64,000 nt of DNA, taken from positions 38,443 through 102,442 of the IMG/VR virus record IMGVR_UViG_3300042934_000619; one strand, given 5' to 3'. Numbering within the stretch: position 1 is the first letter of the stretch; each line of letters opens with the position of its first letter. This stretch comes from a virus. Of the stretch, positions 1 through 64,000 are shown piece after piece. The translations under genes were made by a program, and so were the position numbers. The notes under the pieces were generated by a model. The model was not told the DNA's origin. It ran no database searches and saw nothing but the letters and a program-made list of their open reading frames with translations.

Positions 1-285
1 AGTTGAGGCATAAGACGACAGGGATAGCGCTCTGGTGCTAGCTGCTCCGTAGCGGGTCTCAGCGAGGGTGGTTCGAGTCCATCCGCTCCGGCTGCTTCTT
101 CGTCTGTGGGGATGGGCGAGGGGGTCAGCACCACCTCTGCGAGTGGCTGAGGTCATTGAGGGTCGGCTCCGCCCAAGAAGTGCGCAAGGAGTCTCACCGT
201 GTCCGCTGCTTGGCGGTGCCGGGCACGATGGAACGCGCACCCATTCATCCGGTGGGTGCGCGTTCCACGTACAGAAGGAGACAGT

Positions 286-531
286 GTGAGTAATTCACAC
301 GCAGCAGAAGGTCTTATCGGTTCACTCGACACAACGCCATGGCTTTACCCTCTGGTTATCGGGCTTGTCCTTATCTTCGTGTCCGCCCTTTTGTTTCGTG
401 CGGCCGATCGTTTCACCAAGGGTGGCGCCAGTTCGGACGGATGCATCAACGTGCTGCTCGTCATGGTCGGGCTTGTACTGGGGGCCACGGGATTCATCTG
501 CCTGTGCCTCGGACTCTTCGGGTGGTTCTGA
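286..531 (+). CDS. Small membrane protein (2 TM)
   Basis: GTG after AAGGAG RBS; two hydrophobic segments. Confidence 0.6.
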   Translation: MSNSHAAEGLIGSLDTTPWLYPLVIGLVLIFVSALLFRAADRFTKGGASSDGCINVLLVMVGLVLGATGFICLCLGLFGWF

Positions 532-605
532 ACACACCCGAAGGGCGTGCTTTACCCGGCCCTGGATGAAAAAATTCAAGGCCGACAGACAGGCGAAGGA
601 GAAGC

Positions 606-1724
606 GTGAAGGATCAGCAGAACTTCATCAACCACATAGCTCTGGTGCTCGACGCCTCCGGATCGATGGGGCGGCACAAGCGCAGCCTGATCAAGGTGGC
701 CGACGAGCAGATCGCCTACCTCGCCCGGCGCTCCGAAGAGCTGAACCAGGAAACCCGGGTCACCATCTACACCTTCGACGACCAGGTGAAGTGCCTGGTC
801 TACGACAAGGACGTGCTCCGCCTCCCCAGCATCAAGGATCTGTATGTGGTCGGCGGTATGACCGCTCTGATCGACGCCACGATGCAGTCGCAGGACGACC
901 TCGCGCACACCTGGGAAGGGTACGGCGACCACTCGTTCCTGACCTTCGTCCTCACCGACGGCCTGGAGAACGCCAGCGGTACTACCGGCGGCTACTACCG
1001 AGAGTCCCGGGATGTCCTGGCCGAGCGCCTGACCAGCCGCCTGGAGGCAATGCCGGACCACTGGACCGTGGCCGTGCTCGTGCCCGACCAGATGGCCAAG
1101 CGGGAGGCGATGGGCTTCGGGTTCCCGAAGGACAACATCGCCATCTGGGACACCAACTCCTCGGACGGCGTGGAGGAGGCGGTCAGCACCATCCGAACCG
1201 CCACTGACACGTACATGACCAACCGCACCAAGGGTGTGCGCGGGACCAAGACCCTGTTCGTCGGCGAGAACGTGGACGCCAGCGCGATCAAGAACGCCAA
1301 GCTCACGCCGCTGTCGAACAGCGACCGGAAGATCGTCGTCGTCGCCAAGACGAGGGACACCGAGTCCCTGTTCTTCGAGAAGCCGATCAACCGGGCCACG
1401 AAGACACGTCCTGTCCCGGACAAGGCGCTGCACGTGGAGATCAAGCCGTTCGTGGACGCCGCCTTCCCTCCCTACCGGGTGGGCATGGCGTACTACGAGC
1501 TGATCAAGTCCGAGCGTGTCACCGGCGACAAGCAGATCGCGGTGGTCGACGTGGACACCAATCAGGTGTACGTCGGGGACGGTGCCCGGCAGCTCCTTGG
1601 GCTGCCTGCCGGTCAGTGCCGGGTGAAGCCGACGCTCAACCCGAACTACAAGGTCTTCGTCGAGTCGACGTCGCTGAACCGGCACCTGCGTGTCGGCTCG
1701 CAGCTTCTGCTGCTGACGAAGTGA
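606..1724 (+). CDS. vWA domain protein
   Basis: MIDAS motif VLDASGSM, GGMTALIDA, FVLTDGLEN. Confidence 0.85.
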   Translation: MKDQQNFINHIALVLDASGSMGRHKRSLIKVADEQIAYLARRSEELNQETRVTIYTFDDQVKCLVYDKDVLRLPSIKDLYVVGGMTALIDATMQSQDDLAHTWEGYGDHSFLTFVLTDGLENASGTTGGYYRESRDVLAERLTSRLEAMPDHWTVAVLVPDQMAKREAMGFGFPKDNIAIWDTNSSDGVEEAVSTIRTATDTYMTNRTKGVRGTKTLFVGENVDASAIKNAKLTPLSNSDRKIVVVAKTRDTESLFFEKPINRATKTRPVPDKALHVEIKPFVDAAFPPYRVGMAYYELIKSERVTGDKQIAVVDVDTNQVYVGDGARQLLGLPAGQCRVKPTLNPNYKVFVESTSLNRHLRVGSQLLLLTK

Positions 1725-1730
1725 CATGGC

Positions 1731-1761
1731 GGAGCCGGGGCCGAACAAGGCCCGGCTCCTT
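1731..1761 (+). terminator. Hairpin terminator after vWA gene
   Basis: GGAGCCGGG/CCCGGCTCC inverted repeat. Confidence 0.55.
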
Positions 1762-1947
1762 CATCGAAGGAGACATGACAACCAATGAGACGGCGGAGTC
1801 GTCCTCTCCCTGCGTACCGTGCCCTCCTTGAGTGTGGGCGTGAGATCTGGCTGGCGGACTCACCAATCACGAGTGCGGTGAAGTACGGCTGCAACATGGG
1901 GCTCGGCTGTGGATACCGACTGAACTGGATCTCTTGGTGGCACGTCG

Positions 1948-2211
1948 ATGATCCCGATAGCAAGAGGCCGAATCGAGGGAGTGAGGGCGCTGAGTAGTCC
2001 ACGCGTCTACAAGAAAGTGATCAGAGGTCGCCTGGTCGTCGCTCGCCCGCGCCGAGGCTTCTGCGAGGTGCTGGTGTACGCCGGTGAGACCCCGGACACC
2101 GAGCTGGTCGGCGACTGGGAAATGCCCAGGGAGATGAACAGCGTGCTGTATCTGGCAGCTCAGCAGGCGGAGCTTCAGACTCCGCGCAACTACGAAGGAG
2201 ACAGCGCATGA
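1948..2211 (+). CDS. Hypothetical protein (start uncertain)
   Basis: ORF stop overlaps TerD start (ATGA). Confidence 0.5.
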   Translation: MIPIARGRIEGVRALSSPRVYKKVIRGRLVVARPRRGFCEVLVYAGETPDTELVGDWEMPREMNSVLYLAAQQAELQTPRNYEGDSA

Positions 2212-2819
2212 CCACGAACACCGTCCCGTCCCTGAGCAAGGACCAGGTCGCCACGCTCAACGGCAAGATCCGTGTCGGGGCCGCCTGGGACACCTCCACG
2301 CGCGGACACGGCGGGTTCCTCGGCCGCATCTCGAAGAGGGCGGGCGCCGACCTCGACGCTGTGGCCGTGCTGTTCGAGGATGGCGTGCCCGTCCGTATGG
2401 CCGGGCTCGACAACAACGACCCGCTCAAGAACGGCTCCGTCCTGCACTCCGGCGACAACCAGACCGGCAAGGGTGAGGGCGACGACGAGTCCATCGACTT
2501 CGACCTCGGGCGGATCGACGAGGAGATCGACAAGATCGTCGTCATGGTGGCCGCCTTCAAGGAGGCCAACAAGCGCATGGGAGACCAGGGGTTCCAGGGC
2601 GCCGACAACGTCGAGTTCACCGTCTACGACATGGATGGGGGTCGCCCGGAGAAGGCGTTCCGCATCCGCCCGTCGCTCATGGGCCGGGAGAACTGTGTCA
2701 TCGTCGCCACGCTTGAGCGCGTGGGCCAGGGGTGGCTCATGAAGAAGGCCAACGCCAAGGTCCACGTCGAGCACGGCAACCGCGACAAGCTCCTCATGGC
2801 GGCCGTCAACGCCGACTGA
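2208..2819 (+). CDS. terD: TerD-family stress protein
   Basis: WD...DLDA and HSGDNQTGKGEGDDESI motifs typical of TerD. Confidence 0.85.
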   Translation: MTTNTVPSLSKDQVATLNGKIRVGAAWDTSTRGHGGFLGRISKRAGADLDAVAVLFEDGVPVRMAGLDNNDPLKNGSVLHSGDNQTGKGEGDDESIDFDLGRIDEEIDKIVVMVAAFKEANKRMGDQGFQGADNVEFTVYDMDGGRPEKAFRIRPSLMGRENCVIVATLERVGQGWLMKKANAKVHVEHGNRDKLLMAAVNAD

Positions 2820-2827
2820 GTATGTTG

Positions 2828-2861
2828 AGGGCCCGGACGCTTCGGCGTCCGGGCCCTTGTT
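2828..2861 (+). terminator. Rho-independent terminator
   Basis: 13-bp stem AGGGCCCGGACGC, TTCG loop, followed by TGTT. Confidence 0.7.
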
Positions 2862-2882
2862 CAACGGAAGGAGACAACTGAC

Positions 2883-3470
2883 ATGGGACTGACCGCATCC
2901 GCGCAGCGGATGGACGAGCACCTGCTGCCGTTCGTCGACAGCTTGCTGGCGGTGCACCCGGACAAGCTGGTTGCCCGAAGCCACCTGTGCGCAGCGGCTG
3001 CCTCGTTCCTGACGGTGACCCGGCAGGCGGTGTCTGGCCGTATCGCCGACGCCGTGGCGGACGGGAAGTTGATCGAGATCTTTCCCCGCTCGGACTGGCT
3101 GGTCATGCTGCTCGGCGGCACGGATCTGCCGAATCTGTACGCCGTGCAGAGCGGCAAGAACAGCGGCCTCTACGGACTGGTCAGGGATCGGCCGGTCTCT
3201 CGGGGTTCCGGCGGGGTCAGCTTCATCACCACCGGCGCCGCGCTGAGAGAACTCGTGACCGGGCTGCGGAAGGAGTACGGTCTTCCGGACCCCGGAGAGG
3301 CGTTTTACTACGTGCCCGCCATCGAGCGGCATGTGCGCGCCGACGCCTATATGCAAATGCTGGAGGTTCTGTCCCGTTACCGCGCACATAGCCCCGGTGA
3401 TGCGTCAAATGCACTCGTCGTCAACGAACTGCTGGCGGTTGTCAATCTGAAGCCGCCGCAAGGGCACTGA
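2883..3470 (+). CDS. Hypothetical protein
   Basis: AAGGAG RBS, 195-aa ORF. Confidence 0.6.
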   Translation: MGLTASAQRMDEHLLPFVDSLLAVHPDKLVARSHLCAAAASFLTVTRQAVSGRIADAVADGKLIEIFPRSDWLVMLLGGTDLPNLYAVQSGKNSGLYGLVRDRPVSRGSGGVSFITTGAALRELVTGLRKEYGLPDPGEAFYYVPAIERHVRADAYMQMLEVLSRYRAHSPGDASNALVVNELLAVVNLKPPQGH

Positions 3471-3480
3471 AGCCGTCACG

Positions 3481-3705
3481 ATGGGCAGCGATATGAAGAC
3501 GCGAAGGACGTGGCACGACCGTCCTGTGATTGCCCCGCTGGTGTACGGAGTCTCGACCGTGGCGATAGGCGGTGTCGGGTATGCATCCGGCTTCCTGGCC
3601 ACGGATTCCGTTATCCACGCAATCTACGCATCTCTATTCATAGAGGCGTTGCTCGTGCTGTACTTGCGAGCAAGTCACAAAGAGGCGAGGAGGAAAAGCG
3701 CATGA
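3481..3705 (+). CDS. Small membrane protein
   Basis: Two hydrophobic helices; stop overlaps next start. Confidence 0.55.
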   Translation: MGSDMKTRRTWHDRPVIAPLVYGVSTVAIGGVGYASGFLATDSVIHAIYASLFIEALLVLYLRASHKEARRKSA

Positions 3706-4007
3706 ACCATGCGATGAGTACCGTCCCGTTCGGTGAACGATTCAGTGCGTCCTGTGAGTGGGCGCAGAGCCGGGCCGCCAAGTCCGTCAGTCCGGAGCGG
3801 TACATGGAACTGTTCCACAACGCGATGGCGGAGGCTCGACGGAACGGGGAGAACGCGATCGTCGACCAGTCCCCTGACTGGGGCGACCCCACACACCTGG
3901 CCGCCGAGGTCGAGGCACTGGCCGCACGCCGGGCGATGAGGCACTGGGGTACCACGTGGGGGATCTGCCTGAGACGCCGCGTGAGCAAGCAGGATCTGGC
4001 AGCATAG
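3702..4007 (+). CDS. Hypothetical protein
   Basis: ATG overlapping upstream stop, GGAGG RBS. Confidence 0.55.
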   Translation: MNHAMSTVPFGERFSASCEWAQSRAAKSVSPERYMELFHNAMAEARRNGENAIVDQSPDWGDPTHLAAEVEALAARRAMRHWGTTWGICLRRRVSKQDLAA

Positions 4008-4046
4008 GTCCAACGAGACAGACGGAAAGAGCGGAAGGAGACGGTC

Positions 4047-4307
4047 ATGTCGTGCGCAGAGGCGGACGAGGAGCCGACGCACCACATCTCGAAGGAGCTG
4101 GAACAGAAGCTGGTCGAGGCCAAGGAGTGGTACGACCGGCGTGCGAGGCTTGAGTTCGTCATCCGGACCTACGGCGGCAGTGCTCAGCGCAACCAGGAAG
4201 ACCGAGACGAGAGCGACCGTGAGGGCGCGTCCCTGCTGACCGAGATCGCCGAGATCGTCGACGAGACGTGGGGCTTCGAGAAGCCGCTGCGGGAGGCGGG
4301 GGAGTGA
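4047..4307 (+). CDS. Hypothetical protein
   Basis: AAGGAG RBS, GC3-rich codons. Confidence 0.6.
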   Translation: MSCAEADEEPTHHISKELEQKLVEAKEWYDRRARLEFVIRTYGGSAQRNQEDRDESDREGASLLTEIAEIVDETWGFEKPLREAGE

Positions 4308-4495
4308 CTCACTTCAAGGACGTCGGGCGTATGGTCCTGGAGATCACGATCGAGGACCGGCTCGGGGACACGGCTGCGCTGTACGACCTCTTGGCGCTGG
4401 TCGAGGGGTACGTGGAGCGCTTCGGCTTCGTGGATCTCGATGAGGTGGACACCGCCGAGTTCGAGGCGCTGGCCAAGCGGTACCTTCGCAGCTGA
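4304..4495 (+). CDS. Hypothetical protein
   Basis: GTGA overlap with upstream gene. Confidence 0.55.
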   Translation: MTHFKDVGRMVLEITIEDRLGDTAALYDLLALVEGYVERFGFVDLDEVDTAEFEALAKRYLRS

Positions 4496-4525
4496 CACAG
4501 GGCTCCGGCCGAGTGTGTAGAACAC

Positions 4526-5380
4526 ATGACCGGCGCCCTTCAGCGTGTGGTAGGTTTCGACCCGTCAGGCGGTGCGTCTGAGGAAAGAGACAACGTGGAA
4601 CGAGACAGCGCCTCCGAGGTAGAAGGTTGTCGGAGGCAGAACGAGCGTCTGCGTGAGCGTCTGCGTCAGGAGCAGAAGCAGACGGAAGCCCTGCGTGCGA
4701 AAGCCGACCGTTGGTATCAGTCGGCAGCGAATCTCACCTGGGCGCTGGTCGACGCCAACGCGAGGCTGAACGAAGCGCAGAACGACCTGGCGGAGCTGAG
4801 CAAGTTCAACGGTGTGCAATGGCTGCGCGACGAACTGGCTTGCGAACGCGGCAAGGTCGCGACACTCAAGGCGCGGAGACAGGGATGGAACGACCTGGCC
4901 CGTCGAGCCACCACCGCCAAGGCGGAGGAAGCGCAACGGGCCCGTGACCTCGACGCGGTGGTCGAAGAGCTGCGAGGCAAGCTCGTAAAGAACGAGCAGA
5001 AGCTGGAAGGCGTTATCAGCCGAGCTGAGGGGATGGTCTGGGAGCGCGACAAACGTGAGCGCCGTTTTTTGCAATGGTGTGAGCGTTGGCAGCGGGGCGA
5101 GGTGGGAGCCCATGAGGTAGTCGCGGGCATCACCGCCGAACTGGGCGGCCACCAGATGGAGGAGACCTCCGTACTGGACCGGCGCCGCGCGATCGAGCAT
5201 GCCAAGACGGTGTCGATCATGAACGAGGCGACCGATCAACTCTCCGCTATCGTGCGGCTGTTGGCTGCTGAGGGTGTCCCGTTCAAGGGGACGGCGGTCG
5301 AGCTGGTAGGGGACTACATCGCCCGGGTCAACGGGCGAGTGGCAGCGTCGGAGGGTGACGCTGAGAAGAAGCGGCAGTAG
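4526..5380 (+). CDS. Coiled-coil hypothetical protein
   Basis: E/R/K/L/A-rich heptad-like 284-aa ORF. Confidence 0.6.
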   Translation: MTGALQRVVGFDPSGGASEERDNVERDSASEVEGCRRQNERLRERLRQEQKQTEALRAKADRWYQSAANLTWALVDANARLNEAQNDLAELSKFNGVQWLRDELACERGKVATLKARRQGWNDLARRATTAKAEEAQRARDLDAVVEELRGKLVKNEQKLEGVISRAEGMVWERDKRERRFLQWCERWQRGEVGAHEVVAGITAELGGHQMEETSVLDRRRAIEHAKTVSIMNEATDQLSAIVRLLAAEGVPFKGTAVELVGDYIARVNGRVAASEGDAEKKRQ

Positions 5381-5402
5381 CCGCACAAGGGAGGGGAAAG
5401 TA

Positions 5403-5573
5403 ATGTCCGACAACGGACAGCTCGCACAAACCGGTCTGGGCACGGTCGTGGTGGGCGGTACCGCCTACTACGTGGGTGGGTGGATGATCACCGCCGCCGC
5501 CGTGCTCGTCGTCGCCGGTGCTCTTCTGGTGCGCATGCGCTTCCGGCGCGGGCGCGGTGTGGGAGAGGTGTGA
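5403..5573 (+). CDS. 56-aa membrane peptide with LAxTG sorting-signal-like motif
   Basis: MSDNGQ-LAQTG, hydrophobic helix, basic tail RMRFRRGR; GGAGG RBS. Confidence 0.65.
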   Translation: MSDNGQLAQTGLGTVVVGGTAYYVGGWMITAAAVLVVAGALLVRMRFRRGRGVGEV

Positions 5574-7078
5574 CCGGCAAACGCCGTCGGACCACGGTGC
5601 TGGCTGCGCGCCAGCACCGTTCCGGCACGGTACTGATAGGTATCGCTGTCCTTGGTCTGGCGGCCCTGTGGTCTGCTCATCACGCCATCGCGGCGGCCGA
5701 CTGGGACGAGCGTACGGCCAGTCGCCTCACCGTGGTCTGGCTTGCTCTGTTCTTCGTGTTCATGGCGCAGACCCTCATGTATCACTTCGAACGTCCGTAC
5801 CGTCCGACGCCCCGTCAGAAGCGGCAGCTCGACAGTCTCCACGTAGCGATCCTCGTACCGGCGTACAACGAGGACCCCGGGTATTTCGAGCTGTGCCTGA
5901 AGTCCTTTCTTCGTCAGACGCGTCTCCCTGACTCCGTCCACATTGTCGACGACGGTTCGACGAACGGGGATTACGCGGATATACGGGCGTGGTGGGAACG
6001 CGAGGCGGGGAAGGCGGGGGTTGCCACTACCTGGCAACGCGTTCCGAACGGCGGAAAGCGCCACGCGCAGGCGCGGGGGGTGGATGTCAGCCCTGACGCG
6101 GACGTTTACATAACCTGCGACTCCGACAGCTGCTTTGCCCCTACCGCAGTGGCAGAAGTCATCGCCCCGTTCGTACGTCCTCGGGTTCAGTCGGTGGCAG
6201 GAATCGTGGTCGCCACCAACAACCGAGCCAATCTGCTGGCGCGGATCACGGACCTTTGGTTCACCACCACGCAGCTTGTCGACCGGTCCGGGCAGTCCGC
6301 CGTCGGAGCTGTCATGGTCAACTCCGGCCCGCTCGCTGCATACAGGGCGGAGGTGGTTCGCGACAACCTGGGATCCTACCTCAACGAGACATTCATGGGT
6401 CGCCCCGTCATGTTCTCGGACGACAGCCTCCTCACCCTCTATGCGCAGGAGCGTGGGCTCACCGTTCAGCAGCCATCGGCTGTTGTCTTCACGGCGATGC
6501 CGGAGAAGTGGTCACACTTCTGCCGCATGTACCTCCGGTGGATGCGCGGGTCGACGATCCGGTCTGTGTGGCGGATGAAGTATCTGAGCCTTGCGCGCCC
6601 CGCGTTCTGGCTGCATCTGCTGCGCTGGTTCCAGATGTTCCTCGTCCAGATGGTCACCGTCTGGCTGCTCCTGGTCGAGCCGATTGCGTACAGCAATCTC
6701 CCTCCTGCGAGCATGCTGTGGGTGCCCTTCTTCATCGGATGGGCACAGGGCCTGCGCTACATCAGCATCATCCGGAGCGACGAGCGAATTCGTTCTCGCG
6801 CGGTGACGTGGCTGCTGATGCCGCTGGCCATCGTGTTCGCCTGGACGGTACTCCGCTGGCTCCGCTGGTATGGCATCGCCACCTGCTACGTAACGGGTTG
6901 GGGTACCAGGCAAAACGGCGCGGAAGTATCCCTCGGGACGCCGAGCATTCCAAAGCAACGCACCGGTGAGACGGAGCAAGGGCATGAGGACACTGTCCCG
7001 CTCAAAGTGCTCCTCGACCCGTATGCGGAGATCACCACGGAGCTGGAGATCGAACAGCTCCGCAACACCAACCAGTAG
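5570..7078 (+). CDS. Processive GT2 glycosyltransferase (hyaluronan/chitin synthase-like)
   Basis: VPAYNED, VDDGS, GKRHA, CDSD, SGPLAAYR, SDDSLLT and YLRW (QxxRW variant); N- and C-terminal TM helices. Confidence 0.85.
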   Translation: MTGKRRRTTVLAARQHRSGTVLIGIAVLGLAALWSAHHAIAAADWDERTASRLTVVWLALFFVFMAQTLMYHFERPYRPTPRQKRQLDSLHVAILVPAYNEDPGYFELCLKSFLRQTRLPDSVHIVDDGSTNGDYADIRAWWEREAGKAGVATTWQRVPNGGKRHAQARGVDVSPDADVYITCDSDSCFAPTAVAEVIAPFVRPRVQSVAGIVVATNNRANLLARITDLWFTTTQLVDRSGQSAVGAVMVNSGPLAAYRAEVVRDNLGSYLNETFMGRPVMFSDDSLLTLYAQERGLTVQQPSAVVFTAMPEKWSHFCRMYLRWMRGSTIRSVWRMKYLSLARPAFWLHLLRWFQMFLVQMVTVWLLLVEPIAYSNLPPASMLWVPFFIGWAQGLRYISIIRSDERIRSRAVTWLLMPLAIVFAWTVLRWLRWYGIATCYVTGWGTRQNGAEVSLGTPSIPKQRTGETEQGHEDTVPLKVLLDPYAEITTELEIEQLRNTNQ

Positions 7079-7503
7079 TGAAGGAGGGAGACGTGGACGA
7101 AGACAGCACCATCGAGGTGCAGGTAACGATGAAGCCTTACCAGGCGCTTCGATTCGCCTGCGCCATGCGGCGCCTCGCCGAAATGTCCACGGCGAAAGAA
7201 GACAGGGAATTCTGGCGGTCCATCTATCACGAGGTGGGCGACCAGTGTGCAGGGGTGTACATCACCTCCCGTCGTCACGTCTGGCGGCCCGCCTACGACG
7301 ATGAAGTGGCTCTGAAGCGCGTGGTCGACGGGGACGAACCGTTCCCTGTTCTGTCGCGCATGGATGCCCGTCGAGCGCTTGTCGCGCTCAAAGACAAGCT
7401 GAGTGCTCGGCAGTTGGGGGAGCGCCTGTACATGGACCGCCGCACGGCATCCATGTGGCGTGCGGCATACAACCGGGGGGAGTGGAAGAAGTATGGGTTC
7501 TAG
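7078..7503 (+). CDS. Hypothetical protein, possible C-terminal HTH
   Basis: LSARQLGERLYMDRRTASMWR. Confidence 0.55.
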   Translation: MKEGDVDEDSTIEVQVTMKPYQALRFACAMRRLAEMSTAKEDREFWRSIYHEVGDQCAGVYITSRRHVWRPAYDDEVALKRVVDGDEPFPVLSRMDARRALVALKDKLSARQLGERLYMDRRTASMWRAAYNRGEWKKYGF

Positions 7504-7717
7504 GAGCAAGCCACTCAGCAGTGCCGAACAGGCTGTTCTCAGGAAGCTCATCGCGCGAGGCGGCACGTGGGCGAACGGGGACACTCCCCTGTGGGAGAGC
7601 AGGTACTGGACCCTGCATCTGCTGAACCGCCTGGCCAGCCAAGGACTGGTCAGCGAGGTGGAGCAGGACAGGAAATACCAGGCGACCCGCGACGGCCTGG
7701 CCGTCAACCGCTGGTGA
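7493..7717 (+). CDS. Small hypothetical protein (winged-helix-like)
   Basis: LNRLASQGLV...YQATRDG pattern. Confidence 0.5.
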   Translation: MGSRSKPLSSAEQAVLRKLIARGGTWANGDTPLWESRYWTLHLLNRLASQGLVSEVEQDRKYQATRDGLAVNRW

Positions 7718-7873
7718 CTCTGGCCTTCCAGTGGCACTGCCGTTAGAGTTCAATCACCGCCTGCGTACCCTGTGTAGAACCAAGGGACGTAACTGAACGT
7801 CTTGCAGACAAAGGGCCCGGCTGACAGATGATGCGTAAGGGCATCACGAGGGGCCCGCTAGGAAGGAGACAGC

Positions 7874-8896
7874 ATGGAAAACGTCGAGATCGAGGTCGAC
7901 GGTTGGATGTACCCGGTGGCGCCGCTCGACCCGGAGATGCACGACCGCCCCAGCCCCGCGTTCCCGATCGTCATCACTCCGGCGGTCGCCCAGTCGTGGC
8001 TGCGGTACAACTGGCGTAACCGCAACAAGCGCGGCAAGGGCATCAACGACTACAGCGCCGACATGACCAATGACCGCTTCGACCTCAACGGCACGACCAT
8101 CACCTTCTCCCGTCCGCTCGGACAGGGAGAGGACCCGGACGTCCCCGGCGGCAAGCCGGTCCTGATCGATGGTCAGCACCGGCTGGAGTCCTGCGTCAAG
8201 AGTGGGAAGCCGTTCCTCACCTACGTCATCTACGGACTCGACCCCACCGCCCGGCGTACCGTGGACGGCGGCATAAAGCGTCGCTTCCAGGACATCCTCC
8301 AGATGGATGGCGAGGTCAAGACGGACGTCCTCTCGTCGGTCACGGCGCGCTGTTTCGCCTGGACCATCGGCGACCGTCACCTCACCCTCAAGCGGGCGGG
8401 CATGACCAAGGCGGCGCTGGAGGGATTCCTCAAGGAGCACCCCGAGCTCCGGCGCAGTGTGGACGTGGCGGTCCAGGTTCACGGGGATTTCATCGGATCG
8501 GGCATCCGTAAGTCGGTGGTCGGCACGGCGCACTGGCTGCTCATGCAGGCCGATCCGACCGTCGCTCCCGAGTTCTTCATCCGCCTCGGCGACGGAGCGG
8601 AGATGCCCAAGGACCACCCGATCATGGTCCTGCGTCGGCGCATCATGAAGGACAAGACGGACCGGGAAGCGCGCAGCAAGCGTGACGTCCCGCACGTGCC
8701 GGACTGGCAGCAGCTCTGCTACATCATCCGTACGTGGAACGCGCTGATGGAGGACAAGTCGGACTTCGCGCTGGTGAGCCGGTACGACCACCAGCGTATG
8801 CCCGTCCCGATGACGGCCGTCGAGATCGATCCGTCGAAGAATGTCTGCCTCTCTCTGCTGGTGGACGACGACGACGAGATGCCCAAGGCATCCTGA
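7874..8896 (+). CDS. ParB/Srx-like (DGQHR) domain protein
   Basis: ITPAVAQSWL..N.RNR, LIDGQHRL. Confidence 0.75.
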   Translation: MENVEIEVDGWMYPVAPLDPEMHDRPSPAFPIVITPAVAQSWLRYNWRNRNKRGKGINDYSADMTNDRFDLNGTTITFSRPLGQGEDPDVPGGKPVLIDGQHRLESCVKSGKPFLTYVIYGLDPTARRTVDGGIKRRFQDILQMDGEVKTDVLSSVTARCFAWTIGDRHLTLKRAGMTKAALEGFLKEHPELRRSVDVAVQVHGDFIGSGIRKSVVGTAHWLLMQADPTVAPEFFIRLGDGAEMPKDHPIMVLRRRIMKDKTDREARSKRDVPHVPDWQQLCYIIRTWNALMEDKSDFALVSRYDHQRMPVPMTAVEIDPSKNVCLSLLVDDDDEMPKAS

Positions 8897-8903
8897 CGTA
8901 GCG

Positions 8904-8931
8904 CAGCCGGGGCACATCAGTGCCCCGGCTG
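8904..8931 (+). terminator. Hairpin terminator
   Basis: 12-bp perfect stem CAGCCGGGGCAC. Confidence 0.55.
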
Positions 8932-8950
8932 TACGTATGAAGGTGATGAG

Positions 8951-9409
8951 ATGACAGCTGACTACCGTGTATTGGTCACAGCCAGCCGGGACCTGAAGGA
9001 CCGGCTCCTGGTGCGGCAGCTGCTCGACGACTGCCTGACGATCGCTTTGTACGAAGAGTACGAGCGCCTCGTCGTGGTGCATGGCGCATGCCCGACCGGT
9101 GGTGACGCGTTCGCCGACGAGTGGGCCGTCGAAATGAAGAATGCGGGTATGCCGGTCGACTACGAACGGCATCCCGCTCAAGGGCACCCCACGCAGGACT
9201 TCGGCCCGTGGCCGGGGTGCGGTCCGCGACGGAACGGCTACATGGTTTCCCTGGGTGCGCACGAGTGTCTGGCCCTCATCGGCCCGTGCACATCGACCCG
9301 CTGTCGACGGATTGATCCTCATGGCAGTCATGGCGCCAGTGGCTGCGCCGCCGCAGCGCTCAGGGCGGGGATCAAGGTGGATAAGTGGGATCTGTGGAAG
9401 GCATCCTGA
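8951..9409 (+). CDS. SLOG/DUF2493-family protein
   Basis: RVLVTASR, VVHGACPTGGD, GPRRNGYMV, SHGASGC. Confidence 0.7.
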   Translation: MTADYRVLVTASRDLKDRLLVRQLLDDCLTIALYEEYERLVVVHGACPTGGDAFADEWAVEMKNAGMPVDYERHPAQGHPTQDFGPWPGCGPRRNGYMVSLGAHECLALIGPCTSTRCRRIDPHGSHGASGCAAAALRAGIKVDKWDLWKAS

Positions 9410-9741
9410 CGGCAGCCGGGCAGCTGGCCCACGTATCCGAGTTCCGGTTCGACTACTGGCACACCGATGTTGAGCACCGGTACTACACGGTGCGTCGTGG
9501 CGTAAATCGCTATGACGGCCGATGGGGTGTCAATGAAGGTGGCGTCATGGGTGTGTACTGGGACGGTGAGGGCTGGGCCCACGTGCGTGGCTCGGGCGCG
9601 TATCGCTATGAGCTGGAAGAGGCGTTGCCGATTGCTCAGCGTCTTGCGTTCGAAGAGAACCAACACGTCATCATGGTCATGGAGAACCGGTTCCCTGGAG
9701 AGTTCCGGGGTGGACCATATGACATGTCCGCAGGAAGGTAG
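9385..9741 (+). CDS. Hypothetical protein
   Basis: ORF fills gap in operon. Confidence 0.5.
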   Translation: MGSVEGILTAAGQLAHVSEFRFDYWHTDVEHRYYTVRRGVNRYDGRWGVNEGGVMGVYWDGEGWAHVRGSGAYRYELEEALPIAQRLAFEENQHVIMVMENRFPGEFRGGPYDMSAGR

Positions 9742-9749
9742 GGAGAGGC

Positions 9750-10151
9750 ATGGCTGAGGAAAAGTACCCCAAGGGATTCACTGTCTGCGTCTACCTGCCG
9801 AACGGGGTGACCGACGAGCAGATCAACCGCGTTGCGGATCACATCTCGGAGGGGGTGTACGGTGACCTGCTCGCCGATCGCGGGCAGTGGGCTCCGTTCG
9901 TGGTCGGGCATAAGGGCGACCTGCTTCAGATCGACCACGAGGGACACGACTGCTGTCCTCCGCACATCTACCTCTCGACGTCGTGCTTTCACGGCAACCA
10001 CAATTACTGTCAGGCTGAGCGTGGCCTGATCGGGAACAAGACGCCCGCTGTTTGCAAATTCTGTGATGCTCCGTGTACGTGCGTCTGTCATGCGCAGATG
10101 CAGGGTAAGAGGCAGGCGGAAGGAGAAGGGCCCCATGTGGATACTCCGTGA
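9750..10151 (+). CDS. Hypothetical protein with Cys/His-rich C-terminus
   Basis: GAGG RBS; CFHGNHNYC...CKFC..C.C.CH. Confidence 0.6.
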   Translation: MAEEKYPKGFTVCVYLPNGVTDEQINRVADHISEGVYGDLLADRGQWAPFVVGHKGDLLQIDHEGHDCCPPHIYLSTSCFHGNHNYCQAERGLIGNKTPAVCKFCDAPCTCVCHAQMQGKRQAEGEGPHVDTP

Positions 10152-10163
10152 AGGAGAGAGGTA

Positions 10164-10535
10164 ATGACCGGAATCCTGGCGGTATCCGTCTTCCTCAACG
10201 CGCTCCTGATCATCGCGCTCCTGATCAAGCGCGAGTCGCGGAACTGGATGGACGGAATCAAGGAAGCGGATGTTCCGCTTCCGCAGGGGATTCATCGTCC
10301 CGCGTTCCGGCGGTTCGTCTTCGATCGAAAGGTCGACGTGACCGGCATCTCGGGTACGGGCATCCGCGTCGAGGGTGTCGTGTTCAGCGACGGATGGGGC
10401 GTGTCGCACTGGCTTGACATGCCCCCGATGAACGAGCCGAAGACCGAGGTGTGGCACAACCCCGGTGTCGCACCACTCGTCAAGATCAGCGGACACAACG
10501 GGGCCAGCGAGGTAGTCTGGCTCGACAGGCCGTGA
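10164..10535 (+). CDS. Membrane-anchored hypothetical protein
   Basis: N-terminal TM helix, RBS. Confidence 0.6.
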   Translation: MTGILAVSVFLNALLIIALLIKRESRNWMDGIKEADVPLPQGIHRPAFRRFVFDRKVDVTGISGTGIRVEGVVFSDGWGVSHWLDMPPMNEPKTEVWHNPGVAPLVKISGHNGASEVVWLDRP

Positions 10536-10570
10536 TACCTTCAACTCGAAGGCGACAAGGGAGAGATGAC

Positions 10571-10765
10571 ATGACGGACAACCAGAAGGACAAGACGGTG
10601 CAGGAGATTCGAGAGGAAGAGCGCAAGCGCCTTGAGCGGTTCACTCGCGGCGCCGCGAGCGAGAGCGCCGCGACCGTGGTCGCGATTACCGTGGCTTCGG
10701 TCAGCTCCTCGTCTTCGTCGAGCTGCGACACCTCGTCCTCGTCGGACGGCGGATGCGCCGCCTGA
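10571..10765 (+). CDS. Small Ser-rich hypothetical protein
   Basis: GGGAG RBS; SSSSSSSCDTSSSSDGGC tail. Confidence 0.45.
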   Translation: MTDNQKDKTVQEIREEERKRLERFTRGAASESAATVVAITVASVSSSSSSSCDTSSSSDGGCAA

Positions 10766-10979
10766 AAAACCCCCGCCTTCCCTGAATGAGGGCGGGTCAG
10801 GGCAGCACCCGTCCGAGCCCCCAGCTCCTGCGGGTTGTGGTGAAACCGGCTGACGTCCCGGTGCCCGACGGCGTCATGCGTCACTGGTGGCCGTGCGTAG
10901 GTTTTCTTCCATTTCCTTACGTACGGGCCCGGGGCAACTCGGCTGACATGCCCGAGGGCGCATGCATGTCACCGTACAT

Positions 10980-11080
10980 GGGCGGGTAGCTCAATGGGCG
11001 CATGAGGAGGTGGCCACCTTCGATTGCATATGCCGATGGTAGAGCGCCGGAGGTTGCGGGTTCGAGTCCCGTCCCGTCCA
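10980..11080 (+). ncRNA. tRNA-like RNA: expanded D loop, no anticodon arm
   Basis: Acceptor GGGCGGG/CCCGTCC-A, TAGCTC..GAGC D stem, T arm GCGGG-TTCGAGT-CCCGT. Confidence 0.7.
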
Positions 11081-11219
11081 CGCAGGGTGCGCCAGAGATG
11101 TCTGCCGTCGGGTGGACGCGCACGGAGACCCGACACCGCGAAGCGTCCGAACGTGTGATCCAGTTCGGACGCTTTTGCTGTATCATTCTGCATAGGCAGG
11201 CGAATGGAAAACCGGGGAA

Positions 11220-11465
11220 ATGAAGAAGATGGTTCAAGGCGCCACTATTGCTGGCGCCTTTTTCGTTCTCACTGGGTGTGTTTCCGGGGCGGTTGACGAC
11301 AAGCGCGCCCCTGGAATGCCGGGGGAGAAGCAGTACGAGATACTGGTCGAGAACGACCAGCCGTACGGACCGGACAGATTCTGGCTTAAAGTCACCGAAA
11401 GAACGTGGGATAACTGCCATCTCGGTGACCAGATAGAGGACTGCCAGGTTGACGGAGCTTCTTGA
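11220..11465 (+). CDS. Putative lipoprotein
   Basis: MKK, hydrophobic stretch, LTG-C lipobox. Confidence 0.6.
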   Translation: MKKMVQGATIAGAFFVLTGCVSGAVDDKRAPGMPGEKQYEILVENDQPYGPDRFWLKVTERTWDNCHLGDQIEDCQVDGAS

Positions 11466-11504
11466 TCCCGAGTAGCCTCGGGATCAAGAAGGTGAAAGTG
11501 GAAG

Positions 11505-11801
11505 GTGACAATGACGATGGATGGTCTTTTCGGTGTGTTCGATGGTGTCGATCGTGTGGCGCAGTTCAGCGACGACGAGGCGGCCGAGGAGTTCCGGCGC
11601 GAAGCGCTCGAACTCGATGTCCCCGAGTTCTTCCGCCGACCGGCGTACGATGACCTCCAGGTCTACGAGGTCCCACAGGGTTACGATGTGCTGCACCGCC
11701 TGCTCCTGGGACTCCGACGGTCGCGGAACCAGGATCTCGCGGTGACGGCGGCCCTGACCAGGCTGAACCGGGAGCGGAGGGCGGCGGACCGTGACGCGTG
11801 A
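11505..11801 (+). CDS. Hypothetical protein
   Basis: ORF with phage-like codon usage. Confidence 0.5.
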   Translation: MTMTMDGLFGVFDGVDRVAQFSDDEAAEEFRREALELDVPEFFRRPAYDDLQVYEVPQGYDVLHRLLLGLRRSRNQDLAVTAALTRLNRERRAADRDA

Positions 11802-12012
11802 GTGTGACAACGATGACTGTGACTACGAGACGTACGTCAACGACGACGGACGCCCCCGAGTCCGGTGGATTCACGTGGAGGGATGTGAGGGTCCTGTGCC
11901 CTTCGATGAACTTCGTGAAGAGAATGCGCCAAGGGACAGCTTCCTCGCCTACTTGGAGGCGCGCATGCCGGGAATCCGTAGCGTCAAGGGACCTGAGTTG
12001 ACGGAAAGTTGA
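11791..12012 (+). CDS. Hypothetical protein
   Basis: GGAGG RBS, overlaps upstream ORF. Confidence 0.45.
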   Translation: MTRECDNDDCDYETYVNDDGRPRVRWIHVEGCEGPVPFDELREENAPRDSFLAYLEARMPGIRSVKGPELTES

Positions 12013-12185
12013 CGGCGCTGTTCGTTGAACAGTGTTCCACAGGTGATCGTTTGTAAGGTGCAACCTGTCTGTTACTGTTCGGTCAGAAGGAGAAAAGAAG
12101 CGCCAGGAACTCACCGTTCGCCCCGCATCGTGTCGGGTAATCGGGAGGAAGCCGGAAAGCGCCTGGAGAAGGAGAAGGAAGACTG

Positions 12186-12743
12186 ATGACAGTGACCAAT
12201 GAGAACGAACCGGGCGCAGCGCGGAAGATCGTTGTGAGAGACCAGGTGGGTCCCCTTGAGTTCTACGGGGAACTCGTCGCCGACCTCTCCTGGACCAACG
12301 TCGAAGCGGAACAGTACGGACACCATCGGTGGACGAACCTCACGCTGTACCGCGTCCTGCAAGACGGCTCGGCGTACGCGTACGCACTCCAGGTCGTAGG
12401 CCGGAGCGTGATGTACCACCGGGCCGGTGGGGATTGCAAGAGCGGCCAGCCACGCACGGTGGCGTCGCTGAAGGGTGACAGCAGGCGGTGGGACGAGCTT
12501 AAGGTCTGCCCGAAATGCTACCCGGAGGATCTTGAGGACATGACGCCGACCACCGTGGTCTTCGTGGAGGAAGACATCCCGACCCTCTTCCGGTGCGTCG
12601 ATGCCTCGGAGGTGGTCAAGGTTCTGCATGGCCGGAGCAGGAGGGAGCGAGGCAGCAACGGGCTCAGTCTGAAGCTGCTCCAGATCTCCTCGGAGCGTGA
12701 CGAGGAGATCGCGAAGGTACTTCGTCAGGCGCGGAGTCTCTGA
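12186..12743 (+). CDS. Hypothetical protein
   Basis: RBS, 185 aa, CPKC motif. Confidence 0.65.
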   Translation: MTVTNENEPGAARKIVVRDQVGPLEFYGELVADLSWTNVEAEQYGHHRWTNLTLYRVLQDGSAYAYALQVVGRSVMYHRAGGDCKSGQPRTVASLKGDSRRWDELKVCPKCYPEDLEDMTPTTVVFVEEDIPTLFRCVDASEVVKVLHGRSRRERGSNGLSLKLLQISSERDEEIAKVLRQARSL

Positions 12744-12795
12744 GGGGTTACATCCTCGGACTCCGGGAACCCGTGCAGTAGCCCATCCCGAAGCG

Positions 12796-12829
12796 CCGCC
12801 CGTCGAGCATCCCCCCGCTCGACGGGCGG
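12796..12829 (+). terminator. Hairpin terminator
   Basis: 13-bp stem CCGCCCGTCGAGC/GCTCGACGGGCGG. Confidence 0.6.
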
Positions 12830-12848
12830 TCCTCATTTCCGGCCCAGG

Positions 12849-12877
12849 TTGACAGGTCGGGTTGACGAACGTATAAT
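12849..12877 (+). promoter_or_regulatory. Consensus sigma70/HrdB promoter of the replication operon
   Basis: TTGACA-17 nt-TATAAT upstream of DNA polymerase. Confidence 0.8.
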
Positions 12878-12934
12878 CTCCCATCCGGCGAGATCCGGTG
12901 TTATCTTCCTGCTCTGAGGCAGGAAGGCAGACAT

Positions 12935-14716
12935 GTGACATCACCACTCGCTGACGTAAGCCTTCACCTCGTCGAGAGCATCGACGACGCGATGGCGCTC
13001 AAGCGGTGGCTTGGTGAACGACACGACGGCATCGTTGCGTTCGACACCGAGTCCGGAGGGCTTTCGCCCTGGAAGACTGAACTGCGCATGGTTCAGTTCG
13101 GAGACAAGCGGACCGGCTGGGCTGTCCCCTGGGAGCGATGGGGCGGTGTCGCCCTGGAGATCTTCCAGTCCTACGAGGGTGAGTGGGCCGCCCACAACGG
13201 CATCCATGACTGGAAGTTCCTCTCCGTCAAGGCCGGGTACGACGTGCCGTGGGAGCGGATGCACGACACGCTCACCATGGCCCGAATAGATGACCCCTCC
13301 CGGGCCAACGGCCTGAAGCCGCTGGGCAGTTCGCTGATCGACCGGCGTGCCGTCGCCGGGCAGAAGGCCCTCGACGAGGGCATGGCGGCGAACAAGTGGA
13401 ACTGGGCTACGGTGCCCATCAACTACCCGCCGTACTGGATCTACAGTGCGCTCGATCCCGTGATCACGTCGCACCTGCATGACCACCTGGCCCCACGGGT
13501 CCTCGCCTCCGCGCCGGAGGCGTACGACCTGGAGCGCGCGGCCAACCGGATCTGCACCAAGATGATGATGAAGGGGATGCAGCTCGACGTCCCCTACGTC
13601 GAGCGGGCCATCGCGACGTACGAGGAGACCAGCGGCAAGATCCGGGACTGGCTGATCAAGGCTCATCAGATCACGAGCCCCGTGTCCGCCGGGCAGATCC
13701 GCCGGGCCTTCGAACGTCTCGGGCAGGACGTCCTGTTCTGGACGAGGACCGGCCAGCCGCAGTTCACCAAGGCGACCCTCGGCTTCTACGTGGAGCAGGG
13801 GCAGAACGATGCCGTCAAGCAGCTGGCCAAGTACCTGCTCGCCGTCCGCAAGGCCGACAAGTTCCCGCGCGACTACCTGCACAAGTTCCTCAACCTGCGG
13901 GACGCCGGGGACATCCTGCGGATGAACATCAACGTCATGGGCGCGATCACCAGTCGCATGTCCGTGTCGGAACCACCGCTCCAACAGCTCTCCCGTGACG
14001 AGGCGATGATCCGGGGGTCGTTCGTTCCGCGCGACGGGCTGGTCCTTCTCTCGTGCGACCTCGACCAGATCGAACTGCGGATGATCGCCGACGCCTCGGC
14101 CGACGAAGGACTCATCCGGGCGATCCATGAGGCCGACGCCACCGGCACCAACGTGTTCCTCGTCATCGGCCGTGAGATGTACGGCGAGAAGATCACGAAG
14201 AAGGATCCGCGCTATACCTCACTGAAGGCGTTTGTGTACGCCCGTGCGTATGGCGCCGGGCCGGAGGAACTCGCGGAGACGGCTGGCATCCCTATCGAGA
14301 CCGTGGTCCACATCGAGACCCTGTTCAACGAGAACTTCCCCGGCATGCGCCGGATCTCGGACGAGCTGATCAGCGCGGCCAGGCAGATGCGCGCACGAGG
14401 TGAACGAGCCGGTGTCCGGCTGAAGTCGGGCCGCTTCATCCCGCTCAAGCAGGGCAAGGACTACACCGCCCTGAACTACAAGACGCAGGGACCGGCCGCC
14501 GAGTACATGAAGCGCTCGCTCGTGAACCTCGACGCGTCCGGCCTCGGGGACAACCTGCTCCTCCCGATCCACGACGAAGTCCTCCTCGAAGCTCCGGCGT
14601 CGGAAGCCGAGGAAGTCCTGAAGGTCGTTGAGGAGTGCATGACAGACCGCGAGAACTACGCGGTTCCTCTGACGGCGGGCGGTTCGATCCTGCCGGAACG
14701 GTGGGTGAAGACGTGA
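12935..14716 (+). CDS. polA: Family A DNA polymerase with 3'-5' exonuclease
   Basis: Exo motifs FDTES, HNGIHD, YSALD; Pol motifs DLDQIELR, KAFVYARAYG, IHDE. Confidence 0.92.
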   Translation: MTSPLADVSLHLVESIDDAMALKRWLGERHDGIVAFDTESGGLSPWKTELRMVQFGDKRTGWAVPWERWGGVALEIFQSYEGEWAAHNGIHDWKFLSVKAGYDVPWERMHDTLTMARIDDPSRANGLKPLGSSLIDRRAVAGQKALDEGMAANKWNWATVPINYPPYWIYSALDPVITSHLHDHLAPRVLASAPEAYDLERAANRICTKMMMKGMQLDVPYVERAIATYEETSGKIRDWLIKAHQITSPVSAGQIRRAFERLGQDVLFWTRTGQPQFTKATLGFYVEQGQNDAVKQLAKYLLAVRKADKFPRDYLHKFLNLRDAGDILRMNINVMGAITSRMSVSEPPLQQLSRDEAMIRGSFVPRDGLVLLSCDLDQIELRMIADASADEGLIRAIHEADATGTNVFLVIGREMYGEKITKKDPRYTSLKAFVYARAYGAGPEELAETAGIPIETVVHIETLFNENFPGMRRISDELISAARQMRARGERAGVRLKSGRFIPLKQGKDYTALNYKTQGPAAEYMKRSLVNLDASGLGDNLLLPIHDEVLLEAPASEAEEVLKVVEECMTDRENYAVPLTAGGSILPERWVKT

Positions 14717-14982
14717 CCCGGATCCTCAGGTACATCGTCCCGGTCGATGACGAGTGGCACACCGTCTACACCGCCGGGCGCCCACTTCATGTCGCCTGCC
14801 GATCCGCCGACGTGGTGGAGTTCTGGGCATGGGAGTCAGCAACGGAACTCCCCACGGAGTACCGGGTCTACGGCACCGGACACCCGGTCGAGCCCGGCGC
14901 AACGTATGTTGGTACAGCACTTACTCCCGGAGGTCACCTGGTCTGGCACCTGGTGACGCGCGTGGCAGGAGGATCGTCGTGA
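14713..14982 (+). CDS. Hypothetical protein
   Basis: GTGA overlap; VYGTGH...LVWHL motif common in phage proteins. Confidence 0.6.
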   Translation: MTRILRYIVPVDDEWHTVYTAGRPLHVACRSADVVEFWAWESATELPTEYRVYGTGHPVEPGATYVGTALTPGGHLVWHLVTRVAGGSS

Positions 14983-15464
14983 GCGAAGAGCGGAACCTCG
15001 TCGTCTGGGCTGACCCCGGTCTCATGACCGGCCTGGCCTGGTATGACGTCGCGGCGGGAGACTTCCAGTCGGGCCAGTACGGACCCGACGACCTCGTGCG
15101 CAAGCTCGACCAGCTTGGCGCCGTCCATGCCGCTCGCATGGTGCTGGGGTATGAGAAGTTCATCGCCACGTCCGGTGGCGCGAGGACCAGTTCGTCTTCG
15201 CACTCGCAGCGAGCGATCAGGGTTCTCGACGACTGGGCGTACGGATCCCAGGTGCCGGTGCTCCGGTCGCAACCGTCGTCAGCTCGCAACCTCGGACAGG
15301 TCGTGTGGCTTCGTCGGCTCGGCTGGTACAAGCCCGGCAAGGGGCACGCAAATGACGCCGCTCAGCACCTTCTTGCGGATCTGCTCAAGCGTCAGCCCAT
15401 GCCACACGCGATACGAGCGAAGCTCTTCCCGGGATACACAGCGCGTGGTAACCTCGCCACCTGA
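14979..15464 (+). CDS. RuvC-like Holliday junction resolvase
   Basis: WADPGLMTGLA, GYEKF, HANDAA. Confidence 0.65.
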   Translation: MSEERNLVVWADPGLMTGLAWYDVAAGDFQSGQYGPDDLVRKLDQLGAVHAARMVLGYEKFIATSGGARTSSSSHSQRAIRVLDDWAYGSQVPVLRSQPSSARNLGQVVWLRRLGWYKPGKGHANDAAQHLLADLLKRQPMPHAIRAKLFPGYTARGNLAT

Positions 15465-15515
15465 GCAAACAAGCAGCTCAGAGCGCTCTTCAAGCGCAGC
15501 ACACAGGGAGATGGT

Positions 15516-15845
15516 GTGCCTGTCGCTGAGATAGTTGACGGAAGAGTCGCAATCCGTACGCAGTACCACGAACGTCACCTGGTTCAACAGGTCCCCGGAG
15601 CACGCTATGACAAGCGCGGGGGATACTGGACGGCGCCGCTCAGTTGGCCGACATGTGTGGTCCTTCGTGGTCTCTTCGGAGAGCGACTAGAAATCGGTAC
15701 CGACCTCGCCGAGTGGTCTTGGCGGATTTACAGGGCGAGGATCGGTCCCGCACTCCAACTCAGACACGCAATGGAGTTGTCCCCGGACGACCCCGTGGCA
15801 AAGATCATCGACCTCGTGGAATCACGCATGGAAGGCGGCGGATGA
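15516..15845 (+). CDS. Helicase-associated (HARP-like) protein
   Basis: VPGARYD..GGYW.AP; overlaps helicase start. Confidence 0.55.
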   Translation: MPVAEIVDGRVAIRTQYHERHLVQQVPGARYDKRGGYWTAPLSWPTCVVLRGLFGERLEIGTDLAEWSWRIYRARIGPALQLRHAMELSPDDPVAKIIDLVESRMEGGG

Positions 15846-17353
15846 AGCTCCTCGGCTACCAGCGTTCTGGTGTCGCATTCCTTGTCAAGAGTCGACGGGC
15901 TCTGCTCGCCGATCCTCCGGGTACCGGCAAGACGGCACAACTGATCCGCACCTTGCAGGTGTTGCAGGAACTGGGCGAGAACCCCTTTCCGGCTCTCGTA
16001 GTCTGTCCGAACAGCCTGAAGCTGTCAACCTGGGCTCGCGAACTGTCAACCTGGGCTCCGGAAGTCACGTACCAGGTGGTGGATGGCAACGCGACCCAGC
16101 GTCGGAAGCAACTCGCCTCCGAAGCGCAGGTGTTCATCCTGAACTGGGAAGCCGTCAGGCTCCACTCCCGGCTCGCCGGGTACGGAACCATCGCGCTCAA
16201 GGACAAGGAGAAGGAGCCCAAGGAGCTGAACAAGCTCGGGCTCCGGACCGTCATCCTCGACGAGGCGCACAAGGCCAAGGACCCGAACGCCTCGCAGACC
16301 CGCGCAGTATGGGCGGTCCTGCACGACGCCGAGTTCCGGTACCTCGCGTCCGGTACGCCGGTGGCTCAGCACGTCGGAGACCTGTGGTCCCTGCTTCACG
16401 GCATCGACCCCGTGTGGTTCCCGGCCAAGACGAAATACCTCGACTACTTCGCCGACATTTCCCTCAATCACTTCGGCGCCCTCGAAGTTCACGGCCTCAA
16501 GCCGGAACATCGCGACGAGTTCTTCCGCATCGTCGACCCGTTGATGCGACGGATCCCGAAGGAAGCAGCTCTCCCCCAGCTGCCCCCCGTCCTTCCGGTA
16601 CAGATCCGGCATACGGTCATGTCGGCGAAGCAGAAGAAGTCGTACGACGAGATGGAGCGCGACATGGTCGCGCAGCTTGACGATCTCGTCGTGGCGCCGA
16701 ACCCCCTCAGTCAGCTGATCCGGCTGAAGCAGTTCGCAGCCGCGTGCGGGGAGACGTCGCCGGGGGTCCGGCGGGAGAAGCAGCAGTTCTGGGAGAACGG
16801 CGAACTGGTCGAGAGGATCGTCGAGGTTCCGACGATCAACGTGAAGCTGCTCGCCCCCTCGGGGAAGGTGGACGACCTCGTCGACCTGCTCGACGAGATG
16901 GGAGACGACGAGCCCCTCGTCGTGGCCGCCGTCTCCCGGCAGCTGATCGAGCTGGCGGCCGAGAAGCTGACCAAGCTCAAGATCTCCCACGGCCTGATCA
17001 CCGGCGCGCAGTCGCAGTACGAGCGCGACCAGGCGGTACAGCGGTTCCAGAACGGACAGATCCGCGTGGTCCTGCTGACGCTCGGAGCCGGAGCCGAAGG
17101 GATCACCCTCACCCGGTCCCGGACGATGCTCTTCATGCAGGAGAGCGACTCCGAGATCCAGAACCAGCAGGCCCGTGATCGGGTCCACCGCATCGGATCC
17201 GAGCGGCACGACGCGATCCGGATCATCAAGCAGGTCGCCCCCGGCACCGTCGAGGAACGCCAGGAAGAACTGCTGGCCACCAAGAAGATCCGCATGGAAG
17301 AGGTCGTTCGCGACCGCGAGACGTTGGCGAAGCTCCTGGGAGTCGCAGCATGA
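15842..17353 (+). CDS. SNF2-family DNA helicase
   Basis: LADPPGTGKT, DEAH, SGTP, GAEGITL, QARDRVHRIG. Confidence 0.9.
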   Translation: MKLLGYQRSGVAFLVKSRRALLADPPGTGKTAQLIRTLQVLQELGENPFPALVVCPNSLKLSTWARELSTWAPEVTYQVVDGNATQRRKQLASEAQVFILNWEAVRLHSRLAGYGTIALKDKEKEPKELNKLGLRTVILDEAHKAKDPNASQTRAVWAVLHDAEFRYLASGTPVAQHVGDLWSLLHGIDPVWFPAKTKYLDYFADISLNHFGALEVHGLKPEHRDEFFRIVDPLMRRIPKEAALPQLPPVLPVQIRHTVMSAKQKKSYDEMERDMVAQLDDLVVAPNPLSQLIRLKQFAAACGETSPGVRREKQQFWENGELVERIVEVPTINVKLLAPSGKVDDLVDLLDEMGDDEPLVVAAVSRQLIELAAEKLTKLKISHGLITGAQSQYERDQAVQRFQNGQIRVVLLTLGAGAEGITLTRSRTMLFMQESDSEIQNQQARDRVHRIGSERHDAIRIIKQVAPGTVEERQEELLATKKIRMEEVVRDRETLAKLLGVAA

Positions 17354-17580
17354 ATGCACTGAATGAGGTCGAGCGGCTCCTGTACACCACGGAGGAAGCC
17401 GCCGCCGCGCTCGGGATCGGGGTCACCAAGGCCAAGGAGCTGATCCGCGAAGGTGACCTGCGCAGCGTGAAGATCGGTACGCTCCGCCGGATCCCGGTCA
17501 GCGCCCTCAAGGAGTACGTGAGCCTGCTGCACCTTGAGCAGGCGGTCGGTGCCCCTGTGCTGAAGGCGGAAGCCGCATGA
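17350..17580 (+). CDS. Excisionase-like HTH DNA-binding protein
   Basis: LYTTEEAAAALGIG..K..ELI..G.L.SVKIG..RRIP. Confidence 0.75.
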   Translation: MNALNEVERLLYTTEEAAAALGIGVTKAKELIREGDLRSVKIGTLRRIPVSALKEYVSLLHLEQAVGAPVLKAEAA

Positions 17581-17798
17581 CGGCGCAAGGTATGCACCCT
17601 CCGGCGACCAGGCGGTGCCAGATCTACGTGGACGCCAGCGGTGACGGATCCGATCTGCATCGGTGCATCAACGAAGGCACGCACTGGGAGGAGTGGCCGG
17701 GTTGTGGCTGCGCCGACGAGGACGAGGGCATGTGCGCCGAAGATTTCTTCACCTGGGAGTGCGGCGGCCCTCATCGCCTCCACGGAGGAACGGTATGA
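17577..17798 (+). CDS. Cys-rich hypothetical protein
   Basis: ATGA overlaps on both sides. Confidence 0.5.
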   Translation: MTAQGMHPPATRRCQIYVDASGDGSDLHRCINEGTHWEEWPGCGCADEDEGMCAEDFFTWECGGPHRLHGGTV

Positions 17799-17956
17799 GC
17801 GAGTCGGGCGACCCCCTGGTCGGCATGGACGAAGGCGCCGTCACCCAGCACGAGCTGTACATGTCGTGGGTACGTGCGGGATTCACCCCGGACCAGGCGC
17901 TGGACCTGGTGAAGACGGTGATCAGCGAGATCTTCCGGAGGAACGATGAGGAATGA
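17795..17956 (+). CDS. Small hypothetical protein
   Basis: HELYMSWVRAGFTPDQAL motif; GGAGG RBS. Confidence 0.55.
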   Translation: MSESGDPLVGMDEGAVTQHELYMSWVRAGFTPDQALDLVKTVISEIFRRNDEE

Positions 17957-18281
17957 GCCCTACGAGGTGTCGGAGCGGGCGGCGATCCGTATCCGTGCCT
18001 TCCGGAAGACGCGCCGCATCAGTGCCGAACTGCTGGCGGAGAAGCTGACCAAGGCCGGATACCCGATCACCCGCAGTGCGCTGGCGAACTTCGAGAACGG
18101 GCGGTTCCGTACTGTCCCGCTCGATCTGGTCGTGGCCGCGATGAAGGTCTTCGAGGTCGGCTTCGGGACGTTCATGCAGGGCCCGCTGTGCGGTACCTGC
18201 GCGGACAAGCCGCCGCTCGGCTTCGGCTGCCAGACGTGCAAGCGCACCATGACGGAACGCGGGGAGCTGGTGGCGTGCTGA
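17946..18281 (+). CDS. XRE-type HTH protein with C-terminal Cys4
   Basis: ISAELLAEKL..ITRSALANFENG; CGTC..CQTC. Confidence 0.7.
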   Translation: MRNEPYEVSERAAIRIRAFRKTRRISAELLAEKLTKAGYPITRSALANFENGRFRTVPLDLVVAAMKVFEVGFGTFMQGPLCGTCADKPPLGFGCQTCKRTMTERGELVAC

Positions 18282-19246
18282 AGGTCAGCCCGTCGGAGAT
18301 CGCCAAGTTCAGGCGGTGCCGCCGGAGTTGGGCCCTCACGTACCACTACCGGTGGGGGCTGAACCCGCTGACGGCACCGGTGACCGGAGCCGCGCAGTTG
18401 GGAACGCGTATCCATGCCGCGCTGGAGGCGTACTACGGGTACGACATCGACCCGTGCTCGGCGATCGGGATCATCTACGACTTCGAGCGGGACCGGCGAC
18501 CGGACGCGGCAGCGGAGCTGACGGCCGAACAGGACTGGGCCATGATCATGGTCTCCGGGTACCTGGACTGGGCCGCCGAGACAGGTATCGACGAGGAGTA
18601 CGACGCGGTCACCGTCGAGCGTGCCGTCGAGGTGCCGATCCTGCTGTCCAGCGGCGAGATGGCCATCGTCACCGGCAAGCTCGACCAGATCGTCAGGCGG
18701 CGGATGGACGGCGCACTGTGCGTACGCGACTGGAAGACCGTCGCATCCCTGCACAAGGCCGACCTCCTCGTGCTCGACGAGCAGATGCGTATCTACTCGG
18801 CCCTGTTGTCGATCGCCTCCGACGGGATGCGGGTGGACGGCGCCATCTACGCCATGCTGCTCCGCTCCAAGCGGACGGCGCGAGCCAACGGACCGTTCTA
18901 CGAGCAGGTGCACATCGGCTACAACGGGGCCGACCACAACAGCATGATGATGCGTCTGCGCGGTGTCCTCGATGACATGGACCGGGTGACCCGACAGCTG
19001 AATCAGGGAGTCGTCGACCACAGGGTGGCGGCGTATCCGAACCCGATGACGGACCGCTGCAAGTGGGACTGCTCCTTCACTCACGTCTGTCCGCTGTTCG
19101 ACGACGGCTCCCGTGCCGACGCGGCGATGCGTGCGAACTACATACAGCTCGACCCCTACCACTACCGCAACAACGACCTGATCGACACGGTGAAGGCGGC
19201 GTTCGGCGTGACCTCTCCCGTGATCGGGGAGGGCTCCGATGGCTGA
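18275..19246 (+). CDS. Cas4/RecB-like PD-(D/E)XK exonuclease
   Basis: SPSEI..FRRC.R, GT.IH, GKLD..DWKT, Q..IY, C.WDC.F..VC. Confidence 0.8.
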   Translation: MLKVSPSEIAKFRRCRRSWALTYHYRWGLNPLTAPVTGAAQLGTRIHAALEAYYGYDIDPCSAIGIIYDFERDRRPDAAAELTAEQDWAMIMVSGYLDWAAETGIDEEYDAVTVERAVEVPILLSSGEMAIVTGKLDQIVRRRMDGALCVRDWKTVASLHKADLLVLDEQMRIYSALLSIASDGMRVDGAIYAMLLRSKRTARANGPFYEQVHIGYNGADHNSMMMRLRGVLDDMDRVTRQLNQGVVDHRVAAYPNPMTDRCKWDCSFTHVCPLFDDGSRADAAMRANYIQLDPYHYRNNDLIDTVKAAFGVTSPVIGEGSDG

Positions 19247-19973
19247 CGACGGCCTCTCGATGATCGTCTACGGTCCCAGCAAGGGCGGCAAGTCCACGCT
19301 CGGCGACACCACTCCAGCTCCGCGCCTGGTGCTTGACGCGGAGATGGGGTCACGCTTCACCCCCAGCAAGAAGATCAAGTGGGATCCGATACGTGAGGCT
19401 CCTCCGGAGGCCGACGGATCATGGGACACCGCGCTGGTGCCGGTCCACTCCTTCACCGCAGTGCAGAAGGCGTACGAGTGGCTCAACTCCGGTAAGCACC
19501 CCTTCCGTTCGGTCGTCATGGACTCGATCTCCGAGGTCCAGCAGCGGATGGTGGACTCCCTCGTCGGCACCAACCCGATGCAGCTTCAGGACTGGGGCAC
19601 CCTGCTACGTCAGGCGTCCGACCTGGTCCGCAAGTTCCGTGACCTGACGACCAACCCCGTTAGGCCCCTCGACATCGTGCTCTTCATCGCGATGGCGCAG
19701 CAGCGGCAGGACGGGACGCAACACCCTTATGTGCAGGGGCAGCTGAAGACGACGCTCCCCTACTACACGGACCTGCTGGCGTATCTCGCGCCCGTCCCGG
19801 CGGAGGACGGCACCATCGTGCGGCGCCTGCTGGTCGGCCCGACTCAGGGCTACGAGACCGGTGAGCGAGTCGGAGGGCGACTCGGTCACTTCATCGACAA
19901 CCCGAACATCACAGACATGCTCAGCAAGGTCCGCGAAGACGCGGTCCCGGCGACGACGAACGAGGTGGCGTGA
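19239..19973 (+). CDS. AAA_24/Sak4-like ATPase
   Basis: YGPSKGGKST, VVMDSIS. Confidence 0.75.
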   Translation: MADDGLSMIVYGPSKGGKSTLGDTTPAPRLVLDAEMGSRFTPSKKIKWDPIREAPPEADGSWDTALVPVHSFTAVQKAYEWLNSGKHPFRSVVMDSISEVQQRMVDSLVGTNPMQLQDWGTLLRQASDLVRKFRDLTTNPVRPLDIVLFIAMAQQRQDGTQHPYVQGQLKTTLPYYTDLLAYLAPVPAEDGTIVRRLLVGPTQGYETGERVGGRLGHFIDNPNITDMLSKVREDAVPATTNEVA

Positions 19974-19975
19974 AC

Positions 19976-20482
19976 ATGGCGAGCGCGAATTTCTCTGACC
20001 TGCTCAAGGCAGCCGAGGACGCGGGTTTCAGCAACTGCCCGCCCGGAACCTATGACGTCCGCATCGTCGAGGGCGTCGCCAAGACGACCAGCGCGGGCAA
20101 GGACATGATCGTCGTCAAGTTCGAGATCGTCGGCGGCCCGCACGGTGGGCGCAAGGTCCCGAACAACTTCGTCATCTCGCCGGAGAACGCCAACGCGCTC
20201 GGCTTCTTCTTCCGCCACATGCGGGCCATGGGCCTGGACGGTGCGTACTTCAGCCAGAACCCCGCGCCGCAGAAGGTGGCCGCCGACCTGGTCGGTCAGA
20301 CCTGTCGTATCGAAGTCGGTACGCGAGTCTGGAACGGCGAGGAGCGTGAGGACGTTAAGAAGATCATGCCGCCTCTCACGGAAGCCGGACCGGCTCCGGC
20401 GGCGCCTGCTGTCGCCACCGCGACGACCCCTGCTGCACCCGCTCCGACCGCCGATCCGATGGCTCCTCATGTGCCGTTCTAG
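19976..20482 (+). CDS. DUF669-like ssDNA-binding protein
   Basis: PPGTYDVRI, GKDMI, Pro/Ala-rich tail ending PF; follows Sak4-like gene. Confidence 0.7.
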   Translation: MASANFSDLLKAAEDAGFSNCPPGTYDVRIVEGVAKTTSAGKDMIVVKFEIVGGPHGGRKVPNNFVISPENANALGFFFRHMRAMGLDGAYFSQNPAPQKVAADLVGQTCRIEVGTRVWNGEEREDVKKIMPPLTEAGPAPAAPAVATATTPAAPAPTADPMAPHVPF

Positions 20483-20507
20483 TCGTTCCCTCGTCAACCT
20501 TCCGCAC

Positions 20508-20537
20508 GGGTGCCTCGCCTGTTAGTGTGAGGCACCC
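20508..20537 (+). terminator. Hairpin terminator
   Basis: GGGTGCCTCGC/GTGAGGCACCC. Confidence 0.5.
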
Positions 20538-20540
20538 TGG

Positions 20541-21008
20541 TTGGAAAACTTGGAAGAAGTGGAAAAAGGCGTGCTTTTCGACTCATGGTTGCACACGGTG
20601 CGCGCCCAGGAGCGGGACGGCGGGGTTGACTACCGGAACCTCGCGTGCTATCCGGACAAGCTCACGGACTACATACAGGACCACATGTCCACTGCGCTCC
20701 AGGGTCTTGAGGAGCTGTATGCCGAGCTTCCGTCCAAGGTTGCGAAGGACGATGAGCAGCGCGAGGCGTGGATCACGCAGCGCGAGAGCTTCATCATCAG
20801 GACGCGGGCTGCTCTTGATCATCTCGCTGCCGCTCTGTCCGCCGTCGGATGCACCGACGAGGAGCTGAGCGGATCCACGAAGGGGCGGGAAGAGAGCGAC
20901 GGGGCTCCTCGTACCGGTACACCGTCCTGGGTTCGCGTGGACATCGAGGGCGCCTCGCTGTCCCCCTCCGACGTCACGTGCGTCTCCGGCGACGTAATCG
21001 AAAAGTGA
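20541..21008 (+). CDS. Hypothetical protein, possibly degenerate all-alpha dUTPase/MazG-like
   Basis: Helical pattern ..YIQDH..ALQGLEELYAEL..LAAALSAVGCTDEEL. Confidence 0.45.
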   Translation: MENLEEVEKGVLFDSWLHTVRAQERDGGVDYRNLACYPDKLTDYIQDHMSTALQGLEELYAELPSKVAKDDEQREAWITQRESFIIRTRAALDHLAAALSAVGCTDEELSGSTKGREESDGAPRTGTPSWVRVDIEGASLSPSDVTCVSGDVIEK

Positions 21009-21079
21009 GCAGGTAGAAGGGACCCCCACACCCTTCATTCGAACTGTTCGTCGTATCATTCAGGGAGCGGTGGCCGCGT

Positions 21080-21154
21080 AGCGGGATAGCGCAGTTCGGT
21101 TAGCGCGCCGGGGCCATGACTCGGAGGTCGCAGGTTCAAATCCTGCTCCCGCAA
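21080..21154 (+). tRNA. tRNA-Met(CAT), initiator-like
   Basis: Full cloverleaf; 1:72 mismatch; loop GC-CAT-GA; T arm GCAGG-TTCAAAT-CCTGC; no encoded CCA. Confidence 0.75.
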
Positions 21155-21179
21155 CACCGCTCGGTTCGGGGAGGTTGGG

Positions 21180-21530
21180 ATGACGGAATCGGTTGCTGAA
21201 CGTCCCGCTGAACCGGTTGGAATGGGCACCACGTACGGAGGATTCGCCGACATAGCGCGTCTCCTCAATGCACGGCACCCGGAACGACCGACACCGTTCA
21301 GCCGACAACTGGCAGCGAAGTGGCACAAGCATCGGGACACGAACGGCTTCCCCGAGCGATGTCCTGTGGAGCTGGGACCCGGCAAGGTGAAGTATCTCTT
21401 CGACCTCGACGCTGTCGAACGGTGGCACACCGGCCGAAAGGTGATCCGCCGTCCCGTGAACCCCCCGATCGAGACGATCCCTCTGTTCCAGGTGGACAGC
21501 CGGGGGTTCTGGACTCCGCTCGCTTCGTAG
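21180..21530 (+). CDS. Putative HTH DNA-binding protein
   Basis: GFADIARLL..SRQLAAKW..FP..LFDLDAVERW. Confidence 0.55.
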   Translation: MTESVAERPAEPVGMGTTYGGFADIARLLNARHPERPTPFSRQLAAKWHKHRDTNGFPERCPVELGPGKVKYLFDLDAVERWHTGRKVIRRPVNPPIETIPLFQVDSRGFWTPLAS

Positions 21531-21550
21531 CGGGAATTCGGAAAAAGCGT

Positions 21551-21580
21551 TTGACCTTGAGGGCGGGGACCCGATAGGTT
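21551..21580 (+). promoter_or_regulatory. HrdB-like promoter for the Y RNA/Ro60 cluster
   Basis: TTGACC-18 nt-TAGGTT. Confidence 0.6.
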
Positions 21581-21638
21581 GAACACATCGAACGACAGGT
21601 GCGAAGGGTACAGCTGCTTCTTTCGTTCGGAAGTTTTT

Positions 21639-21775
21639 CTGTCTGGTGCGCAGACGACGGATACTTCACTGTTAATGAAGAGGTCCGGGGTTCGAGTCCC
21701 CGCCCGCTGGTAAAAAGGTGGGTAGCTCAGTTGGTAGAGCACTTACGTTTCCGTTGTCGACTTGATCTCAGACAG
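21639..21775 (+). ncRNA. Y RNA 1 (YrlA-like; permuted tRNA-Asn GUU domain)
   Basis: Terminal stem CTGTCTG/CAGACAG with GGTGCG..TGATCT; inside, anticodon arm, T arm, closed acceptor, D arm. Confidence 0.8.
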
Positions 21776-21795
21776 TTCAATTCAAAAGTGCGCAA

Positions 21796-21870
21796 GCGTC
21801 CGGTGCGAAGGCAACGACGGCTACTTCTTTTGGTGAAATCACGCCGTCACGCCGTACTGATCTCGGACGC
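21796..21870 (+). ncRNA. Y RNA 2 (minimal, no tRNA domain)
   Basis: GCGTCCG-GTGCGAAG...TGATCT-CGGACGC; inner stem GACGGC/GCCGTC. Confidence 0.75.
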
Positions 21871-21879
21871 GTACAACTT

Positions 21880-22019
21880 GTGCCTGGTGCGCAGATGAGG
21901 AGTTCTTCGCCTTGGGAGCGGGAGGTCGCGGGTTCAAATCCCGTTCGGTCGGCAGAGCTGACCGGTAGCTCAGTCTGGAAGAGCGCCTACGATCGCCTCG
22001 TCGACTTGATCTCAGGCAC
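21880..22019 (+). ncRNA. Y RNA 3 (YrlA-like; permuted tRNA-Pro UGG domain)
   Basis: GTGCCTG-GTGCG...TGATCT-CAGGCAC; loop CTTGGGA, T loop TTCAAAT, D arm GCTC..GAGC. Confidence 0.8.
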
Positions 22020-22029
22020 GAAAATCAGA

Positions 22030-22150
22030 TGTCCGGTGCGCAGGACGACGCGTTCATCGATGGTTCGACCCCACCCGGGAGTCCCTCGCAAGAGGCTCGC
22101 TCCTGTTGCCCACTTGGGGGCAGCTCGCGTTTCCGATCTGATCTCGGACA
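22030..22150 (+). ncRNA. Y RNA 4
   Basis: TGTCCG-GTGCGCAG...TGATCT-CGGACA; inner hairpins including a GGTTCGA T-loop-like element. Confidence 0.7.
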
Positions 22151-22156
22151 GTACAA

Positions 22157-22308
22157 GGGTGCGTAGCTCAGAAGGTAGAGCGGCCCGAAAACGGACGGGC
22201 GGCGTGTCGAGACGGTTGCGGATGCACCGAATGGCTCTCGCAGGGTCTGTAGGGAAGCGCGTTTTCCAAGCTCGGCTCACGGCGCGGGTTCGAGTCCCGT
22301 CGCATCCA
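22157..22308 (+). ncRNA. tRNA-like RNA with ~80-nt variable-region insertion
   Basis: GGGTGCG/CGCATCC-A acceptor, D arm GCTC-AGAAGGTA-GAGC, T arm GCGGG-TTCGAGT-CCCGT. Confidence 0.7.
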
Positions 22309-22410
22309 CGGCACATAATCGGCTCCGACGTCCCTACTCGACTTCAGTCGTCGGAGAAACGAGGACTCTGGCATTGACGATGGTTATGTCCTCGTTGCCC
22401 CGGCGCAAGC

Positions 22411-22496
22411 CGGGGTTACCCGGGAGGCCCTGGCCAGGCACACGGCTAAAACACCGGCGCACCCGGTGCGAGACGGTTCAAGTCCGTCAACTCCCA
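22411..22496 (+). ncRNA. Degenerate tRNA-like element
   Basis: T arm GACGG-TTCAAGT-CCGTC, variable-arm-like hairpin CGCAC/GTGCG; acceptor and D arm ambiguous. Confidence 0.4.
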
Positions 22497-22498
22497 CT

Positions 22499-22585
22499 GG
22501 TTCCTGGTGCGAAGCCACCACGGGTACTTCATTTCTCTCTCAAAGAAACCCGAACCCCGTATCGGCACCCCTGATCTCAGGAACC
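22499..22585 (+). ncRNA. Y RNA 5 (pyrimidine-rich loop)
   Basis: GGTTCCTG-GTGCGAAG...TGATCT-CAGGAACC. Confidence 0.75.
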
Positions 22586-22631
22586 GCATGACCACCGGCA
22601 CGACCGGTGCGACAGGAAGGAAGATGGAGAC

Positions 22632-24314
22632 ATGGCGCGCTTCAACTCGCGTGGACACCGGGCGAAGCCTGCGGTGGCGACGGTAAGCAGTCCGATCGGT
22701 ACTGCCACGAAGAAGGCGAACACCCGTACGTTCGAAGGCGGCGCGGGATACACGCGTGATGCCAAGACGGAGCTGTTCCTGCGTGCGACCGGTGCGTTCC
22801 ACGGCGGCGAGGGCAGCTTCTACGAGTCCGCCGACAAGCGCGACAACCGGCTTCGTGAGCTGGTACGTACGATCGCGATCGAAGACCCGGACTGGGGATT
22901 CGAGTTCGCGCGCTGGCTCCGGTCCGAGGGTCACATGCGCACGGCATCGCTGATGTTCGCCGTCGAGTACGTGCACGAGCGACTCGATGCGGAAGCGCAG
23001 GAGCCGCGCACCACCAAGTACACCAACCGTCAGATCATCGACGTCGTATGCCAGCGTCCCGACGAGCCTGGCGAGATCCTCGCGATCTGGACGGCGTGGT
23101 ACGGGCGGAACATCCCGCAGTCGGTCAAGCGCGGCGTCGCCGACGCGGTTCGGCGTCTGTACAGCGAGCGCTCGCTGCTCAAGTACGACACGGACTCGAA
23201 GGCGTACCGCTTCGCCGACGTGCTGGATCTGACGCACCCGACGCCGTCCCCCGAGAAGGCCGCATGGCAGGGCCTGCTGTTCTCGTACGCCCTCAACCGG
23301 CGGCACGGACGTGGGGATGACATCCCCAGCACGCTGGATATCATCCGCAACAACGCCTCGTTCCGAGCGCGGGCGGCTGAGACGCACTCGTTGCTGTGCT
23401 CGCCGGACGCTCTGCGTGCAGCGGGCATGACGTGGGAGGACGCGCTGTCCCTCGCGGGCCAAGTAGGCGTCGACAAGCGCAAGGTCTGGGAGGCCATGAT
23501 CCCCTCCATGGGGATCATGGCGCTGATCCGCAACCTGCGGAACTTCGACCAGGCTGGCGTCTCCGACGAGGTGGCCATGACGGTCATGGAGCGCCTGGCC
23601 AACCCCGAGGAGATCGCCCGGTCCAAGCAGTTCCCGTTCCGGTTCCTCGCCGCGCACCGCGCGACCAAGGACTCCCTGCGGTGGGCGTGGCCGCTGGAGC
23701 AGGCGCTTGGTCACTCGCTGGTCAACGTCCCCCGGCTCGACGGCCGGACGCTGATCCTCGTCGACCGGTCGCCGTCCATGTTCCCGGAGTACGACCACTG
23801 GTTCCCGACGCTGAAGAAGTCGGACATCAGCCGCGCCGACCAGGCTGCGGTGTTCGGCGCCGCGCTGGCCGTCCGTGCAGAGCAGCCGACGCTCGTGGAG
23901 TTCGGCGGCGGCTCGCGGGTGATCACCTTCCAGCGCGGTACGTCCGTGCTGAAGCTGGTCGACAAGTTCTACCGGGACCCGGGTACGGACATCCCGAGCG
24001 CGGTGAAGAAGCATTACGACGGGCACGACCGGGTCGTCATCCTCACCGACGAGCAGACCCGCCCCGGGTCCCTTCCGTCGAACATGTGGCGGAGCTACGG
24101 TGGCATGCGTGAGACGGAGGTCAACGACCTCGTCCCGAAGCACGTCCCTGTATTCATGTGGAATTTCGCCGGTTACTCGGCGGCGGCCATGCCGTCCGGG
24201 AACGAGGCGCGGTTCCACCTCGGCGGACTCACCGACAAGGCATTCCAACTCATTCCGATTCTGGAATCCGGAGTGAATGGCAGCTGGCCCTGGGAACTGG
24301 ACAGCACACCCTGA
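22632..24314 (+). CDS. rsr: Ro60/Rsr TROVE-domain RNA-binding protein
   Basis: N-terminal EGGAGY, ALIRNLRNF, SKQFPFRF; C-terminal vWA with VDRSPSM, GTD, ILTDEQ; 560 aa. Confidence 0.9.
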   Translation: MARFNSRGHRAKPAVATVSSPIGTATKKANTRTFEGGAGYTRDAKTELFLRATGAFHGGEGSFYESADKRDNRLRELVRTIAIEDPDWGFEFARWLRSEGHMRTASLMFAVEYVHERLDAEAQEPRTTKYTNRQIIDVVCQRPDEPGEILAIWTAWYGRNIPQSVKRGVADAVRRLYSERSLLKYDTDSKAYRFADVLDLTHPTPSPEKAAWQGLLFSYALNRRHGRGDDIPSTLDIIRNNASFRARAAETHSLLCSPDALRAAGMTWEDALSLAGQVGVDKRKVWEAMIPSMGIMALIRNLRNFDQAGVSDEVAMTVMERLANPEEIARSKQFPFRFLAAHRATKDSLRWAWPLEQALGHSLVNVPRLDGRTLILVDRSPSMFPEYDHWFPTLKKSDISRADQAAVFGAALAVRAEQPTLVEFGGGSRVITFQRGTSVLKLVDKFYRDPGTDIPSAVKKHYDGHDRVVILTDEQTRPGSLPSNMWRSYGGMRETEVNDLVPKHVPVFMWNFAGYSAAAMPSGNEARFHLGGLTDKAFQLIPILESGVNGSWPWELDSTP

Positions 24315-24445
24315 ATGCAGTAGATTCTTACACAACGGAGAAGGAACTCTAGCGCCAACTCCGACACCAATTTACATCCTGCGAGTGAATTGGTGATCTG
24401 CCCAGAGTCCGGCTGATGCATGCCCACGCGTCGGCCGGACGGCAG

Positions 24446-24514
24446 GGGGCCGCCGGTAGCTAAAGGGAGGACTGAGCAGCTCCCCGAAGATAGGTTCAAT
24501 TCCTACTGGTCCCA
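24446..24514 (+). ncRNA. Degenerate tRNA-like element
   Basis: Acceptor GGGGCCG/TGGTCCC-A, T loop TTCAATT; poor D arm, 10-nt anticodon-position loop. Confidence 0.4.
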
Positions 24515-24518
24515 CGAA

Positions 24519-24592
24519 GACCTCGTAGCTCAGTTGGATAGAGCGGTGGATTCCTAATCCGCAGGTCGCAGGTTCGAGTCCTGCCGTGGTCA
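24519..24592 (+). tRNA. tRNA-Arg(CCT)
   Basis: Canonical cloverleaf, GTGGA-TT CCT AA-TCCGC. Confidence 0.9.
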
Positions 24593-24593
24593 C

Positions 24594-24667
24594 GGACGCG
24601 TAGCCCAATTGGTAGAGGCGTCTGGCTCAGGTCCAGAAGGTTGGGGGTTCGAATCCCTCCGTGTCCA
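24594..24667 (+). tRNA. tRNA-Leu(CAG), short variable loop
   Basis: TCTGG-CT CAG GT-CCAGA; T arm GGGGG-TTCGAAT-CCCTC. Confidence 0.85.
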
Positions 24668-24703
24668 CTTGCTTCACCGGGACAGTCGAAGGAGATATGG
24701 CAA

Positions 24704-25012
24704 ATGCTGGTTGTGACGGTGAGTGTGTGGCCCGGCGGAGACTTCGAACGGGGCACCGAGGTGGCCCGTGTCGGACTGTTGAACAGGACGCAGCTCGGAG
24801 ACTTCGCGAACTACGATCTGGTGGCCCTGCTGGCTCGTGACAAGGAGGAGCGGGTCATCCGGTCGGAGGTCAACCAGCATGAGCGGGCGCACGGTTGGGT
24901 GCCACTCGTCCGGCGGGCCATGACCGAAATTCACCTCAGCGATCCGTGTATGCATGGCGCCCCGTACGATGACCCCACCGCTGTACTACTTCGGAAGGGG
25001 AGCCATGAGTGA
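24704..25012 (+). CDS. Hypothetical protein
   Basis: AAGGAG RBS; MLVVTVSVWPGG. Confidence 0.6.
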   Translation: MLVVTVSVWPGGDFERGTEVARVGLLNRTQLGDFANYDLVALLARDKEERVIRSEVNQHERAHGWVPLVRRAMTEIHLSDPCMHGAPYDDPTAVLLRKGSHE

Positions 25013-25289
25013 CGAGGTTCTCGACTCAGGTGACGTGATTGATGCGCGGGAGCTGTGGCTGCCGCAGTTCCGACACGAGGGAGGTGCGTGGACGGACATC
25101 GCCACGCATCGCGCGGACCCCGCAGAAGCGCTGCGCATCTACGACTTCTGGGTGGGAAATCATGCGGACGTTGAGCTTCGGATGACGAAGACATACGTGA
25201 CGACTGTAGGCGTATCCCTCGATGTGCTACGTGAAGCGGTCGCGCAGAAGGCTGACGAAAAGAACGAGACAGCCGTACAATCCGAGTAA
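25005..25289 (+). CDS. Hypothetical protein
   Basis: GGGAG RBS. Confidence 0.55.
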   Translation: MSDEVLDSGDVIDARELWLPQFRHEGGAWTDIATHRADPAEALRIYDFWVGNHADVELRMTKTYVTTVGVSLDVLREAVAQKADEKNETAVQSE

Positions 25290-25310
25290 TCAGCACTGCG
25301 CTGAAGCGGG

Positions 25311-25493
25311 GTGACGGGCATGACACGAGAACAGCAAGTGTACGCCGACACACTGAACCTCCTCGGGTCCGACGTGATGGACGACCCCGAGATACAGAGC
25401 CTCCTGGATCAGGAGCACGCGAGGGCGGATCGCTCCTTCGCCTTCACCCTCGCCAAGCGTTACGCGGTGAGGTGCCTGTCCAACCCGAGTTGA
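25311..25493 (+). CDS. Small hypothetical protein
   Basis: ORF with GC3-rich codons. Confidence 0.45.
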   Translation: MTGMTREQQVYADTLNLLGSDVMDDPEIQSLLDQEHARADRSFAFTLAKRYAVRCLSNPS

Positions 25494-25502
25494 CTAAAAA
25501 CG

Positions 25503-25546
25503 AAAGAGCCTCCCCCGGACCAATACGGTCACGGAGGAGGCTCTTT
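25503..25546. terminator. Possible bidirectional terminator
   Basis: AAAGAGCCTCC/GGAGGCTCTTT. Confidence 0.55.
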
Positions 25547-25572
25547 GAAGTTTCTGCATTTACAATGCGGCC

Positions 25573-26199
25573 ATGCATGCTGATCCGGGGAGTCTTCGGG
25601 AACGCCTGAAGAGCAGCACAGAAACAGCGTGGCGCTTGTATTGCGCTCTCGAAGTGATGCTCCCTTATAAGGAACCCAGTCGTGGCCAGCCCATTAGTCG
25701 CCAGAAACTCACAGCTTCACCGATTCCGTGGCACGGTACGGCTGCCGGGCTGATCGGCGACCTCTACGCCGAGGTCCGGCGAATGGAAGTCAACCTCAAG
25801 GCAGCGGTCACAGGGATACGTGGAGTCCGGCGCGGCGGGTCCGACGGCAACACGCAGATGGCGATGCGTTCGATCGTCAACTTCTCGCACACGGTTGACG
25901 ATCAGACGGTCATCGGGGTCCTCAACTACTTCGACCGGTGGGCACGCAAGGCGAACGCCGTATTCAACCCGGACCTCGGACTGCATCGAATTCCGCGCTC
26001 ACCGGGCGAAGAAGAACTGCGTTGTCCTTGGTGCGAATACCAAACAATGCGTTGGCAGCCGGCCAGTGGCGTCATTGTTTGTGTAAATCCCGAGTGTATT
26101 ACCGATACGGGTGTGCGTCCTCGCTGGCGGGCAGACTATGAAGTAGTGGGCGACCAGATGCAGTTCACCTGGGAGCCGTTCTCGGAGGGAGACGGATGA
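25573..26199 (+). CDS. Zn-ribbon hypothetical protein (possible regulator)
   Basis: CPWC...CVNPEC. Confidence 0.6.
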   Translation: MHADPGSLRERLKSSTETAWRLYCALEVMLPYKEPSRGQPISRQKLTASPIPWHGTAAGLIGDLYAEVRRMEVNLKAAVTGIRGVRRGGSDGNTQMAMRSIVNFSHTVDDQTVIGVLNYFDRWARKANAVFNPDLGLHRIPRSPGEEELRCPWCEYQTMRWQPASGVIVCVNPECITDTGVRPRWRADYEVVGDQMQFTWEPFSEGDG

Positions 26200-26456
26200 C
26201 CCGGCGAGGGTGGACGACGGCAGGGCTGACGCTCGTCGAGGCGGATGACCGGCTCTGGACCATAGGAGAGGCGGCCCGCCTTCTGGGGCCGCCTGTGCTG
26301 AAGGAATATCAGGTTCGGCAGCTCGTCGTCATGATGCAGCTGAAGCCGGTAGGTACCCGACGTCCGGACCGTGTCGACAAGCGAGGGCGACAGCCTCGGG
26401 TGTACCGAGCTATCGACTTCATACGGGCGTACGACGTGCTTGCGAAGGCAGCCTGA
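26196..26456 (+). CDS. HTH-like protein
   Basis: LWTIGEAARLLG...VRQLV. Confidence 0.55.
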   Translation: MTRRGWTTAGLTLVEADDRLWTIGEAARLLGPPVLKEYQVRQLVVMMQLKPVGTRRPDRVDKRGRQPRVYRAIDFIRAYDVLAKAA

Positions 26457-26592
26457 CGACTGACTGTATGACCCGAACGGGGGATTTTCGGCGGCGGCGC
26501 GTATGTCGTAGCTTCGGTCACGCATCAAAGTGGTCACTCATAGTGATTGTGTGATTACGCGCTCGACGACACCTGACCGCAAGGAGACAGTT

Positions 26593-27042
26593 GTGACAGT
26601 TGCGCCCGAGAGGCCCATCGCTGTAGCCGTCCGCCGTGGGCGTGACCTCGTTCTCGATGAGGACTTCAAGATGCTGTCCGAGTTCTGCGCGGACGAGTAC
26701 AAGATGCTCCCCGAGCTGGCCGACCGAGTCATCGACCAGGCGCTGGCCATGGTCTACGTCATGGGGGCCACGAGGTCTGGCGGCACCATGTCGCCTTCGG
26801 CGATGGTCGACCCCGGGTGGCACACCCTCATTCTGCATACCGACTGGTACGCCGACTTCTGCAATCAGCACTTCGGGTACTTCCTGCACCACCAACCCAA
26901 CCGAGCGGTCCGCAACAAGGGCATCATGGGCCACGTCACCGGGTGTATCGAAGGGGCGGGATTCCAGGTCGACCGGATGCTGTGGGGCGCTGTAGCAGAA
27001 TGTAACCCACCTGCCTGCTGTGGAGATGGAGACGGCTGCTGA
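26593..27042 (+). CDS. Glycine-rich-domain-protein (GRDP)-like protein
   Basis: PSAMVDPGWHTLILHTDWYADFC..FGYFLHH.P motif. Confidence 0.65.
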   Translation: MTVAPERPIAVAVRRGRDLVLDEDFKMLSEFCADEYKMLPELADRVIDQALAMVYVMGATRSGGTMSPSAMVDPGWHTLILHTDWYADFCNQHFGYFLHHQPNRAVRNKGIMGHVTGCIEGAGFQVDRMLWGAVAECNPPACCGDGDGC

Positions 27043-27095
27043 CCGGCGGCCGATAGGGTCCGTGGTTCGCGGACTCCGACTGACAGGGGAGAGCC

Positions 27096-27515
27096 ATGAC
27101 AGCCACTGTGGTGACCGGACAAGGGCGTATTACGGTCTTCAGTATGTTCGGCCCGACCTTCGCATACGTCAGCCAGATCGTGGAGGGCGAGCGGGTCGCC
27201 TACATCGGGCCTGTCACTCCCGGCGTACAGTGGCGGAAGCTGCGGCAAATGGCGGCGCAATGCAGTCGAATCAACGCCACTGCCCAGGAGAAGGCGCGAT
27301 GGGTCGTTCTGCAAGCGCATCGCGCCCTCGTCTGTGGTGATGTCATCGTCAAGCTCTCCGACGAGAAGTGGGAGATGACGAACAGGGCTCAAATGATCGA
27401 CGTCGGCAACTGGTGCGGGCACAGTGCACTAGTGCTCGGTGACATGTATGTCCCGTCCCTGGCAGCCGACCAGGTCGCCAGTCGACCCACACGTTGGCCG
27501 AACTACGCAGCCTGA
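27096..27515 (+). CDS. Hypothetical protein
   Basis: GGGGAG RBS. Confidence 0.55.
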   Translation: MTATVVTGQGRITVFSMFGPTFAYVSQIVEGERVAYIGPVTPGVQWRKLRQMAAQCSRINATAQEKARWVVLQAHRALVCGDVIVKLSDEKWEMTNRAQMIDVGNWCGHSALVLGDMYVPSLAADQVASRPTRWPNYAA

Positions 27516-27533
27516 CGATTCGGCCGTGTCGAC

Positions 27534-28253
27534 CTATGGGGCGACGCGGCCGTTGGCGTTGAAGGCGGCGTACGTGAGCGGCATGAGACGGGCCCATTCG
27601 GCCTCCATCTTCTCGCCGACCATCTCGATCTCCCGCTGCGGGAAGGACGGGACCTTCGCCAGCTCGTGCTGTGTGCGCAGGCCGAGGAAGTGCATCAGCG
27701 ATCGGGCGTTGCAGGTGGCGTACATCGAGGAGTACAGACCGACCGGGAGGACGGAGCGGGCGACCTCGCGGGCGACGCCAGCGTTGAGCATCTTCTGGTA
27801 GCTCTCGTAGGCGGTGATGTAGGTGCCGGTCATCATGCCGCATGCTGCATAGCGCAGTTCTTGCGAGCCGTCAGTGAACTCGTACTTCCCCGGTTTGCCA
27901 GTCTGTACGAGCTTGCGGTCCTCATCCGGGACGTAGAAGACCGGCTGAAGCTCCCGGTATCGCCCGGACTCCTCGTTGTACGACCAGCCCACGCGGTGCC
28001 GCATGAACTCCCGGAACACGAAGATCGGGGCGCTGATGAAGAAGGTCATCGAGTTGTGCTCGAAGGGGCTGCCGTGCCGGTCCCGCATCAGGTAGTTGAT
28101 CAGGCCCTTGGAGCGCTCGGGGTCCTTGTCCATCTCGGCCAGGGACTGCTCGCCGACGGTCGAGACGCGGGCGGCGTACAGCACGTCGGCGTCGGACGCG
28201 GTGTGCTTGACCAGCTCGACAGTGACGTCCGAGCGGAACTCTATGTCTGTCAT
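27534..28253 (-). CDS. thyX: Flavin-dependent thymidylate synthase
   Basis: HGSPFEH, REFMRHR..SYNEESGRY, NARSLMHFLGLR. Confidence 0.95.
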   Translation of the reverse strand: MTDIEFRSDVTVELVKHTASDADVLYAARVSTVGEQSLAEMDKDPERSKGLINYLMRDRHGSPFEHNSMTFFISAPIFVFREFMRHRVGWSYNEESGRYRELQPVFYVPDEDRKLVQTGKPGKYEFTDGSQELRYAACGMMTGTYITAYESYQKMLNAGVAREVARSVLPVGLYSSMYATCNARSLMHFLGLRTQHELAKVPSFPQREIEMVGEKMEAEWARLMPLTYAAFNANGRVAP

Positions 28254-28273
28254 GTTCTCCCCTGGTCCAACGC

Positions 28274-28310
28274 AAAAAGCGGGTGCCTGGCAATTCTGCC
28301 AGGCACCCGC
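28274..28310 (-). terminator. Terminator at end of lysis cassette
   Basis: 14-bp stem followed by U5 on minus strand. Confidence 0.75.
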
Positions 28311-28314
28311 GAAT

Positions 28315-28527
28315 TCACGTGAGGATGTGGACCAGGAACCATGTGGCGAACCCGCACCACGCGGCCCCGAAGACAACTGCTCCGGCCCGCGTGCGGACCT
28401 GGAACCATGACCTCGTCCTCTCGGACAGGGTGTCGCCGTCACGCCCGTTGGCCAGGGCGTAGACCTCGAACGCTGCACCTGCGGTCAGCAGACCGCCCCA
28501 CACCAGGTCGGCGGACGAGACGTCCAT
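28315..28527 (-). CDS. Membrane protein (lysis cassette)
   Basis: 2 TM helices, GDTLSE motif. Confidence 0.65.
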   Translation of the reverse strand: MDVSSADLVWGGLLTAGAAFEVYALANGRDGDTLSERTRSWFQVRTRAGAVVFGAAWCGFATWFLVHILT

Positions 28528-28528
28528 G

Positions 28529-28765
28529 TCAGGCGCCTATCCCCTGGGCAAGATACGGTACGGCCATTCCGACCAGTGCTGCCGCGCCACTGGCCATCCA
28601 TACGCGGCGTTCAAGTTGCGTGACGCGCGTTTCCAGTTGTGCGATGTCCGCGTCCGCTCGGTCCAAATGCTTCTCAATGGATGTCAGTCGGCCGTCGATC
28701 CTTGCGAGGCCGACCTCAAGGGCAAGACGGATGTCCTCCAAGGTGCATGCCTCCGAATTCGCCAC
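28529..28765 (-). CDS. Coiled-coil membrane protein (lysis cassette)
   Basis: Coiled coil plus C-terminal TM; GTG overlaps holin stop. Confidence 0.65.
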   Translation of the reverse strand: MANSEACTLEDIRLALEVGLARIDGRLTSIEKHLDRADADIAQLETRVTQLERRVWMASGAAALVGMAVPYLAQGIGA

Positions 28766-28977
28766 TACACGCCTCCGTTGAGGGAGGCGCTGTCCTTGTT
28801 GCCGACCTTCTTGGCGACGAGTCCCTTCAGAAGTGCACCGACAGCGGCCACGCCGCCACCCGCAGCGGCAAGCCACGCCGACTTGTCCGACAGCTCGGTC
28901 ACGACGAGCGAGCCCAGGAAGCCCTGAGCGAAGGTCACGACGACGCGTTCGGCGAGGTCGCGGAAGTACACGTTCAT
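28765..28977 (-). CDS. Holin (r1t-like)
   Basis: DLAERVVVTFAQ motif, 2 TM, adjacent to endolysin. Confidence 0.75.
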   Translation of the reverse strand: MNVYFRDLAERVVVTFAQGFLGSLVVTELSDKSAWLAAAGGGVAAVGALLKGLVAKKVGNKDSASLNGGV

Positions 28978-28986
28978 GAAGGACTC

Positions 28987-29919
28987 CTAGTTGTCGGCTA
29001 CTTCCAGGCGCACGGTGACCATCTCGATCTCGCCCTTGATGCGGGCAATGAGGGCATCCGCGTCGATCTTCTCCGCGTTCGCGGCCAGCTGGGCAACTAC
29101 CTTGACCAGCTCGTCGATGGTGGTCTGCTGTGCGGCCGTACGGACGTCGATGGCACGTACCCGGTTACCGACGTCCTTGAGGTAGCTCTGCGGCTGCCAG
29201 GTTTTGTTCGTGTCCCTGTCGGCCGCCGTGTCCGGGGCGGTGAACTTGTCGGTGAGCCAGACAGCGTTGTAGACGTCGTCCTTGGTTATGCCGGACAAGC
29301 CGTCCTCCTCGTCTCCCGGGGACCAGTCCGCCGGGTGCTTGAGCCGCTCGTCGATCTCGGCCCGGAATGTGTCCATGTCAAAGGTGGGGTCGATCTTGCG
29401 ACGTGTCCCCTCCTTGTGGCCGATGACGGAATCCGCAGACCAGCCATGCGCCCGGCAGATCGCCGTCGCCCAGCGAACGGCCGCCTCGTACTGCACGTCG
29501 GGGTACGGGTCCCTGCCGTTGCCGAGGTTCTCGATCTCGATGCCGTAGTAGTGGCGGTTCCCGTCCACCGGCTCCGAGCTGTCGGGGCGGGGGTGATTCG
29601 AGGACTCCGCGACAACGGCATCGTGGGCGTTCTGGGCGAACGTTCCGGCGTGGTTGGCCCGGCCGTAGCCGACCATCGTCGCTGTACCGTCCTTGGCCAG
29701 GTGGGTGTGGCAGAGCGGGCCGGGCAGAGCGGTCGTGCCGTTGAAGCACAGGCTCAGGCTGTCCGATCCGGCGGTGTGATGGATGACGACCCCGTTGAGG
29801 TTGTCCCACTTGCCCTTGTGGTTGCGGTTGTTGGAGCGCCAACCGGTGCGCTCGACGACCTGCACGCCTTCGTCACGGAGTGCAGAGACGAGCCGATCGG
29901 CAGACAGGGGAGCAGCCAC
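28987..29919 (-). CDS. Endolysin, N-acetylmuramoyl-L-alanine amidase
   Basis: VIHHTAG, ANHAG, GIEIEN, GHKE..RKIDP. Confidence 0.9.
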   Translation of the reverse strand: MAAPLSADRLVSALRDEGVQVVERTGWRSNNRNHKGKWDNLNGVVIHHTAGSDSLSLCFNGTTALPGPLCHTHLAKDGTATMVGYGRANHAGTFAQNAHDAVVAESSNHPRPDSSEPVDGNRHYYGIEIENLGNGRDPYPDVQYEAAVRWATAICRAHGWSADSVIGHKEGTRRKIDPTFDMDTFRAEIDERLKHPADWSPGDEEDGLSGITKDDVYNAVWLTDKFTAPDTAADRDTNKTWQPQSYLKDVGNRVRAIDVRTAAQQTTIDELVKVVAQLAANAEKIDADALIARIKGEIEMVTVRLEVADN

Positions 29920-29928
29920 GCCTTCTCC

Positions 29929-30450
29929 TTACGCTGCCTGGTAGTGACCGAAAGCGCGGATCGAGTCCGTGCTGGCCCACGTGAACGGTGTGACGGCGTC
30001 GATCAGTCCGACGGAGGTGGCGGCATAGCCACCGGCAGCGCCGGTCGATCCGCCTGATGTCTCGAATTCGAGGTCGGTGGTGGCGGTGAGGCGACAACGC
30101 ATCGGATAGCGCGCGGCGGATGGCGTGCCGCCGGTCGCGGTGTCCTGTGCTTCGGCGGAACCGACGATCAATGCGGTCGTGGAGGCTGTCACGGGAAGAG
30201 AGAATCGCCAGTTGTCGGACGACCCGCCCCCTCCGAATGACGTGGTGGTTCCGAAGGTGATTTCCAGACGGAAGAACACAACGTCCCCGGTCTGGCAGTA
30301 CGATCCGCTGACCGTCGCATTGCCGATGCTGGGTGTATTCGCTCCGGTCGACGTGGTCCATGTCGGTGTCCATGAAGACCATGTCGGTGTTATCTGGTTC
30401 AGCCGGGCAGCGGTTATTCGCTGCCCGGCCTGCCAAGGGGTGACACCCAT
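29929..30450 (-). CDS. Minor tail protein
   Basis: AGQRITAARLN N-terminus, Thr/Gly-rich beta content. Confidence 0.7.
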   Translation of the reverse strand: MGVTPWQAGQRITAARLNQITPTWSSWTPTWTTSTGANTPSIGNATVSGSYCQTGDVVFFRLEITFGTTTSFGGGGSSDNWRFSLPVTASTTALIVGSAEAQDTATGGTPSAARYPMRCRLTATTDLEFETSGGSTGAAGGYAATSVGLIDAVTPFTWASTDSIRAFGHYQAA

Positions 30451-30461
30451 CGGGCGGCTCC

Positions 30462-33400
30462 TTACAGTGCCGTAATGGCGGGATATGCGAGGCGCACGTC
30501 AGCTCCGGCCGAATGTGCCTTGACGACCCCGTTCACGGACCGAGTCACAGTAAAGGTCTGCGGATTCACGACCTTGAAGTTGTCGAACCTGGCCTGCGGA
30601 CCGACGTTGGTGTTCCCTGACCCTGCGAAAGCGCGTACGCCGACGCTGGACGATGTGGTGACTGATGTGTCCGTGGTCGACAGTTGCCATGCTCCTGGCT
30701 CAAGGCCAGTCGGCTGCCAGATGCGTGCCTTGATGGCGGTCCCGGTTACTTGAAACCGGACACGGACATTTGTTCCCGGGGTGTGACTGAATGGCACCGT
30801 GTATGTGGCGAGCTGCGCTTCCACGCCAGCCACGCGTTCACGCAGGGTTGCCGTGATCGTGTTGGTCGTGGTGAATTCCAGCCGACACATGTACAGGTCG
30901 ACGTTTCCGTTGGCCCGAACGACCGGTCCGGCGAAAATTGATGCGCCTGTCGCGGTTGCGGCAGTGGTGACATCCACGTACATGTCAATGTCGGCGTTGG
31001 GGGCGGTGACCAGTGCCAGTCGTGAGGAGTTGACTGCGGACATGGTGATGGCGCCGTATCCACCCGTCACGGAATAGTCCGATGCCGTACCGGATACCGA
31101 CCAGGTCTGCCCGGAGTCCGCCGTACCCCATGAACCGGCGGCAACCGCTGTGCTGAAATCGTCGTAGACGCTGCGGGTGCATCCCGTGACGCGCATGACT
31201 TCTCCGCCGACCCGTATGTCGAACGGGAAGTCGTCCGGAAGTTCGTTCTCCACGGTGAGACGGAGCGTCAGCATGTCGGAGTACAGAACGTCGGTCGCAG
31301 GGGGGAAGTCGGGGACCGTCGGAGAAATGTTGACGTACGCCGCGCTCGCCGGGGCGGTGGCCGACGACTGGAACCATGTCCATTCCCCGGCCGTCAGTGA
31401 CTCGGTGGCCGAGTCTGTGGACAGGTAGCCGAAGGAGGCGTCGAACCAGTTGATGTTCAAGTCCACGCTGCGCGTGGTTTCGCACATCTGCCAACCGGAG
31501 AAGGTGTACGTCTTCCCGACGGTAACGGGAGTCATGTCCGAACCGACGTTGGGGAACTCTGTCACTCCGTCCGGGGTGAGCTTCATGGACCATTCACCCA
31601 GGAACGGAGGGATGCCCGGGGTGACCACTCGTTCGACGGTGCATCCGTTACCGGTCCATCCGGTAATGCTGTCCTCGAAGTCGTAGTTCGTGACCAGGGA
31701 CGGGGCCGCGATCACCCACTCCGGACCTTCGGTGACCTTTACGTCGACTTCGGTCTCCGTGGTGGTCAGATCCTCCACCAGTTCGCTGCCGTCGGTGTCC
31801 ACGTGGGTGTAGAGGCTCTGCGGAGACTCCGCCTCGTACGCGACGTTGTACGGACCGTACGGCGTGCAGTTGTACCTGATCGTCCAGTGGTATTGGTCGA
31901 ACGTCTCCGTGTAGCCCTGCACGAGCAGATCGATCGTGTCCGGCGGAAGCCAGACGGGAGGATTGGTGATCTGCATACGACACCCGATGTCCACCAGGAC
32001 AGCATCGGGAATGGACTCCGGAGCGCTGGCCAGATCCACAGTGACCTGCGGGAACCGCGTCTCGTCCCACGTACCGCGATGGAGCAGCCATCCTGCGTGA
32101 TGTGGAGGCTGGTCGTCGTCGTAGAGGTGGAAGGTGTAAGACGTGTCGTACAGTCCGACGCCGTCTGGTGGTGTCTGAGTAGACAGGGCTCCAGTCGTCA
32201 GCGTGGTGCGAGCGAAGGAGCCGCCTTCTCTTGCGACAGTCACGTCATTGGTGACTTGCTGATCATCATCGACCGGGTCGAGGGGCGATACGAGACCGTC
32301 AGATCCTTCGTAATCCAGGGTCAGCGAAGATGTCTGGTTGTAGATGCTGGTGCGTTGCACCAACTTCAAGCCGAGGATGTCACGCTGTTCACCCAGAATC
32401 CCTTGGTCAACTTCTTCTGCACCACGCAGCAGGTCGATGATGGTTCCGCGCGACTGCACACCCATCTGCTGATCACCGAATGCTGTGGTGTACGCGTTGA
32501 TGCTCTCCTCGACTCCGAAACGGTGAACGCGAGCGGCAGCCGTTTCGCCAACCCACCCAATTAGGGCGTTGGTGGCGTTATTGAGCCCCGTGTTCAAGTC
32601 CGACAGCGCAAGATGACCGAACGCGGTGTCGTTCATCAAGCCGTTTTCGCCGAACCGGAACTGCGTCACACGCCCAACGGTGTAGCCGGTGAGCGTGCCG
32701 GAGATGGCGCTGCTGCTGTAGCTGTTGAGCGTGCTGTCGGTGAGGTCGTAAGAGATGACGCGGTAGTCGATGTCGCTACCGTCTTGCGTCAACTCGATAC
32801 CCAGGCTCTTCTTCTTCCCGTTTATGGCGAAGAGGAAGTAGCCAGTGTTCAGGATCTCCGTGCCGTCGTCGTCGTACGCGCGCAGACTCAGTGATCCGTT
32901 GGTGTTCAGGAACACCGACCAGTGCTTTGCTGTACCGGTCTGCGTGAAAGAGTACAGACGTTGCTCAGCAGCGACTCCGGCCTCGGGTACCGCCACGAAT
33001 ACGCGAGTGAAGATGTAATCCGTCTCCGTGTACGCCGGGACGTTCACTTTGAGAGACCCGGTCCCGATCGTCAGAACAGGATCGGAGCCTGCCCAGTCGC
33101 TGTAGGCGGCAGGAGTGACAGTTCCGGTGATCGTCATGGCGGGATGCCCGTCAAAAGCGGAAGCGATACTCGTCGCATCGCTTCCGTCTTCCATCGGCCA
33201 GTAGGCGATGATGTTCTCGCGAAAGGGAGACGTGAATTCCCGATACGCAGGAGACTTTGCAGCGATGGCACCCTGGGAGAGGCGTCGCAGGATGCCAGAT
33301 GCTTCTACCCTCGTGACAACGTCGAAGCCTCCGGTGTCCCATTCGGGTGTCCAGGAAGAGATCTCTCCGACGAACCGAACCTTACGGGTGGCTATCTCCG

Positions 33401-34337
33401 CGTTGCCGTCCTCGTCGTACACCCAGGTCAGACCCGCCTCGTCCACGAAAGACGCGAGGCCCTCAGCCTCGTTCGCGAAGACAGGGTTGGCGACGATGGT
33501 TCCGTCGATCCCGTTGCGGACCTCTGCCGCGTGAACGTAACCCTGCGGTCTCTCGTACGTCGCACCGTTGTAGGCGTTACCGATCTGGAGAGCTGCGGTG
33601 CTGTTGAAAATGCTGGTGGGCGCTCCGCCGGTCTCCGTATCGCCTAGCTGCGTCCAGACGCCGTCGATGGAGTCAGAGGTGTAGAACTGGCAGGTGAAGC
33701 CACCGCTTCCGTTGTCGACGTCCAGGGTGACGCGTACAGCGAGACGCCCGGTCGGCGGGACGGGGAGCGTTTCGGAACACGTGACGGTGTATCCCGTACT
33801 ACCAGTGCCGTCTTCCGACCACGCGAACGTGAGCGCGCCGTTCTGGACGTACATAACCCAGGATCGCTGATCCCCGCTCGTCGTGTACTTCCCCATCAGC
33901 TCCGTCAGGATGGATGCGGTGCCGGAGCCGACCACTCCATCAGCCAGATGCCAGTTGAGCAGCGTCGCGTCCAGGCGGACGTCGATGTCTCCAGTGATGT
34001 CCAGAGCAGCAGTGTCGAGGACGCCGGTGGTATCCGCAGACGATTGTCCAGGGAGCCAGAGCGCCGCGTCTCCCGTCTTGATGGAGACGCGAACGGGCGT
34101 GTTGCGTCCGATCTGCCCGTAGTACGGACTCTCGGGGTTGCGAGGGCTGTACTTGCCATCGCGATTGTCCAGGGAGAAGGAACACCGCCCAGGGTCAATC
34201 TGCTGTCCCCAGTCGGAGCGACCACGCGTGATCTCGATCTGATCGGCGGAACGAACGTCGCCGGTGATGTCGGTCCACGTGGTGCCGTCGAGGCTAATTT
34301 CCACAGAGATCGGAAGTGGAGTCTCCGGAAAAGCCAC
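30462..34337 (-). CDS. Large minor tail/baseplate protein with lectin/CBM-like domains
   Basis: Follows tape measure; WTDIT..ITRGR..LDNRDG, AYWPMED; 1291 aa. Confidence 0.8.
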   Translation of the reverse strand: MAFPETPLPISVEISLDGTTWTDITGDVRSADQIEITRGRSDWGQQIDPGRCSFSLDNRDGKYSPRNPESPYYGQIGRNTPVRVSIKTGDAALWLPGQSSADTTGVLDTAALDITGDIDVRLDATLLNWHLADGVVGSGTASILTELMGKYTTSGDQRSWVMYVQNGALTFAWSEDGTGSTGYTVTCSETLPVPPTGRLAVRVTLDVDNGSGGFTCQFYTSDSIDGVWTQLGDTETGGAPTSIFNSTAALQIGNAYNGATYERPQGYVHAAEVRNGIDGTIVANPVFANEAEGLASFVDEAGLTWVYDEDGNAEIATRKVRFVGEISSWTPEWDTGGFDVVTRVEASGILRRLSQGAIAAKSPAYREFTSPFRENIIAYWPMEDGSDATSIASAFDGHPAMTITGTVTPAAYSDWAGSDPVLTIGTGSLKVNVPAYTETDYIFTRVFVAVPEAGVAAEQRLYSFTQTGTAKHWSVFLNTNGSLSLRAYDDDGTEILNTGYFLFAINGKKKSLGIELTQDGSDIDYRVISYDLTDSTLNSYSSSAISGTLTGYTVGRVTQFRFGENGLMNDTAFGHLALSDLNTGLNNATNALIGWVGETAAARVHRFGVEESINAYTTAFGDQQMGVQSRGTIIDLLRGAEEVDQGILGEQRDILGLKLVQRTSIYNQTSSLTLDYEGSDGLVSPLDPVDDDQQVTNDVTVAREGGSFARTTLTTGALSTQTPPDGVGLYDTSYTFHLYDDDQPPHHAGWLLHRGTWDETRFPQVTVDLASAPESIPDAVLVDIGCRMQITNPPVWLPPDTIDLLVQGYTETFDQYHWTIRYNCTPYGPYNVAYEAESPQSLYTHVDTDGSELVEDLTTTETEVDVKVTEGPEWVIAAPSLVTNYDFEDSITGWTGNGCTVERVVTPGIPPFLGEWSMKLTPDGVTEFPNVGSDMTPVTVGKTYTFSGWQMCETTRSVDLNINWFDASFGYLSTDSATESLTAGEWTWFQSSATAPASAAYVNISPTVPDFPPATDVLYSDMLTLRLTVENELPDDFPFDIRVGGEVMRVTGCTRSVYDDFSTAVAAGSWGTADSGQTWSVSGTASDYSVTGGYGAITMSAVNSSRLALVTAPNADIDMYVDVTTAATATGASIFAGPVVRANGNVDLYMCRLEFTTTNTITATLRERVAGVEAQLATYTVPFSHTPGTNVRVRFQVTGTAIKARIWQPTGLEPGAWQLSTTDTSVTTSSSVGVRAFAGSGNTNVGPQARFDNFKVVNPQTFTVTRSVNGVVKAHSAGADVRLAYPAITAL

Positions 34338-34359
34338 GGTGTTCCTCCCCTGGAATCAC

Positions 34360-37300
34360 TTATTTTCCGAGGACCGCCTGAACGTTTCCACCACGATGAC
34401 GAATGGACTTGCGCAGGGGGTCGATGATGACTTCGCCGATGTTGTTACCGCCGATGTTCAGCTGAATGATCATCGGCTCACCCGCCCGAGCACTGGTGTG
34501 GCTCGCCCCACCGGAACTGCCCGACGAAACGTCGAGCATCGAATCCCAGGAGTGCTGCGGACGGCTGTTCTTCTCGATACCGAGAGCGAAGCCTTCGGCC
34601 GTGAAGTGTCCGAGTTTTTGCATGACGCGGGAAGGGGACCTGATCCCCAGCGCCCGCTTGATCGCCTTCTCCATGGATTTGGCGATACTCATCATCGTCT
34701 TCTCGATGACTTTCTTCTGGGCCGTGAGACCCTTGACCAGACCCTCGGCGGCCTTGATTCCCGCCGCGTACAAGGCGTCAGAAGCAACGTCACCTGCATC
34801 GTCAGCTGACTGACGAATGCTCTGGTTCATGGCGTTGATCTGCTTGATCTGGGACGACGAAGCGCTCATCAGCGCTGTTGCCGTCTCCAGTCCTCCGCCT
34901 GTAACACCCGCCTGAGCCACCTGCTCCAGAATGTGTCCCGAGAACCCGCGCTTCTTGAGCGTGGCGAGGACCGACTGGAACTGCTTGGCGCTGTTGGAGT
35001 CGCCGGTCATCTGGCTCATGATGGTGTTGAGCGTGACCTGCGAGTCCTCACGGGACGCGGACCTTGTGAGGTCCAGCTCGCTGATGATTCCGTTCTTGAC
35101 GGATTCCTTGAGCTGCGCTGCGGCATCCTTGAGGCCGTCCAGTTTCTCCTTGGCCTTCTCCAAGGACTTGTTCACCGACGACAGTTTGGTCTGGTACTTG
35201 AGCAGGCCCTTGCCCGCCGAGTCCAGCTGCTTGAGCAGGCGGGACTCGGTCCGGCCGCTGGTGGACTTCTTAATGGATGAGCGCATCCGGTTCAGGTCGT
35301 CAACCAGATCCTGACGGCTGTCCATCTTCGTCATGGCGGAGAGGAACTCGGAGTTCTTGTTGCCAGCGAACTGGCCGAACCGGGACACCGTCAGATACGG
35401 GACCAGATCGTCGCGGGCCTCGCGCATCTTCTTTGCCGCACTGCCACCGCTGGCGAACTTCGGAAGCAGTCCCATGTTGATGCGCCGCATGGCGTCAACG
35501 CCGTACTTGTCGACGGCGGCAGCGCGCATGACGAACTCGCCTCGGGAGAGGCGCGCGACGATACCGTCCGACGTCTTCGTACCCGGACCTTGAAGAACGC
35601 TGCCGGAGATGCTGGCGCCCTTGGCGAACCGCCTCATCGGGAGAGAGGAAGCGGAGCCGCCCTGTGCACCGAACGGCCGTGCCACTTGGTTGTCGTATCG
35701 GCGTTGTACGTTGATGTATGCCGTACCGAGAACGGAACCGACGATACCGCCGACGGCGCCATGGAATTGTGAGGCGTCGGCCGAAATGAAGATCTTCTTG
35801 TTGCTGAGTCGGTTCCGTGCCTCTTGTGCTGCGGCAATGGGGCCGAGGGCGTTGCCCACCGCTGCCGAGAACGAGAGTTTTTTGCCGCTGAGTCGGTCCC
35901 GTGCTCCTTGAACGGCGCCTATGTCGGCGCTGGCCGCCCCTGTCTCTGCCGATATTTTGAATGACCCGTCGGGCATGCGGGTGACCGTGTACCCGAGGTC
36001 CTCCAGAATCCGCTGAGCTTCACTGGTGAGCGCCTGAACCGTGATGGTCTCCGCGTGCGGTGTCGCTTCCATCGCCGCGATGACGGCATCAAGGCTGGTG
36101 ATGGCTCCGGCCGTCTCCGCCTTGACGACGAGGTCTCTTGACGGGGGGATGCCGAGGATCTGGTCCGCCAGTGCTTGGGCCTGCTCTTCGTTCAGGCCCC
36201 AGCCGTCGGCCATCTCGATGAGACTCTTCCGGCCGTCCTTCCAGCGCTGGTTGATCTGTTCCCAGGGGGCGTTGGCATCGACGGCCGTGTCCGTGGCTTC
36301 GCGCGTGGTGCGTGCGATGTTGGACAGCATCTCGTAGGCGTCACGGCCTGCCTGTCCGTGGCGGACAAGCTGTCCGTTCGTCCACGACAGCGACTCGCCC
36401 CACTTGTTCTGCTTCTTCGTCGCGTCGGCGATGGCCTGTTCCTGCGCCGCCTGAGCGTCGAGGTGGCCACGGTTCAGGTCGGCCAGGGCCTGGATCTGCC
36501 CGATCAGCTCCTTGACGGAGCTGGCGTGGTTCCGTGTCTCGGCAGCCGCAGTGGCCTCTGCTTCAGCGACTTGCCTGGCCAGGGACTCACGCTCGCTCAG
36601 GGCTTCATTCAGGTCTTCGTCCGTGGCGCCGACACCGGCAAGGAAGTCGGCCCCGTTGTCGCCCAGAGCGAGGTCGCTGTTACGTGCCTCCTTCATCTTC
36701 GCGATGCGTTCGTCGACCTGGGACAGCTTGTTCTTGAGGGAGTCGACGTCTGAGCCGGTGGAACGGAAGACGCCGCCGAGGCCGTCGATGCGCTGCTCGA
36801 ACTTTCCGACGCCGCCGATGCTGCCCGTGATCTGAGAAAGCACATCGCCGAACATTCGGTCGAGGAACGACATGCCGCCCTCGACCAGGTGGAGAACCCC
36901 GGACAGTGCACGGAAGACACCGACCAGCAGGGCCGTTGCCGTTGCGGACTGCGACATGGCGTTGGTGAACTGGCCGAAGTTGACCAGCAGGTTCTTGACC
37001 TCTGTGCCGAGGGTCTTCCAGACGTTACTGAGACCTTCGGCGCCGCCGCCTTCCGTCATCGACGCGAACATGTCGCCGAGGCCGGAGCCGATCATGCCCA
37101 TGGCCGATCGGAAGCCCTCCATCACCGGGCCGGACCTGCTCAGCGCCTGCTCGAATCCGGGCAGCGCGTACTCGATCAGGTCGGTGAGACCGCCCATGAA
37201 GTCTTTGGCCAGTGGCGCGGACGCCGCGAAGGCGCGCGTCAGTGCGGGCTGCATCCGTCGAGCGGAGGCTCCCACCTGATCCAGACCATCGGAAAGAGCG

Positions 37301-38688
37301 GACTGCATAGGGAGAGCGGACTCCGACAGGACATCGTCCAGGGTGTCCTTCATCCGGCTGAAGGCGGACCTCACCTGTGTGCTGCCGCGTAGCGCGAAAG
37401 CTCCCAGGGCGATGAACGCGCCACCAAGTGCCGTGACAAGCAGGGCGCCCAATGCCTGAGCGATAGGACCGATCAGGACCAGCGCGGCGATCAGGATCGC
37501 TGTCCAGCGTCGGTTGACGTTGATGACGCTGCCCACTTGGCGCAGCGCTCCCAGCAGTCCGCCGACGCCGCGAACGGCCCCGCGCATGCTGCTGGTCATA
37601 CCGTCGCCGATGCCGATCAGGGAACGGCGGAGCGCACCACTGTGATGGCTGGTGTCGCGCATCCGGTGCTGGAATATCAGCAGACGGGAGTCGAGCCTGT
37701 CGAAAACGCTCCCGTCGTCACCCAGCAGGCGCAACTGTGCCCGCAGGTAGGCGATCTCGCGGGAGCTGTCACGAAAGGCGCCGCGCGTCAGGGCACCGGC
37801 GCTCCGCAGTCCACGTGCCCCGTTCGCGGCCTGAGTCAGACCGCGCGACAAGGCGTTGAACTCGCGCTGGCTCAGGCGCCCGTTCCGTGCCGCTTCTCCG
37901 AGGAGGCGCGTCATGACGCGCAGGTCTCCGGAGAGTGACTGTGCCGTGCTGTGCGCCCGCGCGTTGCTGGTGCTGACGCCGTTCATGGCGTTGCTGACGG
38001 CCTGAAGCGCACGAGCCATGCGGTTGAGGTCGTTTCCGCCGAGGCCCTGGAACCGGCCCGTCATTCCCTCGTCGTTGTCCCCGATGCTGGACAGGCGGGT
38101 GACGTGGCGGCGGAAGTCCGCCTCCTCCTGGCGGAGTCGTGCCGCCGTCTGTGCTGCGATACGACGGCGCTCTGCTTCTGCGCGACGGTTGCGCGCTGTT
38201 GCTTCGCGTTGGAGCCGCGCCTCTTCCGCATCACGTCGAGCGTTCTCACGCAGGGCTTCGGCGTGCGCCTGAGCGATCTCACGTGCACTGCGCTGTGCAA
38301 CAGCGCTGTGACGCCGGATCTCGTTGTCCAGGCGGTCGAACTCCAGCCTGGACTCTTCGAGTTCGTTGCGGAGGCTGTGGAACTCTTCCTCTGTGACTTC
38401 ACCTGCGCGGGCGGCCAGCCGGAGATCGCGCCCCAGGAGACCCATGGACCGCCGCATGTAGTCCATCTCGTGCCCGGCCAGGCTTCCGGCGCGCTGCATC
38501 TGTCCGAGGCGTCCGGAGACGCCTCGGATGCTCTGGCTGAGCCGGTCGGCGCGGTTGGACGCCATGTTGCTGGTCTGCGCCAGGCCACGGATGTCGCCGT
38601 CCATGCCATTCATTCGCCGACGAATGTCGGCGAATTCGCCCCGTGTCATGTCCCGGACTCGGACAGTAAGAGTGATGTCATCAGCCAT
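34360..38688 (-). CDS. Tape measure protein
   Basis: 1442 aa, Ala/Gly-rich helical, LGIRSPSRV, after chaperones. Confidence 0.9.
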   Translation of the reverse strand: MADDITLTVRVRDMTRGEFADIRRRMNGMDGDIRGLAQTSNMASNRADRLSQSIRGVSGRLGQMQRAGSLAGHEMDYMRRSMGLLGRDLRLAARAGEVTEEEFHSLRNELEESRLEFDRLDNEIRRHSAVAQRSAREIAQAHAEALRENARRDAEEARLQREATARNRRAEAERRRIAAQTAARLRQEEADFRRHVTRLSSIGDNDEGMTGRFQGLGGNDLNRMARALQAVSNAMNGVSTSNARAHSTAQSLSGDLRVMTRLLGEAARNGRLSQREFNALSRGLTQAANGARGLRSAGALTRGAFRDSSREIAYLRAQLRLLGDDGSVFDRLDSRLLIFQHRMRDTSHHSGALRRSLIGIGDGMTSSMRGAVRGVGGLLGALRQVGSVINVNRRWTAILIAALVLIGPIAQALGALLVTALGGAFIALGAFALRGSTQVRSAFSRMKDTLDDVLSESALPMQSALSDGLDQVGASARRMQPALTRAFAASAPLAKDFMGGLTDLIEYALPGFEQALSRSGPVMEGFRSAMGMIGSGLGDMFASMTEGGGAEGLSNVWKTLGTEVKNLLVNFGQFTNAMSQSATATALLVGVFRALSGVLHLVEGGMSFLDRMFGDVLSQITGSIGGVGKFEQRIDGLGGVFRSTGSDVDSLKNKLSQVDERIAKMKEARNSDLALGDNGADFLAGVGATDEDLNEALSERESLARQVAEAEATAAAETRNHASSVKELIGQIQALADLNRGHLDAQAAQEQAIADATKKQNKWGESLSWTNGQLVRHGQAGRDAYEMLSNIARTTREATDTAVDANAPWEQINQRWKDGRKSLIEMADGWGLNEEQAQALADQILGIPPSRDLVVKAETAGAITSLDAVIAAMEATPHAETITVQALTSEAQRILEDLGYTVTRMPDGSFKISAETGAASADIGAVQGARDRLSGKKLSFSAAVGNALGPIAAAQEARNRLSNKKIFISADASQFHGAVGGIVGSVLGTAYINVQRRYDNQVARPFGAQGGSASSLPMRRFAKGASISGSVLQGPGTKTSDGIVARLSRGEFVMRAAAVDKYGVDAMRRINMGLLPKFASGGSAAKKMREARDDLVPYLTVSRFGQFAGNKNSEFLSAMTKMDSRQDLVDDLNRMRSSIKKSTSGRTESRLLKQLDSAGKGLLKYQTKLSSVNKSLEKAKEKLDGLKDAAAQLKESVKNGIISELDLTRSASREDSQVTLNTIMSQMTGDSNSAKQFQSVLATLKKRGFSGHILEQVAQAGVTGGGLETATALMSASSSQIKQINAMNQSIRQSADDAGDVASDALYAAGIKAAEGLVKGLTAQKKVIEKTMMSIAKSMEKAIKRALGIRSPSRVMQKLGHFTAEGFALGIEKNSRPQHSWDSMLDVSSGSSGGASHTSARAGEPMIIQLNIGGNNIGEVIIDPLRKSIRHRGGNVQAVLGK

Positions 38689-38900
38689 CGTGGCTGCCCT
38701 TTCTGTCCTTGCCCATGTCGTACAGCTCGACCAGCTGAAGAAGCTCTACGTCCTCATCGAGGATCTGGCTGGGCAGTACGTGGAAGAATTGACACAGGGA
38801 GATGAGGAGTTCGGCCCTGGCGTATTCCGCAGGCTTCGTTACAACGTTTCCGTCGGAATCGACTCCACCAGGGAAGGCTCGCCAGTCACGGACTTTTTTT
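38681..38900 (-). CDS. Tail assembly chaperone, -1 frameshift extension
   Basis: -1 frame continues from the A-AAA-AAG slippery site. Confidence 0.7.
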
Positions 38901-39228
38901 CCGTGGCCTCCGGAACGGTGGCGAGAGCCTGCGTCCATGCGTTGATGACGTACATGTTCATCACGAAGTCGTTGGTGACAACGCCGTCGTACGTCGTCGG
39001 CACCGCCTCTCCGGTCACCTCGTCTTCGAGGTTCCAGGAGACGAGGTGGTCCGCGAACATGCGCAGCATGCCCTCGGTCTCCGCGTCTCCCTCAGTGCCA
39101 GGAGCACTGAGGGAGACGATCTCCAGGTACTCGCCCGTGGTGAGGCCACGGACCTTGACCTCAAGACCCTCGTACTCCGTGCCGGTGAAGTCGAGGTTGT
39201 AGATCTTGCGCTTGCGCTTGAACGCCAT
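38839..39228 (-). CDS. Tail assembly chaperone
   Basis: Position upstream of tape measure; LVSWNL motif. Confidence 0.8.
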   Translation of the reverse strand: MAFKRKRKIYNLDFTGTEYEGLEVKVRGLTTGEYLEIVSLSAPGTEGDAETEGMLRMFADHLVSWNLEDEVTGEAVPTTYDGVVTNDFVMNMYVINAWTQALATVPEATEKKSVTGEPSLVESIPTETL

Positions 39229-39256
39229 TGCTTCTCCCCGGTGTTGGGCATGAAGA

Positions 39257-39284
39257 AGACCCGTCGCAAGAATGCGACGGGTCT
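39257..39284 (-). terminator. Hairpin after HNH gene
   Basis: 12-bp stem AGACCCGTCGCA/TGCGACGGGTCT. Confidence 0.55.
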
Positions 39285-39303
39285 ACCGAGTTGTTCTATT
39301 TTG

Positions 39304-40071
39304 TTAGTGTCCTTCGTGTGGACACTTTCCGCCGTTGAGTTGTCGTCCGTGGTTGCAGTTATGGCACAGGACGCGGAACCCTTCGGGGTATCCGTTTTTC
39401 CTCAACCAGATCCAGAACCCTCCGCCACCCGTGGCGAGCCTGTGCTGCCGTCCTCCACCGTCGATGTGATCAAGGGCGAGGAACAGCGGCTGGGTTTCGC
39501 CGCAGCAGATGCACTGGGGCGTACCGCTGCTGTAGTGGGTGAGGGCGGCGTGCCGCTGAGCGCGATACCGCTCCGCCCGCTGCTCGCCGAGAAGCGCTTC
39601 TCGGCAATCCGGCGAACAGTATTTTTTCTGCGTCTGCGATCCGACGAACTCGGCACCGCAGTGCTTGCACTTGCGGCCAACGAGCGGGCGGCAATCGTGG
39701 CAGTTCGTTTCTGAGCTGTTGATGTGACGCCAGAACCGGCGCGAACAGTTGTGGCACGTCAGCGATTCATACTTCTTGTTTTCGCAGGACTTGCAACTGT
39801 TCCGTGGTCCACGGTTCGGTCCACGGCTCTGGAACTGGTCGATGGGCTTGGTCTCCTGGCACTTCCGACACACCTTCATGCCGTCAGGTGCCACAAGTCC
39901 GAGGCAGGCATCGCAGATTCCGCAGTTCCGGCAGGGCCGATCGTAACTCTCTCGGGGCGGCTTGGGCTTCCGAAGAGCGGCGATCTGCTGCGGGCGACAC
40001 GCGCGACACCAGGCGTGCGCTTGCCCGCATGACTTGACGGAGTACCTGCCTGCGGCAGCCCCCTGGACCAT
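39304..40071 (-). CDS. HNH endonuclease with multiple Zn fingers (likely mobile homing endonuclease)
   Basis: Many CxxC; LALDHIDGGG...VLCHNCN. Confidence 0.8.
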   Translation of the reverse strand: MVQGAAAGRYSVKSCGQAHAWCRACRPQQIAALRKPKPPRESYDRPCRNCGICDACLGLVAPDGMKVCRKCQETKPIDQFQSRGPNRGPRNSCKSCENKKYESLTCHNCSRRFWRHINSSETNCHDCRPLVGRKCKHCGAEFVGSQTQKKYCSPDCREALLGEQRAERYRAQRHAALTHYSSGTPQCICCGETQPLFLALDHIDGGGRQHRLATGGGGFWIWLRKNGYPEGFRVLCHNCNHGRQLNGGKCPHEGH

Positions 40072-40111
40072 GACTAGACCTCCGGGTCAGCGACTTGACC
40101 CGGAGACTATA

Positions 40112-40519
40112 TCAAGACCAAGTTGGCACGGTTCCATCACTCAGCTGACCAGGAACAGCCCAGGTGAGTTCACCGGAGTCCGAGCGGGTCAGCGGGTAGT
40201 CGGTGAAGATGCACTCGTTGTTGAGCGACTGGCCCGACACGGTGATGCTGACGGTGCGTGAGACGGAGGTCGACGGAACCGTCTTGAAGACCGCGTGAGA
40301 GGCGTTCGCGGCGTCGTTGAAGACGCCGTTCAGGGTGACCGTGAAGTCGGCCAGCAGAAGCAGACGCTCGAACGCCGACTTGTCGATACCCGTGGTGTCC
40401 TGAGTCGCGCGCGGCGTCGCGAACTCAAGGTTGGTCACATCGTTGCGGATGTCCTGCGGAGACCCCGAGCTGTCGTCGACCGACAGCGTAGTCCACGCGA
40501 GGCCACTCTCCTTTGCCAT
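40112..40519 (-). CDS. Major tail (tube) protein
   Basis: Position; Thr/Ser-rich beta protein, DTTGIDKSAFER. Confidence 0.7.
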   Translation of the reverse strand: MAKESGLAWTTLSVDDSSGSPQDIRNDVTNLEFATPRATQDTTGIDKSAFERLLLLADFTVTLNGVFNDAANASHAVFKTVPSTSVSRTVSITVSGQSLNNECIFTDYPLTRSDSGELTWAVPGQLSDGTVPTWS

Positions 40520-40541
40520 TGCAAATCACTCCCTCAAGAGT

Positions 40542-40982
40542 TCAGCCCCGCTGGATCTGCTGGGCGATCTTTTCCTGGTGCTCGGCAAAGTCTTCTTGCC
40601 AGTGATCAGGACGCGTGTGCTTCCGGACGTTGCCGGTGGGATTCCCCCGGTAGTCACCGTCTCGGACGATGAAGATCTCCTGCTTGTCGAGGAGGGTTCG
40701 GTGTAGCTGTGTACGGAAACACGGTTGGCCAGATTCGAAGATCAGCCAGTTCTCGGTCGCCGTGACGTTCAGCTCCGTGTACTTTCGCCCGGAGGTCTTC
40801 GCCGCATGCAGCATCTCCGGCGGCAGCCCCTCGACACGGAGCTTCCAGCCTTTGGTGTACTCCGGACAGTCCACCTCGGCACACGTGGCGGGACGCCAAT
40901 GCGTGCTGAGAGGAGAGACGATCTGGTATGTCTTGTAGTCCTGAACCTTGCCTTGCGGCGGAATCCGGTTCATGCGCTGCAT
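40542..40982 (-). CDS. Hypothetical virion-module protein
   Basis: ORF in late operon. Confidence 0.6.
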   Translation of the reverse strand: MQRMNRIPPQGKVQDYKTYQIVSPLSTHWRPATCAEVDCPEYTKGWKLRVEGLPPEMLHAAKTSGRKYTELNVTATENWLIFESGQPCFRTQLHRTLLDKQEIFIVRDGDYRGNPTGNVRKHTRPDHWQEDFAEHQEKIAQQIQRG

Positions 40983-41006
40983 GCTGATCTCCCCGATGAA
41001 TGCAGA

Positions 41007-41756
41007 CTAGAAAACGACGCTCGTGTCATTGCGCACGGCGACCACGGCGAACGAGCACTCCGTGAACGTTCCGGTCGTCGCCACTCGCAGATACCGTTCG
41101 ACCGTCTGATCGCGCGCCGTCTGTATGCGTTCAACCGCCGGTGCCGCCGTCACTTCCGTGAAGGCCCCGCCGGTGACTGCCGCGAACGCGTCAGCAGCGG
41201 CGTTGTCCGAGGACTCCTCGATCGTGAAGGTGATGTCCGTCCCGGTGAACGAGAAGACCTGGAGGTAGAACTGCGCGCCGAAATCGGTCGAGCCGGTGCC
41301 GAAATCAACGCTCGTGCCGTTGGTCGCTGCGGTGTCGCTGCGGACACCGGCCGTCAGGCTCTTCCCCCACTCGATGCCGTAGCCGTTCGATTCGGCCCGG
41401 ACCTTCATGGTGACCTTGCCGTCGTCACCACGGGTCCAGTCGTAGTTCAGCTGCTTGCCGATCAGGGCAGCCGCAGCATTCCCGAGGGTGGTTCCACGGA
41501 AGTACATGAGGTGACGGTCCGTGGACGGCAGGGTCGCGAGCACTTCGTGCTGCTTGCCCTCGGCGGGGTTGAAGTGCGACGTCCACTCGATACGGCCGTC
41601 TCGTAGCCCACCGATACGTTCGAACGCGGACTTGTCGATGCCGGTGACGTCGATGACGGCAGGTCCGCCGCCTACTTCGTCGAGCGATGCGGTGTCGCCG
41701 GAAAGGTTGTACCCGCCGACGTAAAAATTGTCGCCGAGGCCGCTGGACTTTGCGAT
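41007..41756 (-). CDS. Tail tube paralog with C-terminal extension; apparent ATC start
   Basis: Open frame (I)AKSSGLG...DVTGIDKSAFER; GGAGG 9 nt upstream of ATC. Confidence 0.7.
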   Translation of the reverse strand: MAKSSGLGDNFYVGGYNLSGDTASLDEVGGGPAVIDVTGIDKSAFERIGGLRDGRIEWTSHFNPAEGKQHEVLATLPSTDRHLMYFRGTTLGNAAAALIGKQLNYDWTRGDDGKVTMKVRAESNGYGIEWGKSLTAGVRSDTAATNGTSVDFGTGSTDFGAQFYLQVFSFTGTDITFTIEESSDNAAADAFAAVTGGAFTEVTAAPAVERIQTARDQTVERYLRVATTGTFTECSFAVVAVRNDTSVVF

Positions 41757-41789
41757 ATCTACTGCCCTCCTCGGGACGTTACGATGCGA

Positions 41790-42245
41790 CTAGGGCGATT
41801 CGGCCCAAACGTCGTTGATGATGATCGGCAGTACGATCTGAAAGACCCGGAACTCGCGGCCGTCCATGTTCATGTAGCCGACGCGTACGCTCAGTGGATT
41901 TCCGTGGGCGCCGAAGATGTCGATGTGCCTGACATTGCTTCCGAGATCGAAGTCACCGATGTAAGCGGTGAAGAGATCGTCGACCGCCTTCGTGAGATTG
42001 GCGTCGATATCGTCGTACGGTTCCGCCATCGTGGATCCGTACAGCCGCATCTGAAGTTCCAGGCGGACAGAGACGTTGCTCAGGCCGGAAGACTTGACCG
42101 GAACGACACTCTCGACCCAGACACCGGCTGTGAGTCCGTTCGTCCCGGACTGCTTGGATTCGTACTCCGTGACGGACTGGAACCATCCGGTGTTCTGAGC
42201 GTGCGTGACGACAATGTCGAGAATGTCGTTGATGGCGAGAGTCAC
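41790..42245 (-). CDS. Tail terminator-like protein
   Basis: Position and size in head-tail module. Confidence 0.6.
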   Translation of the reverse strand: MTLAINDILDIVVTHAQNTGWFQSVTEYESKQSGTNGLTAGVWVESVVPVKSSGLSNVSVRLELQMRLYGSTMAEPYDDIDANLTKAVDDLFTAYIGDFDLGSNVRHIDIFGAHGNPLSVRVGYMNMDGREFRVFQIVLPIIINDVWAESP

Positions 42246-42254
42246 GGGTTCCTC

Positions 42255-42665
42255 CTAAATCAGGCGACCCCGTGCCTGGTGCTGCTCCAGGATTTGTTCA
42301 GCGATCGGTCGACGCCGCATCTTCATTTCTGCCTTGGTGTCCCGCATCGACCAGTAACCGGGGAATCGGGTGACTGGCGAGTTACGGGAACCCGTACCTT
42401 CAAGCCAGTGACCGTAGATAACCCCATTGTCATGAATCTTGTAGCGATTCCAGGCAAGGCGACGAGTGTCGATCCTCGTCATGTAGTAAGGGGTCTGATG
42501 CCGGAGTCGAGAGTTCAGGAAGTCGCGCCACGCGCGTTCGGCTTCCTCTCCGAGTTCCTCCGCAACGTCCTTCTCGTAATCACGGACATGCTTGTGGATC
42601 GCCCCGGACGAGATCGGGCCCTGAGTCCTGGAGCGGAAGCTGATGTGGTAACTGACAGAAGCCAC
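42255..42665 (-). CDS. Head-tail module protein (HK97 gp10-like)
   Basis: Basic, YGHWLEGTG motif. Confidence 0.55.
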   Translation of the reverse strand: MASVSYHISFRSRTQGPISSGAIHKHVRDYEKDVAEELGEEAERAWRDFLNSRLRHQTPYYMTRIDTRRLAWNRYKIHDNGVIYGHWLEGTGSRNSPVTRFPGYWSMRDTKAEMKMRRRPIAEQILEQHQARGRLI

Positions 42666-42676
42666 GGCATCCCCCT

Positions 42677-43753
42677 TCAGATGGCTCGGGTACGCGCCTT
42701 CCGGCCGTAGGTCTGGTAGGTCTGATCGCGGAAGTCGATCAGCGCCTCGACCGTGGCCGCGCGCTTCGCCGTACCGCCGAAGATCGACGAGGCGGACATG
42801 GTGCGGAACCAGCCGGTCTGTTCCTGCATCAGTTCGTGGATTGCCTCAGCCGTGACGTACTGACGTAGTCCGGAGGGGACGCGCCACATCTGGATCGTCG
42901 CGCCGGAGACATGTGTCGCAGCGGTACTCCCCAGGGCGCCACGCTCGATCACGAGAGTGCGCGGTGCGTAGATCGTCGTATCGGCCGCGTGGGCAGCGGA
43001 GGTAGATCCCTCGAAGGCGCGCTCGATGGTAAGCGTGTTGCCAGCGATCTCCGTGACCAGGACGCGCTCGGAGCCGATGAGGAGCGTCTCGTCGACAGCA
43101 AAGGACGTGCCATCGGCCACCGTCAGCGAGGTGTCGCCCTTCGAGACGGTGAGTCCTGCTCCTCCGACGGTCTGCCCGGTGTCGAGCTGGCGTCGCTCTG
43201 TCACCAGGAGACGTTCACTGTCGATCTTCAGAATCGATCCGACGCCCACCTGAACCCCGACCTCGGCATCGACGTCGACTTCCGTCTCGGAAGCGTCGAG
43301 CGCCTCGATCGTCGCTCCAGTGTTGATGTGCTCGTCGTTCCAGCCCCACAGGCCGGTCAATGTGATGTCACGCTGGTACGTCGACCCGCCGCCGAACGCC
43401 GACGAGGTCCCGATGTTGATCTCGATCCGGTTGTACGGCGGGCCGGAGGTGTTCGGCTCCAGCAGGATGTTCCCTGTCGGAATCGAATCGTCGCCGGACG
43501 TGGCCGTCGTCAGGGAGATCAGGTCGTTGTCATCGAGCCACAGTCGCCACGGCAACGACCCTTGTGCATTCGGCCAGTTGAAGTACTTGGTCGCGATGTG
43601 CGGGTAGAACGTGCGGTGACACAGCAGCTCGGCGTTGCGGGACGCGGACTCGATGCAGCGGTCGATGTTGCGGTTGTTGCGCGCAACCTCGCCCTGGTCG
43701 AGTGCGCGCTTGATCGTCTCCCGGGTGGTGTAGACGGGCGTGGTGATTGCCAT
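42677..43753 (-). CDS. Head-to-tail adaptor with inserted beta repeats
   Basis: YTTRETIKRAL..IESASR..C.RTF; duplicated IDSERLLVT/IGSERVLVT. Confidence 0.7.
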   Translation of the reverse strand: MAITTPVYTTRETIKRALDQGEVARNNRNIDRCIESASRNAELLCHRTFYPHIATKYFNWPNAQGSLPWRLWLDDNDLISLTTATSGDDSIPTGNILLEPNTSGPPYNRIEINIGTSSAFGGGSTYQRDITLTGLWGWNDEHINTGATIEALDASETEVDVDAEVGVQVGVGSILKIDSERLLVTERRQLDTGQTVGGAGLTVSKGDTSLTVADGTSFAVDETLLIGSERVLVTEIAGNTLTIERAFEGSTSAAHAADTTIYAPRTLVIERGALGSTAATHVSGATIQMWRVPSGLRQYVTAEAIHELMQEQTGWFRTMSASSIFGGTAKRAATVEALIDFRDQTYQTYGRKARTRAI

Positions 43754-43769
43754 CAGCCCTCCCGGGAGA

Positions 43770-43952
43770 TCAGATCAGACGCCGCATACGCGGCCAGGAA
43801 TAGTTGCCGAGTTGGCAGAACAGGCTGCCGTCAGGGCCCTGGTCCAGAGGCTCGCCGTCGTAAGGGCAGGCCGTCGGGGGTTCTGACTTCTCCTGCTCGA
43901 CGTAGCCGATCGCCTCGGCGTAGATGCTGGAGAGCTGGTACCAGGACCCCAT
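43770..43952 (-). CDS. Small Cys-containing protein
   Basis: CPYDGEPL..LFC; GGAG RBS. Confidence 0.55.
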   Translation of the reverse strand: MGSWYQLSSIYAEAIGYVEQEKSEPPTACPYDGEPLDQGPDGSLFCQLGNYSWPRMRRLI

Positions 43953-43955
43953 GGC

Positions 43956-44522
43956 CTACTCCTCGTCGGCGCCCTTGAGGCGCTCGATGAGCTGCGCCTT
44001 CGTACCGTAGGTCGGGAGCCTGGCAGCGTCGGCGGCAGCGCGAAGCTCCGCCAGCGTCATGCCGTCGTAGTCGACAGCGGGCTCGTCCGCCTCGACAACA
44101 GCCTCGACCGTCGTCTCTTCAGGGGTTGGATGCCCCAGGTCGTCCTCGGCTACGACCTGGGGCGCACTCGCGACAGCGACCGGGGAGACGTTCGCCTCGC
44201 GAGCGTTGGTGGCACCGCCAGTGACGGTGATCTTGGGGGACATCGGCTCCTCCTCGGGAGGCCAGGTGACCGGCACCCGGCTACCGCACGAGGCGCAGGC
44301 CAGAGTCGGAAGTTCGATGAGGCCGGAGGTGACGGACTGCATCCGCACCGTCCAGGGTCCGCGTCCGCAGTCGGCGCAGGAAACGGTGACGAACAGAGGG
44401 AGTCGTCGAGCGACGACCCCCTCCTGTTCGACGTAGTCACTGCTGCCGCAATGCGGGCACGCAGCCAGGTCCAGCGCATACTGCGTGGAGCAGCTCGCGC
44501 ACGTCCGCAGGTTTGCAGGCAT
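43956..44522 (-). CDS. Zn-ribbon plus SAP/HeH-like domain protein
   Basis: CASC..CPHC, CADC..CASC; MTLAELR..GTKAQLIERL. Confidence 0.6.
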   Translation of the reverse strand: MPANLRTCASCSTQYALDLAACPHCGSSDYVEQEGVVARRLPLFVTVSCADCGRGPWTVRMQSVTSGLIELPTLACASCGSRVPVTWPPEEEPMSPKITVTGGATNAREANVSPVAVASAPQVVAEDDLGHPTPEETTVEAVVEADEPAVDYDGMTLAELRAAADAARLPTYGTKAQLIERLKGADEE

Positions 44523-44542
44523 CAGTTACTCCGAGGTGTTGA

Positions 44543-44989
44543 TCAGGCAGCGGTCAGGGTCGCGCCGTCGTCCAGCGGAACCCAGGTGCAGTACCACTTG
44601 ATGACGCCATCGCCGCCGGTGGCGACGGTGTGCTCGATGACGCCGGTTTCCACGGCGAGCGGGAACCCGGTGAGGTCGTCAGCGCCGATGGCGATCGAAG
44701 CGCCCTTGGTGACGACGAGGATCTCGCCAGCCGCCGTGTCGGTCGTACCGAGGTCCGTGGCGGTGCACAGATCCACGCTCGTACCGGCAGTCGGGTTGGC
44801 GGTCAGCTTGGTCGTGCCCGCCACCGTGATGGCCGTGGTGACACGGCCGACCAGCGAAGTGACCAGAACGAGGCCGCCGGTGACGGTGAAGACGCTCTGG
44901 GTACCGGCGCCGGACTGGGTGATCGAGTTGCTGGCCATGCGTCCGAGACCGATGTCCCGGAGCTGGTTGCCATGGATGATCGTGCTCAT
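44543..44989 (-). CDS. Putative capsid decoration protein
   Basis: Thr/Gly/Ala-rich, downstream of capsid. Confidence 0.55.
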   Translation of the reverse strand: MSTIIHGNQLRDIGLGRMASNSITQSGAGTQSVFTVTGGLVLVTSLVGRVTTAITVAGTTKLTANPTAGTSVDLCTATDLGTTDTAAGEILVVTKGASIAIGADDLTGFPLAVETGVIEHTVATGGDGVIKWYCTWVPLDDGATLTAA

Positions 44990-45001
44990 GTGTCAGCCCC
45001 C

Positions 45002-45418
45002 TCAGACCACGTTGCGTGCGAGGTTGGCGGGCTTCCGCTGCACGAGCAGGTCGTGAACGATGGCGACGCAGATGCCGCCGTCGACCGTGACCTCGACGCA
45101 GTTGTAACCGTCGTCGAGCTGCTCGTGCCCGACGGTGAACACCATGCAGTCGTTGGTGGCGTCGTCGGCCAGGTCGAACGAGGACGCCTCCGTGTCCGAC
45201 ATGGCGGTCCAGGTGCCACCGACACCCGGAGCCTTGTGCGGGTAGCCCTTGACAGACAGAGCCGCCTCAGACGCACCGTCGACAGACTGCTTGACGGTGG
45301 CGATCTGCGAGCCTGCGTCCAGGTAGGTCACGAACGAGACAGCCAGCCCCTGCTTGAGGGGGATGTGAACACCGCTCGCGGCGGCGACCACGTTGAAAAC
45401 GCGTCCCAGGCCCTTCAT
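45002..45418 (-). CDS. Putative capsid accessory protein
   Basis: Immediately downstream of capsid gene. Confidence 0.55.
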   Translation of the reverse strand: MKGLGRVFNVVAAASGVHIPLKQGLAVSFVTYLDAGSQIATVKQSVDGASEAALSVKGYPHKAPGVGGTWTAMSDTEASSFDLADDATNDCMVFTVGHEQLDDGYNCVEVTVDGGICVAIVHDLLVQRKPANLARNVV

Positions 45419-45480
45419 GGTCTGGTCCTTTCAGTACGGCGCGATACTTGGCGCAGGGGTGCCGGTGCCTGCGTTGCGAG

Positions 45481-45512
45481 CCCCCGGGCGGGGTTTTACT
45501 GCCGCCCGGGGG
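45481..45512 (-). terminator. Hairpin after major capsid gene
   Basis: CCCCCGGGCGG/CCGCCCGGGGG. Confidence 0.5.
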
Positions 45513-45585
45513 TCGAGATGCCGCCGAACGACGGCATCAAAAAACGCCAGTTCACGAAGAACCGGCGTGCGTGCGTCCGCTCAGA

Positions 45586-46947
45586 TCAGGAGCGGGTCTC
45601 CAGCCGTACGAACGGCGAGAGGGTGTTGGAGCCCTGGTTCGGGGTGATCGCCGACTGGATCCAGGGGCGGCCGTCCAGGCGCGAGATGAAGCGCACCGTG
45701 GTCTGGTCGTTCTGGAAGCGGTAGTGCGGCGAGGTGTCGGCCTGGATCGCCTGCCGGTCACCGATCAGGTAGTACGAGAAGTCGACCAGGTTGATGTCAC
45801 CCGCCGTACCGAGGGTGTTGACCTTCTCGGTGAACACGACGGGGCGACCCAGGATCGTCATGGGCGGACCCTGGACACCGTTGTTCAGCCAGATCGCGGA
45901 GCCGCCGGTACCGACCGAGAGCGCCATGGTGGCCAGCTCCGGGAAGGTGTCGATGTGGGCGACCCACACCGCCGAGTCCAGCGAGCTGGGAAGCATCCGG
46001 GCGTACATCTTGACGATGTTCTCCCAGACGATGCTGTTCGCAGCCTGGCCGGACTCCTTGGAGACCTCGACCGTGGCCGAAGCGTTCAGGAAGCCGAGAG
46101 GCTCACCGACGCCGGAGCCACCGATGAACGCCTGGTCCTCGAACCAGGCGATGGCCTCGGGGAAGATCTCGTTGATGAACATCTCCAGGGAGATGATCGA
46201 GTCCGCGAACAGCTCGTTCGGGATCTCGCTGTAGGCCGTGAGCTTCTTGGCCTCCAGCTTGACGCGGCCGAAGGTCGGCGAGGAGTCCGTGAGGGACGCC
46301 GCCTCCTCGGTCCAGTACGCGGTGACGCCGCCGTAGATGTTCGACGCGTTGGAGGTCGTGTCGATCATCGGGAACGGAACGGTGAGCGTCTCCATCGGGA
46401 TGACGCGCGCACGGCCACGGACCAGCGCCTTCTCCAGCGACACGCGCAGCAGCTCGGAGCGCAGCGTCTCCGGGATCAGGAATCCGCCGTCCGCCGGGAC
46501 CGTGGACCCGAAGGAGTTCTGGATCTCCTTGATCTTGTGCTGGTTGGCCAGCGCCTCGGAGGTGCGGGCGCCGTGCCAGATCGCCGACATGAACTCGGTG
46601 ACGTTGGAGAAGTGCTCGTCGAGCTTGGCGCCCGGAGCGTTCTTGTTGTACTTGTCGCCGACGCGCGAACCCTTGGTGGAGTTCGACGGGCGCAGGTCCA
46701 GACGCTTGGCGTCGCCCTTCGGGTCGATGGACCCGGAGTCGGCGAGGTACTTGAGGATGCCGCTCTGGACCTGGGCGTCGATCTGGCCCTCAAGGTCACC
46801 GTGAGAAGCGGCGTTGAACTGGTTCGCGTAGTCCCGCACGAACTTCAGAGCGTTGTCCCGGGAAGCGAAGACTTCCTTGACGGCAGTGCCGTCGTTGAAC
46901 AGCTCTTCCAGTTCGGCGTCGTTGCGCGGAGTGGTGGGCGTGGACAT
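45586..46947 (-). CDS. HK97-family major capsid protein
   Basis: DGGFLIPE, WTEEAA, PTFGRVKL.AKKL, FIGGSG.GEP.G, TILGRPV. Confidence 0.92.
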   Translation of the reverse strand: MSTPTTPRNDAELEELFNDGTAVKEVFASRDNALKFVRDYANQFNAASHGDLEGQIDAQVQSGILKYLADSGSIDPKGDAKRLDLRPSNSTKGSRVGDKYNKNAPGAKLDEHFSNVTEFMSAIWHGARTSEALANQHKIKEIQNSFGSTVPADGGFLIPETLRSELLRVSLEKALVRGRARVIPMETLTVPFPMIDTTSNASNIYGGVTAYWTEEAASLTDSSPTFGRVKLEAKKLTAYSEIPNELFADSIISLEMFINEIFPEAIAWFEDQAFIGGSGVGEPLGFLNASATVEVSKESGQAANSIVWENIVKMYARMLPSSLDSAVWVAHIDTFPELATMALSVGTGGSAIWLNNGVQGPPMTILGRPVVFTEKVNTLGTAGDINLVDFSYYLIGDRQAIQADTSPHYRFQNDQTTVRFISRLDGRPWIQSAITPNQGSNTLSPFVRLETRS

Positions 46948-48209
46948 TACCAAGCCTCCTTCAGGCTCGTGAACACGTCGTCCGCGCTGGGCGACGGTGC
47001 GGTGAGGCGGGCGACGAGTCCGGCCCATTCGTCGGTCGGCTCGTCTTCCTCCTCTTCCTCGTCCTCATCGGGCTGAAGGAAGGGAGGCAGCTTCTTGTCG
47101 GCGTCCTCGGGGTCGGGCTCTTCGGCCGGTTCCGCCGGTGTCGTGCCCTTGAGTTCCGGCTCCGGAGGCGCGGGGTTCTCAGGGGCAGGAGTTTCGGGCG
47201 CGGGAGTCTCCGGCGCCGGGTTCTCGGGTGCCGGAGACTCCGGCGTGCTCGGCGCGGGAGGTGCCGGAGGTTCGGAACCCTCTTCGATGGGCGCCATGGC
47301 GGTCGTCACGACTTCCCGAATGAGGGCGACCAGGTCGTCACGGGTCATGTTCGCAATGGACTCCGAGCTGGTTGCCGACGTGGTGTCGGTGGCTTCGTTC
47401 GTCACGGGGCGGACCGCCTCCCGGAGCAGGTCGGTGACCTGTTCCGTTCCGTTGGCCAGGTTCAGTTCGACCCGGGTCGTGCCCTGCTTCTGCGGGGCCG
47501 GAGCGTTGTCGCGACCGGCGTAGCGGTACATCGACAGGTCCCATGTCCGGTTCATGACATGGGGAGAGGCGGAGGCAGCCGGTGCCTCCTCCTTGGCGGG
47601 CTTCATCGGCATAACCTCGTCGGCCAGGCCGACAGCCACAGCCTCCTCGGCGGTGAACCAGGTCTCCGCGTCCATGTACGCCTGCCAGTCGGCGAGTGAG
47701 CCGCCGGTGTGCTGTGCGTACGCCTCGGCGATGTTGCGGGACTGCTTGTCCAGCAGATCCGCCATCTTCGTCATCTCGGTCGCATCGCCGTAGACGGCGC
47801 CGGATGCGTTGTGGACCATGAACTGTGACTGCGGCATCATTACGACCCGATCGCCCGCGAGGGCGATCACGGAGGCGATGGACGCGGCCAGCGAATCCAC
47901 GTAGACAGTGACCGTCGCGGGATGCGAGCGGATCGAGTTGGCGATGGCGATGCCGTCGAATACCGAACCGCCCGGCGAGTTCAGCCGTAGGTTGATCTTC
48001 GAGGTGGCGACCTGCTTCAGCTCGCGGATGAAGTCATCCGCCCACATCCCGAACCATCCGCCGATGGACTCGTAGACGTAGATATCGGTCGTGTCTTCCT
48101 CATCGATGGAATTCTCGATGCGGAACCAGTCCTTGGCGTTCTCAGGCGCTTGCATCCCCGGCGGAGGCGCCGGTGAGCGACGCTGAGCCGCCAGCTCAAT
48201 GAAAGGCAT
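46947..48209 (-). CDS. ClpP-like prohead protease with Pro/Glu-rich C-terminal region
   Basis: LNSPGGSVFDG, AASIAS, MVHNA, ETWFTAEEA; PENPA/PETPA repeats. Confidence 0.9.
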   Translation of the reverse strand: MPFIELAAQRRSPAPPPGMQAPENAKDWFRIENSIDEEDTTDIYVYESIGGWFGMWADDFIRELKQVATSKINLRLNSPGGSVFDGIAIANSIRSHPATVTVYVDSLAASIASVIALAGDRVVMMPQSQFMVHNASGAVYGDATEMTKMADLLDKQSRNIAEAYAQHTGGSLADWQAYMDAETWFTAEEAVAVGLADEVMPMKPAKEEAPAASASPHVMNRTWDLSMYRYAGRDNAPAPQKQGTTRVELNLANGTEQVTDLLREAVRPVTNEATDTTSATSSESIANMTRDDLVALIREVVTTAMAPIEEGSEPPAPPAPSTPESPAPENPAPETPAPETPAPENPAPPEPELKGTTPAEPAEEPDPEDADKKLPPFLQPDEDEEEEEDEPTDEWAGLVARLTAPSPSADDVFTSLKEAW

Positions 48210-49509
48210 TGGTCGCCTCCTCGGGTGGTGTGTTTTCTTCCTGCGGGGGTGGCAGAGCCGGACGCGCCGAAGGCGGGGGAGTGCGTGGCTCTGGCAGCTC
48301 CGCCATGTCGGGCAGGCCGACGGCGGAGAGAATGTCGGCCGCTTCCCACAGGCCGGTGTCGGCCAGGAACTTCGCGGACTGTGCCTTGTTCACCAGCACC
48401 TGGGCAGCGATCTCGTCGTCCTCGGGGACCGGGTTGACGAAATCGAATTCGAGGCCCTCACCTGCGCGGCCGAACATGGGCAGCAGCAGGCAATTGAGCG
48501 CTTCCTTGGTCCGCATCAGGCGCGGCTTCGTCATCCACCGGGCGAACATGACCTCGCCTGCGTAGGCGTTGGCCTTGTTCACGTCGTCGGTGGCGCCGGT
48601 CATCGCCTTCGGAAAGCCGAAGGCTTCGCGGATCGTCTCGCGGGACGCCTCACGCAGTTCGACGAACTGCATGTCGTCCATCGTGTACTTGCGGTCGACC
48701 CACTTCATCCCGGCTTCGAGGATCGCCACCCGGTGCGCATTCGCGACACCCTTGTGGGTTTCCGCCCACCGTGCCTGGAACTGGTGGAAGTCCTCGTCCG
48801 AGATGTTGTTCTCGGCCTCGATGATCCCGCCGGGAGTGGCCGAGTTTCGGAAGAAGTTCCGGTTGTACTCGGTGGCCAGGTAGGTCGCGTCCAGATCGCC
48901 GAGGATCGACTGAACGGCACCCAGTCCCCGGTACGGGTCCAGCGGGTGCGGACGGCGCATGAAGATGACGTCGTCCCGGCTGAGCGGGATGTCCTCGCCA
49001 CCCGGACCGTGGTAGATGTACCCGGCTAGGTAGTCGTTGGCGTCCGGCACCGGCTCCATCCGGTCGGGCCGGACGAACCACATCTCAGCGGGGATGTTGA
49101 ACCGGCGTACGATGATCCAGTACTGCTCGCCGGTCAGCTCTTCGTGCTGCTGCGTCGACTCACGGAAAGCGGAGCCGAAGAAGAACTGATTCGGCTTGTG
49201 CCACAGATCCAGTGCGGGATGCTTGGTGACCTCGATGCGGTTGTCCTGCATGCCGGATGTACCGCCGCTGTACCGGCGCCGCCCGTCGCGGGGGATGCGG
49301 TACAGCTTCCACTCGACCTGCGAATAGGCCGTGATGATGCGGTCGACGATGGCGAACAGGGTTCCGACCTGGCCCTGCGCCTGCATCTGGGCGACCATGC
49401 CGCCAGGTGGCGTGGTGCCCGCAAGCCAGCTCCTGCGTCCTGCGCCCCGTGGGACGTAAGGGACAGGGGCCTTGTTCTTGAGGACCGCGCCGAGCAGTGT
49501 GCGTCCCAT
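48196..49509 (-). CDS. HK97-family portal protein
   Basis: HPALDL..KPN, FFRNSATPGGII, DMQFVE.R. Confidence 0.9.
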   Translation of the reverse strand: MGRTLLGAVLKNKAPVPYVPRGAGRRSWLAGTTPPGGMVAQMQAQGQVGTLFAIVDRIITAYSQVEWKLYRIPRDGRRRYSGGTSGMQDNRIEVTKHPALDLWHKPNQFFFGSAFRESTQQHEELTGEQYWIIVRRFNIPAEMWFVRPDRMEPVPDANDYLAGYIYHGPGGEDIPLSRDDVIFMRRPHPLDPYRGLGAVQSILGDLDATYLATEYNRNFFRNSATPGGIIEAENNISDEDFHQFQARWAETHKGVANAHRVAILEAGMKWVDRKYTMDDMQFVELREASRETIREAFGFPKAMTGATDDVNKANAYAGEVMFARWMTKPRLMRTKEALNCLLLPMFGRAGEGLEFDFVNPVPEDDEIAAQVLVNKAQSAKFLADTGLWEAADILSAVGLPDMAELPEPRTPPPSARPALPPPQEENTPPEEATNAFH

Positions 49510-49553
49510 GCGCGCTCCTGTTCTACTGTTCAAAGGAAACGAAGGAGACAGAA

Positions 49554-49841
49554 ATGACCATGACGCTCGCGGATCTGCGCAGGAAGGCTGGGCTTTCCCA
49601 GGCGCAGATGGCAAAGAAGATGGGCGTGAGCAACACGCAGGTGAGCCGCATCGAGGCCAGCTACCCGGACGTCATGTTCCCGTCACTGCGGCGGTACATG
49701 GACGCGCTCGGCACGACGATCAAGTTCGTGGGCATTGAGACGGAATGCGACTCCGACGACGTCGAGAAGGACGCGACCCGTATTTACGGAGAGACGAGGC
49801 GACAGGATCCGACTCGTGCGTTCGGCCGCAAGAGCGCCTGA
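49554..49841 (+). CDS. XRE HTH protein, antisense within packaging module
   Basis: LADLRRKAGLSQAQMAKKMGVSNTQVSRIE; AAGGAG RBS. Confidence 0.8.
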   Translation: MTMTLADLRRKAGLSQAQMAKKMGVSNTQVSRIEASYPDVMFPSLRRYMDALGTTIKFVGIETECDSDDVEKDATRIYGETRRQDPTRAFGRKSA

Positions 49842-50039
49842 TCACTGACCGGCGAAGAACTGCCACTGGAGTACCGCAGCGCCGAGACCGGCGGCGATCA
49901 CTCCTGCCGGGATGTAGATCATCCCGATGCCGAACGCGACCAGCGCGACGGCGGCCAGGGCCAGAAGGCCCGACATGATCGACCCTGCTGCCCCTGGTGC
50001 AAGCTTGGGCAGCAGGGTCTTCCTCGTACTCGCGTGCAT
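49842..50039 (-). CDS. Small membrane protein (portal-adjacent)
   Basis: 2 TM helices. Confidence 0.6.
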   Translation of the reverse strand: MHASTRKTLLPKLAPGAAGSIMSGLLALAAVALVAFGIGMIYIPAGVIAAGLGAAVLQWQFFAGQ

Positions 50040-50257
50040 CAGCGACTCCCCTGTACGCGGAAGTACGGCGGATGGTCGGCAATGAAAGCGTCCGGCGATA
50101 CCACCGTGTCCACCGAAACCCAGCCGGTGCTGTACCCGCAGTTGCAGTAGTAGAGGACCAGACCCGTCAGCTCACGGTGCATGGCGTGTTCCGTACCCGT
50201 GCAGGATTGAACCTGACGGACGACGGTCGGTTCGTGGCGTGTTTCGAGCTGCTCCAT
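50039..50257 (-). CDS. Small hypothetical protein
   Basis: RBS; YCNCG. Confidence 0.5.
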   Translation of the reverse strand: MEQLETRHEPTVVRQVQSCTGTEHAMHRELTGLVLYYCNCGYSTGWVSVDTVVSPDAFIADHPPYFRVQGSR

Positions 50258-50290
50258 GGGTTCTCCCCTCGTGCGCGCCCGGATGCCGAG

Positions 50291-51808
50291 TCACAGGAAG
50301 CGCATACGTGGTGTCGTGCCGTTGTAGTACGCCAGCAGCAACGCGTCAGCGTTGTCCGGCGACCTGCCGCAGCGGCGGATGATGTCGTCCTTCGGCTCGA
50401 CCTGGATTTTGCCCTTGGAGTCCAGGAACCAACGAGGCCACAGGAGTTGGGCGCATGCGGTGTCCGCGTTCTCCATCTGGGACAGATCCCACGCTCCGGA
50501 AGCGGAGAACTCCCGGCCGATCGTCCACCACATCTCGGCCCGCAGGTTCACGAACTTCTTCTTGTCGTGCGGTTTCGTCGAGACGTTCACGCCGACGATC
50601 TGCGCCTGATGCTCGCCCCGACGGGCCGCGTTGCGCAGCTCGCCGATCACGCCGAAGCCGACACCGATCGAGTCGATCTTCACCTTGGTCGCACCACTGA
50701 TCCGCAGTGCTCGCAGTACAAGAGGTGCGATCTTCTCGGGTCGGTCCGTCCGGATCCGCCATTCGCGTCCGGCGAGGATGCCCCGGCGTTCGCGGATGAC
50801 CGTCTCGTCGGAACCACCGCCCACGTCCACGCCCAGTTCCACAGGCGAGAGATCAGCGGGGGAGTACTTGGTCTCCGGGTCCAGTCGGCAGGCTGCCACA
50901 TCGGATGCCCTCACCACCGTGTCCGCCGCGTCGACCGAGAACTCGCCGAGCACCTTGCTTCGGTAGAGGGCGTTGTCCTCGCCCCAGTCCAGCTTCTTCT
51001 CGTCGACCCACACTCTGGAGACCAGCGAGGCGGCGACGTTCTCACTGACGTGCTCGCCGGTGAAGTTCGGTGAGTCGAACGCCGAGATGCCCATGGTGTT
51101 CCATCCCGAGCCGGGCTGGCACACCTTGAAGAAGTGCGTCGCCGAGTTGTCGGGGTTGCCGATCGCGAGGATGCGGCAGTCCGGGCCGGTGGCCAGGGCG
51201 TCGGCCGCGACCCAGAGCTGCTCCGGCACGCCGCACGCCTCGTCGATCACGACCAGTACGTACCGGGCGTGGATACCCTGGAACGCCGACTCGTCCTGGT
51301 CGGCAGGCTTGCGGCCGTAGGCGACGATCTCCTCGTCGATCAGCCACTCGGTCTGGTTCACGCGGCCCGGCAGACCCACCGACTTGTGGAACCGGCGCAC
51401 GTAGCGCCAGAGGATCGCGCGGACCTGCGCCGTCGTCGGAGCCGTCGTCACCACGAACGCTTCGCCGGGCGGGTGCGAGTCCAGCCACCAGGAGATGGCG
51501 AGTGCCGCGACGTGCGACTTGCCGATGCCGTGACAGCTGTGCACGGCGGTACGGCGATAGTCGCGTACCGACTCCAGGATGTCCCGCTGCTTCGACCAGA
51601 CCGCCTGTCCGAGACGTTCGTCGACCCACAGTGCGGGGTCCGTCATGTACTTGGACTGACGCTGGTTCGACTGCTTGCGGTCAACCGCTGCCTTGAGCTG
51701 ATCGCGGACGATCTTCAGGCGCTTGGTGTCACCGGTGCGGATCAGGCGCTCGACCAGCTCCTGCATTCCCTGGGGATCGAGCCCGCCGAGTTCAGCTTCC
51801 GTTGTCAC
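50291..51808 (-). CDS. Terminase large subunit
   Basis: SCHGIGKS, VIDEA, IGNP, GVDVG, SPDNADA. Confidence 0.92.
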   Translation of the reverse strand: MTTEAELGGLDPQGMQELVERLIRTGDTKRLKIVRDQLKAAVDRKQSNQRQSKYMTDPALWVDERLGQAVWSKQRDILESVRDYRRTAVHSCHGIGKSHVAALAISWWLDSHPPGEAFVVTTAPTTAQVRAILWRYVRRFHKSVGLPGRVNQTEWLIDEEIVAYGRKPADQDESAFQGIHARYVLVVIDEACGVPEQLWVAADALATGPDCRILAIGNPDNSATHFFKVCQPGSGWNTMGISAFDSPNFTGEHVSENVAASLVSRVWVDEKKLDWGEDNALYRSKVLGEFSVDAADTVVRASDVAACRLDPETKYSPADLSPVELGVDVGGGSDETVIRERRGILAGREWRIRTDRPEKIAPLVLRALRISGATKVKIDSIGVGFGVIGELRNAARRGEHQAQIVGVNVSTKPHDKKKFVNLRAEMWWTIGREFSASGAWDLSQMENADTACAQLLWPRWFLDSKGKIQVEPKDDIIRRCGRSPDNADALLLAYYNGTTPRMRFL

Positions 51809-52031
51809 TCGCGCTGTCCTCGCGGTGCGCCGACACGAACAGGTCCGACTTGAACGCGGCCACGACCTGGTGCGCGCTGTTCTTGAACAGCACCAGCGAC
51901 TGGTCCTCGACGAAGTAGGCCGCCATCACGTCGCGGGTGTACGTCGTCATGGACGCCGGGTTCAGGAGGGCGACCGTGTGCCGGTGCATGGATGGGGCGG
52001 TGTTGGGAGCGGTCATGTCGTTCTCCGGCAA
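51792..52031 (-). CDS. Hypothetical protein
   Basis: ORF in late operon. Confidence 0.5.
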   Translation of the reverse strand: MPENDMTAPNTAPSMHRHTVALLNPASMTTYTRDVMAAYFVEDQSLVLFKNSAHQVVAAFKSDLFVSAHREDSASDNGS

Positions 52032-52085
52032 CTCTGCTGCGGTGGTGGTAAGTTCGTTGGTCCTGGTGAGAGAAGGAGACGCAAG

Positions 52086-52280
52086 ATGGAGCAGAAGGCG
52101 TCCAGCTGCACAACCGGCTGGGACTGGAAGACGGCCAGCTACACGGCCGCCAACAACACGTGTGTGGAGACGAAGGCGGACGCCCTGTCCGTCCGTGTGC
52201 GTGACACGAAGGACCGCGCCATTCCGGGGATCCGGGTGGCTCCCGCCACCTGGGCGCAGTTCATCGGGATGGTGCGCTAG
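52086..52280 (+). CDS. DUF397 (BldB-like) protein, antisense insertion
   Basis: WKTASYT..NTCVE..VRVRDTK..WAQF; AAGGAG RBS. Confidence 0.8.
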   Translation: MEQKASSCTTGWDWKTASYTAANNTCVETKADALSVRVRDTKDRAIPGIRVAPATWAQFIGMVR

Positions 52281-52585
52281 TCCTCGACCGGCGTCAGCAG
52301 GTACATCGGCGGGTTGATCTCCAGCGGAGTCGTCTTCGTCTGTACGTACACGTCATCGGGGTCGGTCGGGGACACCTGCACCCGGCCGTCCTCGGTGAGT
52401 ACGTGTGCCTCGTAGTCGATCACCCACGTGCCGGGTGAGATCTCACGAACCGTGACGTCGCTGTCGACCGGGACGTGGTAGGGATCGACTCCGTTCATGC
52501 GCAGCCAGTTGCGCAGCTCTTCCCGGCGGATCTCGGGAAGCCGTTTCCAGATCTCCCCGCTGCTGGCCAGCCAGCGGCTGGTCAT
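52277..52585 (-). CDS. Hypothetical protein
   Basis: Overlaps upstream stop; WLRMNGVDP. Confidence 0.55.
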   Translation of the reverse strand: MTSRWLASSGEIWKRLPEIRREELRNWLRMNGVDPYHVPVDSDVTVREISPGTWVIDYEAHVLTEDGRVQVSPTDPDDVYVQTKTTPLEINPPMYLLTPVED

Positions 52586-53163
52586 TCGTCGTCGCCCGTG
52601 TCGAGGACAGCCTTGGTGACGTCCTCGGTCGCGTTGATCATCGCGATGAGCTGGCTGATCTCGCTGCCGATCTGGTCGGCCTCGACGGACAGGCGGACCT
52701 GTGCGTCCAGACCCAGGTACTTGGCCCGCCGTTCCTTGATCTTCAGGATGCGGTCCAGGGCTTCGAGCACGAAACGCTCGTCCTGGACGACCTGTCCCTC
52801 GACCATGATGACCCGGCCCTGCTGCACGAGGACGTGTTCACGGCGCAGCTGTCCCCACAGGTGCCGCTCCATCTCGTCCAGCGACTGGAGTTCTTGGAGC
52901 TTGGTCTCGTCCGCCGAGAAGCGGTAGACCGCGTGGAGCCCGCGCCGGATCGCCGCTATCGCACGGCGGGGGTCCGGGAGCTTGGTCTCGTAGTCGGTGA
53001 GGTTCAGGATCTCGGCGATCTCGTCGGGGCTGTGCCCGATCGCGGAGAGGCGCGAGGCTTCCCTGTCCCGCTTCCAGTTGTGGTAGCCCGGGTAGTCGTC
53101 GGGCCGCTGGTCGGGGAAGAACTCTTCGTTGCCCGTGAAGGGCTTGGGGAGGTTGTCGCTCAC
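52582..53163 (-). CDS. Probable terminase small subunit
   Basis: HTH (SPDEIAEIL), DRILKIKERRAKYLGLDA; first gene of late operon. Confidence 0.7.
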   Translation of the reverse strand: MSDNLPKPFTGNEEFFPDQRPDDYPGYHNWKRDREASRLSAIGHSPDEIAEILNLTDYETKLPDPRRAIAAIRRGLHAVYRFSADETKLQELQSLDEMERHLWGQLRREHVLVQQGRVIMVEGQVVQDERFVLEALDRILKIKERRAKYLGLDAQVRLSVEADQIGSEISQLIAMINATEDVTKAVLDTGDDE

Positions 53164-53200
53164 TGATACCTGCCGAGGTTCTCTGGAAGCAGGGCAAGAG

Positions 53201-53231
53201 AAGCGCCCGTACGTGTTACGTACGGGCGCTT
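53201..53231. terminator. Perfect hairpin upstream of terminase small subunit
   Basis: 13-bp stem AAGCGCCCGTACG. Confidence 0.45.
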
Positions 53232-53498
53232 TCTCCTGCCCCCAGGAGCAGGACAGCGGCACAGTGCGATGGGTGCCAGCGTGTCCGGATTCCAGTATAC
53301 GAAGTGAATATTGTTTATAAATACCCATCCGACTATGTGGCGCGTGTCACATCATCGACAAGTTGGATGGCGATCGTTCAGGTCGTTTTCCCAGGTCACA
53401 CAGAAAAAACGAAAAAATTTGCAGAATCTACCTACGTGGGGAAACCCTCATGGGTATACCTTCAAATGGATCTAGGAACATGTCGACTTGGAGATCAC

Positions 53499-53780
53499 GT
53501 GACCGACACGCTTACCAACGTCCCCAATGAAGAGGACGTGTTCGAAGCTCTTCTGACCCCGCGCGAGGCGGCCACGCTTCTCGGCGTGTCCACACGGACG
53601 CTGGTGATGTGGTCGGACAAGGGGCGCATCCGCAGCACCCGGACCCACGGTGGACACCGCCGGTACTTCGTGTCGTCCATCCGTGGCGCTCACTGCGGCG
53701 ACTGGGATCTGGCCGGACGCAGGCCCTCCGTGGCAGAGCTGCTCCCCGAGGAGAAGCTCGTCCTGGTGGACGAGGCGTAG
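53499..53780 (+). CDS. MerR/BldC-like HTH protein
   Basis: LLTPREAATLLGVSTRTLVMWSDKGRI.STRTHGGHRRY. Confidence 0.75.
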   Translation: MTDTLTNVPNEEDVFEALLTPREAATLLGVSTRTLVMWSDKGRIRSTRTHGGHRRYFVSSIRGAHCGDWDLAGRRPSVAELLPEEKLVLVDEA

Positions 53781-53783
53781 GGA

Positions 53784-54479
53784 ATGGCGCGACCGCGTCT
53801 GCTCGACCTTTTCTGTGGGCAGGGCGGTGCCGGATGGGGGTACCACCTCGCCGGGTTCGATGTGACCGGCGTGGACGTACGGCCCATGCCGCTGCATCCA
53901 CCGCAGATGGAGTTCATACAGGCCGACGCCCTGGAATACGTGAGAGAGCGCGGCCATGAATACGACGCCATCCACGCGTCCCCGGTTTGTCGTGCCCACA
54001 CCAGAGCCAGGGGCGCGGCCACCGGCCGGTACCGGCACGCCGACTACATCCCTGGCCTGCGGAAGGCGTTCGGCGAGATGAGGGCACGGGGACTGCGTAC
54101 GCCGTATGTCATCGAGAACGTCGTCGGTGCCCCGCTCGTCGATCCCGTCGTCCTGTGCGGTGCCATGTTCGGCCTGCCCATGTATCGGCACCGGCTCATC
54201 GAGTTCGGCAACATCGAGCGGCCCGAGCCACCGGCGCACCCTGAGCACACCGCCCCGGTCGCGTCCATGGGGCGCAAGCCGCGCGAGGGGGAGTACTGGT
54301 CCATCGCCGGGAACTTCTCCGGGGTATGGGAGGCGGGGGATGCCATGGGGATGCCGTGGGCCAACCAGGACGGCCTCCGTCAAGCCGTACCGCCTGCGTA
54401 CACCTGGTGGGTGGGTTCTTATCTGATGCATGTACTCCACTCGCAGTGGCCCACATCCGCTGCTAAAGTTGAGGCATGA
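53784..54479 (+). CDS. DNA cytosine methyltransferase-like protein
   Basis: LDLFCGQGG (motif I), HASPVC (IV), IENV (VI). Confidence 0.7.
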   Translation: MARPRLLDLFCGQGGAGWGYHLAGFDVTGVDVRPMPLHPPQMEFIQADALEYVRERGHEYDAIHASPVCRAHTRARGAATGRYRHADYIPGLRKAFGEMRARGLRTPYVIENVVGAPLVDPVVLCGAMFGLPMYRHRLIEFGNIERPEPPAHPEHTAPVASMGRKPREGEYWSIAGNFSGVWEAGDAMGMPWANQDGLRQAVPPAYTWWVGSYLMHVLHSQWPTSAAKVEA

Positions 54480-54808
54480 CGGAGAAGAACGGAAAAGTCA
54501 GAAAGCATGTGCCGCTCGACAGGGAAGACCTCGCCGACCTCACCACACTGAGGATCACGGGAACCAACAAGGCGGACGCACTGGCCGATCTCCTCGGAAA
54601 GCCGGTCAAGGAGAACGCGTCCGAAGCCGAAGTGCTGCACGACCTCGTCGTCCTCGGACGGCGGGCCGTCGCCGACAAGGCCCTCGAACTCTCCTACCGG
54701 CGGGCAGCGGAAGTCGACGCCCGTGACCCGGAGCGGATCACCTGGCGAAGGGCCATGCGCAGGCATCGCGTCGCTCGCCCCTTCCTCGACGGCGAGGCCA
54801 CCGCGTGA
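54476..54808 (+). CDS. Hypothetical protein, possible antitoxin-like
   Basis: N-terminal RKHVPL strand then helices; near PemK-like gene. Confidence 0.45.
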   Translation: MTEKNGKVRKHVPLDREDLADLTTLRITGTNKADALADLLGKPVKENASEAEVLHDLVVLGRRAVADKALELSYRRAAEVDARDPERITWRRAMRRHRVARPFLDGEATA

Positions 54809-55182
54809 ACAACCCTGTGGTCATCGTCAAGGCCGAGCAGACATCCCTGGGATTCCCCTCGCAGTGGAACGCATGGGACACCGAGGGCCGGTACTACTAC
54901 ATGCGCTACCGGCGCGGACACGGAACCGTACTGAGGTGCGCCGATCCATCCCCCTCCGCCTGGACCGAGGAGGAGTGGTACAACCCCGTGGCCAGCTTCG
55001 ACTACGGTGACCCTCTGGACGGAGTCATCGCCTTCGACGTCTTCTGTGAGCAGGCAGGACTCGCCCTGGCCCCCATGATCGAATACGCCTGCTTCGACCG
55101 CTATCTCTCCGGCCTGGTCGACTCGGTTCTTCAGGCGGCGAGCGAAGATCACGGCACGAACACCCAGGAACACACTTCATGA
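54805..55182 (+). CDS. Hypothetical protein
   Basis: PSQWNAWDTEGRYYYMRYR motif. Confidence 0.6.
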   Translation: MNNPVVIVKAEQTSLGFPSQWNAWDTEGRYYYMRYRRGHGTVLRCADPSPSAWTEEEWYNPVASFDYGDPLDGVIAFDVFCEQAGLALAPMIEYACFDRYLSGLVDSVLQAASEDHGTNTQEHTS

Positions 55183-55499
55183 ACATCATCGCCAAGCGCG
55201 GCCACATCTACCGCGTCGCCCTGGAGCAGGACTCCACGGTCCTCGGGCTGATCCTGTCCAACGACCGCCTCAACGGTGAGTACGACGAGTACGTCACCGC
55301 ACAGGTCGCGGCCAGCAAGGACCACGAGGGGACCGGGGGAGCGGTCCGGCTCAAGTCCGGCGACCCCGTGTTCGGGTACGTGATCTGCCGGGACATCGGC
55401 ATGGTGCATCAGGAAGAACTCAAGGAAGACCTCGGCAAGTTGTCCATGGAGACAATGGTCGAGGTCGAGCGTTCCCTGCGCACAGTGGTGGGGCTGTAG
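55179..55499 (+). CDS. PemK/MazF-like protein
   Basis: KRGHIYRV, LILSNDRLN, LGKLS.ETM.EVE.SLR.VVGL. Confidence 0.65.
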   Translation: MNIIAKRGHIYRVALEQDSTVLGLILSNDRLNGEYDEYVTAQVAASKDHEGTGGAVRLKSGDPVFGYVICRDIGMVHQEELKEDLGKLSMETMVEVERSLRTVVGL

Positions 55500-55751
55500 G
55501 CGAAAAGAGTGGCGCACCCTACACCACGGCATATGTCTGTGTCTGTCGGGGTGCCAACTCTTCTATGACCGGGGTAAGAAGGAAGAAGGAGACAAGATGG
55601 CTGACGGAGACTCGACCTGGTACTGCAACAACTCCGGACATCCGCATGCAACCTATGGCGCCGCTCAGCAATGTGATCTGACGGCACACAGGCAGCGGAG
55701 GCTGGAACAAGAGCGTGCCGAGGCGGAGGCTCGTCGAAGGCGAGAGGGAAA

Positions 55752-56207
55752 GTGATGGACAGTGACCCTGGCCCCGTGCGGAAGATTCCTCGATACCAGG
55801 AAATCGCCCGGCACTTCGAGCAGGCCATCGACACCCATGATCTGATGCCCGGACAGAAGCTCCCGCCGATTCCCCGCATCGCCGAGCAGTTCGGCGTGGC
55901 CACCGAAACAGCGGCCAAGGCGGTCCGGGATCTGCGGGACAAGGGGTACGTCCAGACCAGCACGCAGGGGACGATCGTCCTGGACCGGCTACGGGTCGGG
56001 GTGTTCGGGGCGGAGGTGCTGCCGCCCCGGCATATGACCGGCTGTCGGTCCACCATCCACTGCGCCAGCTTCGGTTTCTGCCACCGGTGCTCACCCGAGC
56101 TGGCCGAGGCGAGCAGTCACGTGATGCTGGCGCTTGCGACCGTGGGGCAGGAACGTAACGGCGGGCTGTACGAGCGGGTCATGAACCTCCTGAAGGCCGA
56201 CGGGTGA
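55752..56207 (+). CDS. GntR-family HTH protein with Cys/His-rich C-terminus
   Basis: PRYQEIA..PGQKLP.I..IAEQFGVA.ET..KAV.DL...GYV. Confidence 0.75.
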   Translation: MMDSDPGPVRKIPRYQEIARHFEQAIDTHDLMPGQKLPPIPRIAEQFGVATETAAKAVRDLRDKGYVQTSTQGTIVLDRLRVGVFGAEVLPPRHMTGCRSTIHCASFGFCHRCSPELAEASSHVMLALATVGQERNGGLYERVMNLLKADG

Positions 56208-56332
56208 TTTGCCCGTTATGTCGGAATTCTTTAGAGGTTCGTGGAGGGTGCAAAAATCTTGAGGGACCGCGCGCCCGGCCATGATCATTTTCGAGGTAAC
56301 TGTACGTAGCGGTAACATAGCTGTGAGTAGTC

Positions 56333-56502
56333 GCTCATATGAGCAGGGGTGCTGCTCGTATGAGCGCTCACATGAGCAGACATCCGCTCCTTTGAGCCAA
56401 TGCCGGTTCACGCTCAGTTGCGTCACCCTGCGCTCACATGAGCGGCATGCCGGTTCACGCTCAGTTGAGCACGGGCATGCACACCGGAGCGCTCAAACGA
56501 GC
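56333..56502. repeat. Array of GCTC-N4-GAGC palindromes
   Basis: Copies at 56333, 56354, 56366, 56386, 56432, 56459, 56491. Confidence 0.75.
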
Positions 56503-56574
56503 ACGACCATACTCATACGTCCGTTATACGCCCGTTACCTTCGCGTTACGGTTACGAGACCAACGACCCTATAT

Positions 56575-56717
56575 ACTGGGGTCACCCCAAGGGGGAGGTT
56601 CCCTCCCCCAGCGGGGGACTCCCGGAGGGAAGGGCCGAAAGGCCCGGACCGAAGGGGGGACAGGACCCCGGGGCTCTGATAGACTGGGGTCACCCCAAGG
56701 GGGAGGTTCCCTCCCCC
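56575..56717. repeat. Exact 35-bp direct repeat, two copies
   Basis: ACTGGGGTCACCCCAAGGGGGAGGTTCCCTCCCCC at 56575 and 56683. Confidence 0.85.
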
Positions 56718-57229
56718 GAAGGGTCTGGTTCCCTATGGAAGGAGAGTGGTTGGCCCCCCGCGTGCGGGAGTGCGCCGACGTATGCCGACCTGGCACAGCG
56801 CCAGGAGTCTCCTCGGCTTGTGCGGATTGGCTTCGGCCGGTCCATTGAGAACTGAACAGCGTGCAATATGCCCATACCGAGACACGTGTGTCTCGTATGC
56901 GTGAGTTCCCTATGACTTCCGCAATCACCGGCGGGACGAGGGACCCTGTAACCCCGTGCCCCATAGTGCGGGATAAGGGACCGACAGAACCCCCAAGGTG
57001 GGGTTGGGTGTCGAGAGAACCTGAGACCCCGGAGTGATCGGGTGAGGATACCCGTGTGTCCAAGAGGGCGCATGGTCAGGGTGCTATTTCAGACCACTCA
57101 TGCATGCGCGCGTCAATCCGGGTTCGCACATCACTTTGCTTACGTGCGATCGGCCCTCTAGCCCTGACGCCTCTAACGGTTACGACTGTGGTGGTGCGGG
57201 ATGACGTACTCGCCGGATAACCCCCTGTA

Positions 57230-57473
57230 GAACGGAGGCCCGGACGGCAGTCATTCGCTAGCTGTGGCCAATGGGCGAAAACGCCAACTTACCTCCCCGG
57301 AATACCTCGCAAGTTGAACGGGGGGAGGGGTCTTCTCTGCGTAGCGGAGAGGCCGGTGGGGGAGCGTAAGTCTGGGATGACTGCCTGCGGGTTGTAAACC
57401 AGTGACTCCCCCGTTCGTAAGGTGGCGAACGGTGTGTGACCTTTCCCGTAGGGAACGTGTGTCGCCTCCGTTC
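57230..57473 (+). ncRNA. Candidate large structured RNA or leader
   Basis: Nested long-range helices 57230-39/57464-73 and 57246-56/57375-85 plus several hairpins. Confidence 0.45.
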
Positions 57474-57507
57474 GCCCCTTGAAGGGTGACAATCGGAAGG
57501 ATGCGCT

Positions 57508-58551
57508 ATGCGCAAGTTGGCAACTAGTCCGGTTCCTCCGCTGCCTCGCTATGGGACAGCCAAGGGGACCAGTGCGCGCATTATGCCGCGTACGATCAAG
57601 AATGAGGTCCGTGCGCCCCGGTGGTTGGGTTACGCCACTGGCAAGGGACACGCGTTCCTCGTTCCGGCCGGACCGATCGACCGTGACACCGTCAAGGGCG
57701 TGTGCGGTCGCGTTATGGAAGCTGGACGGCTCATCCCGTCCAAGGGTGAGCGCTGCAAGACGTGCTCGTCTGCCATGGCGGAGGACACGCGTAAGCGTGG
57801 CACCGGCTTGACCGAACCGACTGTCGACATTGTTGACACCGGGTCGGCCAAGGGTGACCCGCGCGAGGCGGAGTTGCGCCGTAGGGCGGAGTTGGCTCCG
57901 TTGTCCGGCGACGCTGGTGAATCGAATGCGGAGATTGTTGCTTCTCTCCGTTCGGGCGACAAGAAAGCGGCGATTGCGGACGCCCGTAAGTTGGATGCGC
58001 GCTCTCGTGAGCTGCGGTCCAAGGGGCGTAAGGGTCCCGTTCCGGTAGCGGAGCGTGCCCCGATCGGCAATCGGGATCATGGCGCAATCGATGGCGTGGC
58101 CATGGTTCAGGGACCGAACATGAACGGGAATGAGGGTGCGCTCACCAATTGGACGCGTCCCGCGCTCCCGAAGGGTGGTCTGCCAGCGTGCCTCGATGGG
58201 GCACCGATGGCGGAGGACAACCCGGACGCTCCCCGTCGGACGTGGCGTAATCCCGCTACGGGTGAGATTGAGCCTGCATCTGCGCGGCTTGACGGCTCCC
58301 TGCGTGAGCGTGGTGACCGCGAGATCGTCGAACGGGTTGACCGTGATGGTTTCCGGCTGGAGACCGCTAAGCGGACTAAGGCGTCGAAGCGTCGGCACCG
58401 TGCGCGTAAAGTCGCGGAGCGAAAGCTTCGGGAGCGCATTGAGGGCCGTGGGGAGAAGTTCGTCCCCAAGGGGCGCATGGTCGACCCGGTGCAGGTGGAG
58501 TTGAAGCGTTTGCGTAAGGGCGGCGCCGATCTCCCCACCCATGGGTGGTAG
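57508..58551 (+). CDS. Basic hypothetical protein
   Basis: 347-aa ORF, H..C..CKTC in N-terminal part, Arg/Lys-rich C-terminus. Confidence 0.6.
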   Translation: MRKLATSPVPPLPRYGTAKGTSARIMPRTIKNEVRAPRWLGYATGKGHAFLVPAGPIDRDTVKGVCGRVMEAGRLIPSKGERCKTCSSAMAEDTRKRGTGLTEPTVDIVDTGSAKGDPREAELRRRAELAPLSGDAGESNAEIVASLRSGDKKAAIADARKLDARSRELRSKGRKGPVPVAERAPIGNRDHGAIDGVAMVQGPNMNGNEGALTNWTRPALPKGGLPACLDGAPMAEDNPDAPRRTWRNPATGEIEPASARLDGSLRERGDREIVERVDRDGFRLETAKRTKASKRRHRARKVAERKLRERIEGRGEKFVPKGRMVDPVQVELKRLRKGGADLPTHGW

Positions 58552-58937
58552 TTCCGGGCAGTGGTTGGACCGTAGGGGCACCGTTTCAGAACGGTGTCCC
58601 TACGGTGTTTCAGGCCGTCCGGTCTGACAGCAAGGGGAGAGATATGTTCAGGCGTTCGTGGATCAGGGTGACTGTCGACGGGGAAACGCGTCGCGTTGTT
58701 TTCGAGCGTTGCCCGCACTGCTCTCGTGGCACTCGGGTATGGGTGCCGGACGGGTTCAGGCGCCGTATGGCCGGGCACGTCCTCATGGGCCGGGGCAACG
58801 GTTCGGAGGCTGTGATCAACGCTGCGTGTCCGGGTGACGTGAGCGTACGGATGGCATACGGCATCGTGAGGCGTGGCCCGTACCGCACGGCCACGTTCAT
58901 GCGGTCGGTGCGGTCGGTCGTCGCGCTCATGGACTAG
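58545..58937 (+). CDS. Hypothetical protein (start possibly downstream)
   Basis: CPHC motif. Confidence 0.45.
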   Translation: MVVPGSGWTVGAPFQNGVPTVFQAVRSDSKGRDMFRRSWIRVTVDGETRRVVFERCPHCSRGTRVWVPDGFRRRMAGHVLMGRGNGSEAVINAACPGDVSVRMAYGIVRRGPYRTATFMRSVRSVVALMD

Positions 58938-59294
58938 GTCCTGCGTGGTCACGTTTGGGGGTGTCTGTCTCGTACAGGCACCCCCCCCCATGCATGACCA
59001 GGGAGGAATGCGTATGTGGGTTGCCATCGTGGTGATGGTCGGGGCTGGAGTCGCGCTCATGGTCGCGATTGCTGTCACGCCGAACGACAACTAGGAAGGG
59101 AATGGCGTGTTGGTTCTGAAGGACGACATTCCGCAGGTCGTGATGGTTGAGGCTCGTGGTTGGGTGTCGTTCGTTTCGGAGTATGTGCCGTAGGGGTGTT
59201 CTGGTGTCCGGGGTGCATGTTCCACGTGAAACATCGTGGGCGTGCATTCCCGGTCTCGGCGCATCGCTGAGTGGTGACGGTCGGAGGGTGAGAT

Positions 59295-59738
59295 ATGACG
59301 GTGGCGTTGGCGACGGCGGTCCCGTATCCGGTAGTTGGGTTGCCGGGTGTGGCGCTCATGTGGGGGCCTGTGTGCCTCGATCATTGGCGCGTGACGGACC
59401 GTCCGACGGACGTGACGCGTGCGAGTGCGGAGAGGTTCGCGCACGCGATGCAGTGCACGAACGTGGACCACGGGCACGTGGACGCGTCCGGGTGGCACAA
59501 GCGGGTCGCCGGTGTGGTCGGGTGTCTGCACTGTGAGGACGGCTCGTTCGCGTCAGGGCATTACGTGTGCACGCATGGTGCGCCGTGCGATGACTGCATG
59601 GATGCCGGTGTGTCGGCGGCGGAGAACATCGCGGCGGGGTACGGCGCGAACGGTGAGGACACCGACGACGAAATGTACTACGACGACAGCTCATCCAACT
59701 ACGCATCGTGCGGATGGGACGGGCCGATCGAGTACTGA
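59295..59738 (+). CDS. Cys/His-rich hypothetical protein
   Basis: GGAGG RBS. Confidence 0.55.
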   Translation: MTVALATAVPYPVVGLPGVALMWGPVCLDHWRVTDRPTDVTRASAERFAHAMQCTNVDHGHVDASGWHKRVAGVVGCLHCEDGSFASGHYVCTHGAPCDDCMDAGVSAAENIAAGYGANGEDTDDEMYYDDSSSNYASCGWDGPIEY

Positions 59739-59830
59739 CGCGCGCAACGTCCGGGGTGCATGTTTCACGTGGAACATGCACGCCCGGTCCTGGCGTGCGC
59801 TGGGAATGGTCAGCGAAGAGAGGGGCTGTT

Positions 59831-60091
59831 ATGGCGCGCAGCATCGACTACCCGACGGGTAACCCGAACGGGATGTCGTTCATCTGTAATCGGTGGGTGT
59901 TCACGGGGCCGGAGGGGTACCGGGTGCAGTTCGTCGATGGCGAGGGTGACGCGCGATGGGGCGTGTTCCGGTACGACGGCGCGTACACGCATCGGGCGTA
60001 CATCAAGCCGATGGCGGAGGACGACGCGCACGCGTTCGCGGCGCGGTTGTCGGGCCGTCCGGTCAACGTGGCGCAGGAGGTGACGGCATGA
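59831..60091 (+). CDS. Hypothetical protein
   Basis: GAGGGG RBS. Confidence 0.55.
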   Translation: MARSIDYPTGNPNGMSFICNRWVFTGPEGYRVQFVDGEGDARWGVFRYDGAYTHRAYIKPMAEDDAHAFAARLSGRPVNVAQEVTA

Positions 60092-60519
60092 TCATTGAGT
60101 ATGCGGGCCCGGCTGATCGTTCGGCCGGACCGGGGTGGATCCACAAGGCACGCGCCTGGTGGAACGTCCACACCGACGATCAGGGTGAGGTGAGGCGCGC
60201 GGTGCTCCGCGCCGTCAAGGCGGCGGTACCGGAGGACAGCACGGTCACGTTCGTGTCCTGGCACATGGACACGTCCACGCACCCGACGATCAACGCGTGG
60301 CCGAGTGTACGGGTGCTCGACGCGGAGAGTCAGCGGCTGCGCAAGGTGGTCGCCCGTGCATGCGACTTCTGTTCCAGTCCGAACCCGTGCAACTACCTGC
60401 GCATGCCGGACAAGAGCAACAAGGCGGCGTGCTTCACGTGTTTGCGTGGTGAGCAACTGGCCGCCGTGCGCTACGTGACCGTCGCATGGATCAAGGCAGA
60501 CGGCACGTTGCAGATCTGA
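60088..60519 (+). CDS. Hypothetical protein with Cys4
   Basis: GGAGG RBS; CDFC..CFTC. Confidence 0.55.
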   Translation: MIIEYAGPADRSAGPGWIHKARAWWNVHTDDQGEVRRAVLRAVKAAVPEDSTVTFVSWHMDTSTHPTINAWPSVRVLDAESQRLRKVVARACDFCSSPNPCNYLRMPDKSNKAACFTCLRGEQLAAVRYVTVAWIKADGTLQI

Positions 60520-60603
60520 CCGTGCGGGTTCGGGGCGCAGTGTTCCACGTGAAACATCGTGCGAGCGCTGCGCCCAGTGTCCACACGGAAGGTGACAATC
60601 GAC

Positions 60604-60819
60604 ATGACGGAATTGAAGATCGAGCGCGTGCGCAGCGTGCTGTGGGTGACGGTGATATGCCCCGTGAGCAAAAGCAAGGGCGCGTCGGCGTCGGCGGACA
60701 AGGCGGCCCGTAAGTGGGTGCAGGAGAACAAGGGGTATCGGCAGGCGTTCCGGCGGTCGTCCAGTCAGACGTCCGGTGCGAAGGGGTTCCACTACCGGGC
60801 GGCGTTCGCCTTGCACTGA
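60604..60819 (+). CDS. Small basic hypothetical protein
   Basis: RBS and ORF. Confidence 0.5.
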   Translation: MTELKIERVRSVLWVTVICPVSKSKGASASADKAARKWVQENKGYRQAFRRSSSQTSGAKGFHYRAAFALH

Positions 60820-60893
60820 CCTGGTCGTGCGGGTCGTGGGCTCAATGTTTCACGTGGAACATTGGGTCCCCTGTCCGCATGGATGAGAGGAGA

Positions 60894-61370
60894 ATGATCA
60901 TGTTCACGATCCACAAGCGTCCGCAAACGCGTATCGGCACCGATGGCGTGGTGCGCGAGGTACCGGGTGAGACGCGCACGATCACCACGTCGATGGGGCT
61001 GCTGAGGTTCGCGCTGCGGGAGCGGCTGTTCACCCACCGCACCGGCGGCCGTCCGTACCCGGCCCGGCCGGACAATGTGCACTTGGGGCGTGAGGGTGCA
61101 CCGACGTACGGGCTGTTCGACCCGCTCAAGCGGTGGGAAGTGACGTACGACCACGTTGAAGCGATGCGCCGTGCGCAGCGCGCGTACAACGAGCGCATGC
61201 ACTACCGGCGGGAGGTCGCGCCGATGTGGCGTCCGGACACGGAGTACGCGGGCAACGAGTCGGGTGTGGTGCACTACGCGGACAACTCGACCGTCCAGTA
61301 CGAGATCGACAAGGATGGTAACCGGCGTCACCGGACGATCATCGCGCCGGGTGGGGACGCCTGTTTCTAG
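60894..61370 (+). CDS. Hypothetical protein
   Basis: GAGGAG RBS. Confidence 0.55.
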   Translation: MIMFTIHKRPQTRIGTDGVVREVPGETRTITTSMGLLRFALRERLFTHRTGGRPYPARPDNVHLGREGAPTYGLFDPLKRWEVTYDHVEAMRRAQRAYNERMHYRREVAPMWRPDTEYAGNESGVVHYADNSTVQYEIDKDGNRRHRTIIAPGGDACF

Positions 61371-61383
61371 GGAGGGATAACCC

Positions 61384-61797
61384 GTGTTCGGGTACCGCAT
61401 GTGCACGGCGGAGGATGAGCAGTACGACCTACGACAGCTGTTCGCCTCCGCCATGGACCACCGCGCACCGGTGCGCGTGTCGTACTTCAAGCAACTGAAG
61501 CGGCCGGACCGGGCGATCGTTCCGGGTCAGTACGTGAAGGTGACGCGCGTGGTCGAACCGTTCGATTTCGACGTGGCGAAGATCGGCGCACGCATCGTGC
61601 GCGTGGTGGACCGCACCCCTGATGGGGTGTGGGGTCCCGCGTACCGGGCGATCCGGCTGGACCGGGTCGCGTTCAGCCGCAGCACGGGCAAGCCGTTGGC
61701 TGTCCGGCTGCTGTCGCAGGGGTTCATCTGTCCGACGCTGTTGGACGGTAAGCCGCTGCATTCGACAAAGCGTGTGCTTACCGCACGCGCGGCGTGA
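61384..61797 (+). CDS. Stand-alone WYL-domain-like protein
   Basis: VRVSY...TRVVEP...IVRVVDR...YRAIRLDRV. Confidence 0.6.
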   Translation: MFGYRMCTAEDEQYDLRQLFASAMDHRAPVRVSYFKQLKRPDRAIVPGQYVKVTRVVEPFDFDVAKIGARIVRVVDRTPDGVWGPAYRAIRLDRVAFSRSTGKPLAVRLLSQGFICPTLLDGKPLHSTKRVLTARAA

Positions 61798-61826
61798 CAA
61801 ACCGAAGGTGACAGGAGACAGCAGGA

Positions 61827-62246
61827 ATGATGAACCACAAGGCGCGCCGTGCGCGCACGGGTCTGGCGTTCGGCACGGTCACCGGCCTGTTCCTGGGGCT
61901 GGCAGCGCTGTTCAGCGCGTCCGCCACGGAGGGGGCCGCGTCCACCGTGTCGAAGGTGAGCATCTGCGAGACCGGGTTCCCGAGCGACCCGGACTACGCG
62001 GCCGAGTGCATGAGGGACGGCACGAGGGAGGACGCTGCCGTCCTGTGGTACTTCGGCTACTCCGACGCGCAGCGCACGGCCGACTGCCGTACGGGGCGAC
62101 GCACGGGCGACCTGATCGGTGTGGTGCGTGAGACGCGCGGCGACGTGATCACGGACAACTTCCGCAACGGTGAGCAGATGATCCGCTGGACGGCGCGCAT
62201 GGGTGTGGCCGACTGCGAATCGCTCGGTTTCGGCGACGTCCGCTGA
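61827..62246 (+). CDS. Secreted or membrane-anchored protein
   Basis: Basic N-terminus, hydrophobic helix, ASA cleavage-like site; 4 Cys. Confidence 0.6.
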   Translation: MMNHKARRARTGLAFGTVTGLFLGLAALFSASATEGAASTVSKVSICETGFPSDPDYAAECMRDGTREDAAVLWYFGYSDAQRTADCRTGRRTGDLIGVVRETRGDVITDNFRNGEQMIRWTARMGVADCESLGFGDVR

Positions 62247-62264
62247 CAACCAGGAAGGGGAACG

Positions 62265-62528
62265 ATGATGTCCCGACGCAAGAGCCTGCCCACCCTGCAC
62301 GGGCGGGACGACGGCGTGATCATGTTCCGATCACGCCTGCTCGTCGACGAGAAGGACGGTGCCGACCTGTGCACGGCACTCGACCGCATGGTGCGCAGTC
62401 ATCCGCGCATCGGTGACGCGGTGATCCGCATGGGCGGGTGCGGTGGTGCGAGCGCGTATGTCAACGCGCTCGATTCGCTGCGCACGTACGAGAGCACCGG
62501 CGTGGCGATCGTCCCGCTGCGTCCGTAG
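62265..62528 (+). CDS. Hypothetical protein
   Basis: RBS and ORF. Confidence 0.5.
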   Translation: MMSRRKSLPTLHGRDDGVIMFRSRLLVDEKDGADLCTALDRMVRSHPRIGDAVIRMGGCGGASAYVNALDSLRTYESTGVAIVPLRP

Positions 62529-62623
62529 TACCTGAGCGTCCCGCTTCGGGGCGTCTCCACGGTCACGTATGTTTCACGTGGAACCGTGGGGGCGTCCCCG
62601 TGGCACGGACGATAGGTGTATCT

Positions 62624-62821
62624 GTGATCAAGTCGAGTCGCATCCCCAAGGGGTGGGAGTTCGTGTCCATAGATCACGGATGGGAGGCGGCATGGTCAAC
62701 CGCGATGCGCTTCAAGCACGAGCGCGAGAGGCTGCGGCCCGACTTGTTCGTCCGCGTCAAGGTGGTCCCGTCGGGGAGCACCAACGTGTGGTGGATCTTG
62801 AAGAAGGAGGAGAGCAGATGA
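62624..62821 (+). CDS. Small hypothetical protein
   Basis: ATGA overlap with next gene. Confidence 0.45.
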   Translation: MIKSSRIPKGWEFVSIDHGWEAAWSTAMRFKHERERLRPDLFVRVKVVPSGSTNVWWILKKEESR

Positions 62822-63072
62822 GCGCCGAGGTGAGCCGCGTACTGTCCATCGACCCCGATGCGCAGCATCTGGAATTCCGCGCCAACGCTTGCCGGGAGTG
62901 CAACGAGTACAGTCCGCTGACCACGATCGACAACCCCTCCTGGAGTGTGTGGTTCGACGTGCACTCGCGCGAGACCGGGCACCAGAAGTTCTATCAGCTC
63001 AAGGTCGAGCGCAGCATGGGCGAGATCCACACCATGCCGAAGCCGAAGCGCCGGATGCTCGGCCAGCGCTGA
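62818..63072 (+). CDS. Hypothetical protein
   Basis: GGAGG RBS; CREC..H..TGH. Confidence 0.5.
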   Translation: MSAEVSRVLSIDPDAQHLEFRANACRECNEYSPLTTIDNPSWSVWFDVHSRETGHQKFYQLKVERSMGEIHTMPKPKRRMLGQR

Positions 63073-63119
63073 GAAACAAGCACGCGTGATTGTTTCACGT
63101 GAAACATGGAAGGCAGGAC

Positions 63120-63329
63120 ATGGGAGTCACCGAAGAACTGAAGGCGCAGCTCGACACGCTTGAGCTGGTGTACGCCGACCTGACCGACGGGCGTGCGCTG
63201 GTCGTGGCGCAGGAAGAGGGCCGGTACGTCTTCGCCGACGGCGCGACCGCCCGTAACCTGCCGGACGCCGTGGACCAGGGACGCGCACTCGTGCGGTTCG
63301 CGATCAACCAGATGCGCCAGTCGGCGTGA
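63120..63329 (+). CDS. Small hypothetical protein
   Basis: ORF between two parS sites. Confidence 0.5.
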   Translation: MGVTEELKAQLDTLELVYADLTDGRALVVAQEEGRYVFADGATARNLPDAVDQGRALVRFAINQMRQSA

Positions 63330-63370
63330 ATGTTCCACGTGAAACATCGACAGCCCAGGAAGGCGACAAC

Positions 63371-63871
63371 ATGACCGACACCCTCACCGTGGAGATCCCG
63401 CTCGAAGTGCGGGACAACTCCGAGACCGTGACCGACTACGCGTTCATGCGGCACCGCTCCCCGGGCCGGGGCGTGGTCACGGTGGTCGACCGAGACCGCT
63501 CGATCGACCTCTGTACCGCACTCCCCTCCCTCCAGTACACGCACCACCAGTGGCACGACACGAACCAGCGGAACGGCCAGCGTTGCCGCTTCGACATGAT
63601 CGTCAGCCACACCGGGCACGTGGTGTACCTGTTCCACACGGAACTGTGGACGCGTGTGGCCTGCCACATGGGCGACGACTGCTACTACTACGCCGCCTAC
63701 TACGTGCGCGAGGACGACCCGCGCGAGGAGATCGAGGACCAGCGTCCGTTCTGCGACGAGCACACCGCCGAGATCATCGGTGCGCCGCTCGTGCTCACGC
63801 AGGACAGCTACATTCGCGACGACGGCATCGCGGTCCGCCTGTCCGAGCGTCTGCTCGTCGGGCAGCACTGA
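63371..63871 (+). CDS. Hypothetical protein
   Basis: RBS GGAAGG; 166 aa. Confidence 0.55.
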   Translation: MTDTLTVEIPLEVRDNSETVTDYAFMRHRSPGRGVVTVVDRDRSIDLCTALPSLQYTHHQWHDTNQRNGQRCRFDMIVSHTGHVVYLFHTELWTRVACHMGDDCYYYAAYYVREDDPREEIEDQRPFCDEHTAEIIGAPLVLTQDSYIRDDGIAVRLSERLLVGQH

Positions 63872-64000
63872 CCCCGTCACCTCAAGCCGAGCACCCCGCC
63901 ACCTCTCCCCGGCGGGGTGTTCCCTTGACCTGACGGCGCAATGTTCCACGTGAAACATCGACGAAAGGACACCGCATGCCGGTGAAGGAATGGATCATCG

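What the first reader, a model, noticed from the sequence alone, without database searches (positions are those of the whole stretch)
21551..24314. Phage Ro60 operon preceded by an array of five different Y-RNA-like genes
Seen: after a TTGACC-N18-TAGGTT promoter there are five units (21639-21775, 21796-21870, 21880-22019, 22030-22150, 22499-22585). Each opens with a stem plus GGTGCG(A/C)AG and closes with TGATCT plus the complementary stem. The outer stems differ in sequence but all pair perfectly (covariation), while the interiors are different. The Ro60/TROVE gene follows directly. Known: bacterial Ro60 (Rsr) genes sit beside Y RNAs that bind Ro through a conserved terminal helix and tether effectors such as PNPase. 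The motif closely resembles the vertebrate Y RNA helix (CUGGUCCGAAG...ACUUGAC, from recall). Single YrlA-Ro pairs are already described in some phages. Inference: this is a modular RNP toolkit, one Ro scaffold with five interchangeable RNA adaptors, possibly for RNA repair or decay or for counter-defence.
Basis: partly seen in the sequence, partly recalled or inferred. Interest (0 to 1): 0.92.

Follow-up and report, generated by a model that had tools for sequence, protein, structure and literature searches.

The report
Phage Ro60 gene with Y-RNA array
An uncultured, probably Streptomyces-infecting phage carries a Ro60 RNA-binding protein gene preceded by five small Y-RNA genes that share one conserved protein-docking stem; this is a larger copy of a system already known in bacteria and some phages, not a new kind of system.

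Summary
All five units exist at the stated coordinates. Each folds into the same terminal helix: a variable 6-8 bp stem, then GGUGCG on the 5' side and UGAUCUC on the 3' side.

A covariance model built mostly from related phages finds exactly these five units in the 102-kb genome and nothing else credible.

The same handle occurs 119 times next to Ro60 genes in related phage loci. It occurs 175 times next to chromosomal rsr genes of Streptomyces and other actinomycetes. Every hit is on the Ro60 strand. Covariation is very strong: 96.5% of cells paired and 309 double-sided changes.

The protein is a genuine Ro60. It has a TROVE domain, a vWA domain with a MIDAS motif, and a fold that matches only Ro60 structures.

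Units 1 and 3 are YrlA-type tRNA mimics. Unit 4 is a diverged one. Units 2 and 5 are short YrlB-like hairpins. So there are three structural classes, not five unrelated cargos.

Streptomyces chromosomes carry a YrlA, short, YrlA triad. Phages expand this to 4-6 units, so five is not unique: four related contigs have six.

This is an expanded phage version of the known Ro60/Y-RNA module. Ro60 binding and function remain untested. This scan had already flagged the same stretch once (e1-6028976).

The parts
21551..21580 (+). Putative promoter: TTGACC (21551-21556), an 18-nt spacer, TAGGTT (21575-21580)
   Evidence: Read in the sequence. It aligns with a conserved -35/-10 pair ahead of the arrays of L006, L007, L008 and L010. 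It fell below the threshold of the generic sigma-70 scan.
21589..21629 (+). Truncated remnant of a 'unit 0'. It keeps a 7-bp stem and the GGUGCGAAG motif but has lost the 3' half with the UGAUCUC-type motif.
   Evidence: The relatives L006, L007, L008 and L010 have an intact unit of about 70 nt here (R1 hits). The alignment shows a deletion of about 40 nt in the window. The fold is not significant (z -1.2).
21639..21775 (+). Y RNA unit 1: YrlA-type, with the handle plus a permuted tRNA-like module (hairpin, T arm, closed acceptor-like stem, D arm)
   Evidence: Rfam YrlA 41.9 bits, E 4e-7, below the gathering score of 69. R1 52.7 bits, E 2.7e-10, and this unit was not in the training set. The structure is supported by covariation across 23 homologues.
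21796..21870 (+). Y RNA unit 2: short YrlB-like hairpin carrying the same handle
   Evidence: Fold. R1 71.7 bits, but this unit was in the training set. The interior is 79% identical to the short unit of a Streptomyces rsr locus. Covariation.
21880..22019 (+). Y RNA unit 3: second YrlA-type tRNA-like unit
   Evidence: Rfam YrlA 35.8 bits over the T, acceptor and D core. R1 35.7 bits, E 2.7e-6, not in the training set. Alignment and covariation.
22030..22150 (+). Y RNA unit 4: diverged tRNA-like unit with a weak T arm, an extended acceptor-like stem and an altered D-arm stem. It carries UUCAUC in place of UACUUC.
   Evidence: R1 29.8 bits, E 6.8e-5, not in the training set. Its nearest relative is L009:1745-1855, a compact YrlA-type unit (67% identity; alignment).
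22157..22308 (+). tRNA-like RNA interleaved in the array. It has normal acceptor, D and T arms, a G3:U70 pair, and an insert of about 95 nt.
   Evidence: Rfam tRNA 38.9 bits with a 95-nt insertion. ARAGORN does not call it. It is 76-81% identical to unannotated stretches of Streptomyces phages such as Alone3, GiJojo, pSt2308 and Comrade.
22323..22416 (+). Three stable hairpins of unknown role between the two tRNA-like elements
   Evidence: The fold of 22309-22420 gives -48.4 kcal/mol, z -3.4, with 0 of 200 shuffles as stable.
22422..22496 (+). Cloverleaf tRNA-like RNA (5-bp acceptor stem, two arms, canonical T arm) that ends 2-3 nt before unit 5
   Evidence: Fold. It is conserved in L007, L008 and L010 directly ahead of their last unit. 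Neither Rfam nor ARAGORN calls it.
22499..22585 (+). Y RNA unit 5: short hairpin type with a pyrimidine-rich loop
   Evidence: Fold. R1 60.9 bits, but this unit was in the training set. The interior is 76% identical to L008:2872-2953.
22593..22612 (+). Hairpin in the Ro60 5' UTR. Its 3' strand runs into GGUGCGA, just upstream of the ribosome-binding site.
   Evidence: It is conserved, with a compensatory stem change, in L006, L007, L008 and L010. Thermodynamically it is not distinctive (z +0.8). Its role is speculative.
22632..24314 (+). Ro60 (Rsr/TROVE) protein gene, 560 aa
   Evidence: Pfam TROVE E 2.5e-21. PHROG 850 'RNA-binding protein' E 2.6e-41. PDB 9KOP (phiLo Ro60) E 5e-26. AlphaFold2 model with pLDDT 76; the 12 best listed PDB fold matches (13 at E <= 0.001) are all Ro60. 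The DxSxS MIDAS motif is invariant.

Best explanation
This is a phage-borne Ro60/Y-RNA module of the actinobacterial type.

Proposed mechanism:
1. One promoter at 21551 drives a polycistronic precursor. It holds a decayed unit, five intact Y RNAs, two interleaved tRNA-like RNAs and the Ro60 mRNA.
2. Host tRNA-processing and other RNases cut the precursor into separate RNAs.
3. Each Y RNA closes into a long terminal stem. The conserved part of that stem (variable outer stem, GGUGCG, a second stem, UACUUC; on the 3' strand UUGAUCUC) is the docking site for the phage Ro60 ring.
4. The variable interior is the effector-binding module. Three units are tRNA-like and two are short hairpins.
5. By analogy with Deinococcus, Salmonella and Thermus phage phiLo, the RNPs tether Ro60 to host enzymes. 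These are most likely PNPase and tRNA-binding proteins. The RNPs also gate the Ro60 cavity, so structured-RNA decay or quality control is redirected during infection.

What is shown here: the anatomy, the conservation, the covariation, the exclusive linkage to Ro60 genes, and the protein's identity. What is inferred: co-transcription, processing, Ro60 binding, the effectors and the biological role.
For: - All five units share one fold.
- R1 finds only these five in the genome.
- R1 gives 119 hits in 51 phage loci and 175 hits in 80 actinobacterial rsr loci. All are on the Ro60 strand, none on the opposite strand.
- In three complete phage genomes the hits lie only beside Ro60. An apparent orphan hit in a Streptomyces genome turned out to sit just upstream of a second TROVE gene.
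- Handle covariation over 114 units: 96.5% paired, 309 double-sided changes, 0 of 500 shuffles as good, and 34-49% paired when the partners are slid.
- The YrlA-type structure covaries in the T arm, acceptor-like stem and stem 2.
- Sub-threshold Rfam YrlA hits fall on units 1 and 3.
- The Ro60 fold and MIDAS motif are present.
- The promoter is conserved in relatives.
- Published precedent: M. smegmatis YrlA and YrlB lie upstream of rsr and are processed from one precursor (PMC4201824). phiLo Ro60 binds two upstream Y-like RNAs and forms a complex with host PNPase (PMC12135203).
Against: - There are no expression, processing or binding data. The phage is known only from a metagenome.
- The Rfam YrlA scores (41.9 and 35.8 bits) are below the gathering score of 69. 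Rfam Y_RNA gives no hit at E <= 10.
- The published GNCGAAN(0-1)G motif is not matched literally. The handle reads GGUGCG(A/C)AG.
- Which conserved element Ro60 contacts (outer handle or the UACUUC region) cannot be told from sequence.
- The phage encodes no obvious effector such as RtcB, a CCA-adding enzyme or an Rnl ligase.
- All loci searched were chosen because they hold Ro60. Linkage is therefore controlled only by their flanks, their opposite strands and a few whole genomes.
Confidence: 0.8

Rival explanations
1. The region is one long structured 5' leader of the Ro60 mRNA rather than a set of free RNAs. Ro60 would bind the repeated handles in cis, which titrates the protein and feeds back on its own translation or mRNA stability.
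For: - The units are 9-20 nt apart with no internal promoters or terminators.
- A further hairpin with GGUGCGA sits next to the ribosome-binding site and is conserved in the closest relatives.
- Many bacterial rsr leaders carry hairpins that sequester the ribosome-binding site.
Against: - In M. smegmatis the equivalent upstream RNAs are processed from the precursor and accumulate as free Rsr-bound RNAs (PMC4201824).
- In L034 and L046 the arrays lie downstream of Ro60, which a leader model does not explain.
- The tRNA-like elements next to the units fit excision.
- The UTR hairpin is not thermodynamically distinctive.
Confidence: 0.08
2. The conserved stem is a processing or binding signal for something other than Ro60, for example RNase III or another host protein. 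Its linkage to Ro60 would then reflect only shared transcription with tRNA-like genes.
For: - Ro60 binding is untested.
- Long perfect stems are typical RNase III substrates.
- The locus sits in a tRNA gene cluster.
Against: - All 294 model hits lie beside a Ro60 gene on its strand.
- None lies elsewhere in three complete phage genomes, although those genomes hold many other tRNA genes.
- One hit revealed a second, unsuspected TROVE gene.
- The 5'-strand motif resembles the GGUCCGA contacted by Xenopus Ro60, as cited in PMC4201824.
Confidence: 0.07
3. The units are decayed tRNA genes or artefacts of tandem tRNAs, where the T arm of one tRNA next to the D arm of the following one imitates YrlA.
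For: - Chen et al. warn of this artefact (PMC4201824).
- The model also gave a YrlA-like hit across the true tandem tRNAs at 24564-24619.
- The region is rich in tRNA genes.
Against: - ARAGORN finds no tRNA in the units.
- No matching 5' or 3' tRNA halves flank the T and D arms.
- The acceptor-like stem closes on itself and covaries.
- Units 2 and 5 have no tRNA features yet carry the same handle.
- The handle itself has nothing to do with tRNA.
Confidence: 0.02

Closest known systems
Mycobacterium smegmatis rsr locus with YrlA and YrlB (Chen et al. 2014, PMC4201824)
   Same: - It is actinobacterial.
- The Y RNAs lie upstream of the Ro60 gene on the same strand and are made from one precursor.
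- One RNA has a permuted tRNA-like module (T arm, closed acceptor stem, D arm) and one is a short hairpin.
- A CGAA-type motif lies near the 5' end.
   Different: - It has two RNAs, against five intact units plus a remnant here.
- It is chromosomal, not phage-borne.
- The exact handle sequence of the mycobacterial RNAs could not be compared, because the paper's figures and supplements are not held.
Streptomyces chromosomal rsr loci (unpublished as far as the searchable library shows; seen here in L058-L137)
   Same: - The handle is identical (GGUGCG, UACUUC, UUGAUCUC).
- The order YrlA-type, short, YrlA-type, then rsr matches units 1-3, with 72-79% interior identity.
   Different: - They have 2-3 units, never more than 3 in the 80 loci.
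- They have no counterpart of units 4 and 5 or of the interleaved tRNA-like RNAs.
- Their Ro60 proteins form a largely separate branch from the phage proteins (quick tree).
Thermus phage phiLo Ro60 with Yrl1 and Yrl2 (PMC12135203; PDB 9KOP, 9L5Y)
   Same: - It is a phage-encoded Ro60 with Y-like RNAs directly upstream.
- Binding was shown experimentally, and a RYPER-like complex forms with host PNPase.
- It is the best structural match to this protein.
   Different: - It has only two RNAs.
- Its RNAs give no R1 hit at E <= 0.01.
- The proteins are about 25% identical, and the host phylum differs.
Salmonella Typhimurium rsr-yrlBA-rtcBA operon and Deinococcus radiodurans Yrn1/Yrn2 RYPER
   Same: A Ro60 ring plus modular Y RNAs: a docking stem, and an effector module that is tRNA-like in YrlA and Yrn1. 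The Y RNA tethers Ro60 to PNPase.
   Different: - In Salmonella the RNAs lie 3' of rsr and are linked to the RtcB/RtcA repair genes, which this phage lacks.
- The Rfam YrlA model scores these phage units below its threshold.
Vertebrate Y RNAs (Y1, Y3, Y4, Y5)
   Same: Several Y RNAs share one Ro-binding bulged helix and differ in their loops. The 5' strand motif GGUCCGA (quoted in PMC4201824) differs from GGUGCGA by one base.
   Different: - They have no tRNA-like module.
- They are separate Pol III genes.
- The Rfam Y_RNA model gives no match here.

Membership tests
Bacterial/phage YrlA-type Y RNA (Chen et al. 2014; Rfam RF02553) | Encoded within about 4 kb of a Ro60 orthologue, on the same strand | tested here: met
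   All five units lie 46-990 nt upstream of the Ro60 start on the + strand. The same holds for 294 homologous units.
Bacterial/phage YrlA-type Y RNA (Chen et al. 2014; Rfam RF02553) | tRNA-like effector module: conserved T arm, closed acceptor-like stem, UA linker and D arm | tested here: met
   Units 1 and 3 have all of these elements. The structure covaries across 23 homologues. Unit 4 has a diverged version. Units 2 and 5 lack it, so they are YrlB-like, not YrlA.
Bacterial/phage YrlA-type Y RNA (Chen et al. 2014; Rfam RF02553) | Score at or above the Rfam gathering threshold (69 bits) | tested here: not met
   Unit 1 scores 41.9 bits (E 4e-7) and unit 3 scores 35.8 bits. The Ro60-adjacent YrlA-like matches in all eight cultured actinophage loci checked also score 32-47 bits. 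The cut-off therefore appears tuned to other lineages. It is an operational threshold, not a biological feature.
Bacterial/phage YrlA-type Y RNA (Chen et al. 2014; Rfam RF02553) | GNCGAAN(0-1)G motif near the 5' end | tested here: inconclusive
   There is no literal match. The handle reads GGUGCGAAG (units 2 and 5) or GGUGCGCAG (units 1, 3 and 4), which shares the CGAAG core only in units 2 and 5. A second, inner CGG-N-UACUUC element aligns to the Rfam consensus at this position.
Y RNA in the functional sense (a Ro60-bound RNA) | Long stem formed by the 5' and 3' ends that carries a conserved Ro60-binding helix | tested here: met
   Terminal helix seen in the folds. Covariation: 96.5% paired, 309 double-sided changes, 0 of 500 shuffles as good. 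Invariant unpaired or bulged bases.
Y RNA in the functional sense (a Ro60-bound RNA) | Physical binding by Ro60 and Ro60-dependent accumulation | not testable with these tools
   This needs RIP, EMSA or Northern blots. Only genomic linkage is available.
Vertebrate Y_RNA (Rfam RF00019) | Match to the family covariance model | tested here: not met
   No hit at E <= 10 in 21000-24800. The resemblance is limited to the short 5'-strand motif.
Ro60/Rsr protein (TROVE + vWA) | TROVE HEAT-repeat ring followed by a vWA domain with a MIDAS DxSxS motif | tested here: met
   Pfam TROVE 76.8 bits against a cut-off of 23. The AlphaFold2 model matches 9KOP, 2NVO, 1YVP and human Ro60 over their whole length, TM 0.56-0.72. 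D378, S380 and S382 are invariant in 10 homologues.

The most novel reading that the evidence does not exclude
The phage-specific additions (units 4 and 5, the lost unit 0, and the two anticodon-less tRNA-like RNAs threaded through the array) could turn a host-type Ro60/Y-RNA triad into a multi-adaptor hijacking or counter-defence device. One Ro60 ring would be loaded with different RNAs to capture several host tRNA-binding or RNA-decay enzymes (PNPase and others), or to act as a decoy for tRNA-targeting defence nucleases. Ro60 would also feed back on its own mRNA through a handle-like hairpin beside the ribosome-binding site.
Probability: 0.15. Interest if true: 0.75.

Novelty: new variant of a known kind. 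Interest (0 to 1): 0.45.

Why it matters
Ro60/Y-RNA particles are conserved from bacteria to humans. It is still unclear what the different Y RNAs of one organism do, or which proteins the tRNA-like module recruits.

This locus and its relatives show three things:
- Actinomycetes and their phages share one sharply defined docking handle.
- Phages repeatedly carry larger sets of Y RNAs than the sampled actinobacterial chromosomes: 4-6 against 2-3.
- None of these RNAs is annotated in the cultured-phage records examined. In Gordonia phage Neville one lies under an annotated small 'hypothetical protein' gene.

This gives a natural panel of adaptors on one scaffold for pull-down experiments. It also gives a simple model for annotating these RNAs. 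It does not reveal a new kind of system.

Tried and rejected
- Megablast of the locus against cultured phages gave no match.
- Rfam at gathering thresholds found only tRNAs. Rfam Y_RNA gave nothing even at E <= 10.
- My strict regular-expression descriptor undercounted units compared with the covariance model, so I used it only as a first look.
- The generic sigma-70 scan did not call the proposed promoter. I kept the promoter only because it is conserved in relatives.
- RNA-repair partners (RtcB, CCA-adding enzyme, Rnl-type ligase) are absent from the genome, so a repair-operon reading like the Salmonella one was dropped.
- The 5' UTR hairpin as an autoregulatory site: it is conserved in close relatives but present in only 17 of 132 loci and not thermodynamically distinctive. 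I kept it only as a side note.
- The anticodon-like loops of units 1 and 3 are not conserved in homologues; the loop sequences vary. I therefore read that hairpin as the variable arm described for YrlA (bioRxiv 10.1101/312249), not as a functional anticodon arm.
- The whole-genome search in two large Streptomyces genomes scored only 150 of about 7000-8000 candidates, so it cannot prove genome-wide exclusivity there.
- Two reviews (PMC10870794, PMC6047535) and the supplementary tables of Chen et al. 2014 are not held. What they say about the number of Y RNAs per genome could not be checked.
- The Ro60 tree is a quick FastTree run with several long branches. No direction of transfer is claimed from it.
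Full report
**What is in the sequence**

The window belongs to a 102,442-bp virus record with direct terminal repeats.

Between 21551 and 24314 on the + strand lie, in order:
- a TTGACC-N18-TAGGTT promoter-like pair;
- a short hairpin that carries GGUGCGAAG;
- four closely spaced units, separated by 20, 9 and 10 nt;
- a 348-nt gap;
- a fifth unit;
- 46 nt later, a 560-codon ORF.

Each unit, folded alone, gives the same closing structure. This is an outer stem of 6-8 pairs that differs in sequence in every unit, a bulged U, a small internal loop, a C-G/G-U step, and a second stem.

**Is it more than chance?**

The 3' motif occurs 13 times in the window against 4.4 expected (0 of 100 shuffles reach that). 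Five copies lie in this stretch.

I built covariance model R1 from 23 short units, 21 of them from other contigs. R1 recovers all five units. That includes the three that were not in the training set (E 2.7e-10, 2.7e-6 and 6.8e-5). It finds nothing else credible in the window or the whole genome.

**Relatives**

The ORF's protein found 43 related loci in IMG/VR, several cultured actinophages at 35-46% identity, and 80 actinobacterial chromosomal loci, mostly Streptomyces, at 48-57%.

R1 gives 119 hits in 51 phage loci and 175 hits in 80 bacterial loci. Every hit is on the Ro60 strand and none is on the other strand. Most lie within about 1.7 kb upstream of Ro60. In two contigs (L034, L046) they lie downstream.

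In three complete phage genomes the hits lie only beside Ro60. In one Streptomyces genome a seemingly stray hit proved to sit just upstream of a second TROVE gene.

Across 114 phage-linked units, 96.5% of cells in the handle form standard pairs, with 309 double-sided changes. None of 500 shuffles reaches this, and sliding the partners drops pairing to 34-49%.

The invariant positions are G7, U9, G10, C11 and G12 on the 5' strand and C-U-C on the 3' strand. There is also a U-N-CUUC element about 23 nt from the 5' end, in 111 of 114 units.

**The protein**

The protein is a genuine Ro60:
- Pfam TROVE, 76.8 bits;
- PHROG 850;
- sequence match to phage phiLo Ro60, PDB 9KOP;
- an AlphaFold2 model (pLDDT 76) whose 12 best listed PDB matches (13 at E <= 0.001) are all Ro60 proteins from phiLo, Deinococcus, Xenopus and human;
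- an invariant DxSxS MIDAS motif in the vWA domain.

**Anatomy of the units**

Units 1 and 3 are YrlA-type. After the handle come a hairpin, a T arm, an acceptor-like stem closed by a loop, a UA linker and a D arm. Rfam YrlA matches them at 41.9 and 35.8 bits. That is below the gathering score of 69, with E 4e-7 and 2.4e-5. The whole structure covaries across 23 homologues.

The hairpin ahead of the T arm has variable loop sequences in homologues. I therefore read it as the variable arm described for YrlA (bioRxiv 10.1101/312249), not as a conserved anticodon arm.

Unit 4 is the most diverged (R1 29.8 bits). It aligns with a compact YrlA-type unit of L009, and it keeps a weak T arm, an extended acceptor-like stem and a re-paired D-arm stem.

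Units 2 and 5 are short hairpins. [quoted passage not shown]

So there are three structural classes, not five unrelated interiors. Units 1 and 3 are 70% identical inside.

**Other elements in the region**

The hairpin at 21589-21629 is the remnant of a further unit. That unit is intact in L006, L007, L008 and L010. The window has lost about 40 nt, including the 3' motif.

The gap between units 4 and 5 holds three things:
- a tRNA-like RNA with a 95-nt insert (Rfam tRNA 38.9 bits), conserved in several Streptomyces phages;
- three stable hairpins (z -3.4);
- a cloverleaf tRNA-like RNA that ends 2-3 nt before unit 5 and is conserved in L007, L008 and L010.

The promoter hexamers align with a conserved pair in the same four relatives.

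**How common is an array of five?**

Streptomyces chromosomes carry YrlA-type, short, YrlA-type, then rsr. There are 2-3 units per locus and never more than three in the 80 loci. Units 1-3 of the window mirror this layout, with 72-79% interior identity.

Phage contigs carry more:
- six units in L007, L008, L009 and L046;
- five in L006, L010, L034 and L042;
- four in L018, L036 and L040.

The window's Ro60 groups with L006, L007 and L008 (SH-like support 99). Most phage Ro60 proteins lie apart from the chromosomal Streptomyces branch in a quick tree. I claim no direction of transfer from it.

The cultured actinophages checked have 1-2 sub-threshold YrlA-like matches near Ro60, none annotated. 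The literature search found no paper on Y RNAs of Streptomyces or of actinophage arrays.

**Most likely mechanism (inferred)**

One promoter drives a precursor that holds the Y RNAs, the tRNA-like RNAs and the Ro60 mRNA. This is as in M. smegmatis, where YrlA and YrlB come from one precursor upstream of rsr (PMC4201824).

Processing of the tRNA-like elements would free the neighbouring units. Units 1 and 3, with acceptor-like stems of 6-7 pairs, may also be cut by RNase P as the mycobacterial YrlA is.

Ro60 docks on the conserved handle. In Xenopus the protein contacts mainly the 5' strand motif GGUCCGA (quoted in PMC4201824), which differs by one base from the motif here.

The interiors then recruit host factors. 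The likely candidates are PNPase, as shown for Deinococcus, Salmonella and phage phiLo (PMC12135203), and proteins that recognise the tRNA elbow.

The phage encodes no RtcB, CCA-adding enzyme or Rnl-type ligase. Any effector is therefore probably a host protein.

**Comparison and verdict**

The locus works like, and by its defining features belongs with, the bacterial and phage Ro60/Y-RNA (YrlA/YrlB) modules. Two tests fail: the Rfam YrlA score cut-off and a literal match to the published 5' motif. The structural and genomic criteria are all met.

It is not a member of the vertebrate Y_RNA family by model search.

What is new is a matter of degree and detail:
- a defined actinobacterial handle with a second invariant element;
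- a three-unit layout in Streptomyces;
- expansion to 4-6 units with phage-specific types and interleaved tRNA-like RNAs in phages.

I rate it a new variant of a known kind, with moderate interest.

Ro60 binding, processing and function remain untested. The phage is uncultured, so experiments must use heterologous expression or cultured relatives.

Noticed in passing
window 22157-22308: A tRNA-like RNA with normal acceptor, D and T arms, a G3:U70 pair and an insert of about 95 nt. It is not called by ARAGORN. It is 76-81% identical to unannotated stretches in Streptomyces phages Alone3, LuckySocke, GiJojo, pSt2308, Comrade, Kela and others, some of them far from their Ro60 gene.
   Followed up: partly
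window 22422-22496: A cloverleaf RNA with a canonical T arm and a 5-bp acceptor stem but no standard D or anticodon arm. It ends 2-3 nt before unit 5 and is conserved at the same place in L007, L008 and L010. It contains a hairpin followed by GGUGCGA, like the one in the Ro60 5' UTR.
   Followed up: partly
window 22593-22612: A hairpin whose 3' strand runs into GGUGCGA, about 20 nt ahead of the Ro60 start and next to the ribosome-binding site. It is conserved with a compensatory change in L006, L007, L008 and L010. It could be a Ro60 feedback site, but the fold is not distinctive (z +0.8) and only 17 of 132 loci have the motif there.
   Followed up: partly
window 21589-21629: A decayed sixth Y-RNA unit. 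It keeps the 5' motif and a new 7-bp closing stem but has lost the 3' half that is intact in four relatives.
   Followed up: yes
L005 2754-2870 (Gordonia phage Neville); L004 2559-2807 (Gordonia phage VanLee): YrlA-like RNAs upstream of Ro60 lie under annotated features. In Neville the match overlaps a 45-codon 'hypothetical protein' (gp90). In VanLee two YrlA-like matches flank or overlap the annotated tRNA-Arg(tct). These are probably annotation errors.
   Followed up: no
L057 5079-5242 (Streptomyces phage BRock); L053 5467-5699 (phage Alone3): Sub-threshold matches to the manA RNA motif (49.7 and 47.8 bits against a gathering score of 55.2) between tRNA-Lys genes just downstream of Ro60. 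No counterpart was seen in the window.
   Followed up: no
G001 (Streptomyces sp. CA-249302) C1:4727743-4728904: This genome has a second TROVE gene with its own Y-RNA-like unit just upstream, besides the rsr locus at 2.586 Mb.
   Followed up: partly
L062 (contig CAZYSQ010000001.1, 96.7 kb, labelled uncultured Acholeplasmataceae MAG): It encodes a Ro60 that is 55% identical to the window's, with an actinobacterial-type Y-RNA handle upstream. The contig is about the size of a phage genome and may be a mis-binned actinophage or actinomycete contig.
   Followed up: no
L058-L137, about 70 nt upstream of rsr: Most Streptomyces rsr leaders carry a conserved pyrimidine-rich stretch able to pair with the GGGGGA ribosome-binding site, flanked by a GAATTC palindrome. 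This suggests translational control of rsr that is unrelated to the phage leader.
   Followed up: no

What the first reader, a model, noticed from the sequence alone, without database searches (positions are those of the whole stretch)
21639..22019. Two Y RNAs carry complete circularly permuted tRNAs with intact anticodon loops (Asn GUU, Pro UGG)
Seen: in unit 1 the order is anticodon arm CTTCA-CT GTT AA-TGAAG (21664-21680), AGGTC variable loop, T arm CGGGG-TTCGAGT-CCCCG, acceptor stem closed by a loop, then TA and D arm GCTC-AGTTGGTA-GAGC. Unit 3 repeats the order with TTCGC-CT TGG GA-GCGGG (21906-21922). Both tRNAs are opened at the D/anticodon junction and grafted onto the Ro-binding stem, so neither has a free CCA end. 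Known: YrlA has a tRNA-like D/T/acceptor module. Inference: keeping canonical 7-nt anticodon loops of two different identities suggests non-chargeable decoys for anticodon nucleases (VapC, PrrC or PARIS type) or for synthetases, or precursors that could be cut and religated into tRNA.
Basis: partly seen in the sequence, partly recalled or inferred. Interest (0 to 1): 0.85.

Follow-up and report, generated by a model that had tools for sequence, protein, structure and literature searches.

The report
Phage Y RNAs with complete anticodon arms
Two of the five small Ro-binding (Y) RNAs of this actinophage carry a whole tRNA in rearranged order, including a conserved anticodon-like arm that published descriptions of this RNA family say is missing, but the "anticodon" itself is not conserved, so it mimics tRNA shape rather than one tRNA identity.

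Summary
The window lies in a 102-kb phage genome. It holds five tandem Y-RNA-like units upstream of a Ro60/TROVE gene. Units 1 and 3 are YrlA-type.

Each is followed by a 5-nt variable loop, a T arm, a closed acceptor hairpin, UA and a D arm.

A covariance model found the same arm in 93 YrlA modules from 42 other phage contigs and 80 actinobacterial genomes.

- **Stem:** it covaries strongly.
- **Loop:** among the 93 modules, selected for a 7-nt loop, it reads Y32-U33-NNN-R37-A38.
- **Triplet:** it is free (31 different ones).

One correction. The outer two base pairs of the stem come from the two bases after the D arm, not from the invariant UU of the UACUU handle. The tRNA is therefore opened between positions 28 and 29, not 26 and 27.

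Un-permuted in silico, ARAGORN reads unit 1 as tRNA-Asn(GUU) and unit 3 as tRNA-Pro(UGG).

Chen et al. 2014 drew this stem-loop as a variable arm. Wang et al. 2018 state that YrlA lacks an anticodon loop.

Function is unresolved. A shape-level full tRNA mimic fits best. An identity-specific decoy or a tRNA precursor is poorly supported.

The parts
21639..21778 (+). Y RNA unit 1 (YrlA-type). It has a Ro-binding handle plus a permuted tRNA module of Asn-like class A, with loop CUGUUAA.
   Evidence: Rfam YrlA 41.9 bits. Model R1 scores 139 bits. The minimum-free-energy fold contains the hairpin. Un-permuted, ARAGORN calls tRNA-Asn(GUU).
21666..21680 (+). Unit 1 anticodon-arm mimic. Positions 29-31 are 21666-21668, the loop (32-38) is 21669-21675, and positions 39-43 are 21676-21680.
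   Evidence: Sequence. Covariation of the homologous columns.
21741..21743 (+). Unit 1 N26 (A21741) and positions 27'-28' (C21742, U21743). These two pair with G21680 and A21679 and complete the 5-bp anticodon stem.
   Evidence: Helix 5 is 94.6-96.3% paired, with GC/AU/CG/UA covariation.
21681..21740 (+). Unit 1 variable loop AGGUC, T arm (21686-21702), closed acceptor hairpin (21703-21722; 6 bp with loop GGUAAAAA), U8-A9, and D arm (21725-21740).
21798..21868 (+). Y RNA unit 2. It has the handle only, with a small U-rich loop and no tRNA module.
   Evidence: Fold. The GGUGCGAAGG...CUGAUCUC handle and the UACUUC motif are visible in the sequence.
21881..22019 (+). Y RNA unit 3 (YrlA-type). It has the handle plus a permuted tRNA module of Pro-like class B, with loop CUUGGGA.
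   Evidence: Rfam YrlA 35.8 bits. R1 scores 137.9 bits. Un-permuted, ARAGORN calls tRNA-Pro(UGG).
21908..21922 (+). Unit 3 anticodon-arm mimic. Positions 29-31 are CGC (21908-21910), the loop is 21911-21917, positions 39-41 are GCG (21918-21920), and positions 42-43 are GG (21921-21922).
21985..21987 (+). Unit 3 N26 (G21985) and positions 27'-28' (C21986, C21987), which pair with G21922 and G21921.
22030..22150 (+). Y RNA unit 4. It has the handle with a three-hairpin cargo that is not tRNA-like.
   Evidence: R1 scores 42.6 bits. Fold.
22499..22585 (+). Fifth Y-RNA-like unit (GGUUCCUGGUGCGAAG...GGGUACUUC...CUGAUCUCAGGAACC).
   Evidence: Read from the sequence. R1 did not report it at E<=0.01. 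Another first-reader note also lists it.
22632..24314 (+). Ro60/Rsr ortholog (TROVE domain), 560 aa.
   Evidence: Pfam TROVE, E 2.5e-21. It is 43-46% identical over 99% of its length to annotated 'Ro-like RNA binding protein' genes of Streptomyces and Gordonia phages.

Best explanation
Units 1 and 3 are YrlA-type Y RNAs. A conserved Ro60-binding handle carries, as its cargo (effector-binding) module, a complete tRNA body in circularly permuted order.

**Handle.** It consists of a terminal bulged helix with GGUGCG(C/A)AG on the 5' strand, a 9-bp extension, and the invariant linker UACUU.

**Order of the module.** Anticodon-stem positions 29-31, a 7-nt loop, positions 39-43, a 5-nt variable loop, the T arm, the acceptor stem closed by a loop, U8-A9, the D arm, N26, then positions 27-28. 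The last two bases pair back to 42-43. The result is a 5-bp anticodon stem assembled from two strands, and the handle leaves it as the third arm of a junction between positions 28 and 29.

**What is shown.**
- The architecture.
- Purifying selection on stem pairing, on loop length, and on U33, R37 and A38.
- Free variation of positions 34-35, and largely of 36.

**What is inferred.**
- The arm exists so that the module presents a full L-shaped tRNA, including the anticodon stem-loop shape, to a tRNA-reading partner that Ro is tethered to. Alternatively the partner matures or stabilises the RNA.
- The partner reads shape and the 36-37 dinucleotide, not codon identity.
Position-37 modification enzymes are therefore concrete candidates. 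This would extend the TruB and DusA modification already shown for YrlA.
- The arm is most simply the retained anticodon arm of the upstream tRNA in the dimeric-tRNA origin model of YrlA.
For: **The locus.**
- A Ro gene lies next to the RNAs.
- There are YrlA hits.

**The arm recurs and covaries.**
- R1 finds 114 Y RNAs in 43 phage sources and 84 in 80 actinobacterial loci.
- The three hairpin pairs are 91-92% paired, with pair types such as CG25/GC25/AU8/UA8.
- Pairs 42:28' and 43:27' are 94.6-96.3% paired, with four to six pair types each.
- The arm-only test gives a covariation score of 0.607 against 0.159, reached by 0 of 500 shuffles.

**The loop follows tRNA grammar.** In the 93 modules selected for a 7-nt loop, U33 is present in 89, A38 in 89 and R37 in 88. 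There are 31 triplets. U36 is followed by A37 in 51 of 57 cases, and G36 by G37 in 23 of 25.

**The module reads as a tRNA.** ARAGORN accepts 37 of 48 un-permuted modules.

**Literature.**
- YrlA is modified by TruB and DusA, and M. smegmatis YrlA is cut by RNase P and receives CCA (PMC4201824, sections 7-8 and 10).
- The dimeric-tRNA origin model is discussed in bioRxiv 10.1101/312249.
Against: - No experiment here shows that the arm folds or stacks as drawn. The two outer pairs are a very short helix.
- The invariant UU can also pair with 42-43 in 72-85% of sequences, so an alternative local 5-bp hairpin may coexist.
- The 36-37 coupling could be inheritance from two ancestral lineages. Only 3 well-supported independent contrasts exist (3 of 3 in the same direction, p 0.25).
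- About 40-45% of YrlA-type modules in the same loci have other structures at this position, such as a 5-nt loop and a longer two-strand stem.
- The proteobacterial-phage YrlAs examined lack the arm, so it is not required for YrlA function in general.
- The effector is unknown.
Confidence: 0.6

Rival explanations
1. Identity-specific decoy. The Asn-like and Pro-like loops act as bait. They would titrate or mis-direct host anticodon nucleases (VapC, PrrC, PARIS-type) or the cognate synthetases during infection, and they cannot be charged.
For: - The loops are canonical and exposed.
- The phage carries other unusual tRNA-like RNAs and a tRNA-Met with C33.
- Triplets differ between related phages, which an arms race could also produce.
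Against: - The same arm sits in chromosomal YrlAs of 55 of the 84 actinobacterial hits.
- The triplets are 31 different ones, including 9 with A34 that match no normal bacterial tRNA.
- Differences between close relatives are single transitions, as expected for drift.
- Nothing in the searched part of the locus links it to a toxin.
Confidence: 0.12
2. The hairpin is only a structural strut or an evolutionary relic. This covers the 'V' (variable) arm of Chen et al. 2014, or a leftover of an ancestral tRNA. It would stabilise the junction, and nothing would read it as an anticodon arm.
For: - Chen 2014 labelled it V (PMC4201824, section 6).
- Many YrlAs have other structures at this position or none.
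- The triplet is free to vary.
Against: - **V-arm topology fails.** Two covarying base pairs to the post-D strand lie between the hairpin and the 5-nt variable loop.
- **A strut would not need this loop.** It would not require exactly 7 nt with U33, R37 and A38 in 95-96% of the 93 modules chosen for a 7-nt loop. Nor would it need only UA or GG at positions 36-37.
Confidence: 0.17
3. Precursor of a working tRNA. The handle would be excised and the ends ligated at 28/29, and the acceptor loop opened by RNase P. This would yield tRNA-Asn and tRNA-Pro, as with the permuted tRNA genes of Cyanidioschyzon.
For: - Un-permuted modules pass ARAGORN.
- M. smegmatis YrlA is cut by RNase P and receives CCA (PMC4201824, section 8).
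- Wang 2018 raises such processing as a possibility.
- Some acceptor loops encode ACCA straight after a 7-bp stem.
Against: - Bacteria have no known splicing endonuclease for such a junction.
- The triplets include non-decoding types (A34), and they drift.
- The handle is under strong selection as a Ro-binding site (helices 1-3).
- Unit 1 has a 6-bp acceptor stem and unit 3 a 9-bp closed one.
- In M. smegmatis the two halves stay bound to Rsr.
Confidence: 0.03
4. They are ordinary tRNA genes. The 5' half of each unit would be a normal tRNA whose acceptor stem uses the Y RNA 5' end, as GenBank annotates for Gordonia phage VanLee gene 125, 'tRNA-Arg(tct)'.
For: - ARAGORN calls a tRNA on the 5' half of about 35 of 198 Y RNA hits.
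- GenBank annotations do the same.
Against: - Pairing of the Ro 5' strand with the acceptor 3' strand is 37-63% in every register, which is background. The module's own acceptor hairpin is 93-99% paired.
- ARAGORN finds no tRNA in units 1 or 3.
- The Rfam tRNA model gives only a partial 26.8-bit hit, below its threshold of 29.
Confidence: 0.03

Closest known systems
YrlA (Y RNA-like A; Rfam RF02553). Chen et al. 2014, RNA 20:1715; crystal structure of the S. Typhimurium tRNA-like domain, Wang et al. 2018.
   Same: - It is encoded upstream of rsr/Ro60 on the same strand.
- It has a Ro-binding handle.
- It has a T arm, an acceptor stem closed by a loop, U8-A9 and a D arm in permuted order.
- It keeps the tRNA tertiary-pair nucleotides.
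   Different: - The solved S. Typhimurium YrlA has a continuous two-strand 'anticodon stem' and is stated to lack an anticodon loop.
- Here the stem is 2 bp from two strands plus a 3-bp local hairpin with a canonical 7-nt loop.
- The Rfam model scores these units below its gathering cut-off: 41.9 and 35.8 bits against 69.
M. smegmatis YrlA (Chen et al. 2014)
   Same: - It is an actinobacterial YrlA of about 147 nt with a 7-bp acceptor stem.
- Unnamed Mycobacteriales genomes searched here hold a 148-nt homolog with a CCG-CUUCCAA-CGG hairpin.
   Different: - That RNA is shown to be cut by RNase P and given CCA.
- Units 1 and 3 have 6-bp and 9-bp acceptor hairpins, and no processing data exist for them.
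- The paper draws the upstream stem-loop as a variable arm.
Circularly permuted tRNA genes (Cyanidioschyzon merolae, Soma et al. 2007; some archaea)
   Same: - The 3' half of the tRNA precedes the 5' half.
- The acceptor stem is closed by a loop in the primary transcript.
   Different: - Those are processed through a circular intermediate into working tRNAs, using a bulge-helix-bulge motif and a splicing endonuclease.
- Here the ends form a conserved Ro-binding handle, and the triplet is not conserved.
tmRNA and viral tRNA-like structures (TYMV TLS)
   Same: They are L-shaped tRNA mimics used for something other than decoding.
   Different: Those have free CCA ends and are aminoacylated. tmRNA replaces the anticodon arm with SmpB. 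Here the anticodon arm is present and the CCA end is absent.

Membership tests
Y RNA (Ro60-associated ncRNA) | Encoded next to a Ro60/TROVE gene and on the same strand | tested here: met
   The TROVE ORF at 22632-24314 lies 0.6-1.0 kb downstream of units 1 and 3. The same arrangement holds in 42 phage and 80 bacterial loci.
Y RNA (Ro60-associated ncRNA) | The 5' and 3' ends form a conserved bulged helix with a GGUCCGA-like 5' strand | tested here: met
   CUGGUGCG(C/A)AG pairs with CUUGAUCUCAG and leaves a bulged base. Helices 1 and 2 are 92-99% paired with covariation.
Y RNA (Ro60-associated ncRNA) | Physically bound by Ro60 | not testable with these tools
   This needs co-immunoprecipitation.
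YrlA | T arm, loop-closed acceptor stem, UA and D arm in that order inside the handle | tested here: met
   Alignment to RF02553. Helices 6-8 are 92-99% paired.
YrlA | Reaches the Rfam RF02553 gathering score | tested here: not met
   The scores are 41.9 and 35.8 bits against 69. The loss comes from the region where the hairpin replaces the model's 7-bp stem.
YrlA as described from the solved structure | No anticodon loop; the anticodon stem is formed only by the 5' and 3' strands | tested here: not met
   A covarying 3-bp hairpin with a 7-nt loop is present.
Canonical tRNA gene | Contiguous cloverleaf with open acceptor ends, recognised by tRNA finders | tested here: not met
   ARAGORN finds nothing in 21639-22019. 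Rfam tRNA gives a partial 26.8-bit hit, below its threshold of 29. The 5'-half acceptor pairing is at background level.
Circularly permuted tRNA | All four arms present, giving a canonical tRNA after rotating the sequence | tested here: met
   ARAGORN calls the un-permuted modules Asn(GUU) at 75 nt and Pro(UGG) at 77 nt, and of 48 homologs as tRNAs.
Circularly permuted tRNA gene (processed precursor) | Processing junction (bulge-helix-bulge) and a mature tRNA product | not tested
   No bulge-helix-bulge search was made. Proof would need RNA-seq junction reads.
Class II tRNA variable arm (the 'V' label of Chen 2014) | The stem-loop lies 3' of the whole anticodon-stem 3' strand (after position 43) | tested here: not met
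   Two covarying pairs to the post-D strand (42:28' and 43:27') lie between the hairpin and the 5-nt variable loop.

The most novel reading that the evidence does not exclude
In Actinobacteria and their phages, YrlA is a complete tRNA held on Ro. In homologs that are opened by RNase P and given CCA, as shown for M. smegmatis, it would be a two-piece tRNA. Its anticodon loop would be a genuine substrate or ligand of enzymes that read the anticodon loop, such as the t6A37 machinery, TrmD, or nucleases that cut the anticodon stem-loop. Ro-YrlA would then sense, titrate or recruit that machinery. In the phage this could buffer or exploit tRNA damage and modification during infection.
Probability: 0.2. 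Interest if true: 0.8.

Novelty: new variant of a known kind. Interest (0 to 1): 0.58.

Why it matters
- **It revises the description of YrlA.** YrlA is the model bacterial Y RNA, and its effector is still unknown. The published picture is a tRNA mimic without an anticodon loop. In a large actinobacterial and phage branch the mimic is complete. It has a covarying 5-bp anticodon stem built from two strands and a loop that obeys tRNA loop rules.
- **It narrows the search for the partner.** The partner should read the whole tRNA body, or position 37.
- **It gives testable predictions.** U1 A21674 would be the t6A37 site and U3 G21916 the m1G37 site.
- **It bears on origin.** The retained arm supports the dimeric-tRNA origin model.
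- **It marks the attachment point.** The Ro handle joins the tRNA body at 28/29.
- **It has a practical consequence.** tRNA finders call the 5' halves of such Y RNAs as tRNA genes. Deposited phage genomes carry these calls, for example VanLee gene 125 and LuckySocke gene 36. This inflates phage tRNA repertoires.

Tried and rejected
Its outer two pairs use the invariant UU. They are 15-28% unpaired and show almost no changes on both sides. The two-strand pairing explains the data better.
2. **5' half as a real tRNA.** ARAGORN calls it in about 35 cases, but the acceptor pairing is at background level.
3. **Recent capture from tRNA-Asn or tRNA-Pro.** The un-permuted units are 70-81% identical to many isotypes found in the loci, with no preference for Asn or Pro.
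4. **N26:N44 coupling.** The result is mixed (G/A 23, A/A 20, A/U 19, G/U 15), so I make no claim.
5. **Phylogenetically independent test of the G36-G37 coupling.** The tree of 130-nt RNAs is too weak. There are only 3 supported contrasts, p 0.25.
6. **Universality.** The YrlAs of Xanthomonas phage MET23-P3 and Caulobacter phage CcrColossus lack the canonical hairpin.
7. **Literature.**
   - The Annual Review 2020 (PMC10870794) is not held.
   - No supplements are held for Chen 2014, so I could not compare their drawn M. smegmatis structure base by base.
   - No paper in the library links YrlA to an anticodon loop, apart from the statement that it lacks one.
8. **Promoter scan.** The tool does not list the TTGACC-18-TAGGTT site at about 21553-21582. 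It is visible in the sequence only.

Full report
**What the window is.**
- The window is part of a complete 102,442-bp phage genome with direct terminal repeats.
- Around the finding lie replication genes: family A DNA polymerase, an SNF2 helicase, a PD-(D/E)XK nuclease and an AAA_24 protein.
- A tRNA-Met and a small ORF follow. Then comes a non-coding stretch at 21550-22630, and then a 560-aa TROVE/Ro60 gene at 22632-24314 (E 2.5e-21).
- The Ro protein is 43-46% identical over its whole length to annotated 'Ro-like RNA binding proteins' of Streptomyces and Gordonia phages. It is up to 58% identical to chromosomal genes of Streptomyces and other actinomycetes.
- The host is therefore most likely an actinomycete.

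**The observation.**
- The non-coding stretch holds five tandem units with one common handle. The handle has a terminal helix with CUGGUGCG(C/A)AG on the 5' side and CUUGAUCUCAG on the 3' side, a second helix, and then UACUUC. This closely resembles the Ro-binding helix of Y RNAs.
- Units 1 (21639-21778) and 3 (21881-22019) match Rfam YrlA below threshold: 41.9 and 35.8 bits against a gathering score of 69. Nothing reaches the gathering score.
- Inside each handle the order is: a small hairpin with a 7-nt loop, AGGUC, a T arm, a hairpin in the acceptor position, UA, and a D arm.
- The minimum-free-energy fold of unit 1 contains the hairpin. That of unit 3 chooses a competing pairing. Single-sequence folding is therefore not decisive.

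**Comparative evidence.**
- Using the Ro protein I fetched 43 related phage contigs and, with a Ro alignment, 80 actinobacterial loci.
- A covariance model (R1) was built from 12 sequences. It found 114 Y RNAs in the phage set and 84 in the bacterial set, almost all just upstream of Ro on the same strand.
- 38 phage and 55 bacterial modules have the same layout: a 3-bp hairpin, exactly 7 loop bases, two more bases, a variable loop of 5 nt (4 nt in 12 of the 93), then the T arm.
- The three hairpin pairs are 91-92% paired, with pair types such as CG25/GC25/AU8/UA8.
- In the bacterial set, which contributed nothing to the model, the five pairs of the arm alone are 94% paired against 62% in shuffles. 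The covariation score is 0.607 against 0.159 (0 of 500 shuffles). Slid controls give 20-50%.
- These alignments were fitted to the model. That favours its structure somewhat. The flanks that anchor these columns (D stem, T stem, UACUU) are nearly invariant, so there is little room for this.

**Where the tRNA is opened.**
In it, the bases at tRNA positions 42-43 would pair with the UU of UACUU.
- That UU never varies, and the pairs fail in 15-28% of sequences. Changes on both sides are almost absent: none at one pair, 4 cells at the other.
- The same two bases instead covary with the two bases that follow the D arm and N26: GC 29, AU 27, CG 10, GU 4, UA 2, UG 2, with only 1 unpaired; and GC 39, CG 11, AU 8, UA 4. 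The bacterial set gives the same picture.
- So the anticodon stem is composite. Pairs 27:43 and 28:42 use the strand that continues from the D arm, as in a real tRNA. Pairs 29:41 to 31:39 are the local hairpin. The handle leaves between positions 28 and 29.
- UACUU belongs to the handle. It is present in all five units, including those without a tRNA module, and even in a Xanthomonas phage YrlA.
- The local alternative remains pairable in most sequences and may be a minor conformer.

**Is it a whole tRNA?**
- I rotated each module in silico into the order: acceptor 5' strand, D arm, N26, 27-28, hairpin, 42-43, variable loop, T arm, acceptor 3' strand.
- ARAGORN then called 37 of 48 modules as full-length tRNAs with the triplet at the canonical place. 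Unit 1 became Asn(GUU) at 75 nt and unit 3 became Pro(UGG) at 77 nt.
- On the native sequence ARAGORN finds nothing in units 1 or 3.

**Loop grammar.**
- In the 93 canonical modules, position 33 is U in 89, position 38 is A in 89, position 37 is a purine in 88, and position 32 is a pyrimidine in 81.
- Positions 34, 35 and 36 have entropies of 1.88, 1.83 and 1.41 bits, and 31 different triplets occur.
- This is the conservation pattern of real anticodon loops.
- U36 is followed by A37 in 51 of 57 cases, and G36 by G37 in 23 of 25.
- From established tRNA biology (my own knowledge), U36-A37 is the determinant for t6A37 and G36-G37 is the determinant for m1G37 by TrmD.
- I could not show that this coupling is independent of shared ancestry. 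There are only three well-supported contrasts, all in the same direction, p 0.25.
- The window's two units represent the two commonest classes: CUNNUAA and NUNNGGA.

**What the triplet variation means.**
- Close relatives differ by single transitions: ACU in L026 and L030 against AUU in L027; GUU against AUU among the window, L007, L008 and L009.
- Nine loops have A34.
- The arm is as common in chromosomal YrlAs as in phage ones.
- This argues against selection for a particular amino-acid identity. It therefore argues against decoys aimed at a specific anticodon nuclease or synthetase, and against working tRNA precursors.
- It fits selection for shape plus the 36-38 bases.

**Comparison with the literature.**
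- Chen et al. [quoted passage not shown]
- They discuss an anticodon arm only for D. radiodurans Yrn1.
- Wang et al. 2018 (bioRxiv 10.1101/312249) solved the S. Typhimurium domain. They state that YrlA 'lacks the anticodon loop' and has a kinked two-strand anticodon stem.
- They also discuss the Sim and Wolin model in which YrlA arose from a dimeric tRNA transcript, with the T arm coming from the first tRNA and the D arm from the second. That model predicts an anticodon arm just upstream of the variable loop and T arm, which is what is seen.
- The V-arm reading does not fit the data here, because the two covarying pairs to the post-D strand lie between the hairpin and the 5-nt variable loop.
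- I found no paper in the library that describes an anticodon arm in YrlA. The 2020 review was not available.

**Processing.**
- In M. smegmatis, YrlA is cut by RNase P, trimmed and given CCA, and both halves stay on Rsr (PMC4201824, section 8).
- In a sample of 121 genomes of the order that holds the Nocardia locus L120, 10 have an R1 match. Two of these genomes each hold a 148-149-nt YrlA with a CCG-CUUCCAA-CGG (or UCG) hairpin.
- Acceptor hairpins in the family are mostly 7-8 bp, and a few loops begin with ACCA directly after a 7-bp stem.
- Unit 1 has 6 bp with loop GGUAAAAA, and unit 3 has 9 bp with loop AGA. For these two units, cleavage is an open question.

**Rival reading: ordinary tRNAs.**
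- ARAGORN calls a tRNA on the 5' half of about 35 Y RNAs, and GenBank has such calls.
  - Gordonia phage VanLee gene 125, 'tRNA-Arg(tct)' at 65454-65525, is the 5' half of a 114-bit YrlA at 65454-65590.
  - Streptomyces phage LuckySocke gene 36, 'tRNA-Ser(gct)', overlaps a 40.6-bit hit.
- Across the family, pairing of the Y RNA 5' end with the acceptor 3' strand is 37-63% in every register. The module's own acceptor hairpin is 93-99% paired.
- These calls are therefore artefacts of a good T arm plus a good anticodon arm.

**Limits.**
- The arm is not universal. About 40-45% of YrlA-type modules in these loci have something else at this position, for example a 3-bp hairpin with a 5-nt loop followed by a 4-bp two-strand stem.
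- The YrlAs of Xanthomonas phage MET23-P3 and Caulobacter phage CcrColossus have no canonical hairpin.
- All functional statements are inference. No binding, modification or processing was measured.

**Verdict.**
- The structural interpretation is right apart from the opening point.
- The functional inference is not supported by the conservation pattern but is not excluded.
- This is a known RNA family (YrlA) with a variant architecture. The literature either overlooked that architecture or labelled it differently.

Noticed in passing
window 22157-22308 (+): A tRNA-like RNA lies between Y units 4 and 5. It has normal acceptor, D and T arms and a G3:U70 pair, but about 95 nt sit where the anticodon arm should be (Rfam tRNA 38.9 bits). 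A 76-81% identical stretch occurs, mostly unannotated (one record has a hypothetical protein over it), in Streptomyces phages Alone3, LuckySocke, GiJojo, pSt2308, Comrade and others.
   Followed up: partly
window 10980-11080 (+): A second tRNA-like RNA (Rfam tRNA 39.4 bits) has a 44-nt insert after the D-stem 5' strand and a collapsed anticodon arm.
   Followed up: no
window 21080-21154 (+): tRNA-Met(CAU) whose anticodon loop reads G32-C33-CAU-G37-A38, so it lacks the near-universal U33 (alignment).
   Followed up: no
window 22499-22585 (+): A fifth Y-RNA-like unit with the same handle and UACUUC motif, directly upstream of the Ro start. R1 did not report it at E<=0.01.
   Followed up: partly
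L130:1204-1340 (Gordonia phage VanLee 65454-65590); L131:3270-3414 (Streptomyces phage LuckySocke): Deposited annotations call the 5' halves of YrlA RNAs tRNA genes: VanLee gene 125 tRNA-Arg(tct) and LuckySocke gene 36 tRNA-Ser(gct). ARAGORN does the same on about 35 of 198 Y RNAs in the fetched loci.
   Followed up: yes
A2/A4 alignments; for example L037:2535-2676, L066, L072, L060: Several YrlA acceptor hairpins have a 7-bp stem followed directly by ACCA in the loop. This amounts to an encoded discriminator plus CCA, and it hints that RNase P opening is planned for in some homologs.
   Followed up: partly
L008:2823-2953, L011:2748-2883, L139:1501-1649, L140:1501-1648: A subgroup of YrlA modules has a different D arm (GUCGAGUGGCC.AAGAC or GUCGACCAGCGGCC.AGGUC) that resembles class II tRNAs. 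The modules may derive from more than one tRNA type.
   Followed up: no
window 21553-21582 (+): TTGACC-18 nt-TAGGTT lies upstream of unit 1. It is a plausible actinobacterial promoter for the whole Y RNA/Ro operon. The consensus scan does not list it.
   Followed up: no

Follow-up and report, generated by a model that had tools for sequence, protein, structure and literature searches.

A phage RNA family, probably derived from an arginine tRNA gene, with an invariant arm and a proposed pseudoknot at the anticodon-like loop

What kind of RNA is encoded by a gene that has the arms of a tRNA, but also a large insert in the place of its variable loop? The question is raised by a locus in a 64,000-nt stretch of viral DNA (called the window here), the right-hand part of a complete phage genome of 102 kb that has terminal repeats. 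A preliminary description, made from the sequence of the window, took the gene to encode a tRNA mimic with an alanine-type acceptor, and suggested that it might act as a decoy for EF-Tu, the ribosome or a toxin, or else represent a new class of non-coding RNA. Here we compare the element with its homologues. The joint explanation that fits best is a phage RNA family derived from tRNA-Arg, which would be processed like a tRNA, would have a knotted loop that does not decode, and would present an invariant arm as its working part. We put the probability of this reading at roughly 0.6. The more limited statement, that the element specifies a structured RNA that is processed as a tRNA and does not decode, is very likely to be correct.

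The element consists of the following parts, numbered from the first base of the window, with tRNA numbering for individual bases.

22157-22308, + strand: whole tRNA-shaped RNA gene, 152 nt without CCA; the next base, 22309, is C, the equivalent of C74
22157-22163, + strand: 5′ strand of the acceptor stem, pairing with 22301-22307 (7 bp, read directly)
22166-22181, + strand: D arm, with a 4-bp stem and an 8-nt loop containing G18 and G19; G15 is 22171
22183-22200, + strand: anticodon-like hairpin, with a 5-bp stem (22183-22187/22196-22200) and an 8-nt loop (22188-22195)
83 nt between the anticodon-like hairpin and the T stem, + strand: insert, occupying the place of the variable loop
22206-22211 with 22271-22276, + strand: basal stem of the variable arm
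22283, + strand: position 48 (C), partner of G15 (22171) in the Levitt pair
22284-22300, + strand: T arm, with a 5-bp stem and a 7-nt UUCGAGU loop
22301-22308, + strand: 3′ strand of the acceptor and discriminator A73 (22308)

The preliminary description had listed intact acceptor, D and T arms, a hairpin with an 8-nt loop at the anticodon position, and an insert of about 80 nt bounded by TCGAG and CTCGG. All of these are present, and the bounding sequences form the basal stem of the arm. In the window copy the acceptor has the pairs G1-C72, G2-C71 and G3.U70 (G3 is 22159 and U70 is 22305), and both U8 and A9 are kept. The canonical features of a tRNA are thus found in the 7-bp acceptor with its discriminator, in the D arm with G18 and G19, and in the T arm with its UUCRA loop. 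What is not found is what is canonical for a decoding tRNA, namely a free anticodon in a 7-nt loop that has U33, and a variable region of 4-24 nt: position 33 is A. Reading the insert as an intron was rejected, because no second copy of the 3′ strand of the anticodon stem occurs near the T arm.

Standard searches recognize the element as a tRNA in part. It scores 38.9 bits against the Rfam tRNA model (RF00005), for which the curated cut-off is 29, and in that alignment 95 nt stand where an anticodon arm of 17 nt is expected. When the element alone was compared with Rfam at E up to 10, tRNA was the sole match, and matches to riboswitches, ribozymes, 5S, tmRNA and Y RNA were absent. ARAGORN called neither a tRNA nor a tmRNA at 22157-22308. 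As the preliminary description had noted, the element has no tmRNA-style tag ORF. The folding energy of the single sequence is about that of its shuffles (z = -0.03), and the case for function must therefore be a comparative one.

Homologues were collected with exact core motifs, which biases the set to conserved cores. After de-duplication there are 28 distinct members, of 146-232 nt and 43-66% GC. Their sources are 17 records of cultured Streptomyces phages, which fall into four groups, as well as IMG/VR and metagenome contigs (loci are given L numbers below). Megablast of the locus against phage records returned nothing, and relatives surfaced only when blastn was used with a word size of 11. 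It found the whole element, including the insert, in Alone3, LuckySocke, GiJojo and pSt2308, in the Comrade group, and in Kela and JustBecause; the Satis/Quantum group was added through a covariance model search. Searching for two invariant core motifs brought up 8 contigs in IMG/VR and 24 stretches of metagenome DNA. In 185,579 prokaryote genomes, exact matching of these motifs turned up zero copies, although diverged cellular copies could escape a scan of this kind. The family covariance model, R1, gives at least 59 bits to full-length members, 50.8 bits to one truncated copy and at most about 43 bits to ordinary tRNAs; it was quickly calibrated, and its E-values are rough. The window copy scores 170.9 bits, and has the features of the family, namely the tRNA core, AACG in the loop, CGUU after GGGAAGCG in a strand of the insert, and the variable-arm stem.

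The element is unannotated in all 17 cultured phage records, and the LuckySocke record has a hypothetical protein annotated across its copy. Searches of Rfam 15 and of the literature gave no description of such an RNA. The suggestion of a new class of non-coding RNA is in keeping with this: as judged from these comparisons, the element belongs to an apparently undescribed RNA family, so far seen in phage DNA only. The low-GC members L008 and L027 are uninformative on the host, their neighbouring proteins being 31-37% identical to those of mixed phages. One cultured phage provides a natural deletion: BRock is syntenic with Alone3 but is without exactly the element, the flanking sequences being directly abutted. 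The element must therefore be dispensable in at least one phage.

Covariation was tested on an 18-member MAFFT alignment, by comparing our structure with 500 shuffles. In the alignment, 95.8% of cells are paired, and both sides have changed in 20 of the 43 pairs. None of the 500 shuffles reached these values, and both collapse when the partners are slid. The covarying pairs are distributed over the acceptor (6 of 7), the anticodon-like stem (5 of 5), the basal stem of the variable arm (5 of 6) and the T stem (4 of 5). RNAalifold, run without guidance, predicts matching helices, including the basal stem of the variable arm. Across the 28 members the acceptor is 7 bp long in almost all, with at least 12 different sequences. 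The tertiary Levitt pair 15:48 also covaries, being G-C in 17 members and A-U in 8. Since both the stems and this tertiary pair covary, we infer that the tRNA core is under selection as a three-dimensional object, despite the insertion of up to 150 nt.

These results bear directly on whether there is an RNA gene here at all. A decaying tRNA pseudogene would agree with the lack of an ARAGORN call, and a coding sequence with the long ORFs that overlap the element (21880-22377 on the + strand and 21987-22316 on the - strand) and with the protein annotated in LuckySocke; a selfish insertion belongs with these. Explanations of this type are extremely improbable, in view of the compensatory changes in four stems and a tertiary pair and of the invariant core. 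Moreover, the length differences between members are not multiples of three, and spurious long ORFs are expected at 65% GC. The preliminary description had itself named homologue covariation as a check, and an unconserved insert as the mark of a decaying pseudogene. The four stems and the 15:48 pair do covary, and the insert is conserved, with about 26 invariant bases; the element is not decaying.

The insert varies in length between 70 and 150 nt. Its approximately 26 invariant bases are retained even though the GC content of the contigs ranges from 43 to 66% and the tRNA stems drift. Above the basal stem, the insert of the window copy has the following features.

22214-22226, + strand: junction above the basal stem; GG at 22214-15 pairs with CC at 22266-67, followed by a hairpin or linker (22216-22226) with a variable loop
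22227-22253, + strand: invariant arm; CC at 22227-28 pairs with GG at 22252-53
22229-32 opposite 22248-51, + strand: internal loop of the invariant arm, with the signature GAA / GUA
22233-36 with 22244-47, + strand: stem of the invariant arm, 4-5 bp; the terminal loop (22237-43) is variable
22260-22265, + strand: 3′ strand of the proposed pseudoknot, pairing with loop bases 22188-22193 and starting with the CGU codon mimic

The sequence of the junction is nearly unchanged in any member. At 22224-25 there are two alternative pairings, which are inseparable because the bases are invariant. The invariant arm is unchanged in 27 members apart from its terminal loop, which varies in length and sequence, and its helix is also predicted by RNAalifold. 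The GAA / GUA internal loop looks like a motif of the loop-E or sarcin-ricin type. The arm is followed on its 3′ side by GAAGCG and then by CGUU(U)(U). In some clades an additional hairpin flanks the basal stem, either on its 3′ side, where it has a GAAA cap, or on its 5′ side. In the Satis/Quantum group, a longer branched arm replaces the loop-E-like arm, and the loop, the junction and the CGUU strand remain; the loop-E-like arm thus cannot be the sole functional part.

The anticodon-like loop, which is 7-11 nt long across the family, contains (A)AACG, and this is complementary to the CGUU(U) of the insert. At least 4 bp can be formed in 27 of the 28 members; the exception is L035, in which no partner strand is seen. 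In five members the loop and the insert depart from the common sequences in matched fashion.

L014: loop CAAACG, insert CGUUUG
L028: loop CAACG, insert CGUUG
L019: loop CAAUG, insert CGUUG
L007: loop AGCG, insert CGUU
L032: loop AACU, insert GGUU

We propose that the loop and the insert strand form an H-type pseudoknot, which would stack on the anticodon stem. Support for it is moderate, because most of the positions never vary. More generally, the core structure is invariant and hence beyond the reach of covariation testing, and covariation is thin for the pseudoknot and the loop-E reading alike, both being composed mostly of invariant bases. An alternative pseudoknot, between ACGGA of the loop and UCUGU of the arm, was rejected, as it is broken in L019 and L027, which keep the CGUU pairing. 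The triplets paired in the proposed structure, ACG and CGU, are a cognate arginine anticodon-codon pair, and we propose that the RNA would in effect carry its own codon, as a built-in codon mimic. Whatever its purpose, the 83-nt arm would tie up the anticodon loop, and the reading of codons is almost certainly excluded. The idea of a non-decoding tRNA mimic, already put forward in the preliminary description, gains support here from the lack of U33, from the loop lengths in the family, and from the complementarity of loop and insert.

The body of the molecule, too, is like that of an arginine tRNA. When ordinary tRNAs are ranked by the family model, the six top-scoring ones are all tRNA-Arg, as are 11 among the best 21. 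The background in the same loci is 17 tRNA-Arg in 204 tRNAs, giving hypergeometric P values of about 1e-7 for the top six and 7e-9 for the best 21, both somewhat inflated by relatedness among the loci. The ACGGA of phage tRNA-Arg(ACG) is preserved in the loop. About 20 of 27 members have A20, but the window copy has U20; C35 and G36 are retained, though they lie within the proposed pseudoknot. In four lineages (Kela, L023, Quantum and L009) the immediate upstream neighbour of the element is a tRNA-Arg(ACG) gene. The family is therefore probably derived from an arginine tRNA gene, namely tRNA-Arg(ACG), and the simplest history is that a tandem duplicate of this gene gained the arm.

Could the element still work as an arginine tRNA? 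It would then be charged by ArgRS, and would decode CGN or the four-base codon CGUU, or donate arginine off the ribosome. The arginine-like body, with A20 in most members and with C35 and G36 kept, speaks for such a tRNA, and 8-nt anticodon loops, like that of the window copy, resemble those of known frameshift-suppressor tRNAs. Nevertheless, we consider this most unlikely. There is no U33, the loop ranges from 7 to 11 nt, the anticodon is complementary to a strand of its own molecule, an arm of 70-150 nt folds toward the loop, and the window copy has U20. In addition, ordinary tRNA-Arg(ACG) genes adjoin the element in the same phages. The arginine-like features support an origin from tRNA-Arg rather than acceptance of arginine.

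We turn now to the alanine-type acceptor, which was the central feature of the preliminary description. Its proposal, that the RNA is an alanine-accepting, non-decoding mimic, and that once charged by AlaRS it would divert EF-Tu, the ribosome or a toxin as a decoy, starts from a signature that is real: the window copy has G1-C72, G2-C71, G3.U70 and A73, the signature is shared by L018 and L020, and in all three copies the arginine determinant A20 is missing as well. Even minihelices are charged by AlaRS when they bear G3.U70, and alanylation of the window copy, once it has a CCA tail, is chemically plausible by the known rules. However, the combination of G3.U70 and A73 is limited to these 3 of the 28 members. 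The nearest relative, L034, in which the element also follows a Y unit, has G3-C70 and G73; in the remaining members the 3:70 pair is U-A, C-G or G-C, and position 73 is A, U or G. Acceptor G.U pairs are found in other members at positions 1, 5 and 6, as expected of neutral drift of a helix, and CCA is not encoded. Because the sequence of the acceptor is unconstrained, and because G.U pairs occur elsewhere in it, the signature reads as helix drift. A rule by which loss of A20 would mark a switch to alanine was also rejected, since L008, L019 and L035 lack A20 and yet have no G3.U70. The alanine signature thus stands as a description of the window copy but not of the family, whose body is like that of an arginine tRNA, and across the alignment it appears to be a local accident and not the identity of the family. 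We conclude that an alanine-accepting decoy is quite unlikely. Charging in vivo with any amino acid is doubtful.

The same phage has a second tRNA-like RNA, at 10980-11080, which also has G3.U70. Its 3′ half matches phage tRNA-Ala, and its G3.U70 is for this reason taken to be ancestral and unrelated to the element.

The surroundings of the element indicate how it might be matured. It lies head to tail in phage arrays of tRNA or Y-RNA genes, and the spacers to neighbouring tRNAs are 0-22 nt overall. The spacer to the upstream tRNA is 0-6 nt in L005, L018, L020, L019, L027, L028, L035 and L015, and that to the downstream tRNA is 5-13 nt in nine loci. Base 74 is C in 24 of the 28 members, compared with 166 of 204 real tRNAs. 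An encoded CCA is rare in members and real tRNAs alike, and the window copy has none. The short spacers, together with C74, suggest that the element is probably excised like a tRNA. It behaves as another tRNA gene, and its release would fall to the enzymes that act on its neighbours. Neither a CCA-adding enzyme nor RtcB was found to be encoded in a search of five element-bearing phages, so host enzymes would do the work.

It might be argued that release of its neighbours is all that the element does, in other words that it is tRNA-shaped punctuation for RNase P and RNase Z on a transcript of Y RNAs and rsr or of a tRNA array, with an idle insert. The tight packing in the arrays, and the position of the L009 copy 45 nt before rsr, would agree with such a processing signal. 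Yet an ordinary tRNA would suffice for it, and the approximately 26 invariant bases of the insert would have no explanation. We therefore regard it as very unlikely.

In the window, the neighbours of the element are not tRNA genes but Y-RNA-like units and the gene for Ro60. The relevant features are as follows.

21551-21580, + strand: promoter-like site ahead of the array, TTGACC, 18-nt spacer, TAGGTT (read by eye)
21639-22585, + strand: five Y-RNA-like units, with the element between units 4 and 5
22632-24314, + strand: rsr (Ro60) gene, 560 aa, Pfam TROVE E = 2.5e-21, 323 nt downstream of the element

The promoter-like site was not called by a strict sigma-70 scan. TAGGTT fits actinobacterial -10 sequences, and the site is likely to be the start of the transcript that would carry the element. 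From here to rsr there is about 1.1 kb of non-coding DNA. Two of the array units give sub-threshold matches to YrlA, of 41.9 and 35.8 bits. The units share the motifs GGTGCGMAG and TGATCTCRG, whose sites in the window are clustered at 21598-22580 on the + strand (6 of 8 and 5 of 6, respectively). The element does therefore lie inside a Y RNA array, as had been described, but both motifs are absent from 22157-22308.

This neighbourhood suggests a further possibility, that the RNA is associated with Ro60 and works with the Y array and rsr in phage RNA surveillance, as an unconventional Y RNA of normal tRNA topology or as a preferred substrate of Ro60. The association is recurrent. In the window, L034, L020, L009/L017/L033 and the Alone3 group, the element is followed on its own strand by rsr, at a distance of 45 nt to 3 kb. 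TROVE genes are present in the window phage, Alone3, Comrade (divergent), Kela and Quantum, so that all four cultured groups are represented. However, in Kela and Comrade they are distant from the element, by 36 kb and 10 kb respectively, and a complete 153-kb phage has the element and no TROVE gene. Conversely, 43 other rsr loci from IMG/VR have no copy of the element within 5 kb, and BRock, Frankenweenie, VanLee and Atuin carry Ro and are without the element. An obligatory partnership with Ro60 was rejected on the basis of these 43 loci and the TROVE-less phage. The proteins also diverge more than the RNA: annotated actinophage Ro-like proteins are 42-46% identical to the rsr product of the window, and Ro proteins are 35-45% identical while the core of the RNA is invariant. 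The Y-unit motifs are missing, and the element has no match to YrlA (RF02553) or Y_RNA (RF00019) at E up to 10. A Ro60-associated function is, on balance, unlikely. We read the link with Ro60 as recurrent but not obligatory, and as reflecting a shared neighbourhood of genes for tRNAs and RNA maintenance.

There is nonetheless a parallel with Y RNAs of the YrlA type (RF02553), which are tRNA-derived and non-decoding and are found near rsr, including in phages (Chen et al., 2014, PMC4201824). YrlA and the element have in common the retention of D and T arms, covariation of the Levitt pair and, for the element in the window and in four lineages, a position near rsr. They differ in that YrlA is circularly permuted, with a loop closing its acceptor, and binds Ro60 through a stem between its 5′ and 3′ ends (PMC4201824). 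The ends of the element are open, as in a normal tRNA; it has no stem of the Ro-binding kind, and most rsr loci lack it.

Comparison with other RNAs gives likenesses that are also partial. Class II tRNAs (Leu, Ser, Tyr and Sec) resemble the element in having an extra helix between positions 45 and 48 in an otherwise canonical molecule. Their arm is roughly 10-24 nt, compared with 83 nt in the element and 70-150 nt in the family; unlike theirs, the arm of the element is branched and would fold back onto the anticodon loop, which is not a 7-nt loop with U33. In tmRNA, too, a tRNA-like acceptor and T arm are joined to a pseudoknotted RNA, and G3.U70 is shared with the window copy. Unlike tmRNA, the element has no tag frame, has a full D arm and an anticodon-like stem, is much shorter, and does not conserve G3.U70. 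In Stem I of the T-box, a specifier codon beside an S-turn pairs with the anticodon of a tRNA, and a codon-like triplet that lies by a motif of the loop-E/S-turn type and pairs with an anticodon loop is analogous to this. It is an analogy only, since in the element the codon mimic and the anticodon would be in one molecule, and there is neither a terminator/antiterminator nor an elbow-binding platform. Finally, species 1 and 2 of phage T4 (rnaC and rnaD) and RNA1 of T5 are non-decoding RNAs with tRNA-like ends that are matured within phage tRNA clusters. The resemblance lies in these traits; the arginine-tRNA-like body, the knotted loop and the invariant arm are the family's own.

The two strands of the invariant arm also have CCGA(A)UGG and GUAGGGAA in common with the helix V/loop E/helix IV region of E. 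coli 5S rRNA, where these sequences flank a hairpin in matching order; the 5S rRNA segment used for the comparison was verified at 100% identity. The likeness spans only about 15 nt and there is no Rfam 5S match, and, as many RNAs were compared, it is offered as a lead only.

Returning to the reading that we prefer, a tRNA-Arg-derived RNA with a knotted loop and an invariant arm, the following sequence of events can be envisaged. The element would be co-transcribed with its neighbours. RNase P would free its 5′ end, and 3′-end processing as for a tRNA would be followed by addition of CCA. The (A)AACG of the loop would pair with CGUU(U) of the insert in an H-type pseudoknot on the anticodon stem, and A33, together with a loop of 7-11 nt held in a pseudoknot, would exclude the RNA from decoding. 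The tRNA half would provide for maturation and stability, and possibly for access to enzymes that bind tRNA. The working part would then be the invariant junction with the loop-E-like arm, displayed on a stable, tRNA-processed frame, and would most likely bind or titrate a highly conserved host protein or RNA. That the invariant arm binds a conserved cellular partner is plausible, though at somewhat less than even odds. Our best guess at the function is accordingly no more specific than a non-decoding, tRNA-framed binding RNA.

A more far-reaching version of this is quite improbable but would have interesting consequences. It supposes that the RNA unites codon and anticodon in one self-contained complex, built on a tRNA body that can be charged, in which the CGU(U) in cis and the adjacent loop-E-like arm hold an anticodon of arginine type in a decoding helix formed in advance. 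Were this true, the complex could present a mimic of tRNA plus mRNA to a universally conserved partner, for example the ribosome, a 5S-binding protein like L25/Ctc, or a defence nuclease directed at anticodons. The RNA could also act as a switch, binding of the partner freeing either the anticodon or the codon mimic, or could be a new RNA-only means of phage counter-defence or a regulator of translation. The amino acid identity would have changed in lineages with G3.U70, such as that of the window.

Several results are new here. They comprise the proposed pseudoknot and codon mimic, the covariation of the Levitt pair, the evidence from C74 and from the spacers, the precise absence of the element in BRock, the replacement of the arm in Satis, the negative result at 43 rsr loci, and the rejection of alanine identity at the level of the family. 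They concern genes that are easily overlooked, since tRNA finders miss them, and at least one genome has a protein annotated across a copy. As the core is invariant across phages of 43-66% GC, its partner would be conserved across bacteria, and this would imply an unknown contact between phage and host in translation or RNA processing. With 17 records of cultured Streptomyces phages, of the SEA-PHAGES type, and a close and cultured relative, BRock, that serves as a natural null, the question is experimentally accessible now. The tRNA arrays of phages are usually read as supplies that serve codon usage or counter anticodon nucleases. The family described here would add to them strongly conserved RNAs that are not adaptors.

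A second tRNA-shaped RNA was found in the window, and the fetched loci contain others, as follows.

Window 10980-11080: tRNA-shaped RNA, scoring 39.4 bits as an Rfam tRNA
L010:4292-4410, (-): further conserved tRNA-shaped RNA type, first copy
L023:3414-3536, (-): the same type, second copy
L007:1836-1962, (-): tRNA-like gene of 127 nt whose anticodon loop carries an insertion of about 55 nt

The RNA at window 10980-11080 holds about 49 nt in its D loop and has a collapsed anticodon arm, and it carries both G3.U70 and A73. It is probably derived from a tRNA-Ala, because its 3' half matches genes that are annotated as tRNA-Ala in the Streptomyces phages Anedea and Riptide. The type shared by the fetched loci L010 and L023 has a class II-like D arm and a long arm, with a 5-nt CGAAA loop in the place of the anticodon loop. 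ARAGORN made no call for either copy of this type, nor for the tRNA-like gene of locus L007.

Across the window and the fetched loci, ARAGORN called 204 tRNA genes; 81% of them have C at position 74, but the full CCA is seldom encoded. This is a 3'-end signature that they share.

Alone3-like phages have a conserved hairpin-bearing stretch of about 90 nt directly 5' of the element (L001:4400-4495), and the same stretch is retained in phage BRock (L046), which has no element. The element's copy in Streptomyces phage LuckySocke (OR725497.1 7771-7918) is overlapped by gene 22, which was annotated as coding for a hypothetical protein, probably in error. The copy at L030:2084-2306 (-) lacks the 5' half and has coding-like sequence joined at the invariant core; it is the product of a deletion or else a chimera of the assembly. 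In the window, the element is separated from Y unit 5 by a 190-nt spacer (22309-22502), which contains several perfect hairpins, one of them T-arm-like (22472-22488), and may be a further tRNA-derived RNA.

Streptomyces phage Comrade has a 562-aa ORF (NC_048728.1 69509-70372) matching the TROVE domain with 78 bits. It was absent from the tblastn listing obtained with the window's Ro60 as query because it is too divergent, and BE-cluster phages may have more Ro60-like genes than have been counted. The leader of rsr, the Ro60 gene of the window, repeats the 5' motif of the Y units (GGTGCGACAG, 22606-22615), 17 nt upstream of the ATG. A similar motif lies upstream of rsr in three fetched loci (L009, L017 and L033). 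The leader motif may be a site at which Ro60 binds its own mRNA.
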